Of a stretch of 64,000 nucleotides of DNA, positions 1-64,000 are shown one piece after another. The stretch is from an uncultured Gemmatimonas sp. (GTDB lineage Bacteria > Gemmatimonadota > Gemmatimonadetes > Longimicrobiales > Longimicrobiaceae). The DNA is taken from NCBI GenBank assembly GCA_964634395.1, contig CAZWJE010000004.1, forward strand, positions 24,733 through 88,732, read 5' to 3'. The position numbers and the translations under genes were made by a program. The notes under the pieces were generated by a model. That model ran no database searches and had not been told where the DNA came from. It was given only the letters and a program-made list of their open reading frames with translations. The number at the start of each line of letters is the position of its first letter. Position 1 is the stretch's first letter.

Positions 1-1490
1 GACCTTGAGCCCGCCGATCCGGGCGCCGTTCGACGGAGCGCGCGTGAGCGTGGCCGTGATCGGCTCGCCGGCGAGCGTCGACGCCGTGACCATCGTGGGC
101 GAGAGATCGCTGAGGATCGCTTTCTGACGCGCGTCGGCGGGAGCGTCGATCCTGCGGTACACGGGTGAGCCGAACCGGTCCTCGAGCGACCGGTACAACT
201 CGAACGGATCTCGCCCCGTCGTGGCGAGGATCTCCGCGGCCAGCAGGTCGAGGAGGATGCCATCCTTGTCGGTGGTCCAGACAGTTCCGTCACGGCGAAG
301 GAAGGAGGCGCCCGCGCTCTCTTCGCCGCCGAAGGCGAGCCGGGCGCTCAGCAGACCGTCGACGAACCACTTGAAGCCGACCGGGACCTCTTCGAGCCGG
401 CGCCCGAGATCGCGCGCGACGCGGTCGATCATCGAGCTGGTCACGAGAGTTTTTCCGATCCCCGACTCGACGCTCCACTCCGGCCGGTGCGTGAAGAGGT
501 ACTCGATCGCCACCGCCAGGTAATGGTTCGGGTTGAGGAGCCCGCCCCCGCGGGTGACGATTCCATGCCTGTCCGCGTCGGGATCGTTGCCGAACGCCAG
601 ATCGAAACGGTCGCGCGATTCGATCAGACCCGCCATGGCGTATTTCGACGAACAATCCATCCGGATCCTGCCGTCGCGGTCGACCGGCATGAACGAGAAC
701 GTGGGGTCGATACGCGGGTTGGTGACCTCGATATCGAGGCCGTAACGTTCCGCGATCGGTTCCCAGAACCCCGCGCTCGCTCCGCCCATCGGGTCGGCGC
801 CGATGCGCGGCCCCGCCGACCGGATCGACGCCATGTCGATGACGTTCCCCAGATCCTCGACATACCGGTCCGTGAAGTCGTACTCGGCGGTGGTCGGCAG
901 GTCGAGCGCCGTTCGCAGGGAAAGCCGGGGGACGCGGTGCCAGCTATCGAGGACACGGTTGGCTCGCTCCTCGATCTTCCTCGTGACCGCGGTATCGGCG
1001 GGGCCTCCGCTGGGTGGGTTGTATTTGAACCCCCCGTCTTCGGGCGGATTGTGAGAGGGCGTGATCACCACCCCATCGGCAAGGTCCTCGGAACGGCCAC
1101 GATTGTGGGAGAGGATCGCGTGTGAAACGGCTGGCGTGGGAGTGTAGCCGAGTCCCGGCGCGATGCGGAGTTCGAGCCCGCGCGCCGCGAACACCTCGAT
1201 CGCCGTGACCTGCGCCGCCTCCGAAAGCGCGTGTGTATCAACACCCAGGAAGAGCGGGCCGGTGATCTCCTGATCTCGCCGATAATCACAGATCGCCGAC
1301 GCGATCGCGACGACGTGCCCTTCATTGAAGGTCGAATCCAGCGAAGTCCCCCGATGCCCGGAGGTCCCGAACGCCACGCGCTCGCCCGCCACGGCGGGAT
1401 CGGGTTCCCCGGCGTAGTACATCGTCATCAGACGCGGGACGTTCACCAGCAGTTCGGTCGGTGCCGGTTTCCCGGCCAGGTCACTCACCA
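1..1490 (-). CDS. pgm: Phosphoglucomutase (alpha-D-glucose-phosphate specific), C-terminus cut by window edge
   Basis: Minus-strand translation from the ATG at 1488-1490 gives [28 protein letters not shown]...AFGTSGHRG, then a TPSHNP-type phosphoserine loop and [13 protein letters not shown]. This matches the Pgm family N-terminus. The ORF track omits it because it runs off the window start. Confidence 0.8.
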
Positions 1491-2089
1491 TCGTCGCTAT
1501 CTCCGATACCGGGTTCGCTGTCGTTCTCCGGATAGAATCCCTGTTCCAGCGCGTCGAACAGCGCGGCCGCCGCGATCGCGTAGGCGAACGACTCGTTCTC
1601 GTCGGAAAGCTGGCGGCGCAGCTCGAGATCCTCGGACCGGTCAGCCGTTTCGTTCAGCCGGTCGACGAGCCGCTCACGCGACGTCGGTCCGACGGAATTG
1701 GCGAGCAGGATCATGGCGCGAGAGAGCAGGGCGGGGGAGATCTCGGCGAGGGTGTCGAGCGCGAGCCGCATTACGGCGCCGGGCCCCTCACCGTACAGTT
1801 CACCGGCGGTACGCAACGTCTCCGCCCGACGATGTCGTACCGTTTCGAGCCACCCCGCGTCGACGGCGGGTGTCAACCAGGCCGCGAGGTCGAGCTGGAC
1901 CGCGCGGTCCAGGAGGTGCAGCTCACCCGGTTTCCATTCACCATCGGGGGTCCGGGCCCGGGTGCCGAGCGCGATTCGCCCGTCCCGGAGTCGTTCGGCG
2001 ACGAGGATCACCGGTGGATCCTCCGAGATTTGTGCCTGGAATCCGCCCCACCGTGCTCGTTCATCCATTCGCTGGCCCGGCCCTTTCAT
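1481..2089 (-). CDS. Hypothetical protein (202 aa), acidic C-terminus
   Basis: Clean ORF with a 10-bp overlap onto the pgm start. No motif I recognise. Confidence 0.4.
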
Positions 2090-2132
2090 TTCGATCTCTG
2101 GCGACGGGTCTTCTCTCTCTGGCGACGGGTCT

Positions 2133-2567
2133 TCACTCGCGGTCGTCGGCCCCTGAAGCGTCAGTTCCCCCGGCGAAGCGCCTGACTCCCATCCAGGCGA
2201 TTCCGGCCCCGACCGCGATCAGCACGAGCCCGACGATCAGCGAGGAGAGCCAGTAGCGGCCGTCGAGCAGTACTCCGAGGCCGATCACCAGGAACTCCAC
2301 GAACACGAGCACCCCAATGACGACGATAGCCGCGCCGGTCGCGCTCAGCGACGCGTCGAGCGCGAATCGCTGGAGCCTTTCGCCGACTTCGAGCCGCGCC
2401 ATCCGTACTTCCAGACGGACGAGATTCATCCCGTCGTTCACCAGGCCGCGCACGAGGCGGAGCAGGGGAAGCCGATCCGATTCCGTATCTGGAGGCTGGC
2501 TTCCGGATGGGTGAATCATCTCGTCTGAATTCGGGTTCGGTGGCTCATGGCCGCGTTTCGCGACCAC
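2133..2567 (-). CDS. Membrane protein of the putative holin-X / phage holin superfamily III-like family
   Basis: 144 aa. LVRGLVNDGMNLVRLEVRMARLE amphipathic segment followed by a long hydrophobic hairpin (AAIVVIGVLVFVEFLVIGLGVLL...LSSLIVGLVLIAVGAGIAWM). This is the typical Phage_holin_3_6-like architecture. Confidence 0.45.
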   Translation of the reverse strand: MVAKRGHEPPNPNSDEMIHPSGSQPPDTESDRLPLLRLVRGLVNDGMNLVRLEVRMARLEVGERLQRFALDASLSATGAAIVVIGVLVFVEFLVIGLGVLLDGRYWLSSLIVGLVLIAVGAGIAWMGVRRFAGGTDASGADDRE

Positions 2568-2649
2568 CGGGTCCGCCCGTTGCGGCGGTTCCCGGGGCGA
2601 AATACCTTACCCTATCTGGCCGTTACGGGGAAGAGAGGCGGAAGCTTTC

Positions 2650-3111
2650 ATGAAACGCGAATGGCACCATTCCGCGGGTGTGATCGTTTTCCGTGACGAG
2701 TCGCCCCGGTCGTATCTGCTCATGCGCTCGGCGGTCACCAAGCGCCCCGTGTGGGAGTTCCCGAAGGGCGCCCTCGAAACGGGCGAAACCGAAATCGAGG
2801 CGGCCGCACGCGAACTCGAAGAGGAAACGGGGCTCGGCTCGGGAGACTATACCCTTCTCGACGGTTTCCACGAAGAGGAGTGGTACTACTTCACGCGTCG
2901 ATCGGGTGACGACGTTCGCCTCATTCGCAAACGGGTCGCCTATTTCCTCGCCGAATGGCGCAGCGGAGAGGTCCAGGTCTCGCGGGAAGCATCGCGCCAT
3001 GAGTGGGCCGATGCCGAGACCGCCTTACGCATGATCAGATTCCCCGAGAAACGGCGGATCCTCGCCCGGGCCGAGGAATGGCTCACCCAGCGGGAAGGTC
3101 AACCGGGCTGA
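2650..3111 (+). CDS. NUDIX hydrolase
   Basis: Nudix box [23 protein letters not shown] (GX5EX7REUXEEXGU). Confidence 0.8.
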
Positions 3112-4439
3112 CCGCGCCGGTCGGAGTGGCCGGTCGCGATCGCCCGGACTTCCGCCGCGGCGATCGCGTCGCCAGCGTCCCACTCGGGCAGGCGGATCAC
3201 GAACTGGCTTCCGCCACCCAGGCGGCTCTGTACCTCGATCCGTCCCCCATGCCGCTCGGCGAGCAGCCGAGCGATCGCCAGGCCCAGGCCCGTTCCGCCC
3301 GACTGGCCGCGCGCCGCGTCGCCCCGGTAGAATCGGTCGAACACGCGCGCGAGCTCTTCGGGGGCGATCCCCACGCCGGTGTCGACCACGCGGACTTCCA
3401 CCCACCCCTGATGGTTCGCGTCGACCGTGCGTTTCGCGGTCAGCGTGACTGAACCTTCCGGTGTGAACTTGACGGCGTTCGACACCAGGTTCAGGAATAT
3501 CTGCCGGAGCTGGCCGGCGTGGCCCGCGACGACGAGCCGTTCGGAGGAGCGCAACTCGACGCGCAGATCCTTCCCCGCCGCCAGCATCTGCCCCATCTCC
3601 ACCACGTCCTCGAGCAGCGGAGTGATCTCGACGGCGTCGCGAGGCGTCGCCTGCCGGTCCTCCTCGCTTCGCGCGAGGGTGAGCAGGCCATCGACCAGGT
3701 GAAGCATCCACTCCGTTTCCTCGTTGACGTCCGCGAGGGTTTCACGGAGCTCGTCGGCCGTACGTTCCCGGGAGAGGGCGACCTGAACGCTCCCCTGGAT
3801 CGAGGTCAACGGGGTTCGCAGTTCGTGGCTGGCGTCCGCCGTGAAGCGACGAAGGGCTTCGACGGCGTGCTCGAGACGCATAAGCATGCCGTTCACCGAA
3901 TGCGCCAGGTCGCGCAGGTCCGAAGGGGCTCGCGGTTCCGGTACGCGACGGGAGAGCCCGCCAATCCCGATCTCGCGCGTGGTTTCCACGAGCCGGCGGA
4001 GTGGGTCGAGCAGGCGCTCGAGAAGCACGCCCCCGCCGAGCGCGGCGGCACCCGCGGTGAGGGGGATGAGCAAGAGGGAGATGATCAGGAACGACCGGAG
4101 CGCCCGGCCTTCCACATCGCCCGCCGGGGTTACCGCGACCGTGAAGACCTCGTTCGTCGCGAGCACCGTCTGCCGACGGAGTGATCGGACCGACTCACCT
4201 TGCGCGTTCTGATAGGTGACGAACTCCTCGGCGGTTTCCAGTCGTGGGATCCGCGGCGGGATGGCGACGTTCTCGACCGCCTGCGCCGTCTGGCGGAGCG
4301 ATTCCTCTTCGGCGGCCGCCAGCGTCCGCGAGAGGAGGAAGTAGGCGGCGGTCGCGAAGAGGCCCAGCGCCACGACCAGCACCAGCGAGTACCAGACGAG
4401 GATCTCGCGCCGGAGCGAAACACCCGAGGCGCGGTTCAT
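3099..4439 (-). CDS. Sensor histidine kinase (2 TM, HAMP, HisKA, HATPase_c)
   Basis: H-box [12 protein letters not shown], the N/G1/G2 boxes ([25 protein letters not shown]), and an N-terminal TM segment. It overlaps the response-regulator gene by 4 bp. Confidence 0.85.
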
Positions 4440-5113
4440 CCTTCCCTCTCCGACGCGCGGACGATATAGCCGACGCCGCGCACCGTCTGGATCAGGTCGC
4501 GGTCCGGCTGCAACTTGTTGCGCAGCGAGTTGATGAAGACGTCGACCACGTTGGTCCCAGGGTCGAAGCGGATCCCCCAGACGTGTTCCATCAGCGTGGC
4601 TCGGGTGAGGGGACGGTTGACGTTGCGGAGCAGGTATTCGAGGAGCGCGAACTCCTTGGGCGTCAGCGAGACGAGTTCGCCGCCGCGGCGGACTTCCCGG
4701 GTCGCGGGGTCGAGTTCGACCGTGCCCGCGCGCAGCACCGGCGCGGCCTGACCCCCCGAGCGGCGGAGCAGGGCGCGCAGCCGAGCGGTCAGTTCCGTGA
4801 AGTCGAAAGGCTTGGTGAGGTAGTCGTCCGCCCCGGCGTCGAGGCCTTCGATCTTGTCGTCGATCCGGTCACGGGCCGTGAGGAGCAGGATGGGGATCGA
4901 CTTGCCGGCTTCGCGCAGATCACGCACGAGTTCCAGGCCGCCGCGGCCGGGAAGCATGACGTCGACGACGGCGGCGTCGAAGTCCTGTTCCGAGGCGATT
5001 TCGTAGGCCGCGTCGCCATCTCCCGCGGTCACGACGGAATATCCCTCTTCGGTCAGGCCCTTGCGGAGAAACGCGGCGATTCGCTGACTGTCCTCGACGA
5101 CGAGTATTCGCAT
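4436..5113 (-). CDS. OmpR/PhoB-family response regulator (REC + winged helix)
   Basis: [16 protein letters not shown]...D53-like DVMLPGRGG...LLLTARD...KPFDFTEL, and a C-terminal trans_reg_C (RVGYIV). Confidence 0.9.
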
Positions 5114-5158
5114 GAGATTCGGCAGTGGCGCGCCGCCAACGGATCGGAGGCGATTGGA

Positions 5159-5197
5159 TTAATCCTGGTTAATCGAACGCTAATCGCCCGCTAATCG
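5159..5197. promoter_or_regulatory. Four direct TAATC(G) repeats at ~10.5-bp spacing in the divergent RR/htrA promoter; candidate response-regulator binding sites
   Basis: ggaTTAATCctggTTAATCgaacgCTAATCgcccgCTAATCgggg. Repeat starts are at 5160, 5170, 5181 and 5192. The region is AT-rich relative to the ~68% GC background. Confidence 0.4.
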
Positions 5198-5293
5198 GGG
5201 CCAGGAACCGCGCTCTCCACGAGCGGGTAGCACCCCACGAGACGAGGTGAATCCGTTCCGGTTACCCCGTGCATTCGGAGGAGAATACAGGGC

Positions 5294-6799
5294 ATGAACA
5301 GAATCGTTCGCACACTCGCGATCCCGACCGCCCTGGTGGTCGGCATCGGCGTAACGGCCACGGCGATGCAGTCGGTACAGGAGCCGGTCGCCTTGCTGGA
5401 CGCCCAGGCGCTCGTCGAGCCGGACCTCGCGGGCGGCGCGGAGTCGCTGGCGACTTCGTTCCGGACGGCGAGCCGGACGGCGCTTGCCGGTGTCGTTCAC
5501 GTCCAGGTCGAATCGTTACCGCGACAGGTGAGCCAGCAGGGCGGCGGGAACCCGTTCGAAGGGACTCCGTTCGAGGATTTCTTCGGAGACGATTTCTCGC
5601 GCGGGACGCCGCGGCAGCCGGCGCCGCGTAACGGCAGCGGTTCCGGTTTCATCATCAGCCCTGACGGTTATCTGATCACGAACAACCACGTCGTCGAAAA
5701 CGCGACGCGGGTGACCGTGACCATGACCGATCGGCGCCAGTTCGAGGCCACCGTGGTCGGCCGCGACCCCAATACCGATGTCGCGGTGCTGAAGATCGAC
5801 GGCAATGACCTGCCGACCGTGGAGATCGGTGACTCGGACGCCCTCCAGGTCGGCGACTGGGTGCTCGCCCTTGGCTACCCGCTCTCGCTGGGAGAGACGG
5901 TCACCGCCGGGATCGTGAGCGCGAAGGGCAAGAATATCGGTATCATGCAGCAGAACGAGGAGGCCGCCGCACCACTCGAGCACTTCATCCAGACGGACGC
6001 GGCGATCAACCCGGGCAACTCCGGCGGTCCGCTCGTCAATCTTCGGGGTGAGGTCATCGGAATCAACTCGGCGATCGCTTCGCCGACGGGCACGTATTCG
6101 GGCTATGGCTTCGCGGTGCCGATCCGTCTCGCCAAGCGGGTCGCCGACGACCTGATCGCCTACGGCGTCGTTCATCGGCCGCGGCTCGCGGTCCAGATCA
6201 CCAATGTCTCGCCGGCGGACATCGAGGTGTTCGGCCTGCCGAGCCCGGACGGCGCGGTGGTCACGACGATTCAGGATGGACCCGCGAAGGAAGCCGGTAT
6301 TCGGGCGGGTGACGTGATCGTCGGCGTCGACGGCCAGCGGATCCGTGACACTGGCGATCTCATGGAGCGTGTGGCGCTGCGCAACCCGGGCGAGAGAATC
6401 ACCCTCGAGGTGATTCGCTACGGCAAACGGGAAACCGTTCCGGTGACGCTCGGCGCCTTCGAGAACACGGTGCCGGAGCCGCCCCGGGCGGCCACGGAGC
6501 CGGAGCGGGACGCGGCGGCTCAACTCGGGTTCTCGGCGGCCGAACTCACGCCGAACCTCGCCCGTCAGATGCAACTGCGGGATACCGGCGGCGGCGTGGT
6601 GATCACCGGCGTGGAGCGTGGTGGTCCGGCGCCACAGCAGCTGATCCGTCTCCGTATCGAAAGCATCAATGGCCGTTCGATCGGGTCGGTCGATGACATT
6701 CGCGAGGCCGCCCGCGGACTCCAGACGGGCGCCACGGTTTCGATCCGCGGCGTGAATCCGGCCGGTGAGGAGACGGTGATCAACTACAGGCTCCGATAA
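5294..6799 (+). CDS. htrA: Periplasmic serine endoprotease DegP/HtrA family (trypsin-like domain + 2 PDZ)
   Basis: Signal peptide, catalytic-triad context (NNHVV, D...VAVLKI, GNSGGPLVN), and two PDZ-like segments. Confidence 0.9.
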   Translation: MNRIVRTLAIPTALVVGIGVTATAMQSVQEPVALLDAQALVEPDLAGGAESLATSFRTASRTALAGVVHVQVESLPRQVSQQGGGNPFEGTPFEDFFGDDFSRGTPRQPAPRNGSGSGFIISPDGYLITNNHVVENATRVTVTMTDRRQFEATVVGRDPNTDVAVLKIDGNDLPTVEIGDSDALQVGDWVLALGYPLSLGETVTAGIVSAKGKNIGIMQQNEEAAAPLEHFIQTDAAINPGNSGGPLVNLRGEVIGINSAIASPTGTYSGYGFAVPIRLAKRVADDLIAYGVVHRPRLAVQITNVSPADIEVFGLPSPDGAVVTTIQDGPAKEAGIRAGDVIVGVDGQRIRDTGDLMERVALRNPGERITLEVIRYGKRETVPVTLGAFENTVPEPPRAATEPERDAAAQLGFSAAELTPNLARQMQLRDTGGGVVITGVERGGPAPQQLIRLRIESINGRSIGSVDDIREAARGLQTGATVSIRGVNPAGEETVINYRLR

Positions 6800-6846
6800 C
6801 CGCCGACTCCGGCGCTCACGCGATTTCACGTCGGATGATATGACAC

Positions 6847-6892
6847 GGAAGGCCCGGGGATGACTCCCGGGCCTTCCGTGTCTTTCCTTTTC
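6847..6892 (+). terminator. Rho-independent terminator after htrA
   Basis: ggaaggcccggg-gatgactc-ccgggccttcc followed by gtgtctttccttttc. Confidence 0.55.
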
Positions 6893-7008
6893 ATCCCCTT
6901 GGCCTCCGGCCCGGCGTTGGTGACTCGAATCATCGGTCGCGAGGTCTTTCCGCCCGCTTTCTGAGTCGTCGGCTCCGCGCGCCATCCGCGAAGGCACCCG
7001 GCGTGTTT

Positions 7009-7890
7009 TCAGCCGCGAAGGCCCCGAAGTACCGCGAGATTCCGTCGATCACTCGCGGTCGGATCGTCCTGCTTCGGTGTCTCGAGGAGCATCGGAAGGT
7101 CCTGGAAGCGTTCGTCGTTGACCAGGTTACGAAACCCCTCCAGTCCGATGTACCCTTCTCCGATCCATGCGTGGCGGTCGACCGCCGAGCCGAGTTTTCC
7201 CTGGCTGTCATTCAGATGCCAGACGTGGACTCGGCCCACGCCGATGAGATCGTCCAGCCGTGCCGTCACCTCTTCCCAGGAATTGGTGATGTCGTAGCCC
7301 GCCGCATAGAGGTGACAGCTGTCGAGGCAGATGCCGACACGCTCCGCGAACCCGGTCCCGTGTTGCTCGATCGCGCGGAGCATCGCCGCCAGTTCCTCGA
7401 AGGTGCTGCCCAGAATCGATCCCTTGCCGGTCGTGACCTCGAGGCAGATCCTCGTCGTGGAGTCGGGCGTCTCCTGGAGTACCGTCGCGATCGCGTCCGC
7501 GAGTCGGGCGACACCCGAGGGCCGGTCGCCGTCCGTCGCCGCGCCCGGGTGGAGCACCAACTGCGCGGCGCCGATCGTCGTACACCGCCGATACTCCGCC
7601 GCCAGGCTCGCCGCCGACTGCTCCTGGAGCTTCTCGTTTGGCGACGCCACGTTGATCAGATATGACGCGTGCACCGTGGTCCCCACGATCCCGTGCGTCT
7701 CGCACGCCGCCCGATACGCCGCGCCTTCCGTCTCGCTGAACTCAGGCTCCGCCCACCGCTGCGGTACCTTCGTGAAGATCTGAGCCCAACGGCTCCCGAT
7801 CTCTCGTGCCCGGGCCGGCGCGGTCGATACGCCGCCGCTGACGGATACGTGAGCACCGAACAGGTCGTCGATCGCAGCGGTTTCTGTCAC
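7009..7890 (-). CDS. nfo: Endonuclease IV (deoxyribonuclease IV)
   Basis: LFGAHVSVSGG...HASYLINVASP...HLNDSQGKLGSAVDRHAWIGEGYIG all match the Nfo family. GTG start at 7888-7890 with GGGAG 6 nt upstream. The 461-aa ORF in the track is an upstream read-through extension. Confidence 0.8.
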   Translation of the reverse strand: MTETAAIDDLFGAHVSVSGGVSTAPARAREIGSRWAQIFTKVPQRWAEPEFSETEGAAYRAACETHGIVGTTVHASYLINVASPNEKLQEQSAASLAAEYRRCTTIGAAQLVLHPGAATDGDRPSGVARLADAIATVLQETPDSTTRICLEVTTGKGSILGSTFEELAAMLRAIEQHGTGFAERVGICLDSCHLYAAGYDITNSWEEVTARLDDLIGVGRVHVWHLNDSQGKLGSAVDRHAWIGEGYIGLEGFRNLVNDERFQDLPMLLETPKQDDPTASDRRNLAVLRGLRG

Positions 7891-8115
7891 GTGCTTTCTC
7901 CCTGGATAAAGGCTTCCGCCAGCGTCACTGGCCGATGTGCCGGATCGTGCCGTCGTCATCCCGGCGACCCGATCCGCGCGGATCGCCCGGCCCCGGGCGA
8001 AGATGGGAATCGTACGGACGCGGCGCCGGCCGGGAAAGATCGCGAACACGTCGACCATCGCGACGACGTGCTTGACAGCGGCGCGAGCGGACCACACCTT
8101 GGCGTTCGATGTTTG

Positions 8116-8132
8116 AGAATGAGTTTCATTCT
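8116..8132. promoter_or_regulatory. Perfect 7-3-7 palindrome AGAATGA-GTT-TCATTCT ~63 bp upstream of the lipoprotein/HmuY-like/TBDR operon; candidate metalloregulator operator
   Basis: gtTTGAGAATGAGTTTCATTCTtaac in an AT-rich patch. The same core recurs upstream of feoB (14784-14800). Confidence 0.4.
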
Positions 8133-8194
8133 TAACTGGCGCTGGCCGATTCGGGCCGGCTGAACGTTTTTCGATCCGGGGGGGAGAGCATCGT

Positions 8195-9448
8195 ATGGAA
8201 TCCATCACGCCGCGCGTCGCGCGGCTCGCGCTCGCGGGCATCGTCCTGGCGAGCGTGGCGGGGTGCGGCGAGGACGTAGTCGGCCCGAAGGCCGACGTCA
8301 CTATCTGCACGACGAGCATCACGTCGGCCAACGCCGACACCTTCGTGGAGCTCTGCTCGCTCACGAATCCGGTTCGCCACGTACGGATCGACAATCTCAG
8401 CGCGCCGGCGACCCATGCGTTCTCGCAGATCGTGTTCGGCTTCCGTACACCGCCGGAGGCGACGCAGGGTCCTCTCGGCGCGGGTCAGTACAGGGTGCTC
8501 TTCTATGGAGGCGGAGTTCCCGCGCCGCCCGCTCTGGTGGATCTGACGTACGGTTCCGCGTCCGAGACGCTGGCGGGGCCGGCGGCGTTCATCAACGCGG
8601 GCGCGACGGTGTGTTTCGATCTGCATGACGGGAGCGCGACGGCCGCGCCGGCGTTCGTGCTCTGGGTCTCGGGGGAGCGCGGCGCGAACTGCGCCGACCG
8701 GAGCACGCTGACCGCGGCGACGGCGTTCGGAGTTCGGGCGGATTGGGACGGGCTGACGGGCGCGATCGACAAGCAGGCACACACCTATTTCAGGCAGTCG
8801 GTCGTGTCCGGGACGGGGCCGTCGATCACCCTCTCGGATGAGGCCGTGCTCAGCGCTGAGCAGATCGCGAGCGCGACGGCGTGCACGACCGCCTGGAGCG
8901 CGAACACCGACTGGCAGCGGCTCTGCGCTCCGGCGACCGGGACCGTCCGCCACGTGCGGCTCGAAGGGGTCGAGGCGACGGCGAACAACAGCTATTTCTA
9001 CGCGATCCTCGGGCAGGACCCCGATCCGACGGGCAACCCGGCGGCCTCGGCCGGCAAACTGATCGTCACGGGTGGCCGTTCGCACTCGGGGACGTCCTGG
9101 ACGTGGTTCCGCTTCGGTGGCGGTAGCACGACGCAGTTCAGCTATGAGGGAGACGGCGGCGCCGGGCTCTACGTCGACGGTCCGACCACGATCTGTTTCG
9201 ATCTGGGGACGGCCTCGGGTGGGCGTGCCCGGTTCGTCTTCTGGGCGACAGGCGCCAACCAGGCCGACTGCGCCGACCGTTCGACGCTCACGCTCGAACG
9301 CGCGCTCTATGACAGTTCGACGGACCCCTCGACCGCGGATATCTGGGACGCGGCGTACGTGACGGGCAAGCTCAACTTCGTGAAGACGAACACCACGAAC
9401 GTCGGGGTGGGGAACGTGGTCGTTTCTTCGGAAGCGGCGGTGCTCTGA
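8195..9448 (+). CDS. Lipoprotein with an internally duplicated domain (hypothetical)
   Basis: Lipobox LASVAGC. Two homologous halves: NPVRHVRIDNLSA...TVCFDLHDGSATAAPAFVLWVSGERGANCADRSTLT versus GTVRHVRLEGVEA...TICFDLGTASGGRARFVFWATGANQADCADRSTLT. The stop overlaps the next start (TGATG). Confidence 0.6.
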   Translation: MESITPRVARLALAGIVLASVAGCGEDVVGPKADVTICTTSITSANADTFVELCSLTNPVRHVRIDNLSAPATHAFSQIVFGFRTPPEATQGPLGAGQYRVLFYGGGVPAPPALVDLTYGSASETLAGPAAFINAGATVCFDLHDGSATAAPAFVLWVSGERGANCADRSTLTAATAFGVRADWDGLTGAIDKQAHTYFRQSVVSGTGPSITLSDEAVLSAEQIASATACTTAWSANTDWQRLCAPATGTVRHVRLEGVEATANNSYFYAILGQDPDPTGNPAASAGKLIVTGGRSHSGTSWTWFRFGGGSTTQFSYEGDGGAGLYVDGPTTICFDLGTASGGRARFVFWATGANQADCADRSTLTLERALYDSSTDPSTADIWDAAYVTGKLNFVKTNTTNVGVGNVVVSSEAAVL

Positions 9449-10101
9449 TGGGCGTCGAGAGCAATCGGGAAGACGGTCGACGGAGGTCAGGGGGAACGAC
9501 CGCGCGAGATCGACGAAGATTCTCGCGGTGGACCGCGATTCTCTGCCTGGCCGCGGCGCCGATCGTCGCGGCGGGTTGCTCGGACAGCGCCACGGGGCCG
9601 GAAAGGGACGACGCGCCGCCGACCTTCACGGTTGACGCTTCCAAGGATACGATCTACATCGCCCTTGGAAGCTCACCCCGGACGCTGTCCGTCGTCGATC
9701 CGGCGACGTCGACCGATTGGGATCTGGCGATCTTCGCCACGGAGATCACGGCGAACGGCGGTGAAGCGGGGCCGGGCGGAGTGACGGTTCACTGTGTCTG
9801 CCAGAACGCCGGCGCGACCGATGCGCGGATCACCGCGATGACGGCCGAGTCGGAGTTGCCGGCGTTCGCCGCCTTCACGGCCGCCGGCATTCCGCCGGCG
9901 GGAGCGGCCTGGAGCCCGACGGCGATCGTCGACAATCCGTGGTACTGGTACGATTTCGATGCCCACTTCATCTACTCTACGTTCAACGTATACCTGTTGA
10001 AGCGCGGATCCACGGTATACAAGCTTCAGTTTACCGGATATTACGGGCCGAGCGGTCAATCGCGGATAGTCCAGTTCCGCTATGAAACATTGGTGAACTG
10101 A
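9448..10101 (+). CDS. Lipoprotein, possibly HmuY-like (putative haem/iron-binding), translationally coupled to TBDR
   Basis: Lipobox VAAGC. ~200 aa, placed directly upstream of a TonB-dependent receptor with overlapping stop/start codons at both ends. The HmuY-like call rests on size and context only. Confidence 0.4.
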   Translation: MGVESNREDGRRRSGGTTARDRRRFSRWTAILCLAAAPIVAAGCSDSATGPERDDAPPTFTVDASKDTIYIALGSSPRTLSVVDPATSTDWDLAIFATEITANGGEAGPGGVTVHCVCQNAGATDARITAMTAESELPAFAAFTAAGIPPAGAAWSPTAIVDNPWYWYDFDAHFIYSTFNVYLLKRGSTVYKLQFTGYYGPSGQSRIVQFRYETLVN

Positions 10102-12305
10102 TGGACCGTGCACCGAGAACACCGGCGGTCCGCCGGAACGCGGTCGACCCGTGCGTCGAGGGTGGAGCTCGGACCGGCCGGAGGCGGTCCTCCCGAGGAC
10201 GGAGCGTCGTCATCCTGGCGCTGGCCCTGGCGGCCGGCATGGTGACATCCGCGCCGGCGCTTGCGCGCCAGGGCGCGGCCCTCTCCGGCCGGGTGGTGGA
10301 CGCGAGTACGGGCGCGCCGGTGCGGGGTGCCGTCGTGGTGCTCGAGGGTGCATCGGAAGGAGGACAGGTCACCGACGACGAGGGTCGCTGGCGTCTTTCC
10401 GCGGTGACTTCGGGGGCGGCGACGGTGCTCGTGTCACATATCGGCTACGCGCCCTGGCGTGGCACAGTCACGGGTGCCGACCAGACGATCCGCCTGACCC
10501 CCCGTGTCGTCGCGCTCGATGAGGTGGTGATCACGGCCGCGCGGCGGTTGCAGCGGCTCGCGGACGTGGCCATCGCCACCGAAGTGATCTCTCGTCGGGA
10601 GATCGAACACTCCGGCACCTCCGATCTTTCCCGCGTGCTGATCGAACGCCTCGGTATCCAGGTGGAAGGCGGGGTCGGCTCGGGCGAGGGCGTCATGATC
10701 CAGGGTCTGGGTTCGCAACGCGTGCTGATCCTCCTCGACGGCCAGCCCGTGGTCGGCCGGGTCGACGGGATGCTGGACGTTTCCCGGCTCCCGGTTTCCT
10801 CCGTCGAGCGCATCGAAGTGATGAAGGGGCCTCAGTCCTCGCTGTACGGGACCGACGCGATTGGCGGCGTGGTGAACATCGTGACGCGCGGGCTCGATGG
10901 TCCTCGCTGGCGAGGCGGAGTGGAATTGACGGCCGGCACCGAAGGACGGCTGGACGGGACTGTTTCCCTCGGGGGCAGCCGCGACGAAGTGGGTTATCTG
11001 GTCACCCTGGGTCGACGGGCGACGGATCTCACGCCCGGTCGCTCAGCGACCGCGGGTGCTCTGGCGGAACGCTGGGATGGAATGTTGAAGGCCGACTGGC
11101 GAGCGTCGCCGTCGGTGACGGTGCACGCGAGCGGTCTCTGGGTCGATGACCTGCAACGCTGGCGGACAGGGCCCCTGTACAACTTTTCCGAGGGCGACCA
11201 GTGGATGGGCCGACTCGGCGCCGATGTGACGATCGGCGAAACCCGACTCGCGCCGACGCTCTATTTTTCGGAGTTCGCCCGCCTCTACCGTCAGTCCATC
11301 ACTCCCGACCCCGTCGCGGATTCCGGCAACCACGAACTCCAGCGACTGATCGAGGGAGAACTTCTCTACAACGGGACCGTTCAGGGACTGGCCGTGGATG
11401 GTGGCGTTGAGGGTCGTCGTGAGTATATCGAGTCGGAGCGGATCCTGACGCACGAGCGCGCGCTGCATACGCTGGAACCGTTCGCGCAGGTGACGATCGG
11501 TGGCGACCGGCTTCAACTGGTTCCCGGCGCACGGCTCGTGTGGAGCGAGCAGTGGGGAACGCATTTCACGCCCCGGCTGGCCGCGTTCTATCGTCCGGTG
11601 GAGTCCGTGGCGATCCGGGCGGCGGCGGGTCTGGGATACCGGGCGCCGGACTTCAAGGAACTAGGGATGTCGTTCCTGAACGTCGGTGCCGGAATCGGCT
11701 ACGAAGTGCGCGGAAACCCGAACCTCCTGCCGGAGAACTCGGAGAATCTCACGCTCAGCGTCGAATGGGGTGGCGCCACCCGCTATCTGCGGGTGCAGGG
11801 GTTCCACAACCAGTTCGATGATTTCATCCAGAACGTGCTCGCCGGCGATTCCGCCGGCCTTCAGATCTACAGCTACGGAAACGTCGAGCGCGGGTACACT
11901 CGTGGGCTGGAGACGGAGGTGGGGCTCACCCATGGTGGCCTGAGAGTGGAGGGCGGCTACTCCTGGTTGCGCGCGCATGACCGCGATCTCGACCGGCCGC
12001 TTCTGGGACGGCCCGCGCGTTCGGGGCGGCTGATGGTGGAACATCCGCTGCCACTGTCGAGCCGTCTGGCGTTCACGGCGAGTTACACCGGCACCACCCC
12101 CATGGAACACGGAGAGACCGGGGATCGGTATCGCCCGGCTTTCACGCGGTTGGACCTGCGCCTCTCGAGCACTCTACCGCGGGGAGTCCGGATATCGGCG
12201 GGCGTCCACAACCTCCTCGACGAGGTTCCCGAGGAATGGCCGGGCTACGGCCGTCGGCAGCTGTACCTGGGTCTCAACTGGAGTCTGCCCGAGGGCGCCT
12301 TCTGA
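10101..12305 (+). CDS. TonB-dependent receptor with N-terminal carboxypeptidase-regulatory-like domain
   Basis: Signal peptide, then GRVVDASTGAPVRGAVVVLEG (CarbopepD_reg-like), then a plug region (DEVVITAAR...SGTSDLSRVL, IEVMKGPQSSLYGTDAIGGVVNIVTR) and a long beta-barrel ending in an aromatic residue. Confidence 0.85.
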   Translation: MDRAPRTPAVRRNAVDPCVEGGARTGRRRSSRGRSVVILALALAAGMVTSAPALARQGAALSGRVVDASTGAPVRGAVVVLEGASEGGQVTDDEGRWRLSAVTSGAATVLVSHIGYAPWRGTVTGADQTIRLTPRVVALDEVVITAARRLQRLADVAIATEVISRREIEHSGTSDLSRVLIERLGIQVEGGVGSGEGVMIQGLGSQRVLILLDGQPVVGRVDGMLDVSRLPVSSVERIEVMKGPQSSLYGTDAIGGVVNIVTRGLDGPRWRGGVELTAGTEGRLDGTVSLGGSRDEVGYLVTLGRRATDLTPGRSATAGALAERWDGMLKADWRASPSVTVHASGLWVDDLQRWRTGPLYNFSEGDQWMGRLGADVTIGETRLAPTLYFSEFARLYRQSITPDPVADSGNHELQRLIEGELLYNGTVQGLAVDGGVEGRREYIESERILTHERALHTLEPFAQVTIGGDRLQLVPGARLVWSEQWGTHFTPRLAAFYRPVESVAIRAAAGLGYRAPDFKELGMSFLNVGAGIGYEVRGNPNLLPENSENLTLSVEWGGATRYLRVQGFHNQFDDFIQNVLAGDSAGLQIYSYGNVERGYTRGLETEVGLTHGGLRVEGGYSWLRAHDRDLDRPLLGRPARSGRLMVEHPLPLSSRLAFTASYTGTTPMEHGETGDRYRPAFTRLDLRLSSTLPRGVRISAGVHNLLDEVPEEWPGYGRRQLYLGLNWSLPEGAF

Positions 12306-12342
12306 CGGAGGGGGGAGGCGGCGCGGCCCCCCTCTTCGTCCC

Positions 12343-12483
12343 TCAGTGATCCGAACAGCCGCACGATGACCCACAGCCGTTCTCCCGGCTGGATCGCGCG
12401 GCTTTCACCTTTCGGGCCAGGTCGACGCCGAGGTAACACACGGCACCCACGATGATCGTCGCGACGGCCAACGTCTCGAACAT
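12343..12483 (-). CDS. FeoB-associated Cys-rich membrane protein (46 aa)
   Basis: MFETLAVATIIVGAVCYLGVDLARKVKAARSSRENGCGSSCGCSDH. RBS AAGGGGA is 7 nt upstream. It sits immediately downstream of feoB. The 105-aa ORF in the track is an upstream extension. Confidence 0.6.
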   Translation of the reverse strand: MFETLAVATIIVGAVCYLGVDLARKVKAARSSRENGCGSSCGCSDH

Positions 12484-12503
12484 GATTGGTTCCCCTTTCG
12501 TGG

Positions 12504-14681
12504 TCAGCCCGCGAAGCCCAGGAAGAGACCGCCGCGGTAGACCACGAAAGCGGCGACGTAGGCCAGGACGAACATCCACAGAAACTGAAACACCGCCCAC
12601 TTCGCGCCGGTCCATCCACCGCCCGTTTCCCGCACGACGACGGCGTTCGTGCTCACGCACATCATCGCGAACACATAGAAGACCATCAGCGCGACCGCGA
12701 TCAACGGCGTATAGGCGGGAGCGCCGTCCGGTCCGACCTCCTGGACGAGCCTTTCCCGCAGCGCGACCGAGGTCTCATCGGCCTCATTGCCCACGCCATA
12801 GATGGTGCCCATCGTGGCGACGAACACCTCACGCGCGGCGAACGAGCTGATGATCGAGACGCCGATCTTCCAATCGAACCCGAGCGGGGCCACGACAGGC
12901 TCCACGGCGTGACCCGCCCGACCCAGGAAGCTGCCGGCGAGCTGCGCCTCCTGAGCGAGTTCAGGTGTCAACGTCGCCGACGAATCGAGCCGGGGATAGG
13001 TCGCGAGCGCCCATAGCACGATCGTCAGGGCGAAGATGATCGTGCCCGCGCGCCGCAGAAAGATCCCCGCGCGCTGCATCACCGCGAGCGCGAGACTCCG
13101 AGGATTCGGAAAACGGTAGGGTGGCAGTTCCATGATCATCGGCTGCGAAGGCCCCTTCAAGAGCGTCTTCTTGAAGATCCCCGCGATCACGAGCGCCGCC
13201 GCCGTCCCGAGGAAATACATCGTCAGCAGGGTGAGTCCCCGCAGATTGAAGAAACCGGCCACCGTCGTCGCCGGAATGAATGTGCCGATCAACAACGTGT
13301 ACACGGGAAGGCGCGCCGAGCAGCTCATCAGCGGCACGACCATGATCGTCGCCAGCCGGTCCTGCGGGTTGTCGATCGTTCGCGCGGCCATGATCCCCGG
13401 AACGGCGCACGCGTATCCCGAAAGCATCGGGATGAAGCTCCGTCCATGCAGCCCGACGCCCCTCATGAAGCGATCCATGATGAACGCCGCCCGCGCCATG
13501 TAGCCCGTCGCCTCCAGAATCCCGATGAAGGCGAAAAGGATGACGATCTGCGGAAGGAAGACGACGACGGATCCGACACCCGCGATCACGCCGTCAACGA
13601 GGAGACTGCGCAGCTGGCCCTCGGGGAGCGTCGCTCTGACCGCGCTCGCGACGCCTCCGATCAACCCTTCCACGCCGGTCATGAGCGGCTCGGCCCAGGT
13701 GAAGATCGACTGGAATACGACCGCCATCAGCGCGAGGAAGATGAGCGGCCCGAAGACGCGATGGAGAAGGATCGCGTCGACCCGGTCGGTGAGCGTCTTC
13801 CCTCCGCCTCCGATGCGGTGCACGGTCTCGTCCATGACCTCCGCGATCCAGCCATAGCGGAGCTCCGCCTCCACCGCCCGCGTGTGGTACCCCTCGCCGC
13901 GAAGGGCCTCACGCGCTCGCTCCACCACCTCCTCCAGACCCTTCACCCCGCCCAGATGCCGGGACGGGGCGACTGACAGGAGCCGCAGCGCTTCCATCCC
14001 CGCCGCCGGTCCGGTGATCCCGCCACGGGCGAGCACTTCCTCCACCGGAGCGAGCGCTCGCGCGATCGCCTCCGGCAGGGCGAATCGTCGCGCCGGCGCG
14101 GGCAGCCCAGGCGCTCGTTCAATCGCGCGACGGAGCACGTCGATCCCCGTTCCGCGGGTAGCCACGGTGGCGACGACCTGCGCGCCCAGCCGCATCGCCA
14201 GCTCCACCGCGTCGATCCGCACGCCCGCCGTCTCCGCCGCGTCGACCTGGTTCAGCGCCACCACCACCGGCAGCCCCAGCTCCAGCACCTGACTGGTCAG
14301 GAAGAGGTTGCGCTCCAGATTCGACGCGTCGACCACCAGGACCACGACATCCGGCGCCGGCATGGACGGCGTCAGGCCCAGCAGAACCTCCAGCGCGATC
14401 TCCTCGTCCGGCGAGGTCGCCGACAGGCTGTACGCGCCGGGCAGGTCGAGCACGGAGACGTCCACGCCGCTCTCGCTCCGATACCGACCCTCGATCCGCT
14501 CCACGGTCACGCCCGCGTAGTTGCCCACTCGCTGGCGCATTCCCGTAAGCGCGTTGAACAGAGTGCTCTTTCCCGTGTTCGGATTGCCGATGAGGGCGAT
14601 CCGCATGGTTCGCGAAGCGTCGGGTGACGCGGATCGGGACGGGCCGACGGGGCCGGTCGTGGCGACGCCAGGGGCGGCCAT
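12504..14681 (-). CDS. feoB: Ferrous iron transporter B
   Basis: G-protein domain IALIGNPNTGKSTLFNALTG followed by a polytopic membrane domain. AAGGA sits 7 nt upstream of the ATG at 14681. Confidence 0.9.
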   Translation of the reverse strand: MAAPGVATTGPVGPSRSASPDASRTMRIALIGNPNTGKSTLFNALTGMRQRVGNYAGVTVERIEGRYRSESGVDVSVLDLPGAYSLSATSPDEEIALEVLLGLTPSMPAPDVVVLVVDASNLERNLFLTSQVLELGLPVVVALNQVDAAETAGVRIDAVELAMRLGAQVVATVATRGTGIDVLRRAIERAPGLPAPARRFALPEAIARALAPVEEVLARGGITGPAAGMEALRLLSVAPSRHLGGVKGLEEVVERAREALRGEGYHTRAVEAELRYGWIAEVMDETVHRIGGGGKTLTDRVDAILLHRVFGPLIFLALMAVVFQSIFTWAEPLMTGVEGLIGGVASAVRATLPEGQLRSLLVDGVIAGVGSVVVFLPQIVILFAFIGILEATGYMARAAFIMDRFMRGVGLHGRSFIPMLSGYACAVPGIMAARTIDNPQDRLATIMVVPLMSCSARLPVYTLLIGTFIPATTVAGFFNLRGLTLLTMYFLGTAAALVIAGIFKKTLLKGPSQPMIMELPPYRFPNPRSLALAVMQRAGIFLRRAGTIIFALTIVLWALATYPRLDSSATLTPELAQEAQLAGSFLGRAGHAVEPVVAPLGFDWKIGVSIISSFAAREVFVATMGTIYGVGNEADETSVALRERLVQEVGPDGAPAYTPLIAVALMVFYVFAMMCVSTNAVVVRETGGGWTGAKWAVFQFLWMFVLAYVAAFVVYRGGLFLGFAG

Positions 14682-14783
14682 CAGGTGGTCCTTCGCGGCA
14701 TGCCGATTCCGGCGCGGGGATGTGTGGAGGTGACGGGATCACCGATCATGGCGGGACGGGGATGGGGAAGACAAAGTCGGTTG

Positions 14784-14800
14784 AGAATGAATTTCATCCA
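14784..14800. promoter_or_regulatory. AGAATGA-ATT-TCATCCA operator-like palindrome ~100 bp upstream of feoB
   Basis: cggTTGAGAATGAATTTCATccaatcataaattt. It shares TTGAGAATGA[A/G]TTTCAT with the 8116 site and lies in a 320-bp feoA-feoB gap. Confidence 0.35.
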
Positions 14801-15003
14801 ATCATAAATTTCGCGGGCCGACTTCACAAGCGGGAGGCCTGGTTGACGCCCGCCGATCGCGCGTCCCGGGTCACGGCGCGGTCGGTGCCTCGCGGATGGC
14901 GTTGACGCGGTGTCGGGTAGGGAAGGAGAGGCCGTTCCGGGCGGCCCCCCGGGGGGCGCGACGCTGGCGCGGACGGGGGAGGGGGGACGGACGTCGCCCG
15001 GAT

Positions 15004-15243
15004 TCAGCGCAACAGCACCTGCTCGGCTTCCGCGCGACGAAGCGTGAGCATGAAGCCGCGGAGGGTGATCTCGATCGGGTCGCCGAGCGGAGCGACCCGG
15101 ATCATGCGGATCGACGTGCCGCGGATCAGCCCGAGGTCCATCAATCGACTCGTGACCGAAGATTCGCCGAGCACCGATACGATCGTGCCCGTTTCGCCGG
15201 GGCGGAGTTCCAGGAGTGTTCTGGGCATCGAGGGAGAACTCAA
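15004..15243 (-). CDS. feoA: Ferrous iron transport protein A
   Basis: FeoA SH3-like domain: LRPGETGTIVSVLGESSVTSRLMDLGLIRGTSIRMIRVAPLGDPIEITLRGFMLTLRRAEAEQVLL. Confidence 0.75.
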   Translation of the reverse strand: MSSPSMPRTLLELRPGETGTIVSVLGESSVTSRLMDLGLIRGTSIRMIRVAPLGDPIEITLRGFMLTLRRAEAEQVLLR

Positions 15244-15527
15244 CCGTCGAGGGGAAGGACCGTGATCGCGTTCGCCAGCGCGGCCCCAAGGGCCAGACGG
15301 GAGCCGGCGACCTCGAGCAGGAGCCCACTCCGCCGATCGACGACGATCACGCAGCTGCCTTCAAAGAGCCCGAGGTTCCGTAGCCGGCTGGCCTCCCGTT
15401 CCTCACACTCCATCCGGAGTACCGCGGCGCGACATCCGGACGCGCATTCCGCGAGGGGACACCCCGCGCGCGACCCGGCCGCGGGCGTCGGTATCGAGGC
15501 GCGGGATTTCCACCAGGAGAGCGCCAT
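15240..15527 (-). CDS. Second FeoA-domain protein
   Basis: LAECASGCRAAVLRMECEEREASRLRNLGLFEGSCVIVVDRRSGLLLEVAGSRLALGAALANAITVLPL. The ATG at 15525-15527 is chosen as start; a GTG at 15602 is an alternative. Confidence 0.55.
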   Translation of the reverse strand: MALSWWKSRASIPTPAAGSRAGCPLAECASGCRAAVLRMECEEREASRLRNLGLFEGSCVIVVDRRSGLLLEVAGSRLALGAALANAITVLPLDG

Positions 15528-15927
15528 GTCGAGGTACGAGCGGGAGACGCGGATGATGAGAACGATTCTCAGCGAATGATGGTGGTGGCGACCCGAAAAC
15601 ACAAGTGTCGGGGGCGGGAAGACCGGGGGGTTGGCGGGCTCCTTCGTCGGGTCGCGAAGAGCTTGGGATCATTGACTTTTCGCGTTCCTGACCGTAGAGT
15701 TCGAGCAGTTCGGGGCGCGGCGGGAAGTCCCATTTTTGAGCCAACAGTTTTGAAGCCGGGGCCAACTTTAACGGTAGACGTCACGCCCCCTCGGGGAAGG
15801 CGGAAACTGCTGGGAAGCCACCATCCGTATCGTACAGGCTTCAGAAATCCTTGCCGGCGCGCCCTACGCCCGGGTCGGTCTCTCGCGGGAGGCCGGCCCT
15901 TTTTTTCATCGTCATGAGGGGGAGGTC

Positions 15928-16344
15928 GTGATGCCAACGGTGCGCGTCACGCGGCGACTCCATTTCTCGGCGGCGCACCGGCTGAACAGCGACCGCCTCT
16001 CGCCCGAAGAGAACACCGCGTTCTACGGACTATGCAACAGCCCGAACTATCACGGTCACAACTATGAACTCGAGGTGACCGTCGAGGGGCGGATCGACCC
16101 GGATACCGGGTACGTGATGGATCTGGGCAGGCTGAAGGCGATCGCGGAGGAGGTGGTGATCACGGATCTCGATCACCGGAACCTCAACCTGGACGTGGAG
16201 TGGCTGGAGGGGGTGATCCCGTCCGCCGAGAACCTGGTCGTGCGCATCTGGGAACGGCTCGCGGGACGGATCCCCGGTGGGCGCCTGGTTAAACTCATCC
16301 TCTGGGAGACGCCGCGAAATTACGCGGAATATACGGGAGACTGA
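15928..16344 (+). CDS. 6-pyruvoyl-tetrahydropterin synthase family (PTPS/QueD-like)
   Basis: Cys-x-x-x-HGH motif ([15 protein letters not shown]) and the catalytic-His region. Confidence 0.8.
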
Positions 16345-16349
16345 CAGAC

Positions 16350-16964
16350 ATGAGTGGAGTCGCGACCGAGGGGAGAAGTGGCGCCGTCGATGGCGGGAGT
16401 CCGTCATTCATGGCGCTCGTCGCGGAACAGATACGCCAGTTGGGTGAGGATCCGGCGCGACCGGGGCTGATCCGCACGCCGGAGCGCGTGGAGAAGAGTC
16501 TGCGCTGGTTGACGCGCGGGTACGAGATGTCCGTCCATGAAGTCGTGGGGAACGCGATCTTCGACGAGGATCACCACAACCTGGTGATGGTGAAGGACAT
16601 CGAGATGTATTCGCTGTGCGAGCATCATCTGCTGCCTTTCTTCGGAAAGGTGCACATCGGGTACATTCCGAACGGCAGAATCGTCGGGTTGAGCAAGTTG
16701 CCGCGGGTGGTGGAGGTCTTCGCGCGACGTCTGCAGGTTCAGGAACGATTGACGGAGCAGATCGCGGGTGCCCTGATGGACGTCCTCGACCCGCAGGGAG
16801 TGGCGGTCGTCGTCGAGGCGGCGCACCTCTGCATGATGATGCGTGGCGTGGAGAAGCAGAACTCGAAGACGATCACCAGCGCCATGCGGGGCGTGTTCAT
16901 GGAGGACCTCGGGACCCGGGAGGAGTTTCTTCGGCTCTGCATGGTCCACAGCGTGATGGGATGA
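16350..16964 (+). CDS. folE: GTP cyclohydrolase I
   Basis: [18 protein letters not shown]...[15 protein letters not shown], typical of FolE type I. Confidence 0.9.
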
Positions 16965-17683
16965 ACGTACGAGCATTGGCGGGCCGGGTCGCTTTCGTGA
17001 CCGGCGCGTCGAAGGGGATCGGACGGGCGATCGCGACCGCGCTCGCGGACGCCGGGGCGACCGTGGTGGTTACCGCTCGTTCGACGGATGCGCTCGAGGC
17101 GGTTGCCCGGGAGATCGGTGGACACGCGATCCCGGCGGACGTCGGGTCGGTCGAGGATGTGGAATCACTCCCCTTTCGCGTGGCGGAAGTCGCCGGCGCG
17201 GCTCCGGACATCCTGGTGAACGCCGCCGGCGCCTTCGCGCTATCACCCTTCGCCGACACGGATCCCGTCGTCTTCGAGCGCCTGGTCCGCGTCAACCTCA
17301 TGGGGCCGTTCCTCGTCATACGCGGTTTCCTCGGGACGATGATCGAGCGCGGCGCGGGGCACATCGTCACCATCGGATCGGTCGCCGGCCGGCATCCGCT
17401 CGCGGGGAACGCCGCGTACTCCGCGTCCAAGTTCGGGTTGCGAGGCATGCATGAGGTGCTCGCCCTGGAACTGCGAGGGACCGGGGTCAGGGCTGCGCTG
17501 ATCGAGCCCGCCGCGACGGACACGTCCCTCTGGGATCCGTTCAACCCCGATGCCCGCGCCGACCTGCCCTCCCGCGACCGGATGTTGCGGCCGGAGGAGG
17601 TCGCCTCCGCGATCCGTTTCGTCCTCGAACAGCCCCCGGGCGTCGAGGTCAGTGACCTGGCTATCCGGGCGGCGAGAGGGTAG
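16961..17683 (+). CDS. SDR-family oxidoreductase
   Basis: Starts at the ATG overlapping the folE stop (ATGA). [16 protein letters not shown] (TGxxxGxG), NAAG, and YSASK (YxxxK). The 355-aa ORF in the track is an out-of-context upstream extension. Confidence 0.8.
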
Positions 17684-17756
17684 TTGCCGCCGAGCCGCCG
17701 CCAGCGACATTTTTCCGGTTCCCTGGATCGGACCGACCAACATCGAGCGCTAACGC

Positions 17757-18137
17757 ATGTTCATCATCAATGTGAAGTCGCATTACGACGCCGCGCACTT
17801 CATTCGGGAGTACAACGGGAAGTGCGAGAACCTCCACGGCCACCGCTATGAAGTCGAGGTGGCGCTCGCGTTCGACGACGTGGGGACCGGAGGCATGGCC
17901 TATGACTTCACGGAGGCGAAGCGACATCTGCGGGCCATCACCGACGAACTCGACCATCAGAACCTGAATGACCTCCCGGCGTTCGCGGAGATCGAAACGA
18001 GTTCCGAGAACCAGGCGCGCCACATCTTCATGGAGATGAAGAAGCGTCTCGATGACGTCGGTGAGAACCTCCTCTACGTGAGAGTCTGGGAGACACCGAA
18101 CCAGTGGGCGCAGTACTCCGAGCGCCTGATCTTCTGA
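17757..18137 (+). CDS. Second 6-pyruvoyl-tetrahydropterin synthase family protein (PTPS/QueD paralog)
   Basis: CENLHGHRYEVEV motif, 126 aa. Confidence 0.75.
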   Translation: MFIINVKSHYDAAHFIREYNGKCENLHGHRYEVEVALAFDDVGTGGMAYDFTEAKRHLRAITDELDHQNLNDLPAFAEIETSSENQARHIFMEMKKRLDDVGENLLYVRVWETPNQWAQYSERLIF

Positions 18138-18140
18138 CGG

Positions 18141-18797
18141 TTGCACATTCTTCTGACGGACATCGTGGCGTGCCCGCGGTGCGGGCCGGAGCATGGCCTC
18201 ATCGTTCTCGCCGATCGGCTCGAAGATCGCCGCGTGGCGAGTGGCATGCTGGGATGCGCCAACTGCCGGACGAGCTACTCGATCGAGGATGGGGTGGTCG
18301 ACCTTCGGGTCGACACCGGCGACCCGCTTCCGCTCACCGGCGGAACGGCGGAGTCCGATCCCGATCCCGATTACGCGTTGCGCGTGGCCGCGTTGCTGGG
18401 CGTCCAGCCGCCGGGCGCCTGGGTCGGAGTCATCGAAGCTGACGGCGCGGTCTCGCCCGCCGTCTCGAGACTCCTCACGGAGGCGCGTTTCATTTCCATT
18501 ACCCCCGGTCCGCCCGGGGCCGCGCAAGCGAACGATCGTGACGGCGACGAAGGGGTGAGTCGGGTGATCGCGGGCGGCCGGCTTCCCTTTCGCCCGTGGG
18601 TGTTACGGGCCGCGGCGGTGCTCGGAAGACCGGGTCCGGAACTCCTGGCGGGGCTGGAGCGGACGCTCGCTCCGGGGGGGCGGTTGGTCGTGGAGGGCGG
18701 TGGTGAGCGGATCGCCGAAACCCTCGGTGAACTGGGCTTCACCGTCCATTTGCGGCAGGGCGAAACGGTGGTTGCGGCCGCTTCGGGGCCCCGGTAA
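18141..18797 (+). CDS. Trm112-like zinc-finger domain protein (hypothetical)
   Basis: N-terminal CPRCG...CANC four-Cys motif. The remainder is unrecognised. Confidence 0.45.
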   Translation: MHILLTDIVACPRCGPEHGLIVLADRLEDRRVASGMLGCANCRTSYSIEDGVVDLRVDTGDPLPLTGGTAESDPDPDYALRVAALLGVQPPGAWVGVIEADGAVSPAVSRLLTEARFISITPGPPGAAQANDRDGDEGVSRVIAGGRLPFRPWVLRAAAVLGRPGPELLAGLERTLAPGGRLVVEGGGERIAETLGELGFTVHLRQGETVVAAASGPR

Positions 18798-18890
18798 GTT
18801 GCGTCGGAAGGACCATGAACCGGCCGCCGCGTTCCGGGGCACGCCGGCACCCGGCGACCTCTTTATTTCACCTCTCGAGATCATAGCCGA

Positions 18891-19364
18891 ATGGCCTGGT
18901 GGCGGAATCTGATCTCCGGTCGAACCGAGGACCCGTCAGGCGACACCGACTATTACCAGGAAGGCGTCGAACTCCTCCGCGAAGAGAAACACCACGAGGC
19001 GCTGACCTCGTTCCGGCTCGCCCTCCGCGAGAACCCCAACGATACGGACGTGCTGCAACAGGTCGCGGTGACCTACACGCATATCGGCATGACGGACGAG
19101 GCCGTTCGCACATACCGGCGGGTACTCGACCTCCGGCCGCGCGCGGCCGGCGCCCACTATGGTCTCGCGTTCCTGCTCCTCCAGCGAGGGAGCAGGGAGG
19201 ACGGGGTCGCCCATCTCAGGGCTTTTCTGGACGATCCGCCGGAGATCCCGGAGGCCAAGCGCCACGTGGATCATGCTCGCCGTACGCTCGACGACCTCGT
19301 CGCCGGGCAGCAACCTCCGGATGGAGACGGGGAATCGACCGACTCTTCGTTGAGTCATGGATGA
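18891..19364 (+). CDS. TPR-repeat protein
   Basis: Three TPR-like helices (ALTSFRLALRENPND, AVRTYRRVLDLRP, AHYGLAFLLLQRG). Confidence 0.6.
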   Translation: MAWWRNLISGRTEDPSGDTDYYQEGVELLREEKHHEALTSFRLALRENPNDTDVLQQVAVTYTHIGMTDEAVRTYRRVLDLRPRAAGAHYGLAFLLLQRGSREDGVAHLRAFLDDPPEIPEAKRHVDHARRTLDDLVAGQQPPDGDGESTDSSLSHG

Positions 19365-19722
19365 TCCCGACCCGCGAGCCGGGGCGCGGGGGCCGGCGGC
19401 GACCGAGCCCACGATCGTCCTGACCACTCTGCCGACCATGGAGGCCGGTGAGAGTCTCGTCCGTGCCCTTGTCGAGGAGGGGCTGATCGCCTGCGGCAAC
19501 CTGCTTCCGGGCGTGCGTTCGATCTATCGATGGGAGGGAAACGTGGTGGCGGAGGCGGAAGTGCTCGCGATACTCAAGACGGTGACCACTTCGGTAACAC
19601 CGGTGTTCGACCGGATCTCGCAATTGCATCCGTACTCGGTGCCGGAACTCGTCGAGCTGCGAACAGAGCACGTCGCGGCGAGTTATCGGGCCTGGGTACT
19701 GAGCGCTTCAGAGGGTGGATGA
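19357..19722 (+). CDS. cutA: Divalent-cation tolerance protein CutA
   Basis: IVLTTLPTMEAGESLVRALVEEGLIACGNLLPGVRSIYRWEGNV...HPYSVPELVEL aligns with the CutA1 family. Confidence 0.75.
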   Translation: MDDPDPRAGARGPAATEPTIVLTTLPTMEAGESLVRALVEEGLIACGNLLPGVRSIYRWEGNVVAEAEVLAILKTVTTSVTPVFDRISQLHPYSVPELVELRTEHVAASYRAWVLSASEGG

Positions 19723-20364
19723 ATGGCGAAGAGAACGCGGGTCGGTCCGGGCGAGCATGAAGCGAAGCGGCCTGGCGCCACCACGGACGGTGAATCGGCG
19801 GAGTCCGAGGACGTGTTACCGGAGGTCGAGCCAGCGCCGACTCCACCCAGCCCGGTGGAGACGCGGGTCGCTCGGGGGGATGAGCTTGTCCGCGCGGGGG
19901 ATACCGTGGCCGCCATCGAACACTATCGTGCCGCGCTTCAGATCGACCCGGTCAGCATCCCGGCGATGCTCGGCCTGGGCGCCGCCTACCTGGCGCGGGT
20001 GCAGTACGATCTCGCGGAGAAGGAGTTCCGCCGGGCGCTCCGGATCGCCCCGAACAACGTCGAACTCCATCATCAGCTCGGCCTGACTCTCTTTCGGCGT
20101 GGCGTCTGGACCGGGGCCGCGCAGCAGTTCCGTCGCGCCATCGAGCTGGACGCCGGGTTCGCTCCGGCCTACCTCCTGCTTGGCGAGGCGTTGAACCAGG
20201 TCGGTGACATCGACGCCACGATCCGCGCGCTCGAGACCGCGATCGAGATCCAGCCCGACAACGCCAAGGCGTTCTGGGCGCTGGGAATCGCGCTCGATCG
20301 CAAGGGCGAGCCACAAAGAGCGGAGGAAATGTACCGCCGATCCCGAGCGATCGGTGGCCGTTGA
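19723..20364 (+). CDS. TPR-repeat protein
   Basis: Multiple TPR units (AIEHYRAALQIDP, KEFRRALRIAPNN, FRRAIELDAGFAPAY, ALETAIEIQPDNAKAF). Confidence 0.65.
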   Translation: MAKRTRVGPGEHEAKRPGATTDGESAESEDVLPEVEPAPTPPSPVETRVARGDELVRAGDTVAAIEHYRAALQIDPVSIPAMLGLGAAYLARVQYDLAEKEFRRALRIAPNNVELHHQLGLTLFRRGVWTGAAQQFRRAIELDAGFAPAYLLLGEALNQVGDIDATIRALETAIEIQPDNAKAFWALGIALDRKGEPQRAEEMYRRSRAIGGR

Positions 20365-20445
20365 TCGTTCCTTCCCCTTGACGTCGCGGGCGCGCGGAAC
20401 CGGGGCGACACCGGTGGGTCCTAAGGGGAAACTCTTGATCAGTGA

Positions 20446-20664
20446 GTGATACGAATGGGTCTTCTGGGATGGGCGTCGATCGCGGTCTTCGTGATCGGAC
20501 TCTGGATTGGCGCGGGCGCGCCCGGATGGCCATATCAGGGCGACGGGAAGCGGCGGCACACGACGCATCGCAACGTGAACCCGATCGCGTGGGGCCGCAC
20601 GTCCAGCCGCGAGCGACAGCGGCCGAAGTCGGCCGGTGAGCGTCGTATCAACTTGCGGGGATAG
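20446..20664 (+). CDS. Small predicted membrane protein (uncertain)
   Basis: One TM helix (LLGWASIAVFVIGLWIGAGA). No other support. Confidence 0.2.
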   Translation: MIRMGLLGWASIAVFVIGLWIGAGAPGWPYQGDGKRRHTTHRNVNPIAWGRTSSRERQRPKSAGERRINLRG

Positions 20665-20741
20665 CGAGCCGCGTCACCCGGAACGCTGAGGAGCGGCCGG
20701 GAGACGGTTCAGTCAATCACCACGGATTTCGAGGTTGTTCG

Positions 20742-21485
20742 GTGGCAGGCCATAGTAAATGGGCCCAGATCAAGCGCAAGAAGGCGGTGACGGACCAGAA
20801 ACGGGCCGCCGCCTGGGGCAAGATCATCCGTGAGATCACGGTCGCGGCGAAAATGGGTGGCGGCGATCCCGCCGGGAATCCCCGACTGCGTCTCGCGATG
20901 GACAACGCGCGGGCGGCGAACATGCCGAACGACAATATCGACCGCGCGGTCAGGAAAGGGGCGGGCGACCTCGAGGGGGTGGAGTACCAGGAGATCTCCT
21001 ACGAAGCCTACGGTCCGGGTGGCGTGGCGATCTATATCGAGGCACTCACCGACAACGTCAACCGAACCGTCGCGGAGGTTCGCCACGCCCTGAACAAGCA
21101 GGGCGGGAACCTCGGTACATCCGGGTCGGTCGCATGGATGTTCGACCATCGCGGCCAGATCGTCTTCGACGCTTCCCGGTACGACGAGACGACGCTCCTC
21201 GAAGCGGCGCTCGAAGCGGGGGCGCAGGATGTCGAGACCGAAGACGAGATCATCATCGTCTATACCGACGTGGCCGACTTCCATACGGTGCAGGACAAAC
21301 TGCGGGCGACGAACCTGGCGTGGGAGAGCGCCGAACTGGCGATGGTGCCGAAGACATTGGTCAGGGTCGAGGGGAAGGACGCTGAACGGATGGTGAAGTT
21401 GCTCGATCTGCTCGAGGATTCGGACGACATCCAGAAAGTCTATTCGAACGCCGACATCGACGAGGACAGCCTGGTCGAAGCGTGA
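20742..21485 (+). CDS. yebC: YebC/PmpR-family DNA-binding transcriptional regulator
   Basis: MAGHSKWAQIKRKKAVTDQKRAAAWGKIIREI is the hallmark N-terminus. Confidence 0.9.
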   Translation: MAGHSKWAQIKRKKAVTDQKRAAAWGKIIREITVAAKMGGGDPAGNPRLRLAMDNARAANMPNDNIDRAVRKGAGDLEGVEYQEISYEAYGPGGVAIYIEALTDNVNRTVAEVRHALNKQGGNLGTSGSVAWMFDHRGQIVFDASRYDETTLLEAALEAGAQDVETEDEIIIVYTDVADFHTVQDKLRATNLAWESAELAMVPKTLVRVEGKDAERMVKLLDLLEDSDDIQKVYSNADIDEDSLVEA

Positions 21486-21516
21486 GCGGATCGCTCCTCC
21501 TTTCGGGAAGTCCGTC

Positions 21517-22044
21517 TTGATCGTTCTCGGGATCGACCCCGGCACCGCGTTGACCGGTTATGGCGTCGTTGAACATGAGCCGCGAGGGACGACTCGGCTC
21601 GTGGAGTGCGGCGTGATCCGCACGTCACCACGCACGGCGCTCGCGTTACGTCTGCGCGAGATCTTCGAAGGGGTCGACCAGCTCTTCGAACGGCACCTCC
21701 CGGCAGCGGTCTCCGTGGAGGGGGTCTTCTTCGGAAAGAACGCGCGGAGCGCGATGGTGCTCGGCCACGCGCGGGGTGTGGTGCTGCTCGCGGCCGCCTT
21801 GCGAGATCTGGATGTCGCCGAATACTCACCCGCCGAAGTGAAGAACGCCATCGTCGGGACGGGGCGGGCGACGAAGGACCAGATCGGGTACATGACGCAG
21901 AAGCTCCTGCGGCTGCGTGAGCCGCCCCGACCGGCCGACGCGGCCGACGGTGTGGCGGTGGCGCTCTGTCACTGTTTCCGCATGCGACCCGGCCGGGCGA
22001 TCGCCACCCCCCTCTCCGCCCGAAGCCCGGGCACGATCCGATGA
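21517..22044 (+). CDS. ruvC: Holliday junction resolvase RuvC
   Basis: IVLGIDPGTALTGYGVV...D at position 7. TTG start. Confidence 0.85.
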   Translation: MIVLGIDPGTALTGYGVVEHEPRGTTRLVECGVIRTSPRTALALRLREIFEGVDQLFERHLPAAVSVEGVFFGKNARSAMVLGHARGVVLLAAALRDLDVAEYSPAEVKNAIVGTGRATKDQIGYMTQKLLRLREPPRPADAADGVAVALCHCFRMRPGRAIATPLSARSPGTIR

Positions 22045-22625
22045 TCAGCCGAGTATCCGGTCGTCTCCTCGCCCGCGATCTGGATCGCGTCGAGGTCATG
22101 ACCTCTGGCGGTGTCGCCTACGAGATCACGATCCCCTCGACCGTCTTCGAGAAATTGCCGTTGCCCGGCGCGGACGTCGAGTTGCGAACCTACCAGGTCG
22201 TCCGCGAGGATGGCGCCTTTCTCTACGGGTTCCTCGAGGACACGGACCGCCGGGTCTTCGGGCGGCTTCTGACCGCGCCGGGAGTCGGACCGAAGCTGGC
22301 GATCGCGATGCTCTCGACGCTTCCCGTGCCGCGGCTGATTCGCGCGATCCGCGAACGCGACCTCCCGACGCTGATGGGGATCCCGGGAGTCGGCAGGAAG
22401 ACGGCGGAGCGACTGGCGCTGGACCTGAGCAGTCGTCTCGATGACATTCCGATCGTCGCCGAGTCACGCCCATCGGGTGACGGGGTCGAGGAGGCGCTCA
22501 AGGCGCTGACGGTACTCGGGTATACTTCGGTGGACGCCGAGCGGGCCGTGCGGGCCGTGCTCGGGAAGAACGGGTCGCGGGCTTCCGGAGACCTGATCAA
22601 GGCGGCACTGGCCGAACTTCGCTGA
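22041..22625 (+). CDS. ruvA: Holliday junction branch-migration protein RuvA
   Basis: MISRVSGRL...GVGYEI-like OB domain, the HhH pair ([30 protein letters not shown]), and a C-terminal domain. Confidence 0.85.
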
Positions 22626-22647
22626 ACCGCCTTCCACTCTGCAACCC

Positions 22648-23706
22648 GTGGACTTCGCGTTGACCCAACCGCAACGGCCCGAAATCACGACACCCGAGGA
22701 ACTCGTCGAGGACCAGGGCGCCGAGTTGAGCCTGCGCCCGTCGCGCCTGAGCGAGTTCATCGGGCAGCCGAAGGTGAAGGAGTCGCTGCAGATCGCGATC
22801 GACGCGGCGGTGATCCGTCGTGAGCCGCTCGACCACACACTGCTCTACGGTCCGCCCGGTCTGGGGAAGACGACACTCTCGATGCTGATGGCGCGAGAGA
22901 TGGGGACGAGTGTGCGGACCACCTCGGGCCCCGTGCTGGAGAAGCCGGGCGATCTCGTCCGCGAGCTGACTTCGCTGCGGGATGGCGATATCCTCTTCAT
23001 CGACGAGATCCATCGCCTTCGGCCGATCATCGAGGAGTTCCTCTATCCGGCGATGGAGGACTACCGAATCGACGTCCGCCTGTCCGACGGGCCGCAGGCG
23101 CAGATGATCACCATGCCGATCGAGCGTTTCACCCTCGTCGGGGCGACGACACGGTTCGGGCTGCTCACGCCGCCGATGCGCGCTCGCTTCGGAATCGTGC
23201 AGCGCCTCGATTACTATCCGGTCGAACAGATCGCGGTCATCGTCGAGCGGTCGGCGGAAATCCTGGGTGTCAGGATCACCAGTAAAGGGGCCACCGAGAT
23301 CGCTCGTCGAGCGCGCGGCACTCCCCGGGTGGCGAACCGTTTCCTCCGCCGGGTCCGTGACTACGCCGAGGTGCGCGCCGACGGCGTGATCACGCCTCAG
23401 GTCGCCGACGCGGCGCTCAGGATGCTGGAGGTCGACGAGTTCGGGCTCGACGATATGGATGCGCGGGTTCTGCGCGCGATCATCGAGCGATTCGATGGCG
23501 GACCCGTGGGCCTCAACACGCTCGCCGTCTCGATCGGCGAGGATCCCGGGACGCTCGAGGAAGTTTACGAACCCTTTCTCATCCAGAACGGACTGCTGAT
23601 GCGCACGCCGCGTGGCAGGGTCGCCACCCCGCTCGCGTATCGCCGATTCGGCCTCATCGCGCCAGATCGCGACACCCCCGGCCAGGGAACGTTCTTCGCC
23701 CCGTGA
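22648..23706 (+). CDS. ruvB: Holliday junction ATP-dependent helicase RuvB
   Basis: [12 protein letters not shown]...[13 protein letters not shown] (Walker A)...DEIHRL (Walker B). Confidence 0.9.
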
Positions 23707-23722
23707 CCTCGTCGCGAGCCGC

Positions 23723-24772
23723 ATGACCTCTTCGCGCGGTCGTCTTACTTCCGACTACGAGTTCGACCTTCCGGCGGACCGCATTGCCTCGGAGCCCACG
23801 GACCGACGGGAAGAAAGCCGCCTCCTCGTCGTCGATCGCGTGAGCGACGTCCTCGACCACCGTCATTTCGTCGATCTCGTGGAACTGGTTTCCCCGGGAG
23901 ACGTGATGGTGGTGAACGAGACCCGCGTCTTCCCCGCGCGCCTCCGGGGCGTCCGTCGGGGCGGTGGCGCGGCCGAAATCCTGCTCCTGCATGCCGACCC
24001 GGCCGACCCCGCACTCTGGACCGCGCTCGTCAGGCCGGGCGCGAAACTGCGCCCCGGACGAACCGTCGAGATCGGGGATCGTCTGAGCGTCGAGATCGTG
24101 GACACGACGCCGGACGGCGAGCGCCTCGTCCGCCTGGTCACCGATCTCGCTCCGACGGCGGCCGTGGAGGAATATGGCCAGATCCCGTTGCCACCCTATA
24201 TCCGCAGGGTGGCGACCGCCGCGGACCGCGAGCGGTACCAGACGGTATACGCCCGCGATCCCGGCTCGGTCGCGGCGCCCACCGCCGGCCTGCACTTCAC
24301 GCCGGAACTCATCACGCGCCTGCGCGATCGCGGTGTCGCCTTCGCGCCGCTGGTCCTTCATGTGGGAGTGGGTACATTCCGGCCCGTGGAGGTCGAGGAC
24401 CCCTCGGAACACCGGATGCACCGGGAGTGGTACCGTGTTCCGACGGATTCGGCCGCCACGATCAACACCGCGCGAGCGGCGGGCGGCGCGGTCTGGGCCG
24501 TCGGAACGACCTCGGTGCGAACGCTGGAGAGTGTGGCCGATCCAGAGGGCGTCGTCCGGGCGGGTGAGGGCTGGACCGGGATCTTCATCCGGCCACCCTA
24601 TACGTTTCGGGCCGTGGATCACCTCATCACCAACTTCCATCTTCCCCGGTCCACACTCCTCATGCTCGTCGCGGCCTTCGCCGGCTACGACCGCGCGATG
24701 CGCGTGTACGACGAGGCTATCCGTCGTGACTACCGCTTCTATTCCTACGGTGACGCGATGGCGTTGCTCTGA
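23723..24772 (+). CDS. queA: S-adenosylmethionine:tRNA ribosyltransferase-isomerase
   Basis: SDYEFDLPADRIASEP...SRLLVV...VVNETRVFPARL matches the QueA N-terminus. Start chosen at the internal ATG after the ruvB stop. Confidence 0.85.
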   Translation: MTSSRGRLTSDYEFDLPADRIASEPTDRREESRLLVVDRVSDVLDHRHFVDLVELVSPGDVMVVNETRVFPARLRGVRRGGGAAEILLLHADPADPALWTALVRPGAKLRPGRTVEIGDRLSVEIVDTTPDGERLVRLVTDLAPTAAVEEYGQIPLPPYIRRVATAADRERYQTVYARDPGSVAAPTAGLHFTPELITRLRDRGVAFAPLVLHVGVGTFRPVEVEDPSEHRMHREWYRVPTDSAATINTARAAGGAVWAVGTTSVRTLESVADPEGVVRAGEGWTGIFIRPPYTFRAVDHLITNFHLPRSTLLMLVAAFAGYDRAMRVYDEAIRRDYRFYSYGDAMALL

Positions 24773-24870
24773 CGGACGGAAACGTGCTCGGAACGCTCCG
24801 TGAGTTTCCCGCGGTCCGCCATGGATGAGTCGCCCAACGGACACGGAGTCCCGCCTTTGCGTCGCCGTGA

Positions 24871-26073
<1,203 letters not shown>

Positions 26074-26177
26074 AGAGACGGTTGACGAGCGGTTTCGAAG
26101 AAGTCTGAACTATGTGCCGACGCTGGGCGATCGGCGAACGAACAACGATCGGAAGATCATCACACGGGAGGCGGGAC

Positions 26178-26438
26178 ATGGGGCAGGGAACAGCGACGAT
26201 CATCAATATCCTCATGGTGGTCGCGATCTTCTATTTCCTGCTCATCCTGCCACAGCGCCGGGAGCGGAAACGTCACGCGGAGATGCTGGCGGCGTTGCGG
26301 CCCGGTGACTCGGTGGCCACCGCCGGCGGGGTCATCGGAGAGATCGTCCAGTTGAAGGATGACCAGGTCACCCTGAAGTCGGGCGACGCACGCGTCGTGG
26401 TCGAGAAGTCGAAGATCGCGCGCGTCATGACGAGTTGA
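26178..26438 (+). CDS. yajC: Preprotein translocase subunit YajC
   Basis: TM helix INILMVVAIFYFLLILPQRRERKR, then LRPGDSVATAGGVIGEIV. Classical queA-tgt-yajC order. Confidence 0.75.
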   Translation: MGQGTATIINILMVVAIFYFLLILPQRRERKRHAEMLAALRPGDSVATAGGVIGEIVQLKDDQVTLKSGDARVVVEKSKIARVMTS

Positions 26439-26445
26439 AGGAACC

Positions 26446-27003
26446 ATGTCCGAACTGAAAGTGGAATTGCTCGGCTCGCCCGTACTCCGGAAGCGGGCCG
26501 AGGAGATCGAGGAAATCGATGGCGATCTGCGGCGCCTGATTTCCGATATGTTCGAAACGATGTACGCCGCGGAAGGGGTCGGGCTCGCCGGTCCGCAGGT
26601 GGGCGTCTCGCGACGGGTGATCGTCGTCGACGTGAAGAACTCCGAACACCCGCGCATGGCGCTCATCAACCCGCGGATCGTCGACGCCACCGGGGAGAGG
26701 GTGAAGGAAGAGGAGGGATGCCTGAGCATTCCGGGTGTGTCGGCGCTCGTCGCGCGCGATGAGCTGGTCGAAGTCGAGGCACTCGACGAGCGCGGCGAGC
26801 CCATGCGGGTCCGCGCCAGCGGATTGCTCGGACGCTGTCTGCAACACGAGATCGATCACCTCGATGGGGTCCTGTTCATCGATCACCTCTCCGCGCTCAA
26901 GCGGAGCATGGTGCTGAAGAAGTACCGTCAGCTGCTGGCGGAGGACGAGGCGGAGAAGGATCAGAAGCCCGCGGCCCGAACGACCGCCCGGCGAGGCCGA
27001 TGA
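26446..27003 (+). CDS. def: Peptide deformylase
   Basis: Motifs GVGLAGPQVG, EGCLSIPG, HEIDHLDG. Confidence 0.9.
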   Translation: MSELKVELLGSPVLRKRAEEIEEIDGDLRRLISDMFETMYAAEGVGLAGPQVGVSRRVIVVDVKNSEHPRMALINPRIVDATGERVKEEEGCLSIPGVSALVARDELVEVEALDERGEPMRVRASGLLGRCLQHEIDHLDGVLFIDHLSALKRSMVLKKYRQLLAEDEAEKDQKPAARTTARRGR

Positions 27004-27929
27004 GGGTCCTTTTCTGGGGCACCCCATCGTTCGCCCTCCCGGCACTTCGCGCGCTCGATGACGAAGGGCACGATATCGTGGCCGTCGTGACTCAGCCGGA
27101 CCGACCCGCCGGCCGGGGTCAGAGGGCGACATCGGGCCCGGTGAAGCGATTCGCGGTCGACGGGATGATCGACGTCCTCCAGCCCGAGGAGCCGAATGAC
27201 GAGGCGTTCATCGAGACGATCCGGGCTCTCGAGCCCGAGATCTCGGTGGTCGTCGCCTACGGTCATATCCTCAAGCCGCGGGTGCTGGATCTCCCCGTCC
27301 GGGGGTCAGTCAACATCCACGCCTCCCTCCTCCCGGAACTGCGTGGCGCCGCCCCGATCCATTGGGCGATCATCCACGGATACCAGACGACCGGCGTCAC
27401 CATCATGCGAATGGAGCCGGGACTCGATTCCGGGCCGATCCTGCACCAGGTCGAACAGCCGATTCGTGTCGATGACACGATGCGCGACCTGGCGGGACGA
27501 CTCGCGGAGATCGGTGCGGAAGCGCTCCTCGCGACGCTGACGATGATGGAAACGGGAAGGATCGAGGAACGCGTCCAGGACCATGCGCGCGCGACCTACG
27601 CGCCGAAGCTCGATCGCGAAATCGCCCGACTCGACTGGACGCTCCCCGCGCTGGAAGTCGCCCGCTGGATCCGCGGGCTGGACGGGACGCCGGGCGCCTG
27701 GAGCCCGCGAAACGGCGGTGACCCGGTCAAGTTCTTCGCCCCCAGGGTGGAAGTGCGTTCGGGCTCGCCCGGCGAGGTGATCGAAATCGATGAATCGGTG
27801 GGTGTGCTGATCGCGGCGGGCCACGAAGCGGTACGCGTTCGCGAGGTGCAGCCCGCGGGGAAACGTCGTATGGAAGCGGGAGAGTGGGTCCGCGGTCGGG
27901 GAGTCAGCGTCGGTGACCGATTCCTCTGA
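27000..27929 (+). CDS. fmt: Methionyl-tRNA formyltransferase
   Basis: MRVLFWGTPSFALPAL...NIHASLLPELRGAAPIHWAI. Overlaps the def stop. Confidence 0.9.
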   Translation: MRVLFWGTPSFALPALRALDDEGHDIVAVVTQPDRPAGRGQRATSGPVKRFAVDGMIDVLQPEEPNDEAFIETIRALEPEISVVVAYGHILKPRVLDLPVRGSVNIHASLLPELRGAAPIHWAIIHGYQTTGVTIMRMEPGLDSGPILHQVEQPIRVDDTMRDLAGRLAEIGAEALLATLTMMETGRIEERVQDHARATYAPKLDREIARLDWTLPALEVARWIRGLDGTPGAWSPRNGGDPVKFFAPRVEVRSGSPGEVIEIDESVGVLIAAGHEAVRVREVQPAGKRRMEAGEWVRGRGVSVGDRFL

Positions 27930-28560
27930 GCGGCGGGCGCTCGCGGTTCCTCGGCTCCACATCGTCACGGACACGGCGACGCTTCTGAGCCCAACCTTCG
28001 CGGAGACGGCGGCGGCGCTGCTCGCGGCGGGCGGACCACGTATCGCGCTGCACCTCCGCGGGCCGGGGCTGGGGGGCCGAATACTCTGGCGACTCGCCGA
28101 GGCCTGCGCCGCAGCCGCCGCCCGTGGCGGGGCCAGGCTGGTGATCAACGACCGACTCGACGTGGCCCGCGCGGTCGGCGCCTGGGGCGCGCAACTCGGG
28201 CACCGGTCCTTCGAGGTCCTCGACGCGCGGCGCCTGCTGCCGTCGTCCGCGGCCATCGGGGTTTCCATACACGACCCGACCACGGCCCGGTCCGCCGCCG
28301 AAGAGGGAGCGGACTTCATTCTCGCGGGTACTCTTTACGCGAGCGCGTCGCATCCGGAGAGCCCGGGGACTGGCGTCCAATGGCTCTCCTCGCTGACGGA
28401 CGGACCGCCGATCATCGGGATCGGCGGCGTCACGCCCGGGCGGATCCCGGAGCTGCTCGCGGCGGGGGCGCATGGCGCCGCCGTGATTCGGGGAGTATGG
28501 GCCAGACCGTCTCCCGTGACCGCGATGGAGGAATACCTGAAGGAGCTCGCCGGGGTATGA
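27913..28560 (+). CDS. thiE: Thiamine-phosphate synthase
   Basis: LHIVTD...LHLRGPG...VINDRLDVA...IGVSIHD...GIGGV, typical of ThiE. Confidence 0.8.
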   Translation: MTDSSERRALAVPRLHIVTDTATLLSPTFAETAAALLAAGGPRIALHLRGPGLGGRILWRLAEACAAAAARGGARLVINDRLDVARAVGAWGAQLGHRSFEVLDARRLLPSSAAIGVSIHDPTTARSAAEEGADFILAGTLYASASHPESPGTGVQWLSSLTDGPPIIGIGGVTPGRIPELLAAGAHGAAVIRGVWARPSPVTAMEEYLKELAGV

Positions 28561-28685
28561 AGGGCGAACCCGCCGTCGACCTCCGTACACGAGGATCCGT
28601 CCGCTTCACTTCGCCCGGGACCGGATCGTTCGCCGCGTGACCGGATGCGAGCGGACCGGACGGGGGATCAGAACGTCGAGGAAAA

Positions 28686-28901
28686 ATGTCGCGAGCAACG
28701 ATTCTCGTACGAGTCAACGGGGAAGACCATGAGGTCGCCGAGGACCTCACGGTCGATGGGTTCTTGAGATCACTTCAGCTCCATCCGGCGATGGTCGTCG
28801 TGGAACGCAACGGGGACATCCTTCGTCGGGAGCGCTATCTCGAAGTGCTTGTGGAAAACGGAGATGCGTTGGAGCTCGTACATTTTGTCGGAGGGGGTTG
28901 A
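28686..28901 (+). CDS. thiS: Sulfur-carrier protein ThiS
   Basis: 71 aa ending in GG (HFVGGG). Confidence 0.7.
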
Positions 28902-28920
28902 ATTGGCTACCGAGCAAGTC

Positions 28921-29727
28921 ATGGAGCCGCCGGTGGCGGCCGAGGTGGGGACGCGCGATGACCCGCTGGTGATCGCTGGCCGGCCGCTCCGCTCCCGGCT
29001 CATGGTCGGGACGGGCAAGTATCGCGGCAACGCGGAGATGGTGGCCGCGATCGAGGCCTCGGGCGCCGAGGTCGTGACCGTCGCGGTACGGCGAATCGAT
29101 CTGGACCGGGCCAACGAGGAAGGGATACTCCACCATCTGGACCCGACGCGGTATCTGCTGCTCCCGAACACCGCGGGATGCTACACCGCCGCCGACGCGA
29201 TCCGGTACGCGCGTCTCGCCGGGGCCGCCGGCTTCACCAACTGGGTGAAGCTCGAGGTGATCGGCGACCAGGAGACGCTGCTCCCGGATGCCGCCGCCAC
29301 GATCGAGGCCGCGCGAGAACTGATCGCCGACGGCTTCCAGGTGCTCGCCTATACGAACGATGATCTGATCACCGCGTTGCGGCTCGAGGACGTCGGATGC
29401 GCCGCTGTCATGCCGCTCGCTTCGCCGATCGGCAGCGGTCTGGGCCTGGTGAACCCGTTCAACATCCGCACGATCAAGGCCCGTCTGAAGGTACCCGTGA
29501 TCGTGGACGCCGGGGTCGGTACCGCGTCGGACGCGGCGGAGACGATGGAGCAGGGGGTCGACGGGATCCTGATGAACACCGCGCTCGCGGAAGCCCGCGA
29601 CCCCGTCGCGATGGGCAGGGCGATGGGGCTGGCGACGGAGGCGGGCCGCCTTGCCTATCTGGCGGGCCGGATGCCGCGTCGGGAACGAGCCGTACCTTCG
29701 AGCCCCCTGACCGGGATGCTCTCGTAG
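28921..29727 (+). CDS. thiG: Thiazole synthase
   Basis: [19 protein letters not shown]...[14 protein letters not shown]. Start chosen at the first ATG after the thiS stop. Confidence 0.85.
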
Positions 29728-29732
29728 TCGGA

Positions 29733-31040
29733 GTGGCGTCCGTCACGCCGGCGCGGATCGTCGCCCTCGAAGTCCTGACGCGGGTGAGGCACGGTGAGTT
29801 GGTGGACCGTGCGCTGCCGAGCGCGACCCGGGGGCTGGAACCGCGGGACCGGGCATGGGTTCACGAACTGGTCTACGGCACGTTGCGGCTGCGCGGCCGG
29901 CTCGACGCGATGCTCGCCGCCTTCGTTCGTCCCGGGCTGGCCTCGCTCGACCCCGCCGTGCTCGACGTGTTGCGGCTCGGCGCGTATCAGCTGGAGGAGA
30001 TGGGTGGGGTGCCGCCATACGCGGCGGTATCGCAATCGGTGGAGCTCGCGCGGAACGCCGGGGCGGGCCGCGCAGCCGGGCTCGTGAACGGTGTCCTGCA
30101 GTCGTTCATCCGGGGTCGGGAGACCGTGGAGTTCCCCGCGTTCGACGCCGATCCGATAGAGTATCTCTCGACCTGGGGCTCGCATCCGGGATGGCTCATC
30201 GAGCGCTGGGTCGCGCGCTGGGGTCCCGACGAGACGCGTCGCCTTGTCGAGGCTGACAATCGGAAGCCGGAACTGTATCTCACTCCGGTTCGGGAAACCG
30301 TCGCCGGCGCGATCGATCGTCTGAAGGAAGCCGGTATCGAAGCGGAAGCCGTCGAGGGATTTCCCGGATCCGTGCGGATCCTGTCGCCTCACGGACCGGA
30401 AGAGACCTTGAAGACGGTGTCGGGAGTGATCCAGGACCCCGCCGCCGCGAGCGTCGTCCGCTTCGCCGGCTTTCCCGAGGGGGCGACGGTGCTGGACCTG
30501 TGTGCCGCGCCCGGCGGCAAGACCATCGGGTTGGCGAATCGGGCGGGTCTCGTCGTGGCGTGCGACCTATCCGTCGGCCGCCTCCGGCGGCTGCGATCGA
30601 ACGTGGAGCGAGTCGAGGCGGAGGACCGCGTTACCCTGGCCGTCGCGGATGGCCGGTTCCCCCCCTTCAAACCCGTGACCGCGGTACTCCTCGACGCGCC
30701 GTGCACGGGGACGGGAACGCTGCGTCGTCACGTCGACGGGCGGTGGCGGATCAATCCCCGCGACCTCGAGGCCCTCGCCACCCTCCAGGCCGAGCTGCTG
30801 GCCGCGGCGGCGCGGATCATCCTGCCAGGGGGGATACTGGTGTACGCCACCTGTTCGCTCGAGGCCGAAGAGAACGAGAGACAGGTCGAATCGTTTCTCT
30901 CGAAGCATCCCGAGTTCCGTCTGATGGCACCGGACGCGTCTTTCGATGGTACGACGGTCGACGGCGATTACCTGAAGGTGCTCCCCCAACTCCACCGGGT
31001 GGATGGCGCCTTCGCGGCACGATTGGAGAGGTTCGAGTGA
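29733..31040 (+). CDS. rsmB: 16S rRNA (cytosine967-C5)-methyltransferase RsmB (NusB-like N-domain + SAM MTase)
   Basis: GTG start just after the thiG stop. MTase motifs VLDLCAAPGGKT, DAPCTGTGTLRRH, ILVYATCSLE. Confidence 0.8.
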   Translation: MASVTPARIVALEVLTRVRHGELVDRALPSATRGLEPRDRAWVHELVYGTLRLRGRLDAMLAAFVRPGLASLDPAVLDVLRLGAYQLEEMGGVPPYAAVSQSVELARNAGAGRAAGLVNGVLQSFIRGRETVEFPAFDADPIEYLSTWGSHPGWLIERWVARWGPDETRRLVEADNRKPELYLTPVRETVAGAIDRLKEAGIEAEAVEGFPGSVRILSPHGPEETLKTVSGVIQDPAAASVVRFAGFPEGATVLDLCAAPGGKTIGLANRAGLVVACDLSVGRLRRLRSNVERVEAEDRVTLAVADGRFPPFKPVTAVLLDAPCTGTGTLRRHVDGRWRINPRDLEALATLQAELLAAAARIILPGGILVYATCSLEAEENERQVESFLSKHPEFRLMAPDASFDGTTVDGDYLKVLPQLHRVDGAFAARLERFE

Positions 31041-31102
31041 GCGTACGGAGAGCGAGGTTTCGGGACGCCGATATCTTCGACCGACTTCCGAAGCGGAGCA
31101 TC

Positions 31103-31927
31103 ATGGTGGCGTCGATTGTCGCCCTGGTCGCCTTCGTGGTGGGTTACGTGATCACGACCGTGGCGTTCACCGCGACGAGCGCGGGAACGGAGGTGGCCCT
31201 CGTACCGGATGTCCGCGGCCTGACGATCGCGCAGGCGATGGATCGCCTCGAGGATGACGGGTTCCTGCTCGTCGTCGGTGATTCGTTCCCGAACGCGGGA
31301 TTCCCGGAAGGTTCGGTGCTCGCCCAGTCTCCGCTTCCCGGACAGGAAGTCGGCGCCGGCACGGAGGTGAACCTGATCGTGAGCACCGGTCAACTGAAGG
31401 AAGTGGTGCCGGACGTCACGGAGATGTCGCTCCCGCTCGCGATCCGAACGCTCGAGGTGGCCGGATTTCAGGTCATGACGGAGGAGGCGGAGGGTGAAGG
31501 GGCGGTCGGAACGATCGTCGGGGTGACGCCCGAGGTGGGGACGCCTTCCGTTCTTCCCGCCGTCGTTGTCCTTCGGGTCGCGATATCGCCGCCGTTCTGG
31601 TACATGCCGAACGTGATCGGGCTGCCCGAAGATTCGGCTGTAGTCGCGCTCGAGTCGACGGGTCTGAAGGTGTCGGAAGTCCGGTACGAGACGATCGCCG
31701 GGCTTCCTCCGTATCAGGTCGCGGCGCAACTTCCGCTGGCGGGCGACAGTGTCGACCTGGATACCTACGTCCGTGTTCTCGTCGGGCTCCCGGCTGTCGA
31801 GAGCCTGGAGGAGAATCGCTCCGCCGGCGGCGCTGGACCGACGGAGGAGGCCGGTCCCGATCCAGTCTCCGCACCGGTGCCGGAAGATGCGTCCGAGCCC
31901 TCTCCGACCGCGCCGGCGAGGGGTTGA
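31103..31927 (+). CDS. Membrane-anchored protein with three PASTA domains
   Basis: GGAG 6 nt upstream of the ATG. TM helix, then three VPDV/MPNV...G-rich PASTA-like repeats. Confidence 0.7.
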   Translation: MVASIVALVAFVVGYVITTVAFTATSAGTEVALVPDVRGLTIAQAMDRLEDDGFLLVVGDSFPNAGFPEGSVLAQSPLPGQEVGAGTEVNLIVSTGQLKEVVPDVTEMSLPLAIRTLEVAGFQVMTEEAEGEGAVGTIVGVTPEVGTPSVLPAVVVLRVAISPPFWYMPNVIGLPEDSAVVALESTGLKVSEVRYETIAGLPPYQVAAQLPLAGDSVDLDTYVRVLVGLPAVESLEENRSAGGAGPTEEAGPDPVSAPVPEDASEPSPTAPARG

Positions 31928-32481
31928 TGATGCCGCGAGAATGGCGGGCCGTCAGTTTTATCCTGGGGTTGATCGTCGTCCTGGTCGGATTCGGCTGGAC
32001 GGTTCGCGATCGGTTCGCGCCGATCGTGGTCGGATCCACCGCGCCTGACTTCGAGGCGGCTCACTTCGATCGGACCCCCGTGCGACTCGCGACGCTCCGT
32101 GGCGAAGTCGTCCTCCTCAACATCTGGGCGACCTGGTGCGAGCCCTGTCGCGAGGAGATGCCTTCGATGCAGCGCCTCTACGATGAACTCGGCCCTCGCG
32201 GACTGCATATCGTGGCGGTGAGTATCGACGCGCCGTTCGGGTCCTCCGATCGCGGGGGCCGCCCGGGTGGCGACGTCGGGGCGTTCGCCCGGGAATATGG
32301 GCTCACGTTCCCGATCTGGCTGGATCCCGACGGCAATGTGCAACGGGTCTACCGCGCCACTGGCGTCCCGGAATCCTTCGTGATCGACCGCGATGGGACC
32401 ATCGTGAAGAAGGTGATCGGGGCGACCGACTGGTATTCCGATTCCAACCTCGATCTGCTCGAGCGACTCCTGGAGAGCTGA
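31924..32481 (+). CDS. TlpA-like thiol-disulfide oxidoreductase (thioredoxin fold)
   Basis: Signal anchor plus the WCEPC active site. Confidence 0.75.
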   Translation: MMMPREWRAVSFILGLIVVLVGFGWTVRDRFAPIVVGSTAPDFEAAHFDRTPVRLATLRGEVVLLNIWATWCEPCREEMPSMQRLYDELGPRGLHIVAVSIDAPFGSSDRGGRPGGDVGAFAREYGLTFPIWLDPDGNVQRVYRATGVPESFVIDRDGTIVKKVIGATDWYSDSNLDLLERLLES

Positions 32482-32484
32482 CGG

Positions 32485-33570
32485 ATGGCTTCCTTCTTCC
32501 GCCGGATCACGGAGAACTGGAAGCTGAAGACGCTCGCGCTGGCGATCGCGACGCTACTCTGGGTCGTGTGGAGCGCCGACGCGGTGACGAGCAACTGGAT
32601 TCCGGTGCCGCTGCAGGTTCGTATCGGGGATGCCCGTTACCGGCCGGTCGGTGAGGCGGCCCGTGAGGTCGAGGTGCGCTTCAGCGGAACGGGCCGTGAT
32701 CTGCTGGACGTCGCGGTGACCCGTCCGCCGCTCGTCCTGGCGATCGACGAGGTGCCCGGCCCGAACGCGGAGTACTCGCTCGATCCGCGCATGGTCCAGC
32801 TTCCGTCCCAACTCGCGGTGAGCGCGCTCGAGGTCCGGCCACGCACGTTGCCGCTCGAACTGGAGCGGATCGACACGCGCGTCGTCCCGGTCCGACCCCG
32901 AATGATCGACGCGCTGGATCCGGGCTGGTCACTCCTCGATACGCTGTCTCTCGAGCCCGCCGAGATCCGGGTGACGGGCCCTATCGCTCAGGTCGCCTCG
33001 CTCACGGAGATCTATACACAGCCGTTCGAGGTGACCAACGCGGATACGGTACTCCGTCGCGCCGTCGCGCTGGACACGGTGGGGCTCGGTTCGCTGGAAC
33101 TCGGCGCGACGAGCGTCAACGTCCTGGGTCGGGTGGACCGGATCGTGGACCGCGTGATCAACGACGTCCAGATCGATGTCATGGCCGGCGTGACGGTGAG
33201 CCCGGCCGCCGTCCAGGTTCGGCTGCGAGGTCCGGAGCGGGCCGTGCGGGCGATTCCGGCGGGGTCGATACGGGTCGTCGTGCCGGTGGATCGCATACCG
33301 TCGATGATCGCGGAGGAAGGTCTGCCGGTTCCGCTGCGGGTCGTGGGCGTGCGTGAGGGGATCGCGGCGACGGTCATCCCCACCCAGGCGACGATCCTGC
33401 CCGTGGCGCCGCCGACCGACGACCTGCAGGAGACGGAGGTCGGCCCGCCTCGGGACACCGCCGCCACACCCGTTGTCGGGCAGGACAGCGCCGTGACCCA
33501 CGCGGAGGATGGCGGGAGCGACGAAGGCCCACCCGACACGGACGAAGTCGTCCCCGACGTGGAGGCATGA
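32485..33570 (+). CDS. YbbR-like (CdaR-type) repeat domain protein
   Basis: N-terminal TM, then repeated ~80-aa beta-rich modules (EVRFSGTGRDLL..., IRVTGPIAQVASL..., VQVRLRGPERAV...). Confidence 0.5.
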   Translation: MASFFRRITENWKLKTLALAIATLLWVVWSADAVTSNWIPVPLQVRIGDARYRPVGEAAREVEVRFSGTGRDLLDVAVTRPPLVLAIDEVPGPNAEYSLDPRMVQLPSQLAVSALEVRPRTLPLELERIDTRVVPVRPRMIDALDPGWSLLDTLSLEPAEIRVTGPIAQVASLTEIYTQPFEVTNADTVLRRAVALDTVGLGSLELGATSVNVLGRVDRIVDRVINDVQIDVMAGVTVSPAAVQVRLRGPERAVRAIPAGSIRVVVPVDRIPSMIAEEGLPVPLRVVGVREGIAATVIPTQATILPVAPPTDDLQETEVGPPRDTAATPVVGQDSAVTHAEDGGSDEGPPDTDEVVPDVEA

Positions 33571-34676
33571 GCCAGACGCTCACCCTCGGGATCGAGACTT
33601 CCTGCGACGAGACGTCCGCCGCGGTGCTCCGTGGCGAGAACGATCTACTCTCCCACACGATCCTCTCCCAGGACATCCACGTCATGTACGGGGGCGTGGT
33701 CCCCGAGATCGCGTCACGAGAACACCTTCGCGTCCTGGACGAGGTGGTCGAGGACGCACTCTCGCGCGCGGGCATCGGCCTGGACGCCGTCGACCTCTTC
33801 GCGGTGACGGCGGGTCCGGGTCTGATCGGGGCGCTTCTCGTCGGCGTCGCCTGGGCGAAGGGAGCCGCCTGGGCGATGGACCGGCCGCTGGTGGGCGTCC
33901 ACCATATGGAGGGTCATCTCTTCGCGGTGAACGTGGAGCGCCCCGAGGCCGAACCGCCCTTCGTGGCGCTCCTCGTTTCCGGTGGGCATACCATGTTGCT
34001 CCACGTACCCGCGTGGGGCGACTACCGGCTGCTCGGCGAGACCCGGGACGACGCGGCCGGCGAGGCGTTCGACAAGGCCGCGAAACTGTTGGGGTTACCC
34101 TATCCCGGCGGTCCCTCCATCGAACGGGTCGCGCGGGAAGGAGATCCGTCGCGGCACCCGCTACCCCGTCCGCTTCTCAGCCCGAGGACGGGACCGGAGG
34201 ATCCGGATTACTTCGACTTTTCCTACAGCGGTCTGAAGACGGCGCTCCGCACGCGAATCCAGCGAATGGACGGCGAAGGAGAACTCGCCGCCGCCGTGCC
34301 CGATCTGGCGGCGTCGTTCCAGGAGGCGGCGATCGAGGTCCTCGTGGAGAAGACGGCGCGCGCCGTGCAAGAAACGGGTTGTTCGCGGGTATTGTTGGGC
34401 GGCGGCGTCGCGAACAGCCGGAGATTGCGCGAGCGTCTTCTGGAGCGGATCTCCGGAGTGGCGCTTTTCCACCCCTCCAGCCGACTCGCGACGGACAATG
34501 CCGCGATGATCGCGCGGGCCGGGAAGTTCCGATTCGACCGGGGAGAGGTGGCGGTGCCCGAACTGACGGCCCGCGCGGATCTGCCGTTTCCGGGGCTCGA
34601 CCGCGCCGGATGGCACTCATGCGGACAAACTCCCGCCGGGCATTCCGGATGTCGGAAATACGGTAGCGAATGCTGA
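33567..34676 (+). CDS. tsaD: tRNA N6-adenosine threonylcarbamoyltransferase
   Basis: LTLGIETSCDETSAAV...VGVHHMEGHLFA...LLVSGGHT. Confidence 0.9.
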   Translation: MSQTLTLGIETSCDETSAAVLRGENDLLSHTILSQDIHVMYGGVVPEIASREHLRVLDEVVEDALSRAGIGLDAVDLFAVTAGPGLIGALLVGVAWAKGAAWAMDRPLVGVHHMEGHLFAVNVERPEAEPPFVALLVSGGHTMLLHVPAWGDYRLLGETRDDAAGEAFDKAAKLLGLPYPGGPSIERVAREGDPSRHPLPRPLLSPRTGPEDPDYFDFSYSGLKTALRTRIQRMDGEGELAAAVPDLAASFQEAAIEVLVEKTARAVQETGCSRVLLGGGVANSRRLRERLLERISGVALFHPSSRLATDNAAMIARAGKFRFDRGEVAVPELTARADLPFPGLDRAGWHSCGQTPAGHSGCRKYGSEC

Positions 34677-35581
34677 CGATCCTTCACGTTTCCGACCTGC
34701 ATTTCGGACCGCCATTCCACCCGGAGGCGGCCGAGGCGCTTCTGCGTTTCGTGGAACGGAATCCGACGGACGTGATCGTGGCCTCGGGCGACTTCACCCA
34801 GCGCGCGAAGATCGAACAGTTTCGCCAGGCGCGTGCCTTCCTCGAGCGCCTTCCGCCCGTTCCCCTTGTCGTCACCCCGGGTAATCACGACATCCCGCTC
34901 TATCGCGTGGGCGAGCGGTTGTTCGATCCGTACCGAAACTACCGGGAGTACATCTCCGACGAACTGGATACCGTCCTTACCGTGCCGGGCGCGGTGATCG
35001 TGGCCGTCAACTCGACGGCGCCTCATCGGGCGATCACCAACGGACGCATCCATCGCTGGCAGCTCGACTTCGTGCGCGAGGCGTTCGCGGACACGCCGGA
35101 CGAGGTCCAGCGGATCGTCGTTTCGCACCACCATTTCGCGCCGCCGCCCGACTTCGAGGGCGCGAAGGCGATGCAGGGCGCCAAGCGCGCGCTCGACGCG
35201 TTCACGGCGATGCGGGTGGACCTCATCCTCGGTGGTCACCTTCATCGGGCGTACATCGGCAACTCGCTGGACGTCTACCCCGGCAAGGATCGGAATCACG
35301 GGATCGTCATCGCCGAATCAGGGACGACCACGTCGCGGCGCGGCCGAGCGCGCGAGAGGGAGAAGAACACCTTCAATGTCCTGAGAATCGACGGACGGCG
35401 AATCCGGATAACGCATTACATGTACTTCGAGCCCGCCGGGGGTTTCCTGCCCACGAGCCGGCACATCTTCTTCCGGGGCGGCCGTCCGCCGCTGGACGAT
35501 CCGCTCGTCGAGGAATCCGGTGCCCTCTTCCGATTCGCCGACGAGATGGGCGAGATGGGCGAGGTGGGCCGGCATGGATGA
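34670..35581 (+). CDS. Metallophosphoesterase (calcineurin-like)
   Basis: LHVSDLHFG, GDFTQ, GNHD, VSHHH, GHLH motifs. Confidence 0.7.
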   Translation: MLTILHVSDLHFGPPFHPEAAEALLRFVERNPTDVIVASGDFTQRAKIEQFRQARAFLERLPPVPLVVTPGNHDIPLYRVGERLFDPYRNYREYISDELDTVLTVPGAVIVAVNSTAPHRAITNGRIHRWQLDFVREAFADTPDEVQRIVVSHHHFAPPPDFEGAKAMQGAKRALDAFTAMRVDLILGGHLHRAYIGNSLDVYPGKDRNHGIVIAESGTTTSRRGRAREREKNTFNVLRIDGRRIRITHYMYFEPAGGFLPTSRHIFFRGGRPPLDDPLVEESGALFRFADEMGEMGEVGRHG

Positions 35582-36815
35582 GTCGGGATCCCCCCGCCCG
35601 GGTCGCCGGCGGAGTGACGCGCCACGGGTACGGCTACCCGGGGCCTGGGTGATGTCCGGTGTCGCGCTGGCTTTCGTGGTCGCCATCGCCGCCATCGTCG
35701 CGGTCACCCAGACGAGTTGGGGCCGCTCGCAGATTCTCTCCTTTACCGTCCGGGCGATCGGCGGCCGGCTGAGCGGTGAGTTCTCGATCGGGCGGATCGA
35801 TGGAAACATGCTCACCGGCGCGCGATTGTACGACGTGAGCCTCCGCGGGTATGACGGCGTTCCGCTCGCTGAACTGGATAGCGCCTATATCCAGTACCGT
35901 GTGGTGAGTTTCCTCGGCGGTGACATCGTGATCAACCGCCTCACCGCCTGGAACGCCGCGCTCAACCTCCTCCGAATGCCGGACGACACCACCTGGAACT
36001 ACGTGGAGATCCTGGCGGATCCTTCCCCCGATCCCACCAGCGCCCCGATCGGCATTCTCATCGAGCGGCTGATCCTGAAAGACAGTCCGATCGCGATTCG
36101 CGCACCCGTCGAAGCCGATCCCAGGCTCTCTCCCGAGGCGGCGCGCGCCGAGGTCGCGGAAACGATCGCGGACACCGCGCGCTGGTACATCGAGGAAGTG
36201 CCCGGTGGCCATCTGAGGGCGATGTACCTGGAGGTGGACTCCGCCGCCGCCAGGGAGGTATTCATCGGCGGAAGCGAACGGGGCGGGATCTATCTCGAGT
36301 TGGAGCAGGCGCGGGTGACGTACCGCGGTTCGAAGGACCCCCCGCTCGAAGTCACCGGCGCGCGGGGGCAGATGCACCTCCTCGACGGCCTCGTGAAGAT
36401 CGACATGCCGGCCTTCGAGCTCACGTCGAGCCAGGCCTCGATGATCGGGACCGTTGACCTGACCGGAGACCGACCGATGTACGATCTCTCGATCGACGCG
36501 GCCGAGTACGCGCTCTCGGATCTGCGCTGGCTTTTCCCCTGGTTCCCGGCCGAGCCCGAGGCGGCGCACGGGGAGGGGCACTTCACGCTCCAGGACGAGC
36601 CGCTCGAACTCATCTTCCTCGCCCGCGACTTCCTTCTCGAAATGCCGGGGAGCCGGGTCACCGGTTCGTTCGGCCTGGCCACGGGGATCGATTCGTTCGA
36701 GTTTTTCGACGTCGATATCGAGGCCGATCCGCTCGACGTCGCGGACATCGAGCGACTGCTGCCCGAGGGGCTGCCCGTCAGCGGGCTGGAGATCGGTGGC
36801 GCGACGATCGAGTAG
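35574..36815 (+). CDS. Hypothetical membrane-anchored protein (AsmA/TamB N-terminal-like?)
   Basis: TM helix (VALAFVVAIAAIVAV), then a long soluble region. The start is uncertain. Confidence 0.35.
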   Translation: MDESGSPRPGRRRSDAPRVRLPGAWVMSGVALAFVVAIAAIVAVTQTSWGRSQILSFTVRAIGGRLSGEFSIGRIDGNMLTGARLYDVSLRGYDGVPLAELDSAYIQYRVVSFLGGDIVINRLTAWNAALNLLRMPDDTTWNYVEILADPSPDPTSAPIGILIERLILKDSPIAIRAPVEADPRLSPEAARAEVAETIADTARWYIEEVPGGHLRAMYLEVDSAAAREVFIGGSERGGIYLELEQARVTYRGSKDPPLEVTGARGQMHLLDGLVKIDMPAFELTSSQASMIGTVDLTGDRPMYDLSIDAAEYALSDLRWLFPWFPAEPEAAHGEGHFTLQDEPLELIFLARDFLLEMPGSRVTGSFGLATGIDSFEFFDVDIEADPLDVADIERLLPEGLPVSGLEIGGATIE

Positions 36816-36896
36816 CGGTCGGGGGCTCGGGACGACCAGGAGCGGGACGACGAGAAGCCGGGCCCGGGATGACAAGGTCGAACCTCCGCGCGGCTC

Positions 36897-38633
36897 TCAC
36901 TCCTCGTGCGGGAGGCGAATCCTGCGCGGCGGTCCGGGAGCGACGGCTTCGGGGCGGTCGTCCGGCCCGGATACCGGCGCGCCGCTATCGCTGTTTCCCT
37001 CGCCATCGGGCACGAAGCGCATGACGGAGTCGGGAAGCTGCACCCCGCCGATCTCCTTCATCACCTCCATGACGGGCGGGAAAACCGCCGCCAGATCCTG
37101 CACGAAACGGGCGGGGCCGGACGATGCCCCATCCGCGTGGGGACCGCCGTTGCCGCTCCACACCACGACCTTGTCGAACTTGACGCTGGAGATCGCTTTC
37201 GCGGCGCTTTCCGCGAGGTGGTCGAGGTGCTCGAGCATGAGCAGTCGGTAGGCCGAATCGGCTCCGCCGCACGCGTCCACGATCGCCTTGAGGCCCTCTC
37301 CCTTCTTCTGGAGTTTTTCGAACTCACCCTGGGCTTCGGCGCGCAGACGCGCGAGGATCGCGGCCGCTTCCGCGTCGGCGCCGATTCGCGTGCTCTCACC
37401 GTCCGCCTCGGCCTCGACGATGCGTCGTGCTTTCTCGGCGCGCGCGGGGGCCTCGAGCTCGGCCCGTTGCTCCGCTTCGACCCGTTCCGCCTCGGCCAGC
37501 GCGGCTCGAGCGAGCGCCCGGTTCTGCGCCTCTTCGACGGCTGCCTCGGCCACCCGTTTGCGCGTCTCGCCCTCCTGGTACGCCTCCGCCCGCCGGACCT
37601 GCAGTTCCGCCTCGGCGACCGCCACCAGCGCCTGCGCCGCCGCCTCTCCCTTGATCGCCTCCGCGTCCGCCGCCGCGATCGCGACACGGCGCGCGCGGTC
37701 CGCCTTCACCTCGCCCTCCACCGCCTCCGCCTCGGCGGCCGCGACCGAGATCCGCTTCTCCCGATCCGCCAGGGCGATCTGGGCGTCTCGTTCGAACGCC
37801 GCGCGCTGCTGGGCCACCGACGTTTCCTTCTCGAGATCAGCGATTCTCACCTGTTGATCACGCGCCGCTTCCTGGACACCGATCTCCCGGAATTTGCTTG
37901 CGTTGGCGACCTGTATCGTACGTTCCTGCTCCGCGTTGGCTACGCGGATCTCACCGACTTTCTCCTGCTCCGCGACATCGCCCCGCGCCTTCTGTACCGC
38001 CTCGGCGGCCGCCTTCCGACCGATCGCTTCGATGTAGCCCGACTCGTCGCCGAGGTCCTTGATGTTCACGTTCAGCAGTACGAGCCCGATCTTCCTCAAC
38101 TCAGGCTCGAGCGCGGCCTGGATGTGCGCCTGGAACGCGTCGCGGTCGCGGTTGATCTCCTCGATACGCATCGAGGCGATGACCTGCCGCATCTGTCCGA
38201 AGATGATGTCCGCCGCCTGACTCTTGATCTCCTCCTGGGTAAGGCCGAGCAGTCGTGTCGCGGCGTTCTGCTGGATCTCCGGCGTGGTACCGATCGCGAC
38301 GGTGAAGACCGAAGGCACACGGACGCGGATGTTCTCGTAGGAGAGGGCGTCGGTGAGGTTCACGTCCACGGTGAGCGGCAGGAGCGAAAGGAACGCGTGC
38401 TCCTGGATGACGGGGAAGACGAACTTCCCGCCGCCGCTGAGACAGATCGCCGACTGGCCGGGGCCGACGCGGCCGGAGATGACGAGGACCTGGTTCGCCG
38501 GGCAGCGCTTGTAGCGGGTGACGAAGAGAACGATGACGCTCAGGCAGACGAGCGCCACCAGCCCGAGGGCACCGAAGGTCGTGAGGAGTCCGACGGGGTC
38601 GAACTGAAGCAGGATCGTCGCGCCGGGGGTCAT
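36897..38633 (-). CDS. Flotillin-family (SPFH domain) protein
   Basis: N-terminal TM, SPFH/band-7 core, then a long Ala/Glu-rich coiled-coil (AEAEA repeats). Confidence 0.85.
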   Translation of the reverse strand: MTPGATILLQFDPVGLLTTFGALGLVALVCLSVIVLFVTRYKRCPANQVLVISGRVGPGQSAICLSGGGKFVFPVIQEHAFLSLLPLTVDVNLTDALSYENIRVRVPSVFTVAIGTTPEIQQNAATRLLGLTQEEIKSQAADIIFGQMRQVIASMRIEEINRDRDAFQAHIQAALEPELRKIGLVLLNVNIKDLGDESGYIEAIGRKAAAEAVQKARGDVAEQEKVGEIRVANAEQERTIQVANASKFREIGVQEAARDQQVRIADLEKETSVAQQRAAFERDAQIALADREKRISVAAAEAEAVEGEVKADRARRVAIAAADAEAIKGEAAAQALVAVAEAELQVRRAEAYQEGETRKRVAEAAVEEAQNRALARAALAEAERVEAEQRAELEAPARAEKARRIVEAEADGESTRIGADAEAAAILARLRAEAQGEFEKLQKKGEGLKAIVDACGGADSAYRLLMLEHLDHLAESAAKAISSVKFDKVVVWSGNGGPHADGASSGPARFVQDLAAVFPPVMEVMKEIGGVQLPDSVMRFVPDGEGNSDSGAPVSGPDDRPEAVAPGPPRRIRLPHEE

Positions 38634-39193
38634 TCGAGGACCTCATCGATGAGAGAGACGGGGATGACCTCGACCGTGTCGGGGTCGACGATGGATACGA
38701 CCACGACGGATTCGCCGGTGTCCAGGGTTTCGCCGAGAGGGGTGACCGCGCCGATCTCCACGGTTCGGCCCTGGAGCGCGAAGTGGACCTTGCCCGGACC
38801 GGAGCGAGCCGGGGGTATGGAGAGGTAGACGGTGGCCGCGAGCCCGACCGCGCCTTCGAGACGTAGCGAGCCGTCGCTGTCCAGGCGCAGAACCTGCCGC
38901 GTGAGCAGCGCCGTACCGATCAGCCCTCCCCCACCCGCGACCGCGCCGATCAGCGCGGCCAAGAGAGTGGGCGCGCCGCTGGCCGCCGCCGTGAGGCCGC
39001 CCAGCCCAAAGAACCCGACCCCGGCGGCCACGGACCGGACGCTGAGCAGCTCGAACCCTTCGCCGATCGCCGATTCACCGCCCTCGAAGCCATTGACCTC
39101 GGGTGTATCGCCGAGGCCGAAGAATCCGACGAGGATCTGGATGACGAGGACGAGAACTCCCAGGGCGGCGCAGGCGATGAAAAGTTCGTTCAT
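38630..39193 (-). CDS. NfeD-like membrane protein (flotillin partner)
   Basis: Gly-rich TM region plus a C-terminal OB-fold (VHFALQGRTVEIGAVTPLGE...VVVVSIVDPDTVEVIPV). Overlaps the flotillin start by 4 bp. Confidence 0.65.
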   Translation of the reverse strand: MNELFIACAALGVLVLVIQILVGFFGLGDTPEVNGFEGGESAIGEGFELLSVRSVAAGVGFFGLGGLTAAASGAPTLLAALIGAVAGGGGLIGTALLTRQVLRLDSDGSLRLEGAVGLAATVYLSIPPARSGPGKVHFALQGRTVEIGAVTPLGETLDTGESVVVVSIVDPDTVEVIPVSLIDEVLE

Positions 39194-39515
39194 CGTCGTG
39201 GAGACAGGGTGGGTGATTACCGCCTTCCCGCTGGAAGGTAACATCGGCGCCGAACCGGGCAATGCCGAAGCCCGGCCCGGCCCATGCGGACCCGGTGGGG
39301 CGCTTGACTTTTCCGTCGGAACGGGCCTACTCTGCCTGCCTCACGCCGTGCGAGATCGCCATGCCTGAACGCCGCCGCCGGTCGGCCGGGAGGAGTCACC
39401 ATCACCATTCACGACGTCTTGGCCGACCGTCGATCGAGATTCCGCGCGCGAATGGTCGCGGTCGCTCGCGACGCGGGTCCGAGGGGCACGCGGAGATTCA
39501 GGGGGGTGGGTTGAG

Positions 39516-40577
39516 GTGGAAAGCGCTGATCCGGTCCCTGCTCGGCTCATGAGCGATTCCCCCGAGACGCTGGCTCCCGTGCCCGAGCATCGACGGGCCC
39601 GGATCGTCGAGATCGCGCGCCGTGCGCGTGCCGCGCGCCATGTCATTCTCACCACCCATCTCAACGCGGACGGCGACGGCGCCGGCTCGGAAACGGCGCT
39701 CGCGGCATGGCTCGAGAGCGTGGGGGTGCGTGTCACGATCGTCAATCCCACGCCGTATCCGGAAAACTACCGGTTCCTCCTCCACCGTCCGGACCTGACC
39801 GTCGATGCGACGGACCCGGACATCGCGGCGCTCGTCGCGACCGCCGACCTCGGCATCGTCGTGGATACCAGCGAACCACGCCGGATCGCGCCGCTGGAAG
39901 GATATTTCGCCAGCCTGCGGACGCTGATCGTCGACCATCACCCGGCCGGGCCGGTCGTGATCGCCGGAGACGGGATCAGCGATCCCGAGGCCTCCGCGGC
40001 TGGTGAACTCGTCTACGACATCATCACCCTCTCAGGCGATCCATGGCCGTTCGCGTCCGCGCTCGGCGTGTACGTCGCCATCGTCAGCGACACGGGTTCC
40101 TTCCGGTTCGGCAATACGACGCCGCGCGCGCACCGGATCGCCGCCGAGATGCTCTCCCGGGGCGTCGATCCCGAGTCGGTGTTCGAAAAAATGTTCGCGA
40201 CCGCGCCGATGCGGCGTCTGGAACTCCTCCGCGAGGCGCTCGCGAACCTCTACCGGGACGAGGAACGGGGAATCGCGTGGATCGTGGTGACCAAGGAGAT
40301 CACCGACCGGCTGGGGTCCACGCTGGATGACTACGACGGCCTCATCGAGCACGTTCGTTCGATCGAGGGGACCCGGGTGGCGATCATGTTTCGCGAGGCC
40401 AGCGAGGACGAGACCAAGATCTCGCTCCGTTCGACGGGCCTGGTCGACGTGAACCAGGTCGCGCGGAAGTTCGGTGGCGGCGGACACGTGAAAGCGTCCG
40501 GCGCCACCATCGGCATGCCGATCGCCGAGGCGGTTCGCCGGGTCGTCGACGAGGTCCGGCACGCCGTCGACGTCTGA
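39516..40577 (+). CDS. nrnA: DHH-family phosphoesterase (NrnA-like nanoRNase/pAp phosphatase)
   Basis: DHH motifs (HLNADGDGAGS, DHH) and DHHA1 (GGGH). Confidence 0.75.
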   Translation: MESADPVPARLMSDSPETLAPVPEHRRARIVEIARRARAARHVILTTHLNADGDGAGSETALAAWLESVGVRVTIVNPTPYPENYRFLLHRPDLTVDATDPDIAALVATADLGIVVDTSEPRRIAPLEGYFASLRTLIVDHHPAGPVVIAGDGISDPEASAAGELVYDIITLSGDPWPFASALGVYVAIVSDTGSFRFGNTTPRAHRIAAEMLSRGVDPESVFEKMFATAPMRRLELLREALANLYRDEERGIAWIVVTKEITDRLGSTLDDYDGLIEHVRSIEGTRVAIMFREASEDETKISLRSTGLVDVNQVARKFGGGGHVKASGATIGMPIAEAVRRVVDEVRHAVDV

Positions 40578-40599
40578 GCGAACCGCCTCCGCGACTCTC

Positions 40600-42522
40600 C
40601 TACTTCTGTCCGTTCACCCCCTGTCCCTCCAGGTACGTATACCCGGCGAGTCCCTCGATGTAGTCGGCGATGAAAGCGTTCGACTCCTGTCGAGTGAGGC
40701 CCTGGGCGCGCTGCACTTTGCGGCGGAACGCGGCCACGAGGGTCTGCGCGTCGAACTGCACATAGTTGAGCACTTCGGTGGTGGTGTCGCCGTGGACCAG
40801 GTCGGTGATCTCATAGCCGTCGCCGTCGAGCGCGAGGCGAACGTGGATGGCGTTGGTGTCACCGAAGAGGTTGTGCAGGTCACCGAGGATCTCCTGGTAG
40901 GCGCCGGTCAGGAAGATCCCGAGAACGTAGGGCTCACCGCGTTTGAGTTGATGCAGTTCGAGGGTCCGCTTCCCGGTGCGGCCGCCGGTGAAGCGATCGA
41001 TCTTGCCGTCGGAGTCGCAGGTCACGTCCTGCAGGGTACCGCGCTGGGTCGGCTCCTCGTTGAGCCGATGGATCGGCAGGATCGGGAATAGCTGGTCGAT
41101 CGCCCAGGAATCCGGCAGCGACTGGAAGAGGGAGAAGTTGCAGAAGTAACGGTCGGTGAGGATGACGTCGAGTTCCGGGGTGATCTCGCCGAGTTCTCCT
41201 TCCTCGTCCTTGGCGATGAGGCGGGCGATACGGTTCATGATCGCCAGGTGAAGGCGTTCGATGGTGGCCCGATCGCGCAGTGAAAGAACGCCGCTGTTGA
41301 AGAGGAGCTGGGCCTGCTCCTTGGCGAAGATCGCGTCGTGGTAGAGTTCGCGCAGGTTCCGCGTGTTGACTTCGTCGAGCGAACCGGCGAGGTCGTGTAC
41401 GAGCGCGGGGGCGTCTTCCGGGATCTCGCCGATCTCACCGACGACCTGCGTCTCGAGATCGATGACGTTGATCAGGAGAAGGGCGTGGTGCGCGGTGAGT
41501 GCCCGGCCGGATTCGGAGATCACGTTCGGCATGGGGACCTCGCCCCCGCGGCACGCCTCGGCGAGCGAATAGATGATATCGTTCGCGTACTCCTGCACCG
41601 AATAGTTGACGCTGGCGTTCGAGGTGGAGCGGGAGCCGTCGTAATCGACACCGAGCCCGCCGCCCACATCCACGTACTCGACGCCCACCCCGGCCGTCCT
41701 CAACTCGACATAGTAGCGGCTTACTTCGGCCATTGCCGCCTTCACGTTGCGGATGTCGGGGACCTGCGATCCGAGATGGAAATGGATCAGCTTGAGCAAG
41801 TCGAGTTTTCCGGCTTCCTGCAGCTTGTCGAGGACGAGGACCAGCTGGGAAGCGTTGAGGCCGAACTTGCTCCGTTCTCCGACGGTTTCCGCCCACTTTC
41901 CGGAGCCGGTGGCCGCCAGCTTGATCCGGACGCCGATCAGGGGGTCCACTTCCATCTCCTCGGCGACGCGGAGGATCAGGTCGACCTCGTTGATCTTCTC
42001 GACCACCACGAACACCGTGTGGCCGAGTTTCTGACCCATGAGCGCCAGGCGAATGAACTCCTCGTCCTTGTAGCCGTTGCAGACGATGATGTGGTCGGTA
42101 CGGTCGCTGAGCGCGAGGACCGCCTGCAACTCCGGCTTGCTCCCGACTTCCAGCCCGACGCCATACTCCTGGCCGAACTGGAGTATCTCCTCCACGACGT
42201 GCCGCTGCTGGTTGACCTTGACCGGATAGACAGGGATGTACTTTCCGTCGTACTCGAACTCGGCGATCGCGTTCTGGAAGCGGACCGCGAGCGACTCGAC
42301 TCGTGTTCGCAGGATGTCCGAGAAACGCAGGAGAAGGGGGAGCGAGACACCCTGCGCCTCCATGTCCTTGGCGATTTCGTAGAGGTCGAGGCTCCGGGAC
42401 GGTTCCTTCGTGGGGTGTACGGTGACGTGCCCCAGTTCGTTGATGCCGAAGTATCCGACTCCCCAGCCTTCCACGTTGTACAGCTCCAGCGCGTCATCTA
42501 TCGTCCAGGCATCCTGTGCCAT
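40600..42522 (-). CDS. speA: Biosynthetic arginine decarboxylase
   Basis: LYNVEGWGVGYFGINELGHV...YPVKVNQQ, typical of SpeA. Start taken at the MAQDAW ATG; an upstream ATG at 42603 is possible. Confidence 0.85.
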   Translation of the reverse strand: MAQDAWTIDDALELYNVEGWGVGYFGINELGHVTVHPTKEPSRSLDLYEIAKDMEAQGVSLPLLLRFSDILRTRVESLAVRFQNAIAEFEYDGKYIPVYPVKVNQQRHVVEEILQFGQEYGVGLEVGSKPELQAVLALSDRTDHIIVCNGYKDEEFIRLALMGQKLGHTVFVVVEKINEVDLILRVAEEMEVDPLIGVRIKLAATGSGKWAETVGERSKFGLNASQLVLVLDKLQEAGKLDLLKLIHFHLGSQVPDIRNVKAAMAEVSRYYVELRTAGVGVEYVDVGGGLGVDYDGSRSTSNASVNYSVQEYANDIIYSLAEACRGGEVPMPNVISESGRALTAHHALLLINVIDLETQVVGEIGEIPEDAPALVHDLAGSLDEVNTRNLRELYHDAIFAKEQAQLLFNSGVLSLRDRATIERLHLAIMNRIARLIAKDEEGELGEITPELDVILTDRYFCNFSLFQSLPDSWAIDQLFPILPIHRLNEEPTQRGTLQDVTCDSDGKIDRFTGGRTGKRTLELHQLKRGEPYVLGIFLTGAYQEILGDLHNLFGDTNAIHVRLALDGDGYEITDLVHGDTTTEVLNYVQFDAQTLVAAFRRKVQRAQGLTRQESNAFIADYIEGLAGYTYLEGQGVNGQK

Positions 42523-42778
42523 AGCGGTCCTCGATGAGTCCAGGGTCCGATGAAGGCCCGGCGAAGCGTGGTCGGGGCCGGGCGAATCCGTCGAGTTGTC
42601 CACCTTGCTTTGTGCATCCCTCGACGAAGGGGCAAAAGACTAAAAATCTGTACCAACGAGGCGTCTCCCGAAAGGGCGGCGGGGACGATGGGGGGGCGAA
42701 GGCCACGGTGGAGGCGAACGGAAGGGTGGCGCGGCGAGAGCCGGCCACGTAACGTGCCCGAAATTCCTCCCCGGACCG

Positions 42779-45700
42779 ATGACCGAACCTTCGACCCCGA
42801 TGTCGCTTCCGAGCCCGTCCTCGCCGCGAGCCGTGCCGGACTGGCGAGAGCCATCGCCGATGATCGGCCGCGACCGGGAAATGGCGTTGGTGCGCCATCT
42901 CCTGGACGAAGCGGAGAGCGGGCGCGGCGGGATGCTGGTGATCTCCGGAGACGCCGGGGTGGGGAAGAGCCGGCTGTTGCGCGCGGCGGCGCGCGAGGCC
43001 GAACGCCTCGGCTGGAGGAGCCTGATCGGACGGGCCTATCCGGTGGAGACGGGCATCCCCTATTCGCCCTTCGCCGATGCCTTCGTACCGCTTCTCTGGA
43101 AGCTGGACGCGGAAGGGCTGGCGACGCTCACGCGGGGCAGCGAGGCGGAACTGCGATATCTCTTCCCGGCGATGGGCGGATCCTCCGTGGCGGATTCCGG
43201 ACACGATCCGGTGGAACTGAAAGCGCGCCTTCTCTGGAACTTCACGCAGTTCCTGACTCGTCTCGCGACTCGCCAACCTCTGCTTCTGATCCTCGACGAT
43301 CTGCAATGGGCGGACGCTTCATCGATCGAACTCCTTCACCTCATCGCCCGACGGATCGGCGGTTCCCGCGTCGCCGTGCTCGCGGCGTATAACCGCGAAC
43401 TGGTCGAGGATCGCGCGGACGTGATCGCGATGGAGGAATCGTTGATCGGGATCGGTGCGGCGCGCCAGTGCCCGTTGCGACCGCTCTCGCACGCGGACAC
43501 CGCCGCGCTCGTCCAGCAGGTCTTCGGTGTCGGAGAGACGACGACTCGTGAGTTCTCGGCGCTGGTCTTCGGGTGGACCCGGGGGAATCCGTTCTTCCTT
43601 GAGGAAGTGCTCAAGACGCTGGTGGATAGTGGGCGACTGCGCGAGGTGGAAGGGGCGTGGACGGGCTGGGAGATGACGGAGATCGATCTACCGTCGTCCA
43701 TACGTGACGCCGTGCGCGGAAGGTTCCGCTCTCTCAGGTCGAACGTTCGCGCGCTCGCGGACGTGCTGGCGGTCGTGGGTACGAGTGTCGGGCATGACAT
43801 CCTGCTGTCGGTGAGCGGCACCGACGAACCGGAGTTCCTGGAGGCGATCGAGGAGCTGCGTCGGTGTCGCCTGGTGGACGAGCGGCTGGAGGACGGCGTG
43901 GTCGTCTACGATTTCGTGCACCCGATGATTCGGGAGGCGCTGAACGCCGAACTCGGCCTGGCGCGAAGACGGCGGCTTCACCGTCGGGTCGCCGAAACAC
44001 TGGAGTCGTTGTGGGGCGCGGACGCGACCGGGCACGCCGACGAGCTGGCCTACCACTACGCGCGATCAGGCGAGAGGTCATTGGCCCCGAAGGCCGTGCT
44101 CTACCTCGCTGCGGCGGGTCGGGGCGCCCTTCGTCGACAGGCGAATCGGGAAGCGGCCGACTACCTGAGCGCGGCGCTGGAGCGGGTGTCGGAAGGGACA
44201 GGGGAGGCCGATGTCCAGGTCGCCGGGCTCGTCGAGGATCTGGCGCGGGCGCGACAGCGGCTCGGCGACCTGGATGGCGCGACCGAGCTCTGGCGCCGGC
44301 GGCTGGAATTCGCGGAAACCGCCGGCGACGCGTCCGCTCGAGCGCGTGTTCACCGCCGGCTGGGGCAGATCGAATCCTGGCGGGCCCGATACCCGGAGGC
44401 GCTCGAGCACTTCGACGCGGGGCTCGCGGCCGCCGAGGTGGCGGGCGACGACGGCCAGCTCGTCCGGCTCCACATCACCCGGGCGGAGTGCCTGATGGAA
44501 ACCGGGCGCGCCGATGACGCCCGCGTGGAGACGGAGGCGGCGCTCCGGCTCGGTGAACGTCTGGGCCGACGGGATCTGCTGGCGCGTGTGCATCTCGGGC
44601 TTCTGCTTCTGCACACCTGGACGGGACCGCCCGAGCGGGCGCGACACCATCAGCGACGGGCGCTGGAACTCTCCGCTTCGCGCGAAGACAGGCCACTCCG
44701 CTGTGACGTGCTTTGGGGCGCCGCCCTCCTCGGCATCGCCACGGGTGAACTTCAGGCGTCGCACGCGCACGTGGAAGCGGGGAGTCGGCTCGCGGACGAG
44801 ATCCGCTCTCCGCTCCACTGGCTGCGTATGGCCGAACTGCGGGTCGAACTCTTCGCCAGCGCGGGGGATTGGACGGATGCCGTCCAGCTCGCGAACCGGG
44901 CGATCGAGACGGCGCGCGCCCTCGATCACCGTTCGTCGCTCACGCGGCTGCTCTTCTGGCTCGGAACGATGCACTTCGGGCGAGGTGACGTCGCGCGTGG
45001 GAAGGCCGCGGTCGACGAGGCCTGGGAACTCGCGGACGCGGGGAGTGGCTCGGCGGGGCGGGACGTGCACGCGGTGGTCTCCGCGTACGCCGGCCGAGCC
45101 GGCTTCCACCTGGCCACGGGCGACTTCGAACGGGCGATCGAGGTTGCGGAGGCCGGCCTCGCCGTCGCCGACCGGACCGGGTACAGCGTATGGGCGATCA
45201 ACAGGCTCCTTCCCATGCTCGCGGAAGCTCATATGCTGCTGGGAGACCTCGATGGGGCGTCCCGGGTCGGAAGGAGGCTTCGCGCTGATGCCGAGCGGCT
45301 GGGGCACCTGCTCGGCCTTGCCTGGGCCGATGCGTGTGATGCGCTGCTCGTCTGGCTGCGCGGTGACCCCGTCGCCGGGATCGGACTTCTGCGCGCGGCG
45401 GCGAACCGCCTCGAGACGATTCCGGCCGTTCACGACGCTGCTCGGCTCCGTCGCCATCTCGCCGCCCGGCTGCGCGATTACGGTGACCGGGAAGGCGCGT
45501 TGCGCGAACTTCGGGAGATCCACGAGACGTTCGTGCGACTCGGAGCCGAACGCGAACTGGCCAAGACCCGTGAGCAGATCCGCGAACTCGGTTCCCGTCC
45601 CCCCGTTCGAGAGGCGGCGCGCGGTGCGGATGGACTCTCGATGCGTGAGGTGGAAGTCGCCCGGATGGCCGCGCGGGGGATGACGAACAAGGCGATCGGC

Positions 45701-45826
45701 CGCGCGCTGGAAATTTCACCCCGCACGGTCAGTACACATCTCTCGAAGGTGTTCGCGAAACTCGAGATCGGGTCCAGGGGAGAACTCGCCGAGGCGATGA
45801 TCGCGGAGCCGTCCTTCCTCGAGTAG
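42779..45826 (+). CDS. Large ATP-binding LuxR-family (LAL/MalT-like) transcriptional regulator
   Basis: 1015 aa. N-terminal AAA/Walker A (ISGDAGVGKSRLL), a central TPR-like region, and a C-terminal LuxR HTH (MREVEVARMAARGMTNKAIGRALEISPRTVSTHLSKVFAKL). Confidence 0.8.
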   Translation: MTEPSTPMSLPSPSSPRAVPDWREPSPMIGRDREMALVRHLLDEAESGRGGMLVISGDAGVGKSRLLRAAAREAERLGWRSLIGRAYPVETGIPYSPFADAFVPLLWKLDAEGLATLTRGSEAELRYLFPAMGGSSVADSGHDPVELKARLLWNFTQFLTRLATRQPLLLILDDLQWADASSIELLHLIARRIGGSRVAVLAAYNRELVEDRADVIAMEESLIGIGAARQCPLRPLSHADTAALVQQVFGVGETTTREFSALVFGWTRGNPFFLEEVLKTLVDSGRLREVEGAWTGWEMTEIDLPSSIRDAVRGRFRSLRSNVRALADVLAVVGTSVGHDILLSVSGTDEPEFLEAIEELRRCRLVDERLEDGVVVYDFVHPMIREALNAELGLARRRRLHRRVAETLESLWGADATGHADELAYHYARSGERSLAPKAVLYLAAAGRGALRRQANREAADYLSAALERVSEGTGEADVQVAGLVEDLARARQRLGDLDGATELWRRRLEFAETAGDASARARVHRRLGQIESWRARYPEALEHFDAGLAAAEVAGDDGQLVRLHITRAECLMETGRADDARVETEAALRLGERLGRRDLLARVHLGLLLLHTWTGPPERARHHQRRALELSASREDRPLRCDVLWGAALLGIATGELQASHAHVEAGSRLADEIRSPLHWLRMAELRVELFASAGDWTDAVQLANRAIETARALDHRSSLTRLLFWLGTMHFGRGDVARGKAAVDEAWELADAGSGSAGRDVHAVVSAYAGRAGFHLATGDFERAIEVAEAGLAVADRTGYSVWAINRLLPMLAEAHMLLGDLDGASRVGRRLRADAERLGHLLGLAWADACDALLVWLRGDPVAGIGLLRAAANRLETIPAVHDAARLRRHLAARLRDYGDREGALRELREIHETFVRLGAERELAKTREQIRELGSRPPVREAARGADGLSMREVEVARMAARGMTNKAIGRALEISPRTVSTHLSKVFAKLEIGSRGELAEAMIAEPSFLE

Positions 45827-45927
45827 CGTGAGGGCCGGAAGCCCCCTGTCGCCATCGCCAGGGTACGATGATTTCCGATGGCTCGCGGGTCGCCACGGGG
45901 GTCCCGTGGAACGGCCCCCCCCCGTTG

Positions 45928-46515
45928 TCATCGCCGGGGTATCACGCTTTCCGAAGCCGCGCCGGCCGCGAAGCGCGCTTCGCCCTTCGCCCAGCCGTAC
46001 TCCCTCAGCAGATCCGCGTAGACTCTCGCGTCGACCTCGGCGTACCGGTCGAGAATGGACTCGATCGAGAGACCGCCGGCCGCGACTCGCTCGTCGAGCC
46101 AGTCCTTGAGCCAGACGAGATGGTGCCGCTCGTCCTCGATCATGCGATAGAGGGTGGCCTGGACTCTACGGTGGGTGCCCGGCCGACGGATATGGTCCAG
46201 GAAGTGGCGGTAGACTCGTCGTTCGATCGTCTGTGTCGCGATGATGAAATGCAGGAAAGTCGGGGGCGGTCCGGCGAAGAATTGGAACCGATACTGATAG
46301 GTCTCCGGGATATGTCGGAGCTGTCCGCCGACGGCAAGGATCGTCTCGGACCAGATGTGGGCGTGCACGAGGAGATCCGCCGCGTGGCGGGTGAGATTCA
46401 CGAGCACACGCGCATCCCGCATCCGCGGCGCCAGGTCCGCGAGGATGCGTCCCCCGTGCAAGGCGGTAACGCGATAGAAATTGAGGGCCCTCAGCTCGTT
46501 CCCCGAGATCTCCAT
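45928..46515 (-). CDS. Ferritin-like / putative diiron protein (hypothetical oxygenase)
   Basis: 195 aa, all-helical composition with E/H-containing motifs (LVHAHIW, ERRVYRHF, EDERHH). The family is not firmly recognised. Overlaps the upstream reductase stop by 13 bp. Confidence 0.45.
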   Translation of the reverse strand: MEISGNELRALNFYRVTALHGGRILADLAPRMRDARVLVNLTRHAADLLVHAHIWSETILAVGGQLRHIPETYQYRFQFFAGPPPTFLHFIIATQTIERRVYRHFLDHIRRPGTHRRVQATLYRMIEDERHHLVWLKDWLDERVAAGGLSIESILDRYAEVDARVYADLLREYGWAKGEARFAAGAASESVIPRR

Positions 46516-46526
46516 GATTGACTCAT

Positions 46527-47615
46527 TCAGGCCGCGGTATCCAGTGAGGTAGTCCACGCACGCCGGGCGAGATCGGCGGCGAGCGCGCGCCAGTACATAG
46601 CCACGGGCGGGGCGCCATGGCCGAGGGCGGCCTCGGCGATTCCCGTGTGGAACCGTTTCGCGTGGGCGAGGTGAGGAACGAAGTGGCCGAGCGTACCGAT
46701 GAGCTTCGTCAGTCGCGCGTCCCCGGTTTCCTCGGCCGCGATTTCGAAGAGCCGGTAGGTCGAGAGATCGGTGAGGGCCGGCGGGGAGATCGACCGGCGG
46801 CGCCAGAGCGGGTTCTCGGACCACACCTCCCACGACCATGCGATGATCCGGTCGAGCGGCGCGGCCCCATCGCCGGCACACAGATGGACGGTGGCGCCGC
46901 GCAGATCCGGGCGGGTGGCGAGCTCCGCGATCGCGGAGGCCGCGAAGTCGGCCGGGATGACGTCGACGAGGGTATCTCCCCGACCCGGAAGCAATGGCGC
47001 GAGCCCGTCATGCAGGAGGCGCAGTATCCGGTGGATCGCGCCGTGGCGAAGGATCCGGCCCCGCTGGTCGTCGCAGACGATGGTGCTCGGACGCAGGATG
47101 ACGAAATCACGACCGCTCGCGCGGACGAGATCTTCCGCTTCCGCCTTCGACTGTTCATGGGCGTTCGCCCACCCGACCCGGGTCGGTGGATCGGTCTCCG
47201 CGATCCGCCCGGAACGGAGCCCGGCGACGAAGGCGGTGCTGACGAAGCAGATGGGCGATCCGCCGGGCGCGGTGAACTCCAGGAGACGTTCGGTCCCTCG
47301 TACGTTCACGGCGCGCGCGCGCGCCAGGTCGGCGCCGGGGTCGGTGTCGGCCGCGAGGTGAACGATCGCGGTGAAGTCCCGGCGCAGCGCGTCGCGCGTG
47401 GCGGCCGGGAACGCGGCGGCCGACGATCCCGGGTCGCCGACGATGGCGGTGACCCGGGCGGCGGGAACGCGCAGAGCCCGAGCCCGCGCCGCCCAACGTT
47501 CCGGGTCGCGGGTGAGTATGACGAGGTCCGCGCTGGGACGGTCGGTGAGAAGTCGTCGAACGACGAGACCACCGAGATGACCGGAGGCGCCGGTGACCAG
47601 GATGCGTTCGCCCAC
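46527..47615 (-). CDS. NAD-binding reductase of the thioester-reductase / male-sterility (NAD_binding_4)-like SDR family
   Basis: ILVTGASGHLGGLVVRRLL Rossmann, VHLAADTD, NVRGTERLLEF, VSTAFVAG, and an ..EQSK motif. Confidence 0.65.
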   Translation of the reverse strand: MGERILVTGASGHLGGLVVRRLLTDRPSADLVILTRDPERWAARARALRVPAARVTAIVGDPGSSAAAFPAATRDALRRDFTAIVHLAADTDPGADLARARAVNVRGTERLLEFTAPGGSPICFVSTAFVAGLRSGRIAETDPPTRVGWANAHEQSKAEAEDLVRASGRDFVILRPSTIVCDDQRGRILRHGAIHRILRLLHDGLAPLLPGRGDTLVDVIPADFAASAIAELATRPDLRGATVHLCAGDGAAPLDRIIAWSWEVWSENPLWRRRSISPPALTDLSTYRLFEIAAEETGDARLTKLIGTLGHFVPHLAHAKRFHTGIAEAALGHGAPPVAMYWRALAADLARRAWTTSLDTAA

Positions 47616-48578
47616 TCAGGCCTCCATCGCCATCGCCGTCCAGTGGGCACCGTAACCATATCCGAAGAGGAGGACTCTCTCGCCGGTCCGGACGGAGCCA
47701 CTGTCGAGCGCGTCACGCAGGTTGATGAAGTTGTCGGACGGGGTATGGCCGTCGCGCGGTACGTTCCGGGACCACAGCCGTGCCTTTCGCATTCCCGTCA
47801 GCACGAGGAGGATCTCCCAGCTCCGCAGGTTGACGTTGTGGGGGATGACCCAGTCCACGTCAGAGGCATTCCATCCGGCGTCGTCGAGGGTCTTTTGGAT
47901 GACCGTCCGGGCGGTCGGGAAGTAGGCGCCGAGCATTTCGTCGCGGAGCCGGTCCGCCTCCCAGAAGAAGCCCTTGGTCACATGACGCGACGCCACGATG
48001 CGGTTCCGGCCCGAATCGCGGCCGACGAGGATCGAGCAGGCCGCGTCCGAAGTACAGGTGAAGATCACCTCGCGCGCCGCGTCCGTGGGCATGAAGTCGA
48101 CGCTGACGCAGAGCGCATAGTCGATGCCTTCGGCGAGACAGAGCGCGCGGGCGACACGGATCGCGCCGAACAGGCTCGTCCCGCCGAGTTGATCGACGCC
48201 GATCACCGAGGCATTGCCCAATGCCAGGTCGTACTGCAGCCGGGTGGCGGGGAAGCGGAACCGGTCCACCGTACGCAGGGCGCCGCGTCCTGTCTCGGTC
48301 GCGGAGCCGGGCAGGAACGCCGTCTCCCCGGCCGCTCCCGAGTAGAGCACGAGCCCGACCTCCGCCGGGTTGAGCCCTGATTCGTCAAGGAGCGCGCGGG
48401 CCGAGGACAGACCCAACTCGTAGGGGCTCTCCTCGGCCGCGACGTAGACGCGCCCGAAGCCGGCCCGCCGCAGCAGCGCGGGTTCGCTTCGCAACTGGCC
48501 GGCGAGCGCTAGCTCCTCCACGCCTCGCGAATTGGACGGGAACGCGTACGAGACCGCGAGGATCGATATGTCCGTCAC
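47616..48578 (-). CDS. KAS-III (FabH)-like condensing enzyme/acyltransferase
   Basis: FabH-like fold (VIPHNVNLRSW, FGYGYGAHWTA C-terminus). The canonical active-site Cys position appears substituted (GGTS), which would suggest an acyltransferase-type KAS-III homolog. That is an eyeball alignment only. Confidence 0.65.
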   Translation of the reverse strand: MTDISILAVSYAFPSNSRGVEELALAGQLRSEPALLRRAGFGRVYVAAEESPYELGLSSARALLDESGLNPAEVGLVLYSGAAGETAFLPGSATETGRGALRTVDRFRFPATRLQYDLALGNASVIGVDQLGGTSLFGAIRVARALCLAEGIDYALCVSVDFMPTDAAREVIFTCTSDAACSILVGRDSGRNRIVASRHVTKGFFWEADRLRDEMLGAYFPTARTVIQKTLDDAGWNASDVDWVIPHNVNLRSWEILLVLTGMRKARLWSRNVPRDGHTPSDNFINLRDALDSGSVRTGERVLLFGYGYGAHWTAMAMEA

Positions 48579-49264
48579 GACTGGCCTCGCTCGATCCAGA
48601 CGACCGCCAGGATATGCTCGGGCCAGGGGCTCACCGTGTACCCGCCCGCGGCGAAGCGGACGCCGTCGAGAATCGCGCCACGCAGCGTGCCATCGTCATC
48701 GAAGGTCAGCTCCAGCGCGGTGCACGGATGCGGTTCGTTGCGTCCGAGCGCCTTCCACGTCGCCTCCTTGAGTGCCCAGAGCATCCGACGCTCGGGTACC
48801 TCCTGGCGTTGTTCCGCCAGGGTGAGGAAGTAGCGGACCCGATCAGAGGGAAAGGGCTTCGAGGTGACGATCTCCACACCCACGCGACGTCCATTGGGGG
48901 ATGGAGGCAAGGATACCGTCTCGGCGCGTCGCGGAGGAAACGGAATGGGGAGCGCCGAACGGATTTCGCGGGGGCTCGTCTGTCGTCGCGGTGCCGCGAT
49001 CACCGGCAGAGTCGGCATCGGCGGCGCCATTGCGGTCTGGCGATCAGGGGCGAACCGATTGAGCGCGAACTGGCGCGCCCGCCATTCGCCGGTCCGCCGC
49101 TCGTCGGGTTCAAAGGCGAGGACGCGGACCTTCCTCGGCGCGCCGAGAATTTCCACCGTTGGGTTCGTCGGGTCCGTCGGGTCCGTCGGGTCCGTCGGGT
49201 TCCGCCGCGCGATCTCGGTCGTCCGCTCGGCGCCTGGCTCGGTCCGGGCTTCTTCGATTGACAT
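48575..49264 (-). CDS. 4'-phosphopantetheinyl transferase (Sfp/EntD-type) with N-terminal PTD repeats
   Basis: W..KEA..KA.G motif (WALKEATWKALG) and a GVEIV region. The N-terminus encodes PTDPTDPTDPTN from a 9-bp tandem repeat. Confidence 0.55.
   Translation of the reverse strand: MSIEEARTEPGAERTTEIARRNPTDPTDPTDPTNPTVEILGAPRKVRVLAFEPDERRTGEWRARQFALNRFAPDRQTAMAPPMPTLPVIAAPRRQTSPREIRSALPIPFPPRRAETVSLPPSPNGRRVGVEIVTSKPFPSDRVRYFLTLAEQRQEVPERRMLWALKEATWKALGRNEPHPCTALELTFDDDGTLRGAILDGVRFAAGGYTVSPWPEHILAVVWIERGQS
49162..49197. repeat. 4 x 9-bp tandem repeat (gtccgtcgg) inside the PPTase N-terminal coding region
   Basis: gttcgtcgg gtccgtcgg gtccgtcgg gtccgtcgg encodes (PTD)3PTN on the minus strand. 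Confidence 0.8.
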
Positions 49265-49369
49265 CGGGTCGCTCCCGTTTCGCGTTCGGGTTTCGAGCCG
49301 TCATTCCACCTTCATACACGCTCCGTCCGATCGTTCAGTGAAAGAGTACGGCCGCGGATCCGCCGGCGG

Positions 49370-49410
49370 CATACGACGTATGGCGTAGTCACCACACCCG
49401 TATGACGTAC
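49370..49410. promoter_or_regulatory. Pair of related palindromic sites (CATACGACGTATG; CCGTATGACGTAC) in the divergent intergenic region between the PPTase operon and ORF 49510
   Basis: CATACG-A-CGTATG at 49370-49382 is a perfect palindrome. A related half-site pair sits at 49398-49410. Confidence 0.3.
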
Positions 49411-49509
49411 CCGCCGCGCCTGTCCGCCTGAGCCGCGCCCGGCTACGTTTGTCGCGGGCGATACGCACGCAAACTTCGCGCGCCGCTATCGGCGCTCGCC
49501 GCGCGATTC

Positions 49510-49941
49510 ATGTCAGAGACCGACCTCACACCTTCCCAGCAGGCGATACTCCGACGATTGCCGGAAACGTTCCCGCCGGATCGGATCGACCGGCTGTGGA
49601 TCTTTCCCCCACACGTTGCCGCGGGACGGGAATCGGGGTTCGTCGTCATCTCCCTGCTCGATTCCGAGCCCGACGATCCGGAACGGGCGATGACGCACCG
49701 AACCCTCTTCACCTATCGATATGAGACGCATCCAGTGAAGGGCGGGATGCGTCGCGACGAGCGAGTCACGGAGGAGGGAAGCGCTCCGGTCGAGCGGATC
49801 GATCGCGTGATCGCCGGCGTGCTCGCCCGTTCCGCCGCCAACGCGGTCGAGCCGATTTCGGAGGCGCTGGGCGGAGACGAGTCACGATGGTCCGCGTTCC
49901 TCGACCGCTTCGGCCTCTCGGTCACCACCACCGAAACTTGA
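49510..49941 (+). CDS. Hypothetical protein (143 aa)
   Basis: Clean ORF with reasonable composition and no recognised motif. Confidence 0.4.
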   Translation: MSETDLTPSQQAILRRLPETFPPDRIDRLWIFPPHVAAGRESGFVVISLLDSEPDDPERAMTHRTLFTYRYETHPVKGGMRRDERVTEEGSAPVERIDRVIAGVLARSAANAVEPISEALGGDESRWSAFLDRFGLSVTTTET

Positions 49942-49950
49942 CCGCGGTAG

Positions 49951-49970
49951 TCGATAATCATTATTGTTAC
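49951..49970. promoter_or_regulatory. Canonical Fur box upstream of fur
   Basis: tcGATAATCATTATtgttac matches the Fur consensus core GATAATGATAATCATTATC. It lies ~80 bp upstream of the fur ATG, consistent with autoregulation. Confidence 0.5.
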
Positions 49971-50049
49971 GTATCCTCCCCGCGTTCAGCCGGCCGTGGA
50001 AGAACGGGCCGGGCCGACGCCGCGCGATGGCCTTCAGGAAGGATTCGAC

Positions 50050-50535
50050 ATGTCGCCCTACATTCAGCTCTTCCGTCGCTACCTTCGGGAGCAGGGACTA
50101 CCGGTGACACCCCAGCGCGAGGCGGTCGCGGATGTCATCTTCAACTCACAGGGCCACCTCTCGGTCGAGGACATCGAGAAAGCGCTGCGCAGTACCGGCG
50201 AGCGGATCGGCAAGGCGACGATCTATCGGACGCTCGAGATTCTCGTACGCAGCGGCCTCGTCGAAGAGCACGACTTCGGTGAGGGCTTCAAGCGCTACGA
50301 GCATCTCTTCGGACAGACTCCGGTCCACGAACACCTGATCTGTGTCAACTGTCACGAGGTGGTGGAGTTCCAGAGCCCGGAAGCGGTGCGGGTCCAGGAG
50401 CTTACCGCTCGGGCTCATGGATTCATTCCCGTCCGCCACCGGCTGGATGTCTATGGTCTCTGCGGCAACTGCCAGGCGGAGGGCGTCGTGCTGCCCGACG
50501 AAGGGTTGACCTGTCCGGTCGAACTCCTGGCGTAG
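50050..50535 (+). CDS. fur: Ferric uptake regulator family protein
   Basis: LREQGLPVTPQREAVADVIF...HLSVEDIE...IGKATIYRTLEILV (wHTH), metal sites HEHLICVNCHEV and CGNC. GGAAGGA sits 8 nt upstream of the ATG. Confidence 0.85.
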   Translation: MSPYIQLFRRYLREQGLPVTPQREAVADVIFNSQGHLSVEDIEKALRSTGERIGKATIYRTLEILVRSGLVEEHDFGEGFKRYEHLFGQTPVHEHLICVNCHEVVEFQSPEAVRVQELTARAHGFIPVRHRLDVYGLCGNCQAEGVVLPDEGLTCPVELLA

Positions 50536-50596
50536 GGCTCCCGGGGCTCGCGCGTTCCGATGGCGAGGATACGCGGCGAACAGGGCACGGAGCGAA

Positions 50597-50638
50597 ATCG
50601 ACGAGGGGCCTCCAGATCAGCGGAGGCCCCTCGTCGAT
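50597..50638. terminator. Perfect 17-bp stem hairpin between convergent fur and ORF 50688-51089 (no U-tract)
   Basis: atcgacgaggggcctcc-agatcagc-ggaggcccctcgtcgat. Confidence 0.4.
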
Positions 50639-50687
50639 TCCCGGAACGGCTATGGCGATCCCGCGGGGATCAACCCGCCGCCGAGTG

Positions 50688-51089
50688 TCAGGAGGCTTTC
50701 CTGACCGCCGTCGCGTTCGTCATGTACATGCCCTGCGCGACATCGATCCCGGCGGTGAGATTCTCCCCTTGCGGCGTGAGCTTCACGGTGATCGGCGCGC
50801 TCTGCCCCTCGATGTCCAGGACGTAGTTGAGCGTCAGCGACTCGTCGGCCCGCGTGACCGAGGTGGCCCGCGAGGTACTCCCCATGGCGCTCATATCGGC
50901 GGCCACCTGGCCGTCCACGTCGAGAATGGTCAGCTCCACCGGCGTGCCTTCCACGTTCATCGTCCAGGAGCCCATGAACTCCGCGGCGTCCGAGACCGGG
51001 ACGGTCTGCGCGGTGGCCCCGGAAAGAGCCGCCACGAAAGTGGCGAAGAATACGATCGCCAGGATGGAAACGTTCTTCGGGATCGACAT
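50688..51089 (-). CDS. Secreted hypothetical protein (signal peptide)
   Basis: MSIPKNVSILAIVFFATFVAALSGATAQ signal peptide. 133 aa. Confidence 0.45.
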   Translation of the reverse strand: MSIPKNVSILAIVFFATFVAALSGATAQTVPVSDAAEFMGSWTMNVEGTPVELTILDVDGQVAADMSAMGSTSRATSVTRADESLTLNYVLDIEGQSAPITVKLTPQGENLTAGIDVAQGMYMTNATAVRKAS

Positions 51090-51417
51090 GGGCGAATCAC
51101 TCCGGATCGGGTGGGAGGCACGGGACCGCGTAGCGGAATCCGGGACAGGTACCGCAAGAATAATCGCTCCCCGGTGAGTTGGGAAAGGATCTCATACGCG
51201 AACCGCGAAGATCGCGGCCGCGGATCCGGGGCCCGCGCGGAACGGCGCATGGCCTCCCGGCGCTCCCGGCGGAAACGCATTCTGGCGGATGACTGTACCA
51301 TCGTGCGGGATCTGATTATGTTAAATGGCTATGCCGGATCCGGCCCCGGCCGGAACGCTGACCAGGATCAACCGAACTCCCGCGCGGGGTTAATCCCCGG
51401 TGAAGGCCCTTCCGCCT

Positions 51418-53238
51418 ATGTCTATGGCGATCCGTAATATCGCGATCATCGCGCACGTCGACCACGGCAAGACGACCCTCGTCGACCACATGCTCCGCCA
51501 GGCCGGGACGTTCCGGGAGAATCAGCAGGTGGCAGAGCGAGTGATGGACTCGAACCCGATCGAACGGGAACGGGGGATCACGATCCTCGCGAAGAACCTG
51601 TCGGTACGATGGGGCGACGCGAAGATCAACATCGTGGATACTCCGGGCCACTCGGACTTCGGCGGCGAGGTCGAGCGTATCCTGCGGATGGTGGATGGCG
51701 TGGTCCTGCTGGTCGACGCGGCCGAAGGTCCGATGCCGCAGACCCGTTTCGTCACGCGCAAGGCGCTCGAGCTGGGCCTCCAGCCGATCGTGGTGGTGAA
51801 CAAGATCGACCGGGGTGACGCCGACCCGCGCCGCGTACACGATGAGATCCTCGAACTCTTCATGGAACTCGAGGCGACGGATGCGCAGATCGACTGCCCG
51901 TTTCTGTACGCGATCGGGCGGGAGGGTGTGGTGATCCGCGAGCTCACGGATCCCCGTGAGAGCCTGCGTCCGCTTTTCGAGACGATCCTGCGGACGATCC
52001 CGGAACCGCGGCGGGAGACCGGGGCGTTCCAGATGCTCGTGTCCACGATCGATTATTCACCCTACCTGGGTCGGCTGGCGATCGGACGGATCGAGCGGGG
52101 GACCGCGCGGGTGGGCGCGAGTGTGGTCGCCCTGCATCAGGACGAGGACCCGGGGACGGCGCAGCGGACGAAGGTGAGCCGCCTGTACGCCTTCGACGGG
52201 CTCGAGCGGGTAGAGGTGGAAACGGCCGACGCGGGGGATATCGTGGCGGTCGCCGGCCTTCCCGAGGTCGAGATCGGCTCCACGATCTGCGACTTCGAGG
52301 TGCCTGAGGCGCTGATGGGGATCCGGGTGGAGGAACCGACGGTCTCCGTCGACTTCATGGTGAACAACTCTCCGTTCGCGGGACGGGAGGGGAAGTACGT
52401 CACCAGCCGGCAGCTGCGTGAGCGGCTCCTCAAGGAGCTGGAGAGCAACGTCGCGCTGCGTGTCGAGGAGACGGATTCACCGGATACGCTGACGGTCTCC
52501 GGCCGGGGCGAGCTGCACCTGGGGATCCTGATGGAGACGATGCGGCGGGAGGGTTACGAGTTCGCCGTTTCCCGGCCGCGGGTGATCGTCCGCTCGGTGG
52601 ACGGGCAACGACGGGAGCCATACGAAGAGGCGACGATCGACGTGCCCGAAGGTCTGACCGGAGCCGTGATCGAGAAGCTGGGTCAGCGTCGGGGCGAGAT
52701 GCTCGAGATGAGGAACCCGGGAGGGGGGCTCGTCCGGCTGATCTACCGGATCCCCGCGCGTGGTCTTTTCGGGTACCGTTCCGAATTCCTGACGGACACC
52801 CGGGGCGAGGGCCAACTTCATCACCGCTTCCTCGAGTACGGCCCGTTCGTCGGCCAGATGGGGACACGTCCGCGAGGCGTGCTGGTGAGCATGATCGATG
52901 GGGCGACGGTCGCCTACGCGCTCGGCCAGCTACAGGAACGGTCCTCGTTTTTCGTGGCGCCGGGAGATCCGGTCTACGAGGGGATGATCGTGGGCGAGAA
53001 CGCCCGGCCCGGCGATATGGAGGTGAACGTCACGAAGGGGAAGAAGCTGACGAACATGCGGGCGTCGGGATCCGACGAGAACATCCTCCTGGAACCGCCG
53101 CGCCGGATGTCGCTGGAGGACGCGCTCGGCTATATCGCCGACGACGAGCTGATCGAAGTGACACCGAAGGCCTTCCGGCTGCGGAAGCGGCTGCTGGGCG
53201 CGAGCGACCGAAAGAAGGCGTCGCGAGCGTCAGCGTAA
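51418..53238 (+). CDS. typA: Translational GTPase TypA/BipA
   Basis: [19 protein letters not shown] (G1), DTPGH (G3), NKID (G4), and an EF-G-like C-terminal region. Confidence 0.9.
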
Positions 53239-53517
53239 GGACACATCGAGCGAAAATCCGCGCTCTTTCCGAGCGGCCGGCCGGCGTGGCCATTCCGGCC
53301 TCCATGACCGCGCGCGACCGCCCGAATCGCGCGACGGATCCGCGCCGGATTCTCCCGCGGTTCCGCCAGGAAAAGTGGCGGGGGACGTCCATCCTCCAGT
53401 AGATCTTGACACCGGAGACCCGCCCCTTACTTTGCGGCGAAAATGCTCCACGGAGGCGCCGAAGGGACCGCCGCCGTGAGTCCCCACACTCATCCGGCGT
53501 GGAGAGGAGACTTCGGA

Positions 53518-53763
53518 ATGGTGGATGTAAAGGTTGCGACCGGGACCGACGACACCGTGGACTTGTGGGCGGATCCCTTCATGGCCCGCTTCAGCGACGA
53601 AGAAGACGGCTGGGATTCCGGCGAGGGTGAGAAGTGGGAAGAGGAGGAGGACGAGGAGTGGGAGGAAGAGGACGAGGATGATTGGGATGAGGAGGAAGAG
53701 GACGAGTGGGAAGAAGAGGAGGACGAATGGGAGGATGGAGACGACGACGAGGGTGACTTCTGA
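53518..53763 (+). CDS. Small highly acidic Trp-periodic protein (81 aa)
   Basis: GGAGAGGAGA SD 9 nt upstream. MVDVKVATGTDDTVDLWADPFMARFSDEEDGWDSGEGEKWEEEEDEEWEEEDEDDWDEEEEDEWEEEEDEWEDGDDDEGDF, with Trp every 7-8 residues in a D/E matrix. Followed by a terminator. Confidence 0.45.
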   Translation: MVDVKVATGTDDTVDLWADPFMARFSDEEDGWDSGEGEKWEEEEDEEWEEEDEDDWDEEEEDEWEEEEDEWEDGDDDEGDF

Positions 53764-53841
53764 GTTGACTGCCTGACTCTCTCCGGCCCTTCTGTCCGGG
53801 AGCAGACGACTTTCGCCGGCGACGGCGAGGACGAATAAAAA

Positions 53842-53885
53842 GGCCGATCGGCGGATGGACGACGCCGGTCGGCCTTCGTTGTATT
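53842..53885 (+). terminator. Rho-independent terminator after the acidic protein gene
   Basis: ggccgatcggcg-gatggacga-cgccggtcggcc followed by ttcgttgtatt. Confidence 0.55.
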
Positions 53886-54015
53886 CGGAATCCATCGGCC
53901 CTTCCCCGCGCGATGACCGGCCGCGACGGTAATCTGGCCACCGTGTTGCAGAGCAGGGAGGCGTTCCGCCGAAGAGTTCGCGGCATGAAGCAACGGCTCG
54001 ATCACGGAGGCTCTC

Positions 54016-56634
54016 GTGAACGGATGCCAGGCCGGGTGGAGGACGGGGCGGTTTTGGGGAAGGATCTCGACACTCCTCATCGCGGCGACGATGGGCATGA
54101 CGGATTGCGTCGCGCTCGCCGCGCAGAGGCCGGTGGGGGACTCGGTGGTCGTGGTCGCGGGGGAGCGATACGCGGCGGGACGGGTGAAACGACTCCTGCT
54201 CGGTAACGGATACCGGGACCTCTGGGTTACGCCGATTCGTGTACCGGTGCTCTGGCCCGACACGGCGGCGGGGGGTCTCACCATCCTGCGTGAGGGTGGT
54301 GGCGAGCAGACGGTGTCACTGCTCTTCCTGGGGGCGGACAGCGTCGAGTACTTCTTCCGGTCCGTCGACAAGAGGCAGGGAAGCACCCTTCCGGAGGATC
54401 TTCGGGGGACGGTGATCGCGGACATCGTCCAGGATCTGGTGTCGGCGAAGCATCCGGGAAGCGCGATGGTGGCCGGGGCGCTCCTGGACGCGGCGGGAGT
54501 GCGGCATCCGGGTCCGCGGCTCGCGGTCATGGCGGACCATCCGCTGCTCGGAGAACATCGGAGCACTTTCGCGGGGCGTCTCGGGATGTTCGAGGAGCGT
54601 CCCGAGGAAGTGGCGGGATCCGCCAGCTCGTTTCGTGACTATCCTCGGGTGATCGGAACGGAACGGCTCTTCGAACGACTGGACGAGTCCGTCCTGGACC
54701 GGGTCGATGACCGCGCCTACCTGGCCGCGCGGTTGATGGACTTGCTCCTCGGCGACTGGGATCGTCACCCCGATCAGTGGCGCTGGGGTCAGCGGGACCG
54801 CGCGGGCGTCCGTGGTTGGGTCCCCATCCCCCGCGACCGGGACAACGCGTTCTCCCATGTGGATGGGCTCGTCGGATACGTGGGGAACCGCTTTCTGCCG
54901 ACGATCGTGCGGTATGAGGCTGAATACCCGGATCTGTACGCGCTCGTCCACGGGGCGCAATCGATCGATCGGAGGATCCTGACCTCGATTCCACGCGAGA
55001 CGTGGGTGGAGGTCGCGGTCGAATTGCGGGACCGGCTCACCGACGAAGTGATCGACGACGCGGTCCGACGGCTTCCCGACGATTGGGAGACAGTCAACGG
55101 GGAATCGCTCGCCGCGAAGCTGCGCGCCCGAAGAGACGCGCTCCCCCTGGTCGCCGCCCGCGTGTACGAGATGATGGCGAGCGAGGTCGAGGTGCGCGGC
55201 ACCGATGGCGCCGACGAGGCACTGATCGAGCGGATGCCGGATGGGTCGGTCCACGTCCGCCTCGCCGCGCTGGAGCGAGGCGCGGAAGTCTACTACGACA
55301 GGGTCTTCCATCCGACGGACACGCGCGAGGTGCGGGTCGATCTGGGAGCGGGTAACGACCGTGCCTTCGTGACCGGCGAGGGAGGCGAGATCACCATCCG
55401 GGTGATCGGAGGTTCGGGAGACGATCATCTGGAGGACCGGTCGCTCACGCCGGACCGGGCACTCACCGCGCTCTACGATCACGAAGGGGCGAACGCGCTG
55501 GTCGGCTCGCCCGGCGGGGACACGGTGATCGACGAGCGGGAGCCTCCGTCACGCCGCGCTCATGAACCGGTGTTCGAGGACAACGCGCCGCCCGCGCGGG
55601 ACTGGGGGATCGAAGCGTCACTGGTGACGCCGCGGCTGGGCTGGCGGAGCGAAATCGGGCCGGTGTTGGGTCTCGGCCCACGCTGGGGTCGTTTCGGTTT
55701 CCGCCGTCACCTCTACGCGGAGATGTTCAGTGTGGCGGCGCTCTACGCACCGTTCCACAACCGTATCGGCGTCGAGGCGGAGATGCGGTTCCCACGCGCG
55801 AGGATCGGTGACGAGATCACTATCTCGGCGCTCGGGTCGGGAATCAACGTGACCCGTTTCCACGGGTTCGGGAACGATACACCGTCGATCGATGATACGG
55901 ACGACTATCTGGTGTGGTCGACGGATTACGAAGTGGCGGCGGCGTTCATCGAGCGAGCGGACTACGGGTTCGAGGCCTCGATCGGGCCTGTGGTGCGCCA
56001 TCTCGAACCGGACGTGGTGGCGGGTTCACCGGCGTCGAGCGGGACGGTTCCCGGCGGCCGCCCCTACGGCGTCGGCGGTCTGCGCGGATCACTTGGCGTA
56101 GGCGAGCGGGACTCGTCCGGCTACCCGAGACGTGGCTTTCTCCTGCGGTTGACCGCCGACGGATACCCCGCCACCTGGGGACAGGTGGACGACGGGTTCG
56201 TGCGCGGCTCGATCGCCGGCGTTGGCTATATCCCCCTGCCGACCGGGCTCGATCCCACCCTCGCGTTTCGCTTCGGAGCGGCGCGGACGCAGCGCGGCGC
56301 GCCCTTCCAGTTCGCTCCCGCGATCGGTGGCGCCTCGACGTTGCGGGGCTTTCGCACCCGACGATACACTGGCGACGTGGCCCTCAACTGGAGCGCGGAA
56401 CTGCGGGCGCGGCTTCTGCGGGGCAACCTCCGCCTCGTCCGGGGCGAGATCGGGGCGATCGCGCTCATCGACGCCGGGCGGGTTCTCGTATCGGGTGAGG
56501 ATTCGGGAGGCTGGCACTACGGGACGGGCGGCGGCCTCTGGTTCGGAATGCTCGACCGGTCGCTGACCGCGCACGTCGTTTATGCGCACGGGGAGAAGGG
56601 CGGTTTGTACGCGGGGTTGGGGATGCCGTTCTGA
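54016..56634 (+). CDS. Large secreted/outer-membrane protein (872 aa) with C-terminal beta-barrel-like (Omp85/surface-antigen-like) region
   Basis: N-terminal signal-like segment. Central LGDWDRHPDQWRW motif region. The C-terminal ~300 aa are Gly/aromatic-rich alternating beta-strand pattern ending in GLGMPF. Confidence 0.45.
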   Translation: MNGCQAGWRTGRFWGRISTLLIAATMGMTDCVALAAQRPVGDSVVVVAGERYAAGRVKRLLLGNGYRDLWVTPIRVPVLWPDTAAGGLTILREGGGEQTVSLLFLGADSVEYFFRSVDKRQGSTLPEDLRGTVIADIVQDLVSAKHPGSAMVAGALLDAAGVRHPGPRLAVMADHPLLGEHRSTFAGRLGMFEERPEEVAGSASSFRDYPRVIGTERLFERLDESVLDRVDDRAYLAARLMDLLLGDWDRHPDQWRWGQRDRAGVRGWVPIPRDRDNAFSHVDGLVGYVGNRFLPTIVRYEAEYPDLYALVHGAQSIDRRILTSIPRETWVEVAVELRDRLTDEVIDDAVRRLPDDWETVNGESLAAKLRARRDALPLVAARVYEMMASEVEVRGTDGADEALIERMPDGSVHVRLAALERGAEVYYDRVFHPTDTREVRVDLGAGNDRAFVTGEGGEITIRVIGGSGDDHLEDRSLTPDRALTALYDHEGANALVGSPGGDTVIDEREPPSRRAHEPVFEDNAPPARDWGIEASLVTPRLGWRSEIGPVLGLGPRWGRFGFRRHLYAEMFSVAALYAPFHNRIGVEAEMRFPRARIGDEITISALGSGINVTRFHGFGNDTPSIDDTDDYLVWSTDYEVAAAFIERADYGFEASIGPVVRHLEPDVVAGSPASSGTVPGGRPYGVGGLRGSLGVGERDSSGYPRRGFLLRLTADGYPATWGQVDDGFVRGSIAGVGYIPLPTGLDPTLAFRFGAARTQRGAPFQFAPAIGGASTLRGFRTRRYTGDVALNWSAELRARLLRGNLRLVRGEIGAIALIDAGRVLVSGEDSGGWHYGTGGGLWFGMLDRSLTAHVVYAHGEKGGLYAGLGMPF

Positions 56635-56710
56635 TCCGTTCACTCCGCTCGAGACGGCGGCCCGGTGTCGCTTCCGTGACGATCGGGCCGTTCACCTGGG
56701 AGATGGGACG

Positions 56711-57130
56711 ATGATCAGATTTCTTTTCGGCATTCCGGAAAATCCGCGAAGTACCGACCTGGGCCTGATGATCCTGCGAGTCGTGGCCGGGCTGGCACTC
56801 GCGTTCCTCCATGGCTTCGGGAAGATTCCTCCGACCGAGCAGTTCCTGGGGATGGTATCGGCGATCGGGGTGCCCGCACCCGTGCTGATGGCCTGGCTGG
56901 CCGGACTCGCCGAGTTCGCGGGCGGCCTGCTGATCGCCATCGGCCTGTTCACCCGGCCGGCCGCCGTCGTGCTCATCGTTCACTTCCTGGTCGTCGTGCT
57001 CGTCGCCCATGCCCCGGACCCGATCGCGACACGCGAACCGGCGCTTCTCTTCCTCTCGATCGGCGTGCTGCTCCTGCTGGCCGGACCGGGGCAATTCTCG
57101 TTCGACGCGGTGCTGAAGCGGAATCGCTGA
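56711..57130 (+). CDS. DoxX-family membrane protein
   Basis: Four TM helices (ILRVVAGLALAFLHGFGK..., MAWLAGLAEFAGGLLIAIGLFTR...). Confidence 0.7.
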   Translation: MIRFLFGIPENPRSTDLGLMILRVVAGLALAFLHGFGKIPPTEQFLGMVSAIGVPAPVLMAWLAGLAEFAGGLLIAIGLFTRPAAVVLIVHFLVVVLVAHAPDPIATREPALLFLSIGVLLLLAGPGQFSFDAVLKRNR

Positions 57131-57267
57131 GGCGGGAGGAATGAGCCGGTACATGGCGCCCGCGCATCCGGCTGGGTCAGCTCCGGGCTCGGGGCGCGTA
57201 CACGACCACGAATGATCACGGATGTGGCGGGGCCGGACACCTCACCGAGGCTACCGTCGCGAAAAAA

Positions 57268-57317
57268 CCTGATCCCCACAAGGCGTCCAGGGCCTTGCGG
57301 GGATCAGGTTTTCTTCG
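57268..57317. terminator. Strong hairpin terminator abutting the tRNA-Ile 3' fragment
   Basis: aaaaaa-cctgatccccacaagg-cgtccagggc-cttgcggggatcagg-ttttcttcg. A-run on one side and T-run on the other, so it could act in both directions. Confidence 0.5.
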
Positions 57318-57319
57318 AT

Positions 57320-57363
57320 GGGCCTGGGAGGAGTTGAACCTCCGACCTCACGCCTATCAGGAC
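57320..57363 (-). repeat. Partial copy (3' ~44 nt) of tRNA-Ile; attL/attR-type direct repeat of the 59706-59749 segment
   Basis: tgggcctgggaggagttgaacctccgacctcacgcCtatcagg versus tgggcctgggaggagttgaacctccgacctcacgcTtatcagg at 59706: identical except 1 nt. The 5' half of a tRNA is absent here. Confidence 0.7.
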
Positions 57364-57588
57364 ACCGCCGCGCGTTCGGTGAGCTACGGAAATAAGGGAT
57401 TCCCAGCGTTCGAGCTTCCATAGGATGGGGCTGTTTATAATGGGTTCTGGCACCGATTTCGGCACCGCTCGGGCTACCTCGTAGGATTCACGCTGCCGCC
57501 CCACAGGATTGCCTCCATAGGCCCGTACGAATAGTTTGGACGAAATCGGACGTTTTGTCCGGTTACATCCAGTTCCTCAGGAGGATGT

Positions 57589-58161
57589 GTGCCCGGCAGC
57601 GAGTACGAAAAGGTTGTTGAGCTGGCGGCGGATCAGTACGGCTACGTCACAACCTCGCAGGCCCGAGAGGGCGGCGTCAGACCCGACACCCTCAGAAAGA
57701 TGGCCGGACGAGGAACCCTCGAACGGGCGAGTCGAGGGCTCTACCGAGTCCCAACCTTCCCGCATTCACCGTACGCCGAATACATGGAGGCTAGTCTCTG
57801 GCCGGCAGGGATCCGTGGCATTATTTCGCATCAATCAGCCTTGGCGCTCCGTGAGCTCTCGGACGTCAGTCCCTCCGCGGTTCACATCACCATACCGGCC
57901 GACTTCCGGATCCGTCGGGACGTGCCCGCCCATCTCGTTATCCATCACGCGAGGCTCACGGACGAGGACGTTACGCTCTTCGAGGGAATCCCGTGCACGA
58001 CCGTAGCACGAACCATTGAGGACTGTCACCGCGCTCACATGGGCACCGCTCTCCTCCGCCAGGCGATCGAGGATGCGAAACGAGAGGGCTTCTTGAGCCC
58101 CACCAAAGCTACCGAGCTCAGTAAGCGGGTCCTCACGGCAGGTGTGAGCAGCGGTGAATAG
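57589..58161 (+). CDS. abiEi: AbiEi-type antitoxin / transcriptional regulator (type IV TA, abortive infection)
   Basis: GTG start with AGGAGG SD. N-terminal wHTH-like (VVELAADQYGYVTTSQAREGGVRPDTLRKMAGRGTLERASRGLYR) and a C-terminal domain. Overlaps the toxin start by 8 bp. Confidence 0.55.
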   Translation: MPGSEYEKVVELAADQYGYVTTSQAREGGVRPDTLRKMAGRGTLERASRGLYRVPTFPHSPYAEYMEASLWPAGIRGIISHQSALALRELSDVSPSAVHITIPADFRIRRDVPAHLVIHHARLTDEDVTLFEGIPCTTVARTIEDCHRAHMGTALLRQAIEDAKREGFLSPTKATELSKRVLTAGVSSGE

Positions 58162-59002
58162 GCGGCGGAATCCACCTCCTTCAGTTCGCCTTCTCACGCA
58201 ATGGGTGGATGCGTATGCCCGTGAGCGAGGGCTTCCCCGCAGGCGAGTCCGGGACTGGATCTCCTACATGATCCTCGGAGGCCGGCTCGAGCGCGCGAGT
58301 TCTGCCGCCGAGGGGCCCCGATTCACGATCAAGGGAGCAGTCGCCCTCGAGATGCGACTTCCCGCAAAGGCAAGGGCCACCAGGGACATCGATCTGGTCG
58401 TCGACGATCTCGGGAGCGCCGATCTAACCGCCGCCTTGCGGAACGCGCTCGAAGGCAGCTATCAGGGCTTCTCCTTCCGACTGAAGGGTGAGCCTCATGT
58501 CATGCCGAACGAATCCGTACGTGTTCAGGTCGCTCTGGACTACAGGGGCCGGAGCTGGGGCACGGTCCAAGTGGATCTTTCCCCTGGTGAAGGGGACGGG
58601 ACCGAGATCGAAATGGTGGAGCCACTTGGACTCGATCCGTTTGGGCTGAATACGCCTGTCGTCCTGCCCTGCATCTCGTTGCGCTATCACATCGCGCAGA
58701 AGATTCACGCGATGACATCGCCTCCTCTCGACAAGGCGACGCCGAACGAGCGCTTTCGAGACCTCGTTGATCTTCTCCTCATGCGGGAAATCACCACCGA
58801 TCTGAGTGGTGTGCGAAGGGCCTGTGTGGATGTGTTCGCTGTCCGCAAGAAACATCGATGGCCGCCGGTGCTCGAGCCGCCCGCGTTCTGGGAAGAGCCA
58901 TTCGCGTCGCTCGCCGAGGAAGTCGAGCTTCCCGTGCGCAGCCTCGAAGATGCCGTACGCGAAGCCCGATCCTTCATCGAAGATGTCGAGGGGGCCGAGT
59001 AG
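58154..59002 (+). CDS. abiEii: AbiEii/AbiGii-family nucleotidyltransferase toxin (DUF1814-like)
   Basis: Nucleotidyltransferase signature: G(x)...TRDIDLVVDD, a second acidic motif (VQVDLSPGEG), and a C-terminal helical region. Confidence 0.6.
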   Translation: MNRRRNPPPSVRLLTQWVDAYARERGLPRRRVRDWISYMILGGRLERASSAAEGPRFTIKGAVALEMRLPAKARATRDIDLVVDDLGSADLTAALRNALEGSYQGFSFRLKGEPHVMPNESVRVQVALDYRGRSWGTVQVDLSPGEGDGTEIEMVEPLGLDPFGLNTPVVLPCISLRYHIAQKIHAMTSPPLDKATPNERFRDLVDLLLMREITTDLSGVRRACVDVFAVRKKHRWPPVLEPPAFWEEPFASLAEEVELPVRSLEDAVREARSFIEDVEGAE

Positions 59003-59705
59003 CCTCCCCTCCGCACCTGGTCGCCAGAGGGAACACATAGCCAACGACGAACAAGTCGTCCTTCCGCCGTTGTGGGGAGTGCGGGTGGACCGGATCGGAC
59101 AAGAGACGCACGAAGGGGAGACCCACGACAACTCGGTGAATCCGAACTGTGCACAAGGATGGGATTGCAGGTACCCACCTCTCGCTCGGCATTTATGCGG
59201 TAGAGATTCGACAAGATGTTCAGGTGCTTTCGCCGGCTCGCGCCGGAAAGCGAAAGAACCCGCCAGACATGACCGCATTTCTCGCGAGTCGCCGCCAGCC
59301 CGGCGAGAACGGGCTTGCTACCACGGCACTGGGGGCAACGGCCGGGACGCTGGCTGGGCTGTTGCGCGAGATGGCCCATCCAGCGCTGGACCTCCACCAC
59401 CTCGATGGTGTCCAGCTCACGGTCGGCTCCGAGAATTTCCGTGGGGCTCCGGAGGTGCATTTCGGACTGCTCCATCCAAGCTTCCGTGACGGTGTCGGAC
59501 GCCGTCTTCTGCTCCAGATGAGCGGTCTACGACCAGGTCGAGATCAGCGACCTTGAGGAGGCGCAGCGGAAGCTGGATCAGGTGGGAGTACAACGGTAGC
59601 CGAGTAGCATCTCGACACCAACCAAATCGACACCGGAGCGGAAAACCGGGAGAAAACGAAACCGCCACATCACGTATGTGACGCAGCGGTTCCGGCTTAC
59701 AGGAA

Positions 59706-59779
<74 letters not shown>

Positions 59780-60126
59780 AGAGTGCCTACGGGAAACGAC
59801 GAACTTAACTCCCGTGGCGTCGGGTTTCAACCCCCCATATCGCCGCGCGCCGCGCGGTGCCGAAATCCGAATATCCGCATGAGGCGAAGTGGAAATGTCC
59901 TCATTCGGGAATGGTTTCCGGTGCGGTGGAAACCGGACCCCGGAAGGGACGCGGGCGGTTGGACCGAGGGTTGCATCACCCTTCGCGATCCGTTAGGTAT
60001 GGCCCGGGGCCGAGGCCATGATCGGCGACGATCACGGGTACAGCACGGGCGGCGCGTTGCCGTCACGAGAAACAGGAAACGACTCCCCTCGGCCCGATCC
60101 TGTCGACCGAAACGGGGGATTCGAAG

Positions 60127-62376
60127 TTGATACTGGCGACCGACCTCGACGGCACCTTCCTGGGTGGCCGGCACGAGGGGCGCGAGAAGCTGTACCGCAT
60201 CGTCCGGGAGACGGAAGGGGCGACTCTCGTCTTCGTGACCGGTCGAGGCATTGGAAAGATCCTCCCCCTGCTGGAGGACCCCACCGTACCGACACCTGAC
60301 TACATCATCGCGGACGTGGGAGCGACGATCGTGGAAGGGCCGAATCTGGCGCCGATCCACTCGATCCAGGACCCGATCGAACGCCGCTGGCCGGGAGCCG
60401 ACCGGGTCCGCGCCGTGCTTTCCCGCTTCCCGTACCTGACACCGCAGAACGTTCCGCAGGAGCGTCGCGTCTCCTGGTACCTGCCAGGGGGCGTCATACG
60501 CGCGGAGCTACGTGAGGCCGTCGATGCCGAACTCGGTTGTGATCTCCTCATCTCCGCGGGTCTATACCTCGACGTTCTTCCCCGCGGCGTGTCGAAGGGA
60601 AGCACGCTGCTCTCATTGATCGAGTGGTCAGGCCTCCCGCGAGAGCGGGTGGTGACCGCTGGAGACACACTCAACGACCTGTCGCTCTTCGTCCATGGCC
60701 TGAAGGGGATCGTGGTGGGCGGCGCCGAGCCGGCGCTGCGCGCGCGCGCCGGAGAGATCGGCGGCGCCTGCTATCTCGCGGAGGGGCCGGGATGCGACGG
60801 AATCCTGGAGGGATTGATGCACCACGAACTGCTCACGCCGGCGCCGCCCAGGCAGCCGGAAGAGAGACCGCCGGAAGACACCCGGCCGGCGGAAACGCGA
60901 CAGTTGATCATGGTTTACCACCGGTTGCCGTTCGACGAGACCCGGCGGGGGGACCAGATCGTCCGTAGGGCGCCGAAGAGCCCGAACGGCATCATCCCCA
61001 CGCTGCTCGGCTTCTTCGAAAACGGTCGGGAAGGACTCTGGATCGCGTGGTCGAAGCAGGAGGAACGGTCCCCTTCCGATTTCGAGAGACGGGTTCCGGT
61101 GGACCCGAAACGATACGAGAACCTCACCGCCATCCGCGTTCCGCTCACGTCCAGCGACGTCAACCGGTTCTATGAGATCTTCTCCAAGGAAGCGCTTTGG
61201 CCGGTGATCTTTTCCTTTCCCGAACGCGCGATGTTCGACAACGGGCACTGGGAGCACTTCCTGGAGATCAATCGACTGTTCGCGGAGGAGACGGCCCGTG
61301 TCGCCGAACCCGGCGCGCTCGTCTGGGTTCACGACTACAACCTCTGGCTCGTCCCGCGGTTCCTTCGTGAGCTGCGCCCCGACGTGACGATCGCCTTCTT
61401 CCATCACACCGCGTTTCCGCCGCCGGACATCTTCAACCTTCTTCCCTGGCGGTCGGAGATCATCGAGAGCCTCATCAGCTGCGACTACGTCGGGTTCCAC
61501 ATCCCCCGCTACGTGGAGAACTTCGTGGACGTCGTGAGAACTCACGCACCGAGCGAGATCGTGCGGCGGGTCCCGTGCATCCCTCGATTCCTCTCGTATG
61601 GGTGTGCGCTGGGCATCGACGAAGTGACCCGGGAGATCGAGGTCGGGGGACGTACGGTGCGTACCGGGGCTCATCCGGTCGGGATCAACGTGCGGGCGAT
61701 CCACGAGATCCTCGAGCGGCCCGGAACCGTGGCGCTGATGGACCGGGTGCGGGATGAGCTGATGGGGCGGACGACGATCTTCTCCGTCGAACGGCTCGAC
61801 TACGTCAAGGGGCCGCTCGAGAAGATGCGCTCCTTCGAACTGCTCCTGGAAGAACATCCGGAACTGCACGGCAAGGTCGTTCTTTATTCCGTCTTCACCC
61901 CGCAGGCGCCGGGGATGACGGCGTATCAGACGACCCGTGAGGCGGTCGACCAGGCGGTCGGCCGGGTGAACGGGCGGTTCGCTCGGATCGACTGGACGCC
62001 GGTCCGCTACTTCTATCGATCGCTTCCATACGAGGACGTGATCGCGCATTACGCCGTCGCGGACGTCGCGTGGATCACACCGCTGCGAGATGGGCTGAAC
62101 CTGGTGGCGAAGGAGTACGTGGCCGCGAACCACGCGAGTGGCGGGGCGGGTGCACTGGTCCTCTCGGAGTTCGCGGGTGCGGCGGCGGAACTGCATGGCG
62201 CCCTGCTCACCAACCCCTACGATCCCCGTCAGATGGCGGAGGACCTGTACGACGCGCTCACCTTACCGGAAGCGGAGCGCCGGGCCCGGATGGCGACGAT
62301 GTACGATATCGTGGACGCGAACAATATCGACTACTGGGGCTACGAGTTCCTCGCCGCGGTGAATGGGAATCTCTGA
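60127..62376 (+). CDS. Bifunctional HAD-phosphatase / GT20 glycosyltransferase (trehalose-6-P or glucosylglycerol-P phosphatase-synthase fusion)
   Basis: N-terminal HAD-IIB motifs (TTG start; ILATDLDGTFLGG; GDTLNDLSLF). C-terminal OtsA/GgpS-like GT20 (VWVHDYNLWLVPRFLRE, FFHHTAFPPPDIF, DYVGFHIPRYVENF, LSEFAGAA). GGGGGA sits 8 nt upstream of the TTG. Confidence 0.75.
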   Translation: MILATDLDGTFLGGRHEGREKLYRIVRETEGATLVFVTGRGIGKILPLLEDPTVPTPDYIIADVGATIVEGPNLAPIHSIQDPIERRWPGADRVRAVLSRFPYLTPQNVPQERRVSWYLPGGVIRAELREAVDAELGCDLLISAGLYLDVLPRGVSKGSTLLSLIEWSGLPRERVVTAGDTLNDLSLFVHGLKGIVVGGAEPALRARAGEIGGACYLAEGPGCDGILEGLMHHELLTPAPPRQPEERPPEDTRPAETRQLIMVYHRLPFDETRRGDQIVRRAPKSPNGIIPTLLGFFENGREGLWIAWSKQEERSPSDFERRVPVDPKRYENLTAIRVPLTSSDVNRFYEIFSKEALWPVIFSFPERAMFDNGHWEHFLEINRLFAEETARVAEPGALVWVHDYNLWLVPRFLRELRPDVTIAFFHHTAFPPPDIFNLLPWRSEIIESLISCDYVGFHIPRYVENFVDVVRTHAPSEIVRRVPCIPRFLSYGCALGIDEVTREIEVGGRTVRTGAHPVGINVRAIHEILERPGTVALMDRVRDELMGRTTIFSVERLDYVKGPLEKMRSFELLLEEHPELHGKVVLYSVFTPQAPGMTAYQTTREAVDQAVGRVNGRFARIDWTPVRYFYRSLPYEDVIAHYAVADVAWITPLRDGLNLVAKEYVAANHASGGAGALVLSEFAGAAAELHGALLTNPYDPRQMAEDLYDALTLPEAERRARMATMYDIVDANNIDYWGYEFLAAVNGNL

Positions 62377-62395
62377 GACCGGAGGGGGAGCGAGT

Positions 62396-63964
62396 CTACA
62401 TCCACCCGGTCCGCCCCGGTGGTTCGACCGGACCATCCCGCTGGACCTCGTCCCATACCCGTCGGCCGACGTCGAACGCCTGCCGCACGAGCGCCTCCTC
62501 GTCGACCTTCGTCAGCCGGTGGTCGCGCATGATGAACTCCCCATCGACCATCACCGATTCCACGTCGGACGCCATGCCGTTGTGCAGCCAGCCGGAGAGC
62601 ACGCGGCCGGTTGGGGCCAGGTGCGGCTTCAGCAGGTCGAGCACGATGAGGTCCGCCCTCCGGCCGACCTCGAGCAGCCCGAGCGAATCTCCGTGCCCGA
62701 TCGCCCGGGCACCGCCGAGCGCGGCGTCGGCGAGGATGTCCTCCGGCTGCGGGAGGAGCCCCGGGTGTTCGTCCTGACGGCGGATCCGTTCGGTGAGCAG
62801 GCCGACCTTCATGACCGCGAACATGTCGTTGTCGTTGTTGTCGGTCCCCATGCAGATCCGGATCCCGGCGTCGCGCAGGGCGGGGATGGGCGGGCTGACT
62901 CCGCGATTCGCCGCCATCGCCGCCTGGTGGGAGACGATCGTGTCCGTGCGGGCGAGAAGGGAGATCTCGAAATCGTCGACGTAGCGGGCGTGTGCCGCGA
63001 AGAGACGTGGGCCCAGGAAGTCCGCCTGGTAGAGATACTCCGTCGGCCGGGTGCCATGGAAACGGAGCATGTACTGGATCTCGGCGTGGGTCTGGTTCAG
63101 GTGGATCGTGTAGCCGAGGTCCCGCTCGTCGGCGAACTGGCGGATCGCGCGCAGCAGTTCGTGGGAGCAGTTCTCGGTGTGGACGACCGCGGGGAATACC
63201 TGGATGCGTCCGTCGTTCTTCCCGTGCCAGTCCCGATGAAGGTCGGCGACCCGCTGCAGGCCCTCGTCGCGGAGCGCGGCGGAGAACACCGGCGTCGTCG
63301 AAGCGGCGAACGCCTCGGGTGACATCACCGTTCCGTCAACCCGGTCGTTCACCCCTTCGGCGAAGACCCAGCGCAGGCCCGTCTTCGCCAGTTCCTCGGC
63401 TTCCGGCGCGATTCGGCTGGTATACTCGACGACCGTCGTCGTGCCCGTACGGATGCTGTGAAGCGCCGCCATCACCGACATCAGCGTGCGCTCTTCCGCC
63501 GAGATCAGGCTGCCCGGGCTGACCGGCAGACGGTATCGATTCGGGAAGCCGAAGTCCTCGTTGAAGCCGCGGGAGAGCGCGGCGTTCAGGTGGGCGTGAC
63601 AGTTGACCACACCGGGAAGGATCGCCCGGGTCCGACCGTCGATCAGCTCGGCCCCCTGGAACTGACGGACAACGTCGTCGGTGGGGCCGAGCGCGGCGAT
63701 CGTGGATCCGCTGATGGCGATCGCCACGTTCCGCAGTTCGGCGCGGTTCGGGTCACCGGTGACGACGGTGGTGTTGGTGAAAACCACATCGCCCTCGCGG
63801 GGAGCCACGCGCTCGCGGATGTCGCGGACGTCCGGGCCGCTGATCGAGGCGGCGAGCCGATCGGGCACGAGCAGCCCGGCCCCGAGTGCCGCGCCGGCGG
63901 TCGTGAGCATCTCGCGCCGGGTGATGGCTCGCTCCGAGCCGTTCGTCGGGTGCGCGTCAGGCAT
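62396..63964 (-). CDS. Tat-secreted amidohydrolase-family protein (metal-dependent hydrolase)
   Basis: Twin-arginine leader (ITRREMLTTAGAALGAGLL), HxH metal motif (VVNCHAHL), and the amidohydrolase C-terminal Asp region (GTDNN). Confidence 0.8.
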   Translation of the reverse strand: MPDAHPTNGSERAITRREMLTTAGAALGAGLLVPDRLAASISGPDVRDIRERVAPREGDVVFTNTTVVTGDPNRAELRNVAIAISGSTIAALGPTDDVVRQFQGAELIDGRTRAILPGVVNCHAHLNAALSRGFNEDFGFPNRYRLPVSPGSLISAEERTLMSVMAALHSIRTGTTTVVEYTSRIAPEAEELAKTGLRWVFAEGVNDRVDGTVMSPEAFAASTTPVFSAALRDEGLQRVADLHRDWHGKNDGRIQVFPAVVHTENCSHELLRAIRQFADERDLGYTIHLNQTHAEIQYMLRFHGTRPTEYLYQADFLGPRLFAAHARYVDDFEISLLARTDTIVSHQAAMAANRGVSPPIPALRDAGIRICMGTDNNDNDMFAVMKVGLLTERIRRQDEHPGLLPQPEDILADAALGGARAIGHGDSLGLLEVGRRADLIVLDLLKPHLAPTGRVLSGWLHNGMASDVESVMVDGEFIMRDHRLTKVDEEALVRQAFDVGRRVWDEVQRDGPVEPPGRTGWM

Positions 63965-64000
63965 GTGGGAGATCCTCGATTCGATGGAACTGACGGGCGA

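Follow-up and report, generated by a model that had tools for sequence, protein, structure and literature searches.

A phased TAAYC half-site array as a candidate operator of the htrA promoter in Gemmatimonadota

Gemmatimonadota are abundant soil bacteria, and to our knowledge there has been almost no experimental study of their gene regulation; our literature search found no paper tying the phylum to an htrA two-component system. In the 64-kb stretch of Gemmatimonadota DNA analysed here (hereafter the window), an operon encoding a response regulator (RR) and a sensor histidine kinase (HK) is separated from a divergently transcribed htrA gene by an intergenic region containing helically phased TAATC repeats. 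This locus raises the question of whether the repeats form an operator and, if so, which protein binds them and which of the two transcription units they serve. On the basis of sequence comparison, we consider it probable that the interval is a compound htrA operator-promoter bound by the divergently encoded RR, which would activate htrA upon a kinase signal. The sequences directly show the repeats, their phase and conservation, their constant register to a promoter-like element, and the synteny; we infer which protein binds, in which direction it regulates htrA, which sigma factor takes part, where transcription starts, and what the signal is.

Genes on either side of the intergenic region

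The leftward operon comprises the RR gene (4436..5113, minus strand; 225 aa) and the HK gene (3099..4439, minus strand), the start of the latter overlapping the stop of the former. The RR is a member of the OmpR/PhoB family in which Pfam identifies a receiver domain (Response_reg, PF00072, E-value 9e-30), with D51 within the motif VVDVMLPG, and a winged-helix domain (Trans_reg_C, PF00486, E-value 6.9e-26). The HK contains HAMP, HisKA, and HATPase_c domains (Pfam), and its hydropathy profile shows two transmembrane segments (approximately residues 11-40 and 113-141) with an extracytoplasmic loop of about 70 aa, followed by HAMP. On the other side, htrA (5294..6799, plus strand) encodes an HtrA/DegP serine protease of 501 aa with Trypsin_2 and PDZ domains (Pfam), which scores 417.4 against TIGR02037 (cut-off 416.2) and thus belongs to the Do family. 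Its translation and hydropathy reveal an N-terminal hydrophobic signal or anchor and the His/Asp/Ser motifs NNHV, TDVA, and GNSGGP. The Shine-Dalgarno sequence GGAGGAG (5277..5283, plus strand) lies 10 nt before the htrA ATG, and a GGAGG-like sequence occupies the same place in orthologues.

Neither the RR nor the HK attained any NCBIfam equivalog cut-off. The best matches were to the heavy-metal RR/HK subfamily (CusRS/CopRS/CzcRS), to which we do not assign the pair, since both scores fall below the cut-offs: 230.7 against 279.2 for the RR (TIGR01387) and 247.5 against 292.55 for the HK (TIGR01386). The ‘CusR’ labels given to such proteins by JGI are nearest-KO names, and with the curated cut-off missed we do not regard the RR as CusR; assignment to another named orthologue was likewise rejected for want of an equivalog cut-off reached. 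The PDB neighbours of the RR are generic OmpR-family proteins.

The repeat array and its conservation

The initial annotation of this DNA had reported four TAATC repeats between a two-component system with an OmpR-family RR and a divergent htrA/degP gene, and both parts of this description are borne out, the repeats by the sequence and by pair counting, the neighbours by Pfam and TIGR02037. The repeats start at 5160, 5170, 5181, and 5192 (successive spacings of 10, 11, and 11), and their extended forms are, in order, TTAATCC, TTAATCG, CTAATCG, and CTAATCG. The array lies 98-134 nt from the htrA ATG and 47-83 nt from the RR ATG, in agreement with the distances first given. The pair motif TAATC-N5-6-TAATC, which had been suggested for a search elsewhere, occurs three times in the 64-kb window, each time within this array, where 0.02 occurrences are expected. 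The broader motif YTAATCS has six matches in the window, five of them within 5156-5197; we found no other operator sites in the window, and a comparison with Rfam gave no RNA element for the intergenic region. At 51390, an isolated TTAATCC belongs to a small hairpin located upstream of a BipA/TypA-like gene; one pair with a single mismatch overlaps it.

OmpR/PhoB-type operators consist of at least two direct half-sites of 5-7 bp with a period of 10-11 bp, and such an architecture, as first proposed for this locus, is present in the 11-bp phased array, with a winged-helix RR adjoining. The layout as first described needs one correction. Half-sites 2 (5169..5175), 3 (5180..5186), and 4 (5191..5197) are indeed direct repeats on the plus strand, with 3 and 4 each 11 nt past the one before, but the first repeat lies in the palindrome GGATTAATCC (5157..5166, no strand assigned), composed of an inverted GATTAA (5157-5162; TTAATC on the minus strand) and the direct TAATC (5160-5164). 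Because orthologues hold an inverted GATTAA where the window has the copy at 5160, the conserved layout is one inverted and three direct half-sites, to which the sub-lineage of the window adds a fourth direct copy at the inverted position. In the anchored alignment (n=21), the columns of the inverted site count G14/A17/T21/T17/A21/A17.

The divergent arrangement of htrA and the RR-HK operon was found in 24/24 Gemmatimonadota genome loci, with RR identity of 67-88%, and the operator is kept in all of them as well as in eight high-GC metagenome contigs. It consists of the inverted GATTAA, followed 13 nt later by the first of three direct (C/T)TAA(T/C)C half-sites with an exact 11-bp period. The initial annotation had held that repeats lacking from orthologous promoters would speak against its proposal; array, phase, and synteny all proved to be retained. 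In the anchored orthologue alignment, the cores carry 1.67 bits and the spacers 0.47 bits, with mean pairwise identities of 0.85 and 0.36, respectively. TAA is invariant in all three direct repeats (21/21 sequences), position 4 of the core is T or C only, and position 5 is C, with information peaks confined to aTTAa, the three TAAyC cores, GGAAC, and G.GTA. A strain SNP at 5197 falls just beyond the TAATC core of half-site 4.

This pattern bears on two explanations that involve no regulator. Tandem Repeats Finder reports a short array with an 11-nt period (5170-5197, 2.5 copies), as might be expected had the repeats arisen by chance or by a recent functionless tandem duplication; however, the cores alone are conserved and not whole units, the array persists where RR identity drops to 67%, and 0/100 shuffled sequences reach the three observed TAATC-N5-6-TAATC pairs, so that the orthologue comparison refutes this origin, to which we give practically no credence. 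We also consider it very improbable that the repeats act without a protein, as phased AT-rich islands forming an intrinsically curved or UP-like element that would strengthen transcription from the htrA promoter. The 11-bp period and the position of TAAT islands in DNA of about 67% GC would suit such an element, whereas the conservation goes beyond AT richness, being sequence-specific and oriented (the invariant TAA, the T/C, the C, and an inverted copy at a set place), with spacers that are GC-rich and unconstrained.

Searches beyond the window returned the same locus. In 259 kb of related DNA, TAAYC-N6-TAAYC gave 55 matches, all in the htrA/RR intergenic region. An unbiased metagenome scan for three repeats plus GAAC gave 78 matches, among which eight high-GC matches also contain G/C-ATTAA and KGTA; an htrA homologue adjoins in 8/8 and an RR homologue in 6/8, and on contigs long enough to show both, the RR-HK operon and the array always co-occur with htrA. 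A ninth contig (L129), from a strain of the window's organism, ends before the -10 element. The approximately 69 remaining matches were set aside as telomere-like TAACCC repeats, minisatellites, or AT-rich chance occurrences, and one contig with three TAATCTG copies (L136) as unrelated, the copies occupying an intra-operon gap of 44 nt. The metagenome-wide scan thus yielded no further regulon members, the GC-rich matches with the full architecture all being htrA loci.

The htrA promoter-like element and the position of the array

Twelve nucleotides past half-site 4 lies a -35-like GGAAC (5204..5208, plus strand), followed by a -10-like GGGTA (5225..5229, plus strand; orthologue consensus G(G/T)GTA). 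The (G/T)GTA part follows GGAAC after a 17-nt spacer, which equals GGAAC-N18-GTA, and from this element we predict an htrA transcription start at approximately 5236-5239 and a 5'UTR of about 55-58 nt. The element is the sole GGAAC-N16-17-KGTA in the window and, being unique there, is not a common promoter type in this DNA. Among orthologous intergenic regions, GAAC-N16-17-KGTA is present in 24/25, once each in 23; one orthologue (L006) has an additional GAAT-type match far upstream, and another (L005) keeps the array without the element, which counts against the pairing of the two. We took a minus-strand GAAC-N16-TGTA (5309-5286), which overlaps the htrA start codon, for a chance match: it falls within coding sequence, and several orthologous htrA 5' ends lack the plus-strand GTTC that it requires. 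A search of 4900-5500 for sigma70-like promoters and for terminators found neither.

With its G-rich and AAC parts, GGAAC conforms to the -35 definition of promoters recognized by ECF sigma factors (PMC1540707). The whole element resembles, but is not identical to, the ECF-type promoter GGAAC-N17-18-cGTT (PMC10012870), its -10 part being GTA in place of the usual CGT or GTT. The putative assignment to an ECF sigma factor draws on promoter resemblance only, because the surroundings of the locus yielded no ECF sigma gene: there was none in the window, where a crude tblastn with approximate RpoE and SigW queries gave weak matches without a plausible ORF, and none within the 10-kb flanks of two orthologous loci.

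The distance between the last half-site and GGAAC is 12 nt in the orthologues or, in L008, L014, and L018, 23 nt (12+11), which gives a fixed helical register to the predicted core promoter in 24/25 sequences. Between the array and the RR start, the distance ranges from 23 nt to over 460 nt, and orthologues with 100-470 nt of extra intergenic DNA still have the array next to the htrA promoter. By this comparison, the array tracks the htrA promoter and not the RR start codon, and its register fits activation of the protease gene. The same distances weigh on the proposal that the array is mainly autoregulatory for the leftward RR-HK promoter, with htrA driven by the ECF-like promoter alone. In the short intergenic regions of L013, L015-L017, and L019, the RR ATG lies only 8-11 nt from the inverted half-site, so that overlap between the RR promoter and the array is unavoidable; in long-intergenic orthologues, a conserved element in the RR direction keeps a constant distance of 34 nt to that half-site. 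However, the direct repeats are oriented toward htrA, and it is their spacing to the htrA GGAAC that is fixed, whereas that to the RR start is not; we regard a mainly autoregulatory role as decidedly unlikely. Autoregulation of the RR-HK operon through the array, alongside control of htrA, is a possibility, and the inverted half-site nearest the RR gene may feed back in this way.

Candidate regulator and comparison with known HtrA-linked systems

In the mechanism that we propose, the membrane kinase would sense an extracytoplasmic signal, and the phosphorylated RR would occupy the four half-sites (C/T)TAA(T/C)C(G/C), probably as a pair of dimers along a single face of the helix; relative to the predicted start, the half-sites have their centres at approximately -76, -65, -54, and -43. 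The ECF-sigma-like GGAAC-N17-GGTA promoter adjoins the array in fixed helical register, and from the array the RR would recruit or stabilize RNA polymerase at the htrA promoter, leading to more of the secreted HtrA protease-chaperone. Against this picture, an odd count of direct repeats joined by an inverted one departs from the simplest head-to-tail arrangement of dimers.

The array is attributed to the adjacent RR from the conserved neighbourhood only, and we infer the pairing from this co-inheritance. A real operator could instead serve a regulator encoded elsewhere, whether a paralogue from the OmpR family or some unrelated DNA-binding protein, with the adjacent two-component system no more than a conserved neighbour. 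OmpR-family paralogues are plentiful (7,980 proteins at E<=1e-30), and unrelated regulators use similar half-sites, such as YTTAAK or CTTAAT in the case of PmrA. The recognition helix of the RR is nearly invariant in 24 orthologues, in parallel with the invariant half-site core. In the orthologues, the helix variants DVFIN and DVCVN were not seen to covary with the half-site variants TAATC, TAACC, and TAATG, which favours a regulator encoded elsewhere. Against a distant regulator, however, stand the joint inheritance of RR-HK operon and array with htrA in every genome locus and every metagenome contig of sufficient length, the confinement of the motif to this region in the related DNA, and precedents for directly controlled divergent pairs of a two-component system and htrA. 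We consider such a regulator unlikely and keep the adjacent RR as the candidate.

The resemblance to CpxR control of degP, noted in the initial annotation, stands for the layout and fails for the identity. The E. coli degP promoter is sigmaE-dependent, and the htrA promoter described here, which looks ECF-sigma-like, would imply the same two-input logic. Shared with CpxAR/degP are the OmpR-family RR, its membrane kinase, and a set of phased direct repeats that precede an HtrA/DegP gene. In contrast, the 25 best NCBIfam matches of the RR do not include CpxR, the score of the HK against CpxA is 131.7 (cut-off 486), and the divergent neighbour of the two-component system is htrA here and cpxP in E. 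coli, in addition to the difference in phylum. The half-site also differs, being TAAYC here and GTAAA in the CpxR box GTAAA-N5-6-GTAAA (PMC9600279). Judged from these sequence features, the RR-HK system is not Cpx, nor is the RR a CpxR orthologue.

At the level of gene neighbourhood, the locus resembles CssRS-type modules, a two-component operon divergent from an HtrA-family gene, which is the arrangement found here. In Bacillus subtilis, htrB is divergent from cssRS (PMC6057675), and CutRS/CssRS are found with HtrA genes in Streptomyces (PMC10433416); in both, an OmpR-type system controls the HtrA-family gene. The NCBIfam matches listed for the RR include no CssR model, and, unlike the organism studied here, the hosts of CssRS and CutRS are monoderm. 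We know of no report for CssRS/CutRS of an operator made of an inverted and three direct TAAYC half-sites at 11 bp.

Two further systems resemble the array in half-site geometry. Streptococcal CiaR directly activates htrA through the direct hexamer repeat TTTAAG-N5-TTTAAG, 10 bp upstream of the -10 element (PMC3091779), and shares with our array the 11-bp period and the TTAA core. However, its two half-sites replace the sigma70 -35 element, whereas here GGAAC forms a separate -35-like element downstream of three or four half-sites; the recognition helices also differ (the comparison includes VVEVYVSKVRKKL), and the lineages are unrelated. The PmrA/BasR box is a direct repeat of YTTAAK, with the half-site CTTAAT in Klebsiella (PMC10927774), nearly identical to CTTAATC/CTAATC here and with the same 11-bp direct-repeat geometry, and BasR is among the solved structures matching the RR over its full length (E 3.5e-40). 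PmrA targets, in contrast, concern lipid A modification and not htrA, and the PmrA model, with a cut-off of 330, gives the RR a score of 187; the half-site resemblance is no evidence of orthology.

We regard the locus as a further case of a known kind of circuit, an HtrA-linked two-component system for envelope or secretion stress, and, as bacterial stress circuits go, an ordinary one that changes no concept. It adds another independent instance of an HtrA protease wired to a dedicated adjoining two-component system. More tentatively, it is possible that it represents a previously undescribed Gemmatimonadota-specific (Longimicrobia-type) envelope-stress pathway, in which an unclassified OmpR-family RR on a phased four-site operator would co-activate an ECF-sigma-dependent htrA, a convergent re-invention of the control of degP by CpxR and sigmaE. 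The operator is sharply defined, with (C/T)TAA(T/C)C recurring every 11 bp and a constant register relative to GGAAC-N17-KGTA, and has an obvious candidate regulator; its position-weight matrix can be applied directly to complete genomes, offering an entry point to the envelope/secretion-stress regulon and promoter grammar of Gemmatimonadota.

Two observations concern other lineages. Upstream of the more distant NC10 RR homologues (57% identity) are AATCTGCG repeats with a 9-bp period, suggestive of a common AATC core, yet too different to be counted as support. In Gaiellaceae, a similar divergent RR and HtrA module has its own 11-bp arrays (CTAAGAG), which hints that the pairing of RR and HtrA may be an ancient design extending across phyla.

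Anatomy of the repeat array

The repeats lie in the divergent intergenic region (positions 5114-5293 of the window) between a minus-strand two-component unit, comprising an OmpR-family response regulator (RR; 4436-5113; Response_reg and Trans_reg_C) and its sensor histidine kinase (HK; 3099-4439; HAMP, HisKA, and HATPase_c), and the plus-strand htrA gene, which encodes an HtrA/DegP protease (5294-6799; Trypsin_2 and PDZ). HtrA carries the His/Asp/Ser motifs and an N-terminal hydrophobic segment, and its score on the Do-family model TIGR02037 (417.4) narrowly exceeds the cut-off (416.2). In HK, a loop of ~70 residues separates two hydrophobic segments followed by HAMP, a predicted topology which is the usual one for an extracytoplasmic sensor. 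RR and HK overlap in the window (4436-4439), and gaps of ~230-440 nt separate them in some orthologues (10681-10959 in L013/L163, 3672-4115 in L015, and 2378-2608 in L016). In the window and in the related loci L163 and L164, HK is followed by a NUDIX hydrolase gene (window 2650-3111, plus strand) and htrA by an AP_endonuc_2 gene encoding a xylose-isomerase-like TIM barrel; the window copy of the latter (7009-8394, minus strand) lies on the opposite strand and encodes 461 aa vs 272-281 aa in L163/L164.

The four helically phased TAATC repeats reported in the initial annotation are confirmed, their start positions (5160, 5170, 5181, and 5192) matching exactly. The 64-kb window contains three TAATC-N5-6-TAATC matches, all at the array (0.02 expected; 0/100 shuffles reached three), five of the six YTAATCS matches fall within 5156-5197, and Tandem Repeats Finder detected an 11-nt period; beside these counts, a chance origin of the repeats appears extremely improbable. 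The array comprises an inverted half-site, GATTAA (5157-5162), within a palindrome (GGATTAATCC) that also generates the TAATC at 5160 taken as the first repeat, and three plus-strand direct half-sites, TTAATCG (5169), CTAATCG (5180), and CTAATCG (5191). On the same strand follow GGAAC (5204-5208), GGGTA (5225-5229), GGAGGAG (5277-5283), and the htrA ATG (5294). In L001 and L002, the closest relatives, a genuine fourth direct copy occupies the place of the palindrome. Near-identical strains from other samples (L159, L160, and L129) show two G>A SNPs (5142 and 5197), both off the TAATC cores. The sixth YTAATCS (51390) is single and unphased, and falls within the loop of a small hairpin, GGGG-TTAAT-CCCC (51378-51402), ~25 nt upstream of an ORF resembling a BipA/TypA-type GTPase.

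Conservation and register with an htrA promoter-like element

Close relatives of RR (≤97% identical) came from Gemmatimonadota and Longimicrobiaceae metagenome-assembled genomes, and an identical RR is encoded on contigs from four sequencing runs. In 24 orthologous Gemmatimonadota loci (RR 67-88% identical; one genome per species scanned), the htrA/RR-HK arrangement is retained wherever the contig is long enough, and the array, for which the initial annotation named lack of conservation in orthologous promoters as a refuting outcome, is kept in every intergenic region. When sequences were aligned without gaps on the common GAAC-N16-17-(G/T)GTA element, high information content was confined to the inverted aTTAa, the three direct TAAyC exactly 11 nt apart, GGAAC, and G.GTA. 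The cores average 1.67 bits with a pairwise identity of 0.85, vs 0.47 bits and 0.36 in the spacers, and TAA is invariant in 21/21 sequences at each direct repeat. The 11-bp phasing might also reflect protein-independent curvature, which we consider very improbable beside such concentration of conservation in the cores. GGAAC follows 12 nt after the start of the last half-site, or 23 nt after it (one extra helical turn) in L008, L014, and L018.

The GAAC-N16-17-(G/T)GTA element is present in 24/25 intergenic regions, with the htrA ATG 47-81 nt downstream; L005 keeps the array without it. GGAAC-N17-GGTA (equivalent to GGAAC-N18-GTA) occurs once in the window (5204-5229), and a promoter search of 4900-5500 detected no sigma70-like promoter. 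A -35 GGAAC with its AAC motif is the hallmark of group IV sigma factors (PMC1540707), and the element is similar to the actinobacterial sigmaE/sigmaH promoters (GGAAC-N17-18-cGTT; PMC10012870), but its -10 is not identical. By this resemblance it appears ECF-sigma-like; no ECF sigma gene was found by a crude tblastn probe of the window or within the 10-kb flanks of two orthologous loci. In L163 (~6440-6466), L017 (~145-170), and L127 (~1375-1401), each on the minus strand, a second GGAAC-N17-GGGTA precedes an ORF for a small membrane protein rich in Cys/His (119 aa, no Pfam) and may mark a further gene of the same sigma regulon. The 417-aa protein encoded next looks like an outer-membrane protein because of its signal peptide and C-terminal Phe; neither protein has an orthologue in the window.

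Among orthologues, the array lies 23 to >460 nt from the RR start codon but at a fixed distance from the htrA promoter-like element, and the direct repeats point toward htrA; from this anatomy, we infer that the array is primarily an htrA element. That it serves mainly as an autoregulatory operator is unlikely, although feedback on RR-HK is possible. In L013, L015-L017, and L019, which have short intergenic regions, the RR ATG lies 8-11 nt from the inverted half-site, a spacing that suggests an RR promoter overlapping or embedded in the array, or else one giving a nearly leaderless mRNA. In L009 and L020-L024, with long intergenic regions, a second (G/T)GTA lies in the RR direction, always 34 nt away from the inverted half-site (TTAATC-N34-(G/T)GTA(T/C)A), with GGGGCC ~17 nt upstream of GTA. 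In L007 and L012, the enlarged intergenic regions have short tandem minisatellites on the RR side of the array, e.g., (CAGTGCC)n and (GTGCGAGA)n.

Specificity and predicted regulator

Searching elsewhere for phased TAATC pairs, as initially proposed, returned matches at the htrA/RR intergenic region only, in the window and across 259 kb of Gemmatimonadota DNA (the window and 32 loci), where it holds all 55 exact TAAYC-N6-TAAYC matches. An unbiased metagenome scan with TAAYC-N6-TAAYC-N6-TAAYC-N8-GAAC gave 78 matches, among which eight high-GC ones also had the upstream G/C-ATTAA and downstream KGTA; an htrA homologue adjoins all eight, and an RR homologue is adjacent in six. L129, a ninth contig from a strain of the window's organism, ends before the -10. 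The others were chance matches in AT-rich DNA, minisatellites, or telomere-like repeats. Neither the window, the 259 kb, nor the metagenome scan revealed a second target of the array.

The phosphorylated neighbouring RR, as the putative binder, would occupy the four half-sites on one helix face and activate the ECF-like htrA promoter, from a predicted start site, upon a signal sensed outside the cytoplasm; we regard this circuit as probable. With synteny retained among orthologues, binding by a different regulator seems rather unlikely, if slightly less so than a mainly autoregulatory role.

Comparison with known HtrA-associated systems

By analogy, the locus would follow a familiar functional scheme in which an HtrA protease has its own two-component system, as in CpxR/degP (box GTAAA-N5-6-GTAAA; PMC9600279), CiaR/htrA (TTTAAG-N5-TTTAAG; PMC3091779), CssRS with divergent htrB in B. 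subtilis (PMC6057675), and CssRS/CutRS with HtrA genes in Streptomyces (PMC10433416). The half-site also resembles the PmrA box (YTTAAK/CTTAAT; PMC10927774). Membership in the CpxR, CiaR, CssRS/CutRS, or PmrA families was unsupported; RR and HK fall under every curated cut-off, the nearest model being the heavy-metal subfamily (RR 230.7 vs 279.2; HK 247.5 vs 292.55); 'CusR' labels in JGI records are nearest-KO names. CpxR is absent from the best NCBIfam matches of RR, and the proposed likeness to CpxR-dependent degP control would extend to the functional pairing, not to the regulator. Such a circuit is not conceptually surprising; our literature search found no paper on one in Gemmatimonadota, and this very clean, strongly conserved predicted operator offers a useful entry point into an unstudied phylum.

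In the Gaiellaceae/Actinomycetes loci L042 and L043 (RR ~50% identical), an htrA-like gene is also divergent from RR; L042 has its own 11-bp phased array (2907-2966; four CTAAGAG/CTGAGAC copies and an inverted CTCTTAG), and that of L043 (2925-2967) is shorter and less regular. The module design appears to recur across phyla with a different half-site. The NC10/Methylomirabilales loci L025-L027 (RR 57-58% identical) carry (A/T)AATCTG(C/T)G repeats with a ~9-bp period, 20-60 nt ahead of the RR start, and, instead of a divergent htrA, an HtrA-like gene downstream of the kinase.

Follow-up and report, generated by a model that had tools for sequence, protein, structure and literature searches.

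Genes and palindromic sites in the window

The window, i.e. the entire 64,000-nucleotide stretch of Gemmatimonadota DNA analyzed here, has a G+C content of ~67% and encodes proteins for iron uptake together with a regulator of the FUR family. An operon on the plus strand (8195-12305) contains genes for a lipoprotein (8195-9448), an HmuY-like protein (9448-10101, Pfam HmuY) and a TonB-dependent receptor with an N-terminal CarboxypepD_reg domain (10101-12305, Pfam). The lipoprotein had no Pfam match, and a lipobox (VAGC) was read in its translation. Divergent from this operon is a gene for a xylose-isomerase-like TIM barrel protein (7009-7890, minus strand, Pfam). Examination of the receptor for the FRAP/NPNL motifs of haem receptors revealed YRAP and NPNL with no histidine between them; the genes of this operon are putative haem uptake genes. 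The ferrous iron transporter gene feoB (12504-14681, minus strand; Pfam FeoB_N, Gate and FeoB_C) is preceded on the same strand by two FeoA-like open reading frames, feoA1 (15240-15527) and feoA2 (15004-15243, NCBIfam FeoA match), and the order feoA1-feoA2-feoB is kept in approximately 45 Gemmatimonadota loci. The presumed regulator, fur, is located at 50050-50535 (plus strand; Pfam FUR, 7.8e-31). The gene calls of the first-pass annotation (HmuY-like protein, TonB-dependent receptor, feoB and fur) agree with Pfam.

Three sites upstream of these genes had been described previously and were recovered at the same positions: a perfect 7-3-7 palindrome, AGAATGAGTTTCATTCT, at 8116-8132, followed after 63 bp by the ATG at 8195; a related site, TTGAGAATGAATTTCATCCA, at 14781-14800, with the feoB ATG (14681, minus strand) 100 bp downstream; and a Fur-type box, GATAATCATTAT, at 49953-49964, ~85 bp before the FUR-family gene. 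A further copy upstream of the feo genes, absent from the earlier description, was obtained from a search with the 15-mer TGAGAATGANTTTCA allowing up to three mismatches. This copy, TGAGAACGATTCTCA, lies at 15557-15571, 29 nt upstream of the feoA1 ATG, and has one mismatch to the ideal palindrome. The sites before the lipoprotein gene, feoB and feoA1 are referred to below as sites 1, 2 and 3, respectively.

The unit common to the sites is a 15-bp inverted repeat in a 7-1-7 register, TGAGAAT-N-ATTCTCA. Putative Fur box 1 occupies 8114-8128 (TGAGAATGAGTTTCA) in the 5' region of the lipoprotein-HmuY-TonB receptor operon, putative box 2 occupies 14782-14796 (TGAGAATGAATTTCA, or TGAAATTCATTCTCA in gene orientation), and putative box 3 corresponds to 15557-15571. 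All three match TGAnAAT-N-ATTnTCA, agreeing with TGAGAATNATTCTCA at 12-13 of 14 positions and with the Bacillus subtilis Fur 15-mer at 11 of 14. Within the window, the 15-mer search with up to three mismatches yielded six matches against 1.18 expected, a count that no shuffle attained, while the AT-rich 17-mer TTGAGAATGANTTTCAT occurred twice against 0.00 expected in shuffles. The 64 kb contain three boxes, all of them before genes for iron uptake, a significant excess relative to shuffles. The 7-3-7 pattern alone was not significant (two matches with up to three mismatches, reached by 14 of 100 shuffles). Site 2 has two arm mismatches to it and site 3 fits only the 7-1-7 register. The 7-3-7 repeat, previously taken as the shared unit, was consequently rejected as the functional unit, since site 2, site 3 and the sites in orthologous operons retain only the 15-bp 7-1-7 repeat. 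A search of the whole window with Rfam gave no match at the box sites.

At site 1, box 1 is overlapped at a 6-bp offset by a second, weaker 7-1-7 repeat (8120-8134, TGAGTTTCATTCTTA) with three mismatches to the consensus, and the perfect 7-3-7 palindrome arises because the two repeats overlap symmetrically. This pair has the layout of the classical 19-21 bp Fur box, the 21-bp form of which likewise consists of two 7-1-7 repeats offset by 6 bp. In the 19-bp register, positions 8115-8133 agree with the Escherichia coli consensus GATAATGATAATCATTATC, itself read as overlapping TGATAAT-N-ATTATCA repeats in the B. subtilis model, at 13 of 19 positions. The minus strand of box 1 has the sequence TGAAACTCATTCTCA, which is also the feoA1 operator sequence in six Longimicrobiaceae/Gemmatimonadales loci, identifying the 15-bp register as the conserved unit. 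A striking perfect palindrome can thus be a by-product of two overlapping 7-1-7 repeats. Further downstream in the 5' leader, between box 1 and the ribosome binding site (RBS) of the lipoprotein gene, is a terminator-like hairpin (8143-8172; TGGCCGATTCGGGCCGGCTG followed by AACGTTTTTC); one such hairpin was found against 0.3 expected, and it may represent an attenuator or have arisen by chance.

Promoter context and conservation in relatives

Promoter elements were predicted next to each box. An internal feoB promoter was called by the promoter scan at 14801-14829 on the minus strand (-35 TTGTGA at 14829-14824, a 17-nt spacer and -10 TATGAT at 14806-14801; 9 of 12 positions), with box 2 beginning 4 nt past the -10; in gene orientation the site reads TATGAT, tgga, then the box. 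A tentative feoA1 promoter on the minus strand (15576-15605), read from the sequence, consists of -35 CTTGTG (15605-15600), an 18-nt spacer and a -10-like CATCAT (15581-15576); here too the box starts 4 nt further on, in the order CATCAT, tcgc, box. The tentative promoter of the TonB-receptor operon (8071-8100, plus strand), also read from the sequence, comprises -35 CTTGAC (8071-8076) and a weak -10 candidate, CACCTT (8095-8100), with box 1 beginning 13 nt past the latter; this promoter was not called by the consensus promoter scan. At sites 2 and 3, and in the orthologous operon of locus L002 described below, the boxes follow -10-like hexamers by 4-5 nt; at fur, the box lies over the -10. 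Gemmatimonadota promoters repeatedly show a conserved -35 element, CTTGAC (or CTTGTG), located 17-18 nt upstream of a TAnnAT-like -10, both in the window (49937-49942 and 8071-8076) and in relatives (L002 and L081-L091).

In order to establish whether the boxes are retained before orthologous genes, a check that the first-pass annotation had proposed, loci of related genomes were compared. Both orthologous HmuY/TonB-receptor operons with upstream DNA available (L002 and L091) carry a box. The L002 operon, whose receptor is 66% identical, reads CTTGAC-N18-TAGTAT-N5-TGAAAATCATTCTCA-RBS-ATG, and the L091 operon (receptor 50% identical) reads CTTGAC-N18-TACACT-N10-TGAGAATGAGTCTCA-RBS-ATG; the CTTGAC of site 1 is thus found before both. 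The 7-1-7 register is kept in L002 and L091, whereas the outer (right) arm of the 7-3-7 palindrome and the weaker 7-1-7 repeat are conserved in neither. A metagenome scan with the TonB-dependent receptor returned true orthologues only in L091 and L092, the latter ending at the gene start; the other 78 loci contained distant receptors (~22-34% identity) and were uninformative. Among the distant receptors, the low-GC (41%) metagenome contigs L100 and L101 contain TGAGAATGATTGTGA at position 3888, ~110 bp before a TonB receptor with 32% identity, further evidence that the GAGAAT-type box is widespread beyond the Gemmatimonadota.

The feo operon was compared by a FeoB-based scan with one genome per species. 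The best FeoB matches were from Gemmatimonadota/Gemmatimonas metagenome-assembled genomes (75-81% identity), followed by Longimicrobiaceae at ~68-71%, which places the window in the Gemmatimonadota. A box with up to three mismatches was found just upstream of feoA1 in 41 of the 44 Gemmatimonadota loci with enough upstream DNA; it was absent in the more distant feo loci L037 and L048, and L005 had none in its 82 nt of upstream sequence. The 43 distinct box sequences follow T-G-A-(A/G)-A-(C/A/T)-T-(G/C)-A-T-T-C-T-C-A. Eleven positions (TGA, the A at position 5 and ATTCTCA) show essentially no variation, and the left half-site is frequently reduced to TGAAACT, whereas no alignment of the flanks is possible. 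Elsewhere in these feo loci, five box matches were detected in 601 kb, three of which are equivalents of the feoB-internal or TonB-receptor sites. The three-mismatch matches at L008:4403 and L015:9661 had no informative gene context and were regarded as background. Feo loci of Planctomycetota and Verrucomicrobiota contain TGAGAyT-N-AkTCTCA at the equivalent place. Together with the fur promoters considered below (nine distinct sequences), the orthologous loci show a box conserved upstream of orthologous genes amid diverging flanks.

The intergenic region on the far side of feoA1 contains a probable 6S RNA (SsrS) gene (15672-15906, plus strand), with counterparts between feoA1 and queD in L001 (8796-8951, minus strand) and L002 (7460-7629, minus strand). 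The candidates aligned over the full length of Rfam RF00013 in three genomes and in a syntenic place, with 20.9, 24.6 and 26.9 bits, all below the gathering score of 46.4. In the window, a promoter-like TTGACT-17-TAGAGT (15672-15700) stands before the candidate, and a strong terminator (15872-15899) with a T run comes after it. The three sequences are much better conserved than the adjoining intergenic DNA and fold as a rod with a long closing stem; two of 47 predicted pairs are kept through change on both sides. Divergent from the feo operon are three genes (15928-16344, 16350-16964 and 17757-18137) encoding two 6-pyruvoyl-tetrahydropterin synthase (QueD-like) paralogues and a type I GTP cyclohydrolase (folE), and queD-folE also stands beside feoA in L001 and L002.

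The fur gene and its promoter

The product of the FUR-family gene scored 94 bits against the NCBIfam Fur model, 79 against PerR and 44 against Zur, all under the equivalog cut-offs. Its closest solved structures are the Fur proteins of Campylobacter jejuni and Magnetospirillum, with B. subtilis PerR nearly as close. The predicted protein contains the recognition helix ATIYRTL (with Arg), HEH (HxH), VVEF and two CxxC motifs. PerR carries Asn at the position of this Arg. These features favor identification of the regulator as Fur over Zur or PerR. Orthologues across the phylum share 73-89% identity, and the neighborhood is conserved as a small ORF of unknown function, fur, sometimes arginase, and typA. 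A wider order of arginine decarboxylase, an ArgZ-like gene, the small ORF, fur, arginase and typA is recurrent across the phylum; the window lacks the arginase gene and has an unknown minus-strand ORF (50688-51191) in its place. The small ORF is always directly upstream of fur (49432-49941, plus strand, in the window, and in L081-L090), is 118-170 aa long and has no Pfam match, and its stop codon falls inside the fur -35 CTTGAC. A second FUR-family gene was observed in L009, a Longimicrobiaceae locus, ~4 kb downstream of feoB (16003-16440, minus strand); it scored 105 bits against PerR and 73 against Fur, and its upstream region is GC-rich and contains no Fur-type box.

The putative Fur box at the fur promoter (49952-49966, CGATAATCATTATTG) overlaps the -10 element TATTGT (49962-49967), which sits 18 nt past TTGACC, the -35 being CTTGAC at 49937-49942. 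Its right half, ATTATTG, departs from ATTCTCA. Nine distinct orthologous fur promoters were aligned on the conserved -35 CTTGAC, yielding N10-(GAGAAT x5, AAGAAT x2, GATAAT x2)-N-ATTAT(T/C)G-TT. The GATAAT of the window is thus a minority variant of the GAGAAT half-site used by the uptake boxes. Since the orthologous fur promoters mostly read GAGAAT-N-ATTATYG, all four sites in the window belong to one motif family, and the proposal that the palindrome is distinct from the canonical box before fur was not borne out. An assignment of "canonical" and "variant" boxes to two regulators was dropped on the same nine promoters. The right half probably reads ATTATYG rather than ATTCTCA because it is also the -10 element, and it could be conserved simply as such. 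Conservation of GAGAAT within the spacer between the -35 and -10 would be unexpected without a bound factor, making autoregulation of fur the simplest reading.

Predicted Fur operators and alternative readings

Comparison with published operators revealed the same box variant in other bacteria. In a fur mutant of Enterococcus faecalis, feoA/feoB and an iron ABC transporter are derepressed; they are preceded by TGAGAACGATTCTCA and TGAGAATGATTCTCA, respectively (PMC6056675). In Xanthomonas campestris, Fur-regulated TonB-receptor genes are preceded by the consensus AATGAgAATcATTctCATT, which the authors describe as a poor match to the E. coli consensus (PMC1790865). The E. faecalis Fur box, TGAGAA(T/C)GATTCTCA, and the X. 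campestris consensus have a 15-bp 7-1-7 core in common with the boxes in the window. Site 3 is identical to the E. faecalis feoA box, base for base, and the sites agree with the Xanthomonas 19-mer at 14-15 of 19 positions. The gene classes downstream are also the same, namely feoAB and TonB-dependent receptors. In contrast to these two species, the host phylum here is Gemmatimonadota and the left half-site is often TGAAACT. Promoter overlap and autoregulation of fur (here suggested by the conserved spacer) are shared with the classical Fur box, from which the boxes of the window type differ by a G or A in place of T at half-site position 4; furthermore, only one 7-1-7 unit is present at site 2, at site 3 and at each orthologous site. 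PerR (TTATAAT-N-ATTATAA) and Zur boxes have the 7-1-7 layout in common with the window boxes, but the PerR consensus is matched poorly and the neighboring genes relate to iron rather than to zinc or peroxide. The earlier proposal of a lineage-specific Fur site variant is supported as regards a variant of the Fur site, while its restriction to one lineage does not hold, given the occurrences in E. faecalis, X. campestris, Planctomycetota and Verrucomicrobiota.

The palindromes are most probably operators of the Fur encoded at 50050-50535, of the TGAGAAT-N-ATTCTCA subtype and conferring iron-responsive repression. We infer Fur binding and the response to iron from the identity of the motif with published boxes, from its context and from its conservation. 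The window encodes a Fur-type regulator, and the boxes lie directly after or over the predicted -10 elements of iron-acquisition promoters, a position that fits Fur repression by promoter occlusion. When iron is plentiful, a Fur dimer with Fe2+ would bind each box and, as the box lies directly after or over the -10, would block RNA polymerase. The promoters shut off in this manner would be those of the lipoprotein-HmuY-TonB receptor operon (box 8114-8128), the feoA1-feoA2(-feoB) operon (box 15557-15571) and the internal feoB promoter (box 14782-14796) and, more weakly, that of fur itself (box 49952-49966). Under iron scarcity, Fur would dissociate from the DNA, allowing expression of the uptake genes. 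The overlapping pair of 7-1-7 repeats at site 1 might accommodate a second dimer, in the manner of classical 19-bp Fur boxes.

A different member of the Fur family, encoded outside the window, might instead bind the GAGAAT-type boxes (a second Fur, or a Zur-like, Mur-like or Irr-like protein), with the Fur at 50050 reading only its own ATAAT-type box; we consider this unlikely. One or two base changes per half-site suffice to separate the Fur, PerR and Zur boxes of B. subtilis, and position 4 of the half-site is T in the fur box of the window and G in the uptake boxes. However, most orthologous fur promoters contain GAGAAT, not GATAAT, and the supposed distinction is thereby lost. In at least one relative, another FUR-family gene is located a few kb away from feoB, but this sole paralogue seen is PerR-like and has GC-rich upstream DNA without a box. 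The actinobacterial Zur box is TGAAAATNATTTTCA, which the boxes resemble with two mismatches at sites 1 and 2. This resemblance was given no weight, as the boxes precede feo and HmuY genes, the window regulator has its best score as Fur, and sequences identical to the boxes are published Fur sites. That the targets are Fe2+ and HmuY-type uptake genes, and that high conservation across the phylum is seen for the Fur orthologue as well as for the box, argues in the same direction. A more specific form of this reading is a split Fur regulon, in which an unseen second Fur-family paralogue for Fe2+/haem uptake reads the feo and HmuY/TonB-receptor boxes and the conserved Fur next to typA uses the ATTATYG-type box at its own promoter; this is improbable. 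In such a regulon, a difference of one or two bases in each half-site would specify the split.

As the binding protein is predicted from sequence, a metalloregulator outside the Fur family (for example DtxR/IdeR, RirA or IscR) or a non-metal site might also be considered. The boxes nonetheless have the TGA...TCA ends in a 7-1-7 register and the AAT-N-ATT core, agree with 11 of 14 positions of the B. subtilis consensus, and include one identical to a published Fur site. The IdeR box is TTAGGTTAGGCTAACCTAA and the RirA box TGA-N9-TCA, and the boxes resemble neither these nor the IscR consensus, so that an operator of this type is highly improbable. The first-pass annotation had itself offered the operator of a different metalloregulator as an alternative to Fur, which found no support since the motif class is not distinct and the half-site is that of the orthologous fur promoters (GAGAAT in five of nine). 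Chance similarity, or AT-rich promoter DNA (-10/-35 elements) mistaken for an operator, might be suspected from the adjoining promoter elements and the insignificance of the 7-3-7 pattern alone. This reading is effectively already refuted, as the 17-mer occurs twice against none expected, the box is invariant in 43 distinct sequences in which the neighboring -10 and -35 elements vary, and approximately two unexplained matches were found in 601 kb.

Judged from sequence, the shared palindrome is real and conserved, yet it marks an ordinary predicted Fur regulon of a known box subtype, leaving knowledge of Fur itself unchanged. A literature search with Gemmatimonas and "Fur box" found no described Fur box. 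The comparisons supply a usable Fur-box consensus for the mostly uncultured Gemmatimonadota, gTTGA(A/G)A(C/A/T)T-N-ATTCTCA, and a putative first core regulon for the phylum comprising feoA1A2B, the HmuY/TonB-receptor operon and fur. Both may aid annotation and the reconstruction of iron regulons in metagenome-assembled genomes.

Site 2 had been described as upstream of the feoB unit. It does precede feoB, but since feoA1 and feoA2 come before feoB it lies within the feoA2-feoB spacer and not before the whole feo unit. Among the ~45 Gemmatimonadota loci, a non-coding feoA2-feoB spacer of 220-320 bp was found only in the window (14682-15003, 320 bp), L001 (~9647-9955, ~310 bp) and L046 (~1511-1731, ~220 bp). 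Each of the three spacers carries promoter-like elements and one box, the boxes of the relatives being at position 9846 in L001 and 1649 in L046; the L001 site is laid out like site 2 (CTTGTA ... TATCAT, tcat, then the box). In the remaining feo loci, feoA2 and feoB nearly abut and the second box is absent. A lineage-specific feoA2-feoB spacer with its own predicted, box-controlled promoter is better supported than a split regulon, and such a promoter would allow feoB to be transcribed separately from the feoA genes.

Follow-up and report, generated by a model that had tools for sequence, protein, structure and literature searches.

We find that four closely spaced genes of an uncultured Gemmatimonas sp. 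are likely to form a BH4-type module together with a QueD-type branch, the two sharing one FolE. The genes lie in a window of 64,000 nt (GCA_964634395.1 CAZWJE010000004.1:24733-88732), which is the whole stretch of DNA that was analysed. An earlier note on this DNA had proposed a route to a BH4-like pterin through GTP cyclohydrolase I, PTPS and an SDR, and this proposal is supported by the subfamily signatures of the proteins and by conservation of the triad of genes in other genomes.

Organization of the locus

Positions 15928-18137 hold four co-oriented ORFs on the plus strand in the order PTPS, folE, SDR and second PTPS. This arrangement, as described earlier, is real, with every ORF at its coordinates and every family confirmed by Pfam or NCBIfam, and since the same order repeats in dozens of independent genomes, it is far beyond chance. 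The first PTPS gene (copy 1, PTPS-II type; 15928-16344, plus strand; Pfam PF01242, E = 2.9e-33) is separated by 5 nt from folE (16350-16964, plus strand), which encodes GTP cyclohydrolase I. The SDR gene (classical NADP(H) type; 16961-17683, plus strand; Pfam adh_short, E = 1.4e-47) starts before folE ends, and the ATGA overlap that had been claimed is present as GGATGAACG, giving translational coupling of the two genes. A gap of 73 nt leads to the second PTPS gene (copy 2, PTPS-I/III hybrid type; 17757-18137, plus strand; PF01242, E = 8e-39). All three junctions were read directly.

The next gene (18141-18797, plus strand; Pfam Trm112p, E = 3e-5) begins at a TTG codon 3 nt past the copy 2 stop. 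Its product combines an N-terminal Trm112-like zinc ribbon with a divergent methyltransferase-like domain of class I, in which GxGxG is missing. A profile of 32 orthologues found 6zxw_H, an archaeal Trm112-like chain (E = 8e-11), and had weak matches to the methyltransferases 3bus, MitM and RlmA (E = 7e-4 to 0.02). In 31 of 37 Gemmatimonadota loci, this Trm112-like/methyltransferase-like gene comes after the SDR or copy 2.

Also as had been noted, queA and tgt are nearby, ~5.5-8 kb downstream and both above their NCBIfam cut-offs. Outside the operon, queA, for a later step in making queuosine (23747-24772, plus strand), scores 446 bits on NF001140 against a cut-off of 324, the match running from residue 46 of an ORF that starts at 23612, and tgt, for tRNA-guanine(34) transglycosylase (24895-26073, plus strand), scores 488 bits on TIGR00430 against 306.75.

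Copy 1 and FolE

The PTPS subfamilies are told apart by their signatures, i.e. CxxxxxHGH for PTPS-II, CxxxHGH for PTPS-I/QueD, ExxHGH for PTPS-III and CExxHGH for hybrids (PMC5041015); these definitions come from a 2016 review by the same group as Phillips et al. 2012 and Pribat et al. 2009. Copy 1 carries C-NSPNY-HGH, i.e. the Cx5HGH signature of PTPS-II. Each of its 120 closest homologues has Cx5HGH, and none has CxxxHGH or ExxHGH. The earlier note had read CxxxHGH in both PTPS copies, a point that we correct here, as the motif is found in copy 2 only (CENLHGH).

Copy 1 aligns over its full length with rat (1b66, E = 2.6e-37) and human (3i2b, E = 3.6e-37) PTPS at 48% identity. In an alignment with the rat, human and C. 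elegans enzymes, residues H17, C36, H42, H44, D82, H83 and E127 of copy 1 are invariant. In rat numbering, we take the Zn ligands to be His23, His48 and His50, the catalytic triad to be Cys42-Asp88-His89 and the pterin-anchoring residue to be Glu133; the aligned positions of copy 1 are all kept. By motif, catalytic residues and identity to the mammalian enzymes, copy 1 is classified as a PTPS-II, with a predicted conversion of 7,8-dihydroneopterin triphosphate (H2NTP) to 6-pyruvoyl-tetrahydropterin. Its true start is more likely ATG 15931 than GTG 15928, because orthologues start with MPTVRV or MPRVRV.

The product of folE scores above cut-off on two NCBIfam models (TIGR00063, 248.2 bits against 181.6; NF006825, 259 against 174) and matches Pfam PF01227 with E = 6e-74. 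Its translation contains the Zn-site motifs CEHH and HLC, and on this sequence evidence it is assigned as a GTP cyclohydrolase I of the Zn-dependent type IA.

Conservation of gene order across phyla

In the Gemmatimonadota, the PTPS-II gene is followed by FolE in 32 of 37 loci and by an SDR in 34 of 37; the corresponding figures in other phyla are 20 and 18 of 26 loci. For 16 of the 18 SDRs in the slot in other phyla, the best match is 2bd0, the characterised sepiapterin reductase of Chlorobium tepidum (CtSR). The triad of PTPS-II, FolE and SDR also occurs in Rhodothermales/Salinibacter, in Ignavibacteria/Melioribacter, in other Bacteroidota and in one Opitutaceae locus. In Ignavibacterium, a phenylalanine 4-monooxygenase (289 bits; cut-off, 247) is encoded two genes upstream of the triad, and these are the only loci in which a hydroxylase was found. 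Searches of the window, and of up to 5 kb around the cluster in every Gemmatimonadota locus, yielded no pterin-dependent hydroxylase, carbinolamine dehydratase or pterin glycosyltransferase.

The earlier note implied that the locus is unusual, a view we do not share, as PTPS-II genes that cluster with those of FolE and sepiapterin reductase have already been described (PMC5041015). PTPS genes of Rhodothermus marinus occur in more than one conserved context (legend of Fig. 3 in PMC5041015; SEED subsystem 'PTPS paralogs').

These data bear on whether both PTPS proteins could be QueD isozymes, with the locus serving 7-deazaguanine/queuosine synthesis only. The NCBI name '6-carboxytetrahydropterin synthase', given to orthologues of both copies, and the proximity of queA and tgt would fit such a role, but copy 1 shows Cx5HGH, a spacing diagnostic of PTPS-II, in place of CxxxHGH, is 48% identical to mammalian PTPS and falls below the cut-off of the QueD model (TIGR03367, 67.7 against 89.25). 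Its orthologues also cluster with relatives of CtSR and, in Ignavibacterium, with phenylalanine hydroxylase. We therefore regard a locus with two QueD isozymes as extremely unlikely, and for the PTPS-II orthologues the NCBI name looks wrong.

The SDR as a candidate sepiapterin reductase

The SDR shows the features of classical SDRs, namely the Asn-Ser-Tyr-Lys tetrad and a basic NADP residue. All 44 orthologues aligned keep the TGxxxGxG motif (T14-G21), R40, N112, S140, Y153 and K157 unchanged. No NCBIfam family is reached above cut-off, the top matches being generic SDR/FabG-like models, and NCBI names the protein only 'SDR family oxidoreductase'. A FolM/PTR1-type pteridine reductase was considered and is not favoured, as no FolM/PTR1 model is among the 25 best NCBIfam matches and the glycine-rich motif is the classical TGxxxGIG.

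We compared the SDR with known sepiapterin reductases by BLASTP, phmmer, a neighbour-joining tree and an AlphaFold model searched with Foldseek, and in none of these does it stand out from generic SDRs, so that orthology with the known enzymes is not established. The query sequences of 2bd0 and human SPR matched PDB chains identically or nearly so. By BLASTP, the SDR is 30% identical to 2bd0 (103 bits) and 25% identical to human SPR (49 bits), which places it outside the mammalian SPR group. In the phmmer search of the PDB, the generic SDRs 3rkr (117 bits), 2jah (116 bits) and 2ehd (110 bits) scored higher than 2bd0, which is absent from the best 60 matches (lowest, 81.6 bits). The predicted model has a pLDDT of 96; in Foldseek, 2bd0 ranked 15th with a TM-score of 0.86 and an rmsd of 2.2 Å, TM-scores of this kind being common to all SDRs. 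Among solved structures, clavulanate dehydrogenase and some uncharacterised SDRs come closest. In the tree, the grouping of the SDR with CtSR has 3% bootstrap, and the Gemmatimonadota SDRs form their own clade with 92%.

One substrate-binding residue of CtSR is shared by the SDR. In CtSR, Trp-196 is reported to be indispensable for substrate binding, and Phe-99 also binds the substrate (PMC7520308). Trp-191 of the SDR aligns with Trp-196, and the equivalent Trp is present in all 61 slot-1 SDRs and in 119 of 120 database homologues of the SDR, vs 0 of 7 outgroup SDRs and 0 of 6 second-slot SDRs. Phe-99 aligns with Leu-94, in a loop whose alignment is uncertain, and an invariant Phe-92 lies two residues earlier, at a position where Salinibacter-type SDRs have it too. 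The comparison with sepiapterin reductase that had been suggested as a check thus gives a divided answer, with the signature Trp shared but the protein no closer to CtSR than generic SDRs are by sequence, tree or fold. The earlier note had held that its BH4 proposal would fall if both PTPS copies grouped with QueD and the SDR with generic reductases, with a complete folB-folK pathway elsewhere. The PTPS part of this is contradicted by copy 1, a PTPS-II.

Could the SDR be a generic ketoreductase with a non-pterin substrate, tied to folE by synteny only, with PTPS-II acting alone or with an unlinked aldo-keto reductase? The generic NCBIfam matches, the closest structures and the lack of bootstrap support for a clade with CtSR are in its favour. 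However, the slot after FolE is held by an SDR in 34 of 37 Gemmatimonadota loci, and CtSR-related SDRs hold it in four other lineages; furthermore, the SDR start overlaps the folE stop, and the equivalent of Trp-196 is universal in slot-1 SDRs and absent in the outgroups. A non-pterin substrate is improbable on balance. We propose instead that the SDR may be the equivalent of sepiapterin reductase, from its gene context and one signature residue rather than from clear orthology, and we infer its substrate and product.

Copy 2 as a probable hybrid of QueD and PTPS-III

The motif of copy 2, CENLHGH, conforms to CExxHGH and so contains both CxxxHGH of QueD and ExxHGH of PTPS-III; CExxHGH is found in all 120 of its closest homologues. 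Copy 2 reaches the equivalog cut-off of the QueD model TIGR03367 by a margin of 0.5 bit (89.8 against 89.25 bits). We assign it, from its motif and model score, as a probable QueD (6-carboxy-tetrahydropterin synthase) carrying the PTPS-III glutamate, i.e. as a hybrid type, which agrees with the earlier suggestion that one PTPS may be QueD or PTPS-III. Hybrid CExxHGH enzymes are reported to act in the synthesis of queuosine as well as folate (Phillips et al. 2012, summarised in PMC5041015). In a genome scan, only 8 of 37 Gemmatimonadota loci had copy 2 within the cluster.

Neither queC, queE nor queF was found in the window by Pfam scans or among the called genes of the copy 2 loci, and the same is true of folK and folP in the window and in the loci around copy 2. 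The window was scanned with Pfam for folB, folK, folP, queC, queE, a pterin-dependent hydroxylase and carbinolamine dehydratase, and also searched by tblastn, whose result is only a weak negative. Neither search detected any of these genes, folB included, in the 64-kb window.

It is conceivable that copy 2 acts mainly as a PTPS-III that replaces FolB and feeds folate synthesis, so that the operon joins biopterin and folate and a QueD activity is secondary or absent. This would agree with the invariant ExxHGH in 120 of 120 homologues, with the report that CExxHGH hybrids work in both pathways (PMC5041015), with the absence of folB from the window and with the lack of an adjoining queC or queE. 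Against it, the Cys of CxxxHGH is invariant as well and the QueD cut-off is reached, neither folK nor folP is nearby, the 64-kb window is silent on folB elsewhere in the genome, and copy 2 is missing from most Gemmatimonadota clusters. According to a survey of the phylum, the folate pathway is complete in Gemmatimonadota genomes (PMC10581226), which is a mild argument against an obligatory FolB bypass. Taken together, a main role in folate synthesis is rather unlikely, and a QueD of hybrid type is the reading we retain for copy 2.

A divergent 6S RNA gene upstream of copy 1

Positions 15712-15866 (plus strand) contain a structured RNA whose top Rfam match is 6S RNA (RF00013; 20.9 bits, E = 0.015, over the full model length). 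In all four members searched, 6S RNA is the best or joint-best Rfam match and covers all or nearly all of the model (14-173 of 187 in L009), at 17-21 bits and below the gathering score of 46.4. The RNAalifold consensus is an unbranched rod with a closing stem, a large central internal loop and a terminal stem, and comprises 36 pairs, 27 of which show compensatory changes. A covariance model built for this RNA detects it once in each of 53 Gemmatimonadota loci and gives a single match in the window (130 bits). The RNA is followed by an intrinsic-terminator-like hairpin (15872-15906, plus strand; from a terminator scan and the sequence), with a 12 bp stem, 8 GC pairs and a T7 tract, which marks the end of the RNA gene ~12 nt before the ribosome-binding site of the PTPS-II gene. 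An equivalent GC-rich hairpin lies 3' of the RNA in related loci.

The layout, i.e. a promoter-like site, ~150 nt of structured RNA, a strong terminator and a ribosome-binding site, suggests that the operon is controlled by a riboswitch or attenuator leader responding to pterin, folate or preQ1, as does the retention of the RNA, with covariation, ahead of PTPS-II in more than 50 loci. We rejected this explanation, which is highly unlikely, on three grounds: the 6S match in four of four members, the rod fold, which like that of 6S RNA has a large internal loop at its centre, and loci in which a minus-strand gene stands between the RNA and PTPS-II (L031 and L032) or the RNA lies on the opposite strand (L008). 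The occurrence of exactly one copy per locus, with none elsewhere in the window, also speaks against it. Judged by its Rfam match and predicted fold, the element is classified as a divergent 6S RNA (ssrS-like) and not as a riboswitch, and the operon is probably co-transcribed with its gene.

Proposed pathway and its significance

In the pathway we propose, FolE would convert GTP to H2NTP, from which copy 1 would form 6-pyruvoyl-tetrahydropterin, and the SDR would reduce two side-chain carbonyls with NADPH to give a tetrahydrobiopterin-type pterin. Copy 2 would tap the same H2NTP pool and produce 6-carboxy-tetrahydropterin for preQ0/queuosine, with queA and tgt nearby. As copy 2 has the PTPS-III glutamate, it may also yield 6-hydroxymethyl-dihydropterin for folate, bypassing FolB. 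Two and perhaps three pterin branches thus seem to be supplied by one FolE within the same operon.

In a more far-reaching version, the product would be a modified biopterin specific to the lineage instead of plain BH4. An unusual stereochemistry of the side chain would be set by the phylum-specific SDR clade, the adjacent Trm112-like/methyltransferase-like protein would modify, bind or channel the pterin, and co-transcription with 6S RNA would tie output to growth phase; we consider this quite improbable. If true, it would represent a new pathway to a pterin cofactor or pigment in a poorly cultured phylum without a linked aromatic amino-acid hydroxylase.

The Gemmatimonadota are common in soil and water and very few have been cultured, and the unmodified pathway predicts a biopterin-type pterin in this phylum. 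Our literature search on 'Gemmatimonadetes' with 'biopterin' returned nothing relevant, and within that literature a biopterin-type pterin has no prior report. Related phyla are already known to have this arrangement of genes, which makes it a sound but ordinary find and not a new pathway. It points to no novel chemistry or mechanism; its practical value is for annotation and for reconstructing pathways in metagenome-assembled genomes. At present, PTPS-II is named as QueD in NCBI records, the SDR is unnamed beyond its family, and the 6S RNA of the phylum falls under the Rfam gathering score.

Comparison with known systems

Copy 1 and mammalian PTPS (1b66, 3i2b) have in common the Cx5HGH motif, the Zn-binding His residues, the Cys-Asp-His triad and the Glu. 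Copy 1 differs in being bacterial and operon-encoded, and the residue before HGH is Tyr, Trp or Phe in copy 1 and its homologues, whereas it is Gly in the mammalian enzymes (PNYHGH compared to PNGHGH). Copy 2 shares CExxHGH with the known PTPS-I/III hybrids and may have their dual activity, but clusters with BH4-type genes and not with queCE or folKP.

The product of CtSR is L-threo-tetrahydrobiopterin. The SDR and CtSR are both classical NADP-type SDRs of ~240 residues with a Ser-Tyr-Lys triad and a substrate Trp. They differ in that their identity is 30%, that the SDR, as far as the uncertain loop alignment shows, has Leu-94 opposite Phe-99 with Phe-92 nearby, and that generic SDRs are equally or more similar to the SDR.

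In the E. coli ssrS-fau (ygfA) locus, 6S RNA is followed by the gene for 5-formyl-tetrahydrofolate cyclo-ligase. The Gemmatimonas locus resembles it in that a pterin/folate gene comes immediately after a 6S RNA gene of the same orientation, with almost no space for a separate promoter. In contrast to E. coli, the downstream genes are PTPS-II and folE rather than fau, and the RNA is divergent, scoring 17-21 bits against a gathering score of 46.4.

Finally, known bacterial BH4-type clusters contain the same families in the same order, PTPS-II, FolE and SDR, with Cx5HGH in the PTPS-II and a separate QueD-type paralog in the genome. The Gemmatimonadota SDR is 30% identical to CtSR, compared to 31-40% for the SDRs of other phyla. 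Unlike in these known clusters, the QueD-type paralog lies inside the operon in one Gemmatimonadota subclade, and the Gemmatimonadota cluster is flanked by the Trm112-like/methyltransferase-like gene and the 6S RNA gene.

Two different PTPS enzymes in one pterin gene cluster

The four same-strand ORFs that the earlier note placed at 15928–18137 are present. They encode PTPS copy 1 (15928–16344, plus strand, 138 aa; Pfam PTPS, E = 2.9e-33), FolE (16350–16964, plus; TIGR00063, 248 bits against a cut-off of 181.6), a classical SDR (16961–17683, plus; adh_short, E = 1.4e-47) and PTPS copy 2 (17757–18137, plus, 126 aa; Pfam PTPS, E = 8e-39). Reading of the junction sequences showed a 5-nt gap between copy 1 and folE, an ATGA overlap joining folE to the SDR gene, 73 nt between the SDR gene and copy 2, and 3 nt from the copy 2 stop to the next gene start. 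The G+C content is about 67% throughout the window, and the composition is unbroken at the pterin locus. Named homologues of all three query proteins belong to Gemmatimonadota, with Longimicrobiaceae, Longimicrobium and Gemmatimonas accounting for most of them.

The two PTPS genes could be told apart by their signatures, which are Cx5HGH for PTPS-II, CxxxHGH for PTPS-I/QueD and ExxHGH for PTPS-III, with CExxHGH marking hybrids that serve queuosine and folate synthesis alike (PMC5041015). The earlier note had assigned CxxxHGH to both copies, but this motif occurs only in copy 2, where it reads CENLHGH, while copy 1 carries C-NSPNY-HGH. Copy 1 belongs to PTPS-II: among solved structures it matches rat and human PTPS best (E about 3e-37; 48% identity), all Zn-ligand and catalytic positions are invariant in the joint alignment, it falls under the QueD cut-off (67.7 versus 89.25), and Cx5HGH is the sole motif in 120/120 of its closest homologues. 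Copy 2 is a PTPS-I/III hybrid, with CExxHGH in all 120 of its closest homologues and a score just over the QueD equivalog cut-off, by a half-bit margin (89.8 versus 89.25). Judged by sequence, copy 1 and copy 2 are thus predicted to be different enzymes. NCBI records name PTPS-II orthologues '6-carboxytetrahydropterin synthase' (QueD), e.g. the database homologues P0122, P0146 and P0177; given the Cx5HGH motif and the 48% identity to mammalian PTPS, we argue that this naming is a probable misannotation. In one Gemmatimonas genome (L085:4671–6396), copy 2 is immediately preceded by an IS-type transposase (DDE_Tnp_ISAZ013), in a place that lacks PTPS-II, FolE and the SDR; what is kept is copy 2 with the Trm112-like gene, TPR and CutA.

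Both queA and tgt, each above its NCBIfam cut-off, are located 5.5–8 kb downstream of the cluster. The listed queA ORF (23612–24772) probably starts about 45 codons too early, the real start lying near 23747, since residue 46 is where the NCBIfam match begins and the ORF as listed runs into the end of ruvB. The 64-kb window yielded no hydroxylase, carbinolamine dehydratase, folB, folK, folP, queC or queE. According to a survey of the phylum, folate synthesis is complete in Gemmatimonadota (PMC10581226).

Identity of the SDR

No NCBIfam model exceeded its cut-off for the SDR, and the solved chains closest to it are the generic SDRs 3rkr, 2jah and 2ehd. Compared with Chlorobium tepidum sepiapterin reductase (CtSR, PDB 2bd0; query sequence identical to the PDB chain), the window SDR shows 30% identity at 103 bits, versus 25% identity to human sepiapterin reductase. 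Among at least 2000 SDR chains matched by the predicted window SDR model (pLDDT 96), 2bd0 ranks 15, and its superposition TM-score of 0.86 is non-discriminating among SDR chains. A neighbour-joining tree groups the cluster-associated SDRs with CtSR, apart from seven outgroups, with a bootstrap of only 3%, and places the Gemmatimonadota SDRs in a clade of their own (92% bootstrap). With generic SDRs closest, a 3% bootstrap and a TM-score that does not discriminate, orthology between the SDR and CtSR is neither established nor excluded by sequence and fold.

[quoted passage not shown] The Trp-196 column holds Trp in 61/61 SDRs in the first position after FolE, in 0/7 outgroups and in 0/6 SDRs in the second position, and the equivalent residue is found in 119 of 120 database homologues of the window SDR. 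The Phe-99 column is occupied by Leu-94 in the window SDR, with an invariant Phe-92 two residues before it.

Gene order across phyla

It is the comparative gene context that carries the functional inference for the SDR. SDR orthologues on long contigs occur in the order PTPS, FolE, SDR, PTPS without exception. A scan of the genome collection with the PTPS-II alignment gave 80 loci, which were mapped by tblastn and counted where at least 2.6 kb of downstream sequence was available. In Gemmatimonadota (n = 37), PTPS-II is followed by FolE in 32 loci and by an SDR in 34, with copy 2 in 8; in other phyla (n = 26; Rhodothermales/Salinibacter, Ignavibacteria/Melioribacter, other Bacteroidota, Opitutaceae/Verrucomicrobia and Nitrospinota), FolE follows in 20 and an SDR in 18, with copy 2 and the Trm112-like gene in none. 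CtSR is the best match of the SDR in 16 of the 18 SDR-bearing loci of these other phyla (31–40% identity). Furthermore, Ignavibacterium loci encode a phenylalanine 4-monooxygenase (289 bits versus a cut-off of 247) two genes upstream of the triad, a physical link, in one lineage at least, between the triad and a hydroxylase that depends on a pterin. The hydroxylase gene lies at L063:3065–3931 and at about 3199–3861 in L047 and 3176–3844 in L054; the two genes between it and PTPS-II encode peroxiredoxins, and the SDR of the triad is CtSR-related.

Loci from Ignavibacteria, Melioribacter and Bacteroidota have, next to and after the Trp-196-type SDR, another SDR without the Trp (L055:6681–7391, L061:6674–7384, L067:6674–7384, L071:6729–7430, L079:6723–7433 and L078:4877–5593), which forms its own clade with 100% bootstrap. 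One short contig labelled Acidimicrobiales (L028, DATLOH010000046.1) carries a Gemmatimonadota-type 6S RNA, PTPS-II, SDR and Trm112-like gene, and is probably mis-binned.

A Trm112-like neighbour and other flanking genes

The gene after copy 2 (18141–18797, plus strand) encodes a 218-aa protein that has a Trm112-like zinc ribbon at the N-terminus and also a methyltransferase-like domain, a divergent one of class I in which GxGxG is missing. In 31 of the 37 Gemmatimonadota loci this gene comes after the SDR gene or copy 2, also where copy 2 is missing. Orthologues include L003:7186–7812 and L018:6114–6794, the latter with its start abutting the SDR stop; the first CPxC knuckle has been lost in one subclade.

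Both PTPS and type IA FolE use Zn. Genes for metal uptake recur beside the cluster, with ZnuA, an ABC-3 permease and a Zip transporter at L001:1–4745 and L089:1442–4027, and a 6S-like RNA ahead of the Zip gene in L001. In the window, the flank at 9448–15602 encodes a HmuY-like protein, a TonB-dependent receptor, FeoB and two FeoA-like proteins, and a Fur-family regulator lies 32 kb from the cluster (49996–50535). The window reaches its lowest G+C (0.62) where an AbiEi antitoxin is paired with an AbiEii toxin (57589–59002, plus strand; a type IV toxin–antitoxin or abortive-infection module); this may be a small acquired island.

A 6S RNA gene upstream of the pterin operon

Directly upstream of the operon, a 12-bp hairpin with a T7 tract forms a terminator (15872–15906, plus strand). 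It lies 12 nt ahead of the ribosome-binding site of PTPS-II, even though the protein gene upstream of it is divergently oriented. The 150 nt preceding the hairpin are kept in more than 50 Gemmatimonadota loci. The RNA (15712–15866, plus strand) shows strong covariation across the 53 loci of the phylum that conserve it, almost always beside PTPS-II, and folds by consensus into an unbranched rod in which 27 of the 36 pairs carry compensatory changes. When the short region alone was searched, the Rfam 6S model was the best or joint-best match in 4/4 members, with all or nearly all of the model aligned, at 17–21 bits (20.9 for the window member; E 0.014–0.11), under the gathering score of 46.4; a longer stretch searched against Rfam missed the 6S RNA entirely. 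The covariance model built from the alignment spans, weakly, the whole annotated E. coli ssrS. A riboswitch reading was dropped on the Rfam 6S match, the ssrS alignment, and the copy number and placement of the RNA, which is single-copy per locus and in some loci is split from PTPS-II by a minus-strand gene or lies on the other strand. We conclude that the upstream RNA is the divergent 6S RNA (ssrS) of the phylum. As almost no room is left for a promoter, transcription of the pterin operon probably passes through the 6S terminator.

Proposed pathway and comparison with known clusters

In the proposed pathway, FolE would supply 7,8-dihydroneopterin triphosphate, PTPS-II (copy 1) would form 6-pyruvoyl-H4-pterin, and the SDR with NADPH would reduce this to a tetrahydrobiopterin isomer. 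Copy 2 would make 6-carboxy-H4-pterin for preQ0 and queuosine, and possibly also 6-hydroxymethyl-dihydropterin for folate. What the analysis shows is the subfamily placement of the enzymes and the conserved gene order; the SDR substrate, the stereochemistry of the product, a double function for copy 2 and the use made of the pterin are what we infer here. The most useful yield is the annotation corrections and testable predictions.

The earlier note's interpretation as a pterin branch was largely right, and the locus brings an arrangement that is already known to a new phylum: clustering of PTPS-II, FolE and sepiapterin reductase has been described and has served to assign PTPS-II function in bacteria (PMC5041015), and the PTPS-II–FolE link also appears in an independent neighbourhood-network study (PMC5445326). 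The position of the 6S RNA gene before the operon recalls E. coli ssrS–fau. Compared with the known clusters, the Gemmatimonadota locus is distinguished by a phylum-specific SDR clade, a hybrid PTPS-I/III within the operon in one subclade, the conserved Trm112-like neighbour, and a 6S RNA gene immediately upstream.

Follow-up and report, generated by a model that had tools for sequence, protein, structure and literature searches.

The locus studied here raises the question of whether four closely packed genes beside a LAL-type regulator gene form an active cluster for a lipid-derived product, as a preliminary description made from the sequence alone had proposed. The genes lie in a stretch of 64,000 nt from an uncultured Gemmatimonas sp., which was analysed at its full length and is called the window below. 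On balance, we think it rather probable that they are the reduced remnant of a larger Gemmatimonadota cluster, catalytically disabled and kept for a non-canonical role. An ORF check of the window found all four minus-strand ORFs where the preliminary description had placed them, and they encode, in the direction of transcription, a PPTase-like, a KAS-III-like, a thioester-reductase-like and a ferritin-like protein; these family assignments proved correct by Pfam and NCBIfam profiles and by a structure model. The junctions bear out the operon-like packing: the PPTase-like and KAS-like genes overlap by 4 nt (GTGA) and the KAS-like and reductase genes abut directly with no gap, as had been described, while a 13-nt overlap that had also been reported was not seen, the reductase and ferritin-like genes being separated by an 11-nt spacer. 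In-frame GC3 is 0.79–0.86 in all four genes, similar to that of neighbouring housekeeping genes. Long spurious ORFs on the opposite strand are frequent in the window.

The four genes are orthologous, by position, to genes 1, 2, 3 and 7 of an uncharacterised Gemmatimonadota cluster, whose full order is PPTase, KASIII (Cys-His-His), reductase, carrier protein, amino-acid:carrier-protein ligase, ferritin-like 239 and ferritin-like 179, followed by tailoring and MMPL export genes and accompanied by a LAL gene. Two loci, L004 (GCA_041483735.1 JBGPGH010000015) and L013 (JGI Ga0643531_0000144), served as full examples. The window shares with the full cluster the gene order and the LAL regulator; its proteins are 39–52% identical to those of L004, and against L013 the KAS-like, reductase and ferritin-like proteins reach 50–64% and the PPTase-like protein 37%. 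The chromosomal context SpeA-LAL-[cluster]-H143-FUR-BipA is also common to L013 and the window. In contrast to the full cluster, the window has no carrier protein, amino-acid:carrier-protein ligase, 239-aa ferritin-like protein or 161-aa protein, no ICMT or DUF3419/GNAT/rSAM/MMPL genes, and replacements of invariant residues in all four proteins. When the canonical cluster proteins were compared with the whole 64-kb window by tblastn, nothing beyond the four genes was found and no carrier-protein gene was detected, in agreement with the earlier remark that no ACP/PCP gene is visible near the operon. The parent-cluster ligase, which a small carrier protein follows or precedes, is clearly homologous to those of the Bll0957/Bsr0959-type amino-acid:[carrier-protein] ligase systems (PDB 3mey, 3mf1, 4h2s; E = 1.9e-38 to 3mey), scoring 186 bits with NCBIfam NF005479, below the cut-off of 357. 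Ligases of this type were reportedly described by Mocibob et al. in 2010 and 2013. Their biological role has been reported as unknown (PMC9437257). The window differs from such systems in having neither ligase nor carrier protein.

A presence/absence matrix of 96 sequences indicates that carrier protein and ligase follow the reductase gene in every locus that is long enough, the exceptions being the integrase-truncated L093 and a reduced clade that includes the window. This clade, which consists of only about six lineages, all from metagenomes or MAGs, is monophyletic with L013 as its sister in NJ trees of the KAS-like and reductase proteins; its most reduced relative, L011, keeps only the KAS-like, reductase and LAL genes, so the minimal surviving set comprises these three. 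Deletions in the common ancestor of the clade took out the carrier protein and ligase together with the second ferritin-like protein and the tailoring and export genes, and residues on which the ancestral chemistry depended were afterwards lost from the four proteins that remained. The residues lost in all four proteins are invariant in 50–115 orthologues, and as a baseline for the KAS-like, reductase and ferritin-like proteins, a single canonical sequence alters about 0.1 invariant columns on average, with a maximum of 2–3. At the same sites the two subclades carry different residues (His or Trp for Tyr; Leu or Ser for Glu; Gly, Ser or the original Cys), and such unlike replacements show repeated loss.

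The KAS-III-fold protein (320 aa; 47616..48578, minus strand) was assigned by ACP_syn_III_C (50.6 bits, its N-terminal half matching weakly) and by an AlphaFold model (pLDDT 83), for which Foldseek returned FabH, ChlB3, PqsC and DpsC at E of ~1e-21 and TM of ~0.75; the FabH models of NCBIfam gave 49–53 bits against cut-offs of 249–315. We aligned 121 sequences, namely 120 homologues and E. coli FabH. The family has a Cys-His-His triad, different from the Cys-His-Asn of FabH-type KAS III, and its Cys aligns with that of Aquifex FabH (2ebd) in a profile alignment. This nucleophile is present in 115 of the 121 sequences, and Gly at the position is confined to the window clade. The window protein reads Gly133-His247-His278, and thus the substitution suspected in the preliminary description at the FabH Cys position is real and the Cys-His-Asn triad is absent; Asn174 is in addition replaced by Thr. 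Of 43 canonical-invariant columns, 4 are altered and 39 kept, including His247 and His278. With FabH, ChlB3, CerJ, DpsC and PqsBC, the protein has in common the thiolase/KASIII fold and the second-position His. PqsB and KSbeta/CLF are precedents of Cys-less members retained as partners.

The stand-alone thioester-reductase-like extended SDR (362 aa; 46527..47615, minus strand) matches NAD_binding_4 at 111.8 bits and TIGR01746 at 92.5 bits, under the cut-off of 213. It resembles the terminal R domains of NRPS/PKS (MxaA 4u7w; TIGR01746) in the NAD_binding_4 fold, the TGxxGxxG motif (from Gly9) and the triad residues Thr127 and Lys157, all of which are kept; it differs from them in standing alone, in its sub-cut-off TIGR01746 score and in having His153 for Tyr. 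Among solved structures the MxaA reductase domain (4u7w, E = 5e-13) is the best match, and His153 lies opposite its Tyr, which confirms the suspected replacement of the YxxxK tyrosine. Tyr is found in all 71 canonical orthologues, and His or Trp in the reduced clade; 3 of 29 invariant columns are altered in the window. NmrA-type SDRs, which are Tyr-less and serve as regulators that bind NAD(P), offer a precedent for a regulatory reading.

The fourth gene (195 aa; 45928..46515, minus strand), assigned from an AlphaFold model (pLDDT 90.9) and an orthologue alignment, encodes a ferritin-like helical bundle with a disordered C-terminal extension of 16 aa; its start is the same in independent gene calls on metagenome contigs. 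The protein itself has no Pfam match, and its orthologues match COQ7, Rubrerythrin and Ferritin weakly. Homologues exceed 331, mostly of 179 aa and from Gemmatimonadaceae. The ferritin-like bundle is shared with PaaA/PaaC, ADO, MiaE and COQ7. The orthologues bear the full E/ExxH/E/ExxH set: all 51 canonical ones examined have the six metal ligands, as have 115 of the 120 metagenome homologues, deviation being seen only in the reduced clade. The window protein differs from diiron oxygenases in keeping only four of the six (H51, E98, E129 and H132); the diiron-type motifs noted earlier are therefore present in part, with Ala18 and Leu48 replacing two Glu (E18A, E48L). As many as 10 of 32 invariant columns are altered. 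Similarities to the diiron proteins are all weak: Foldseek gave PaaC/PaaA, Dps-like protein, bacterioferritin, ADO and MiaE as best matches with E of at least 5e-3, TM of ~0.6 and identities of 15–18%. PaaC, the top structural match, is a non-catalytic ferritin-like subunit. We examined ADO as an identity of the protein and rejected it, with no specific link found, its match being no better than those of PaaC, Dps and bacterioferritin and two ligands missing.

The PPTase-like protein (229 aa; 48575..49264, minus strand) was assigned from Pfam ACPS and an alignment with Sfp. The term Sfp-type PPTase applies to the C-terminal half, to which the homology is confined (about residues 124–225; Pfam ACPS matches residues 127–206 only, with 25.2 bits where the cut-off is 25); the N-terminal half is not recognisable as such, being Pro-rich with a PTD tandem repeat. 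This repeat, a 9-nt unit present five times at 49156..49200 (minus strand; Tandem Repeats Finder), encodes a PTDPTDPTD stretch and varies in length among strains, with an in-frame indel of 6 codons (18 nt) against strain L096. A search of 1.84 billion representatives gave 130 relatives, of which the 117 of at least 150 aa were aligned. H-D-E-E-K was present in 96 of these 117, and the window has P-E-V-E-K, Sfp H90/D107/E109/E151/K155 corresponding to P121/E131/V133/E167/K171 in the alignment with Sfp and the orthologues. Judged from this alignment, the protein lacks the Mg/CoA residues.

Purifying selection was found on the operon, very strong on the KAS-like gene and weaker on the reductase-, ferritin- and PPTase-like genes. 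In the low-divergence comparison with strain L096 (dS 0.035–0.07, about 0.05), non-synonymous changes make up 9 of a pooled 41, where 73% would be expected (P = 1.5e-11). The KAS-like gene has dN/dS 0.02 (17 synonymous, 1 non-synonymous; P = 1.8e-9) and the PPTase-like gene 0.18 (10 synonymous, 5 non-synonymous; P = 1.4e-3); in the same test the reductase gene rests on 8 substitutions (5 synonymous and 3 non-synonymous, in its N-terminal part) and the ferritin-like gene on none. Within-clade comparisons, all of them after the residue losses, give dN/dS of 0.06–0.35: 0.06–0.10 for the KAS-like gene inside the Gly clade and 0.085–0.10 in subclade B, 0.24–0.27 for the reductase gene, and 0.11 for the ferritin-like gene in subclade B. 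At longer range dS is saturated (~1 or more), and full-length homology without frameshifts persists there, the sole indel seen being in frame. The four genes are not neutral pseudogenes. The reductase and ferritin-like proteins diverge faster relative to the KAS-like protein than in canonical pairs, and the PPTase-like and ferritin-like genes are deleted in the sister lineage L011, so that part of the operon may be heading to loss.

Spelled out in full, the scheme of the preliminary description would have a PPTase that primes a carrier encoded elsewhere, a KAS-III enzyme that builds or transfers an acyl group, a reductase that yields an aldehyde and a diiron enzyme that leads to a hydrocarbon-like lipid or oxidised product, all under LAL control. 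The correct family assignments, the operon-like packing, the conserved LAL linkage, the occurrence of ADO among the structural neighbours and the selection on the genes agree with this picture; nevertheless, neither the KAS nucleophile nor the reductase Tyr is left, two of the six metal ligands and the Mg/CoA residues of a PPTase with a degenerate N-terminal half are gone, and the ADO match equals those of PaaC, Dps and bacterioferritin (TM ~0.6, E >1e-3). The parent pathway, moreover, was built on an amino-acid:carrier-protein ligase with its own carrier, both deleted here, and with the carrier module missing from the 64-kb window and key residues lost, the operon cannot make the ancestral carrier-bound product. 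We therefore regard an active cluster of this kind as highly improbable, and its characterisation as a lipid-derived product cluster does not stand with all four proteins lacking residues invariant in orthologues. It fails through these losses and not through the findings that its authors had named as refuting it, since neither a sugar-epimerase assignment nor a housekeeping fatty-acid synteny was seen for these genes. Judging from known enzyme families, aldehyde or hydrocarbon production by the operon is very unlikely. Likeness to the cyanobacterial acyl-ACP reductase and ADO pathway is limited to a superficial pairing of "reductase" and "ferritin-like" proteins; the reductase family is unlike, both window proteins are without catalytic residues, the parent pathway is aminoacyl-carrier-protein based, and profile and structure searches detected no sequence-level relationship.

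A new and unrecognised enzymatic activity would fit the purifying selection just as well; the proteins would then act without Cys and Tyr on free or CoA-bound substrates after the loss of the carrier module, for example as a His-His-dependent decarboxylase (KSQ/CLF-type ketosynthase logic) and a His-assisted dehydrogenase. Malonyl decarboxylase activity can persist in Cys-less ketosynthases, and the strong constraint on the KAS-like gene, its His247, His278 and 39 of 43 invariant columns, and the NAD(P)-binding motif, Thr127 and Lys157 of the reductase fit such a history. We nevertheless consider it unlikely, because catalytic residues are gone from all four proteins and not from one, the differing subclade replacements resemble relaxed constraint and not convergence on a new catalytic residue, no new clade-wide conserved active-site residue was found, and Gly poorly mimics the decarboxylase-activating Gln. 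Neutral decay, with pseudogenes kept open by the rarity of stop codons in high-GC genomes until eventual deletion, would account for the missing carrier protein and ligase, the loss of catalytic residues from all four proteins, the raised number of invariant-column changes (highest in the ferritin-like protein, 10/32), the acceleration of this protein and the reductase relative to the KAS-like protein, the complete deletion of two genes in L011, a LAL gene that is split in L012, and the common opposite-strand ORFs. This view is improbable in the face of dN/dS values well under 1, at low divergence (0.02 for the KAS-like gene; pooled P = 1.5e-11) as well as clade-wide after the losses, full-length homology free of frameshifts despite saturated dS, maintained in-frame GC3 and an only observed indel that is in frame; it could hold for the PPTase-like gene alone, the least constrained of the four.

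The selection on the genes and the minimal set of KAS-like, reductase and LAL genes make a non-catalytic mode the most likely one, and the retained genes, the KAS-like and reductase genes above all, probably serve in binding or regulation. According to the remnant explanation, the full cluster would charge a carrier protein of its own with an amino acid under LAL control; internal deletions in the clade ancestor removed the carrier protein, ligase, larger ferritin-like and tailoring genes, and the KAS nucleophile, reductase Tyr, two iron ligands and PPTase Mg/CoA residues were lost thereafter. The KAS-like and reductase-like proteins may then be folded pseudoenzymes, of which the first would bind an acyl-thioester-like ligand and the second NAD(P)(H); their role would be structural or regulatory, perhaps in connection with the LAL regulator. 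E. coli MalT, controlled by direct binding of MalY, Aes and MalK, gives a precedent for such regulation.

The LAL-type (STAND) regulator (1015 aa; 42779..45826, plus strand; Pfam AAA_16, TPR_12 and GerE) is like other LAL/MalT-type STAND regulators in its AAA_16 ATPase, TPR and GerE architecture, its size of ~1000 aa and its linkage to a cluster. It is intact, with Walker A GDAGVGKS, Walker B LILDD, a TPR region and a GerE helix-turn-helix read in its sequence, and shows dN/dS 0.11 against L008. The gene was placed immediately upstream of the operon in the preliminary description; it is in fact convergent, tail to tail with 101 nt between, and not 5' of the operon promoter. Its linkage is nevertheless genuine, because in many further loci of Gemmatimonadota (L004, L008, L011, L012, L013 and others) a LAL gene neighbours the orthologous cluster. 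An upstream-region alignment revealed a conserved direct repeat of two 22-nt units (TACGTC-N16-TACGYCAT..CGTCGTAT; 49371..49420, minus strand) in the intergenic stretch that separates the operon from the divergent H143-FUR genes; we propose this repeat as a candidate operator or promoter element. The window holds a single copy of the motif; of 100 shuffles, 12 contained one or more matches (mean 0.13). The window lineage and the loci L008, L010, L011 and L013 have precisely one match each, and the other loci have none. This conserved motif and the intact ATPase and helix-turn-helix motifs of the LAL regulator count toward the explanation of a retained remnant.

Positions 45928–49264 of the window hold four minus-strand open reading frames of 229, 320, 362 and 195 aa. 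The preliminary description had read them as tightly packed genes for a phosphopantetheinyl transferase (PPTase), a KAS-III-like enzyme, a thioester-reductase-like protein and a ferritin-like protein, which adjoin a LuxR-family LAL regulator and work together from an acyl-thioester through an aldehyde to a hydrocarbon or oxidised product. The packing has been confirmed: the first gene overlaps the second by 4 nt (GTGA), the stop of the second directly abuts the start of the third, and 11 nt lie between the reductase-like and ferritin-like genes. Genes called independently on metagenome contigs nearly identical to the window are the same four, with the same start of the 195-aa protein. In-frame GC3 is 0.79–0.86 in all four genes, comparable to that of the flanking BipA, FUR and LAL genes. 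The neighbourhood reads SpeA, LAL, operon, a 143-aa protein, FUR, a 133-aa protein and BipA, and a scan of 45700–49700 found no sigma-70 promoters or intrinsic terminators. The protein families and the linkage to the LAL gene have held, but the functional model has failed, because catalytic residues, the carrier protein and a ligase are gone. HMM searches likewise confirmed the family assignments, but with the PPTase-like protein at the threshold, the FabH and TIGR01746 models below their cut-offs, and the ferritin-like protein without a Pfam match.

The KAS-like protein matches ACP_syn_III_C with 50.6 bits and lies below the curated FabH cut-offs (48.8 against 292 for TIGR00747; 51.2 against 249 for NF006829). 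Its AlphaFold model (pLDDT 83.1) matches FabH, ChlB3, PqsC and DpsC with E ~1e-21 and TM ~0.75, which places the predicted structure in the thiolase/KASIII fold. Homologues (n=704) are almost entirely from Gemmatimonadota. When 120 homologues were aligned with E. coli FabH, the family triad proved to be Cys-His-His, the Cys being present in 115 of the 121 sequences and the first His in every one, and a profile alignment with Aquifex FabH confirmed the Cys column. At the nucleophile position, members of the window clade (79–100% identity) have Gly, and one relative has Ser. The suspected substitution of the catalytic Cys is thus real, the window triad being Gly133-His247-His278, and the KAS-III fold stands, but membership in FabH proper, with its intact Cys-His-Asn triad, does not.

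The reductase-like protein matches NAD_binding_4 over residues 7–229 (111.8 bits) and falls below the cut-off of TIGR01746 (92.5 against 213.35 bits). The TGxxGxxG Rossmann motif is kept, and its form VTGASGHLGG is retained throughout the reduced clade, i.e., the window lineage and the relatives with similarly shortened clusters. Of the Thr/Ser-Tyr-Lys triad, Thr127 and Lys157 are present and Tyr is replaced by His153, which lines up with the catalytic Tyr in the reductase domain of MxaA. The YxxxK motif is found in 71/71 canonical orthologues; the replacement is His in the window, L008 and L011, and Trp in L012 and L014. The earlier remark on the lost Tyr was therefore correct, and the assignment to thioester-reductase-like SDRs holds for the nucleotide-binding fold but not for the Tyr-Lys triad.

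An Sfp-type PPTase can be recognised in the C-terminal half of the 229-aa protein but not in the rest. The Pfam ACPS match covers only residues 127–206 with 25.2 bits (cut-off 25), in place of two recognisable Sfp-type halves of ~230 aa, and the N-terminal half is Pro-rich and, in the alignment, mostly unalignable except for an EWRARQ motif. A word-indexed homologue search returned only 2 proteins; when 1.84 billion representatives were searched, the matches mostly span only about residues 120–227. The Mg/CoA-binding and catalytic residues of Sfp (H90/D107/E109/E151/K155) correspond to P121/E131/V133/E167/K171, and the H-D-E-E-K set is present in 96 of the 117 relatives aligned from the latter search. 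A tblastn search of the 64-kb window found no homologue of a cognate apo carrier protein. Within the N-terminus, a 9-nt unit repeated five times (49156–49200) encodes PTDPTDPTD, and this array is shorter by an in-frame 18 nt in L096, a close strain of the window organism.

The 195-aa protein has more than 331 homologues, again almost entirely from Gemmatimonadota, and a PDB profile search gave marginal matches only. Its AlphaFold model (pLDDT 90.9) is a four-helix ferritin-like bundle and not a haem-oxygenase-like fold, the two alternatives that the preliminary description had wished to separate by structure prediction. The Foldseek matches are all ferritin-like proteins, namely PaaC/PaaA of phenylacetyl-CoA monooxygenase, Dps-like proteins, bacterioferritins, aldehyde-deformylating oxygenase (ADO) and MiaE, and all are weak (E >=5e-3, TM ~0.6). 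The diiron-type E/H motifs are borne out by the fold and by part of the ligands, but the set E/ExxH/E/ExxH is incomplete: the window has A18, L48xxH51, E98 and E129xxH132 (E18A, E48L). These six ligands are invariant in 51/51 canonical orthologues and present in 115 of 120 metagenome homologues. Elsewhere in the reduced clade, a further Glu is changed to Gln in L008, and E48S occurs in L012 and L014. An identity of this protein with ADO is not supported: neither HMM nor PDB profile searches gave a sequence match, the structural match (5ux2 and 2oc5; TM ~0.6, E ~0.03–0.04) is no better than those to other ferritin-like proteins, and the metal ligands are incomplete.

The origin of the operon became clear by comparison with relatives. 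One genome per GTDB species was scanned, which yielded 80 loci of a parent cluster; 79 carry the label Gemmatimonadota (Gemmatimonadaceae, Gemmatimonadales and Longimicrobiales, with a Gemmatimonas aurantiaca MAG among them), and the remaining one, a short contig, is labelled Methylomirabilota. The order is (PPTase)-KASIII-like-reductase, a 90-aa carrier protein, a 310-aa protein, and a 239-aa and then a 179-aa ferritin-like protein, and the cluster ends with DUF3419-GNAT-(radical SAM/SPASM)-MMPL or, alternatively, an ICMT-like methyltransferase. It occupies 3341–14294 in L004 (GCA_041483735.1) and 9372–15943 in L013 (JGI Ga0643531_0000144), and is found also in most of L018–L095. The 90-aa protein, encoded just after the reductase in canonical clusters, carries a PP-binding signature. 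The 310-aa protein is homologous to Bll0957, an amino-acid:[carrier-protein] ligase from Bradyrhizobium (E = 1.9e-38 to PDB 3mey), and scores 186 bits against NCBIfam NF005479, under the cut-off of 357. The biological role of such ligases remains unknown according to a 2022 review (PMC9437257), and the parent cluster is therefore itself uncharacterised; our literature search on gene contexts of these ligases yielded mostly DltA. The product may possibly be an exported lipo-amino compound. The ornithine-lipid (OlsHI) pathway was considered because the parent carrier protein matches NCBIfam ACP_for_OlsHI weakly (24.5 bits, cut-off 130); it was set aside, as it is a GH3-like system of planctomycetes (PMC12493201) and no other component is shared.

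When every full-cluster protein was searched against the 64-kb window by tblastn, matches were obtained only for the PPTase C-terminal half (39%), KAS (52%), the reductase (48%) and the 179-aa ferritin-like protein (51%), and none for the carrier protein, the ligase or the 239-aa ferritin-like protein, i.e., the genes that stand between the reductase and the 179-aa ferritin-like gene in full clusters. The retained genes share the SpeA/LAL/FUR/BipA context with L013, where the neighbours of the window recur except for the 133-aa gene, and where the same slot holds PPT-KAS-RED-CP-ligase-FER245-161aa-FER179-ICMT. By homology and synteny, the window operon is evidently orthologous to the ligase-containing cluster and derived from it by deletion, rather than a full member; within this uncharacterised cluster family it is a new and degenerate form. 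Only a handful of relatives have comparable layouts: L008 has the four genes of the window plus LAL; L012 and L014/L015 have KAS-RED-FER; L010 has PPT-KAS followed by the contig end; and L011, which is the same as L016, has KAS-RED-LAL only (2144–5028), a permissive tblastn search (E up to 10) finding no PPT or FER remnants there. Neighbour-joining trees of KAS and RED make the reduced lineages monophyletic with L013 as sister, which indicates one ancestral reduction. In metagenome contigs, one scan for further members gave no match, and another returned 80 loci whose KAS proteins are all at most 59% identical to that of the window and thus lie outside the clade.

The deletions were followed by loss of residues that canonical clusters keep strictly. 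Canonical-invariant columns are changed in the window at 4/43 positions of KAS, 3/29 of RED and 10/32 of FER; a left-out canonical sequence has ~0.1 such changes on average and at most 2–3. Across all four proteins, alignment demonstrates that invariant catalytic or metal-binding residues have been lost, and the different replacements at the same sites in two subclades indicate that the loss occurred repeatedly after the carrier-protein chemistry had gone.

The genes are nevertheless maintained. Every comparison inside the reduced clade post-dates the deletions. Between the window and L008, NG86 dN/dS values, which are rough because dS is ~1 or more and saturated, are 0.10 for KAS, 0.11 for LAL, 0.23 for FER, 0.27 for RED and 0.35 for PPT, with 0.07 for FUR and 0.046 for BipA (the latter measured against L007, the same organism as L008). 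In subclade B, FER has 0.11 and KAS 0.085–0.10. Since saturated values alone are unreliable, we added a low-divergence comparison with L096, which comes from a different sample (97.6% nucleotide identity, dS 0.035–0.07). KAS has 17 synonymous and 1 non-synonymous differences (dN/dS 0.02, binomial P 1.8e-9); PPT has 10 and 5 (0.18, P 1.4e-3), with one in-frame 18-nt indel in the PTD repeat; the first 169 codons of RED have 5 and 3 (0.24, P 0.05); and the pooled counts are 32 and 9 (P 1.5e-11). These counts show current purifying selection, extremely strong on KAS. The core that has survived is KAS, RED and LAL. There are signs of partial relaxation as well: where KAS is 87% identical, the identity of RED is 62% (mean of canonical pairs 74%, range 58–90) and that of FER 74% (mean 84%, range 76–96), and L011 no longer has PPT and FER.

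The losses in the four proteins, taken together with knowledge of their families, lead us to conclude that the ancestral pathway no longer works. Lacking its nucleophile, a thiolase-fold enzyme is unable to make the acyl-enzyme; loss of Tyr is expected to cost an SDR reductase its activity; with two carboxylate ligands missing, no diiron site should be assembled in a ferritin-like protein; and a PPTase that has neither Mg ligands nor a carrier protein is left without a task. The route from thioester to aldehyde to hydrocarbon proposed at the outset is accordingly very unlikely, with the KAS nucleophile, the reductase Tyr, two of the six metal ligands, the PPTase Mg ligands and any carrier protein all missing from the window. 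Neutral decay of the remnant would fit, at most, the PPTase-like and ferritin-like genes. Strong purifying selection during the dismantling, especially on the KAS-like gene, points to a selected role that is either non-catalytic or novel. The novel alternative, catalysis newly acquired by the retained proteins, is the main rival: it would account for the selection, and would have to proceed with the canonical catalytic residues replaced. Our preferred reading, a speculative one, is that the retained proteins would have a non-catalytic binding or regulatory function, possibly exerted on the LAL regulator.

A more specific form of this non-catalytic reading, which we hold to be rather improbable as it stands, is that an ex-biosynthetic cluster has turned into a signalling or regulatory device, in which co-transcribed pseudoenzymes would have a thioester-like compound and NAD(P)(H) as ligands and would modulate the LAL/STAND regulator; the KAS-like and reductase-like proteins would survive throughout, and the ferritin-like and PPTase-like proteins in some lineages. 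The preferred, broader reading has precedents in Cys-less PqsB and KSbeta, in NmrA-type SDRs without Tyr, in metal-free PaaC and in MalT, which is under the control of enzymes. The device would resemble two of these in particular, the NmrA-type SDR sensors and MalT as controlled by MalY, Aes and MalK. A pseudoenzyme operon is an intriguing possibility and, if the device exists, every "enzyme" in it would be catalytically dead yet selectively maintained.

These results carry a warning for genome mining, because a PPTase, a KS, a reductase, a diiron protein and a LAL regulator would pass as a candidate cluster by domain content alone, and it was residue-level and comparative checks that showed this operon to be incapable of carrier-protein chemistry. 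The relatives form a dismantling series, from the full cluster through deletion of the carrier-protein, ligase and tailoring genes and repeated loss of catalytic residues to the loss of two more genes. The comparison has also exposed a parent cluster that is widespread in Gemmatimonadota and built on an amino-acid:[carrier-protein] ligase, and its study could reveal the biological role of these ligases.

The regulator itself (42779–45826, plus strand, convergent with the operon) is a 1015-aa protein with AAA_16 (105 bits), TPR_12 (38.5) and GerE (60.6) matches in this order and intact Walker A (GDAGVGKS) and Walker B (LILDD) motifs, and a LAL gene often adjoins orthologous clusters on the opposite strand, in agreement with the linkage noted from the start. 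In L012 (2655–5739), the LAL gene adjoining the reduced cluster is split into two overlapping open reading frames (439 and 595 aa), either a frameshift pseudogene or a MAG assembly error. On its other side, the operon is separated by a 245-nt intergenic region from the divergent genes for the 143-aa protein, which has no family match (49510–49941, plus), and the FUR-family regulator (50050–50535, plus); the secreted-looking 133-aa protein follows at 50688–51089 (minus). Since the 143-aa and FUR genes keep their place beside the cluster in the window/L013 lineage alone, we regard them as lineage neighbours; FUR, absent from other canonical loci, was rejected as a cluster component. The conserved element of the intergenic region is a GC-rich direct repeat, and no AT-rich Fur-type palindrome was seen there by eye. 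This 22-nt direct repeat lies at 49377–49420, within the element that alignment of upstream regions places at 49371–49420 on the minus strand (CGTATGRCGTA..., or TACGTC-N16-TACGYCAT..CGTCGTAT when read on the opposite strand). Every locus of the window lineage, L008, L010, L011 and L013 has the element exactly once, and other loci lack it, which would fit an operator or promoter that is being maintained; the element is a candidate operator for either the operon or the 143-aa–FUR genes.

Several minor observations were made along the way. A 37-nt direct repeat (45842–45878 and 45918–45954; 78% identity, spacing 76) lies where the LAL and ferritin-like genes converge, across their 3' ends; its second copy encodes part of a disordered 16-aa C-terminal extension beyond the 179-aa canonical form, and the repeat may be the scar of a deletion that removed a downstream ICMT gene. 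To the eye, the DNA that flanks the three genes kept in L011/L016 looks poorer in GC than the window, and of all pairs the one with this locus has the highest synonymous divergence. In L093 (9363–12731 of the Longimicrobiales chromosome OZ252109.1), a cluster has been destroyed independently: the PPTase is intact, KAS has kept its Cys but carries a frameshift close to the C-terminus, and an integrase gene on the opposite strand cuts off the reductase after ~150 codons. An 872-aa open reading frame at 54016–56634 (plus) of the window has no Pfam match, and related contigs have genes of 834–873 aa beyond BipA, the one in L010 with a weak Omp85 match.
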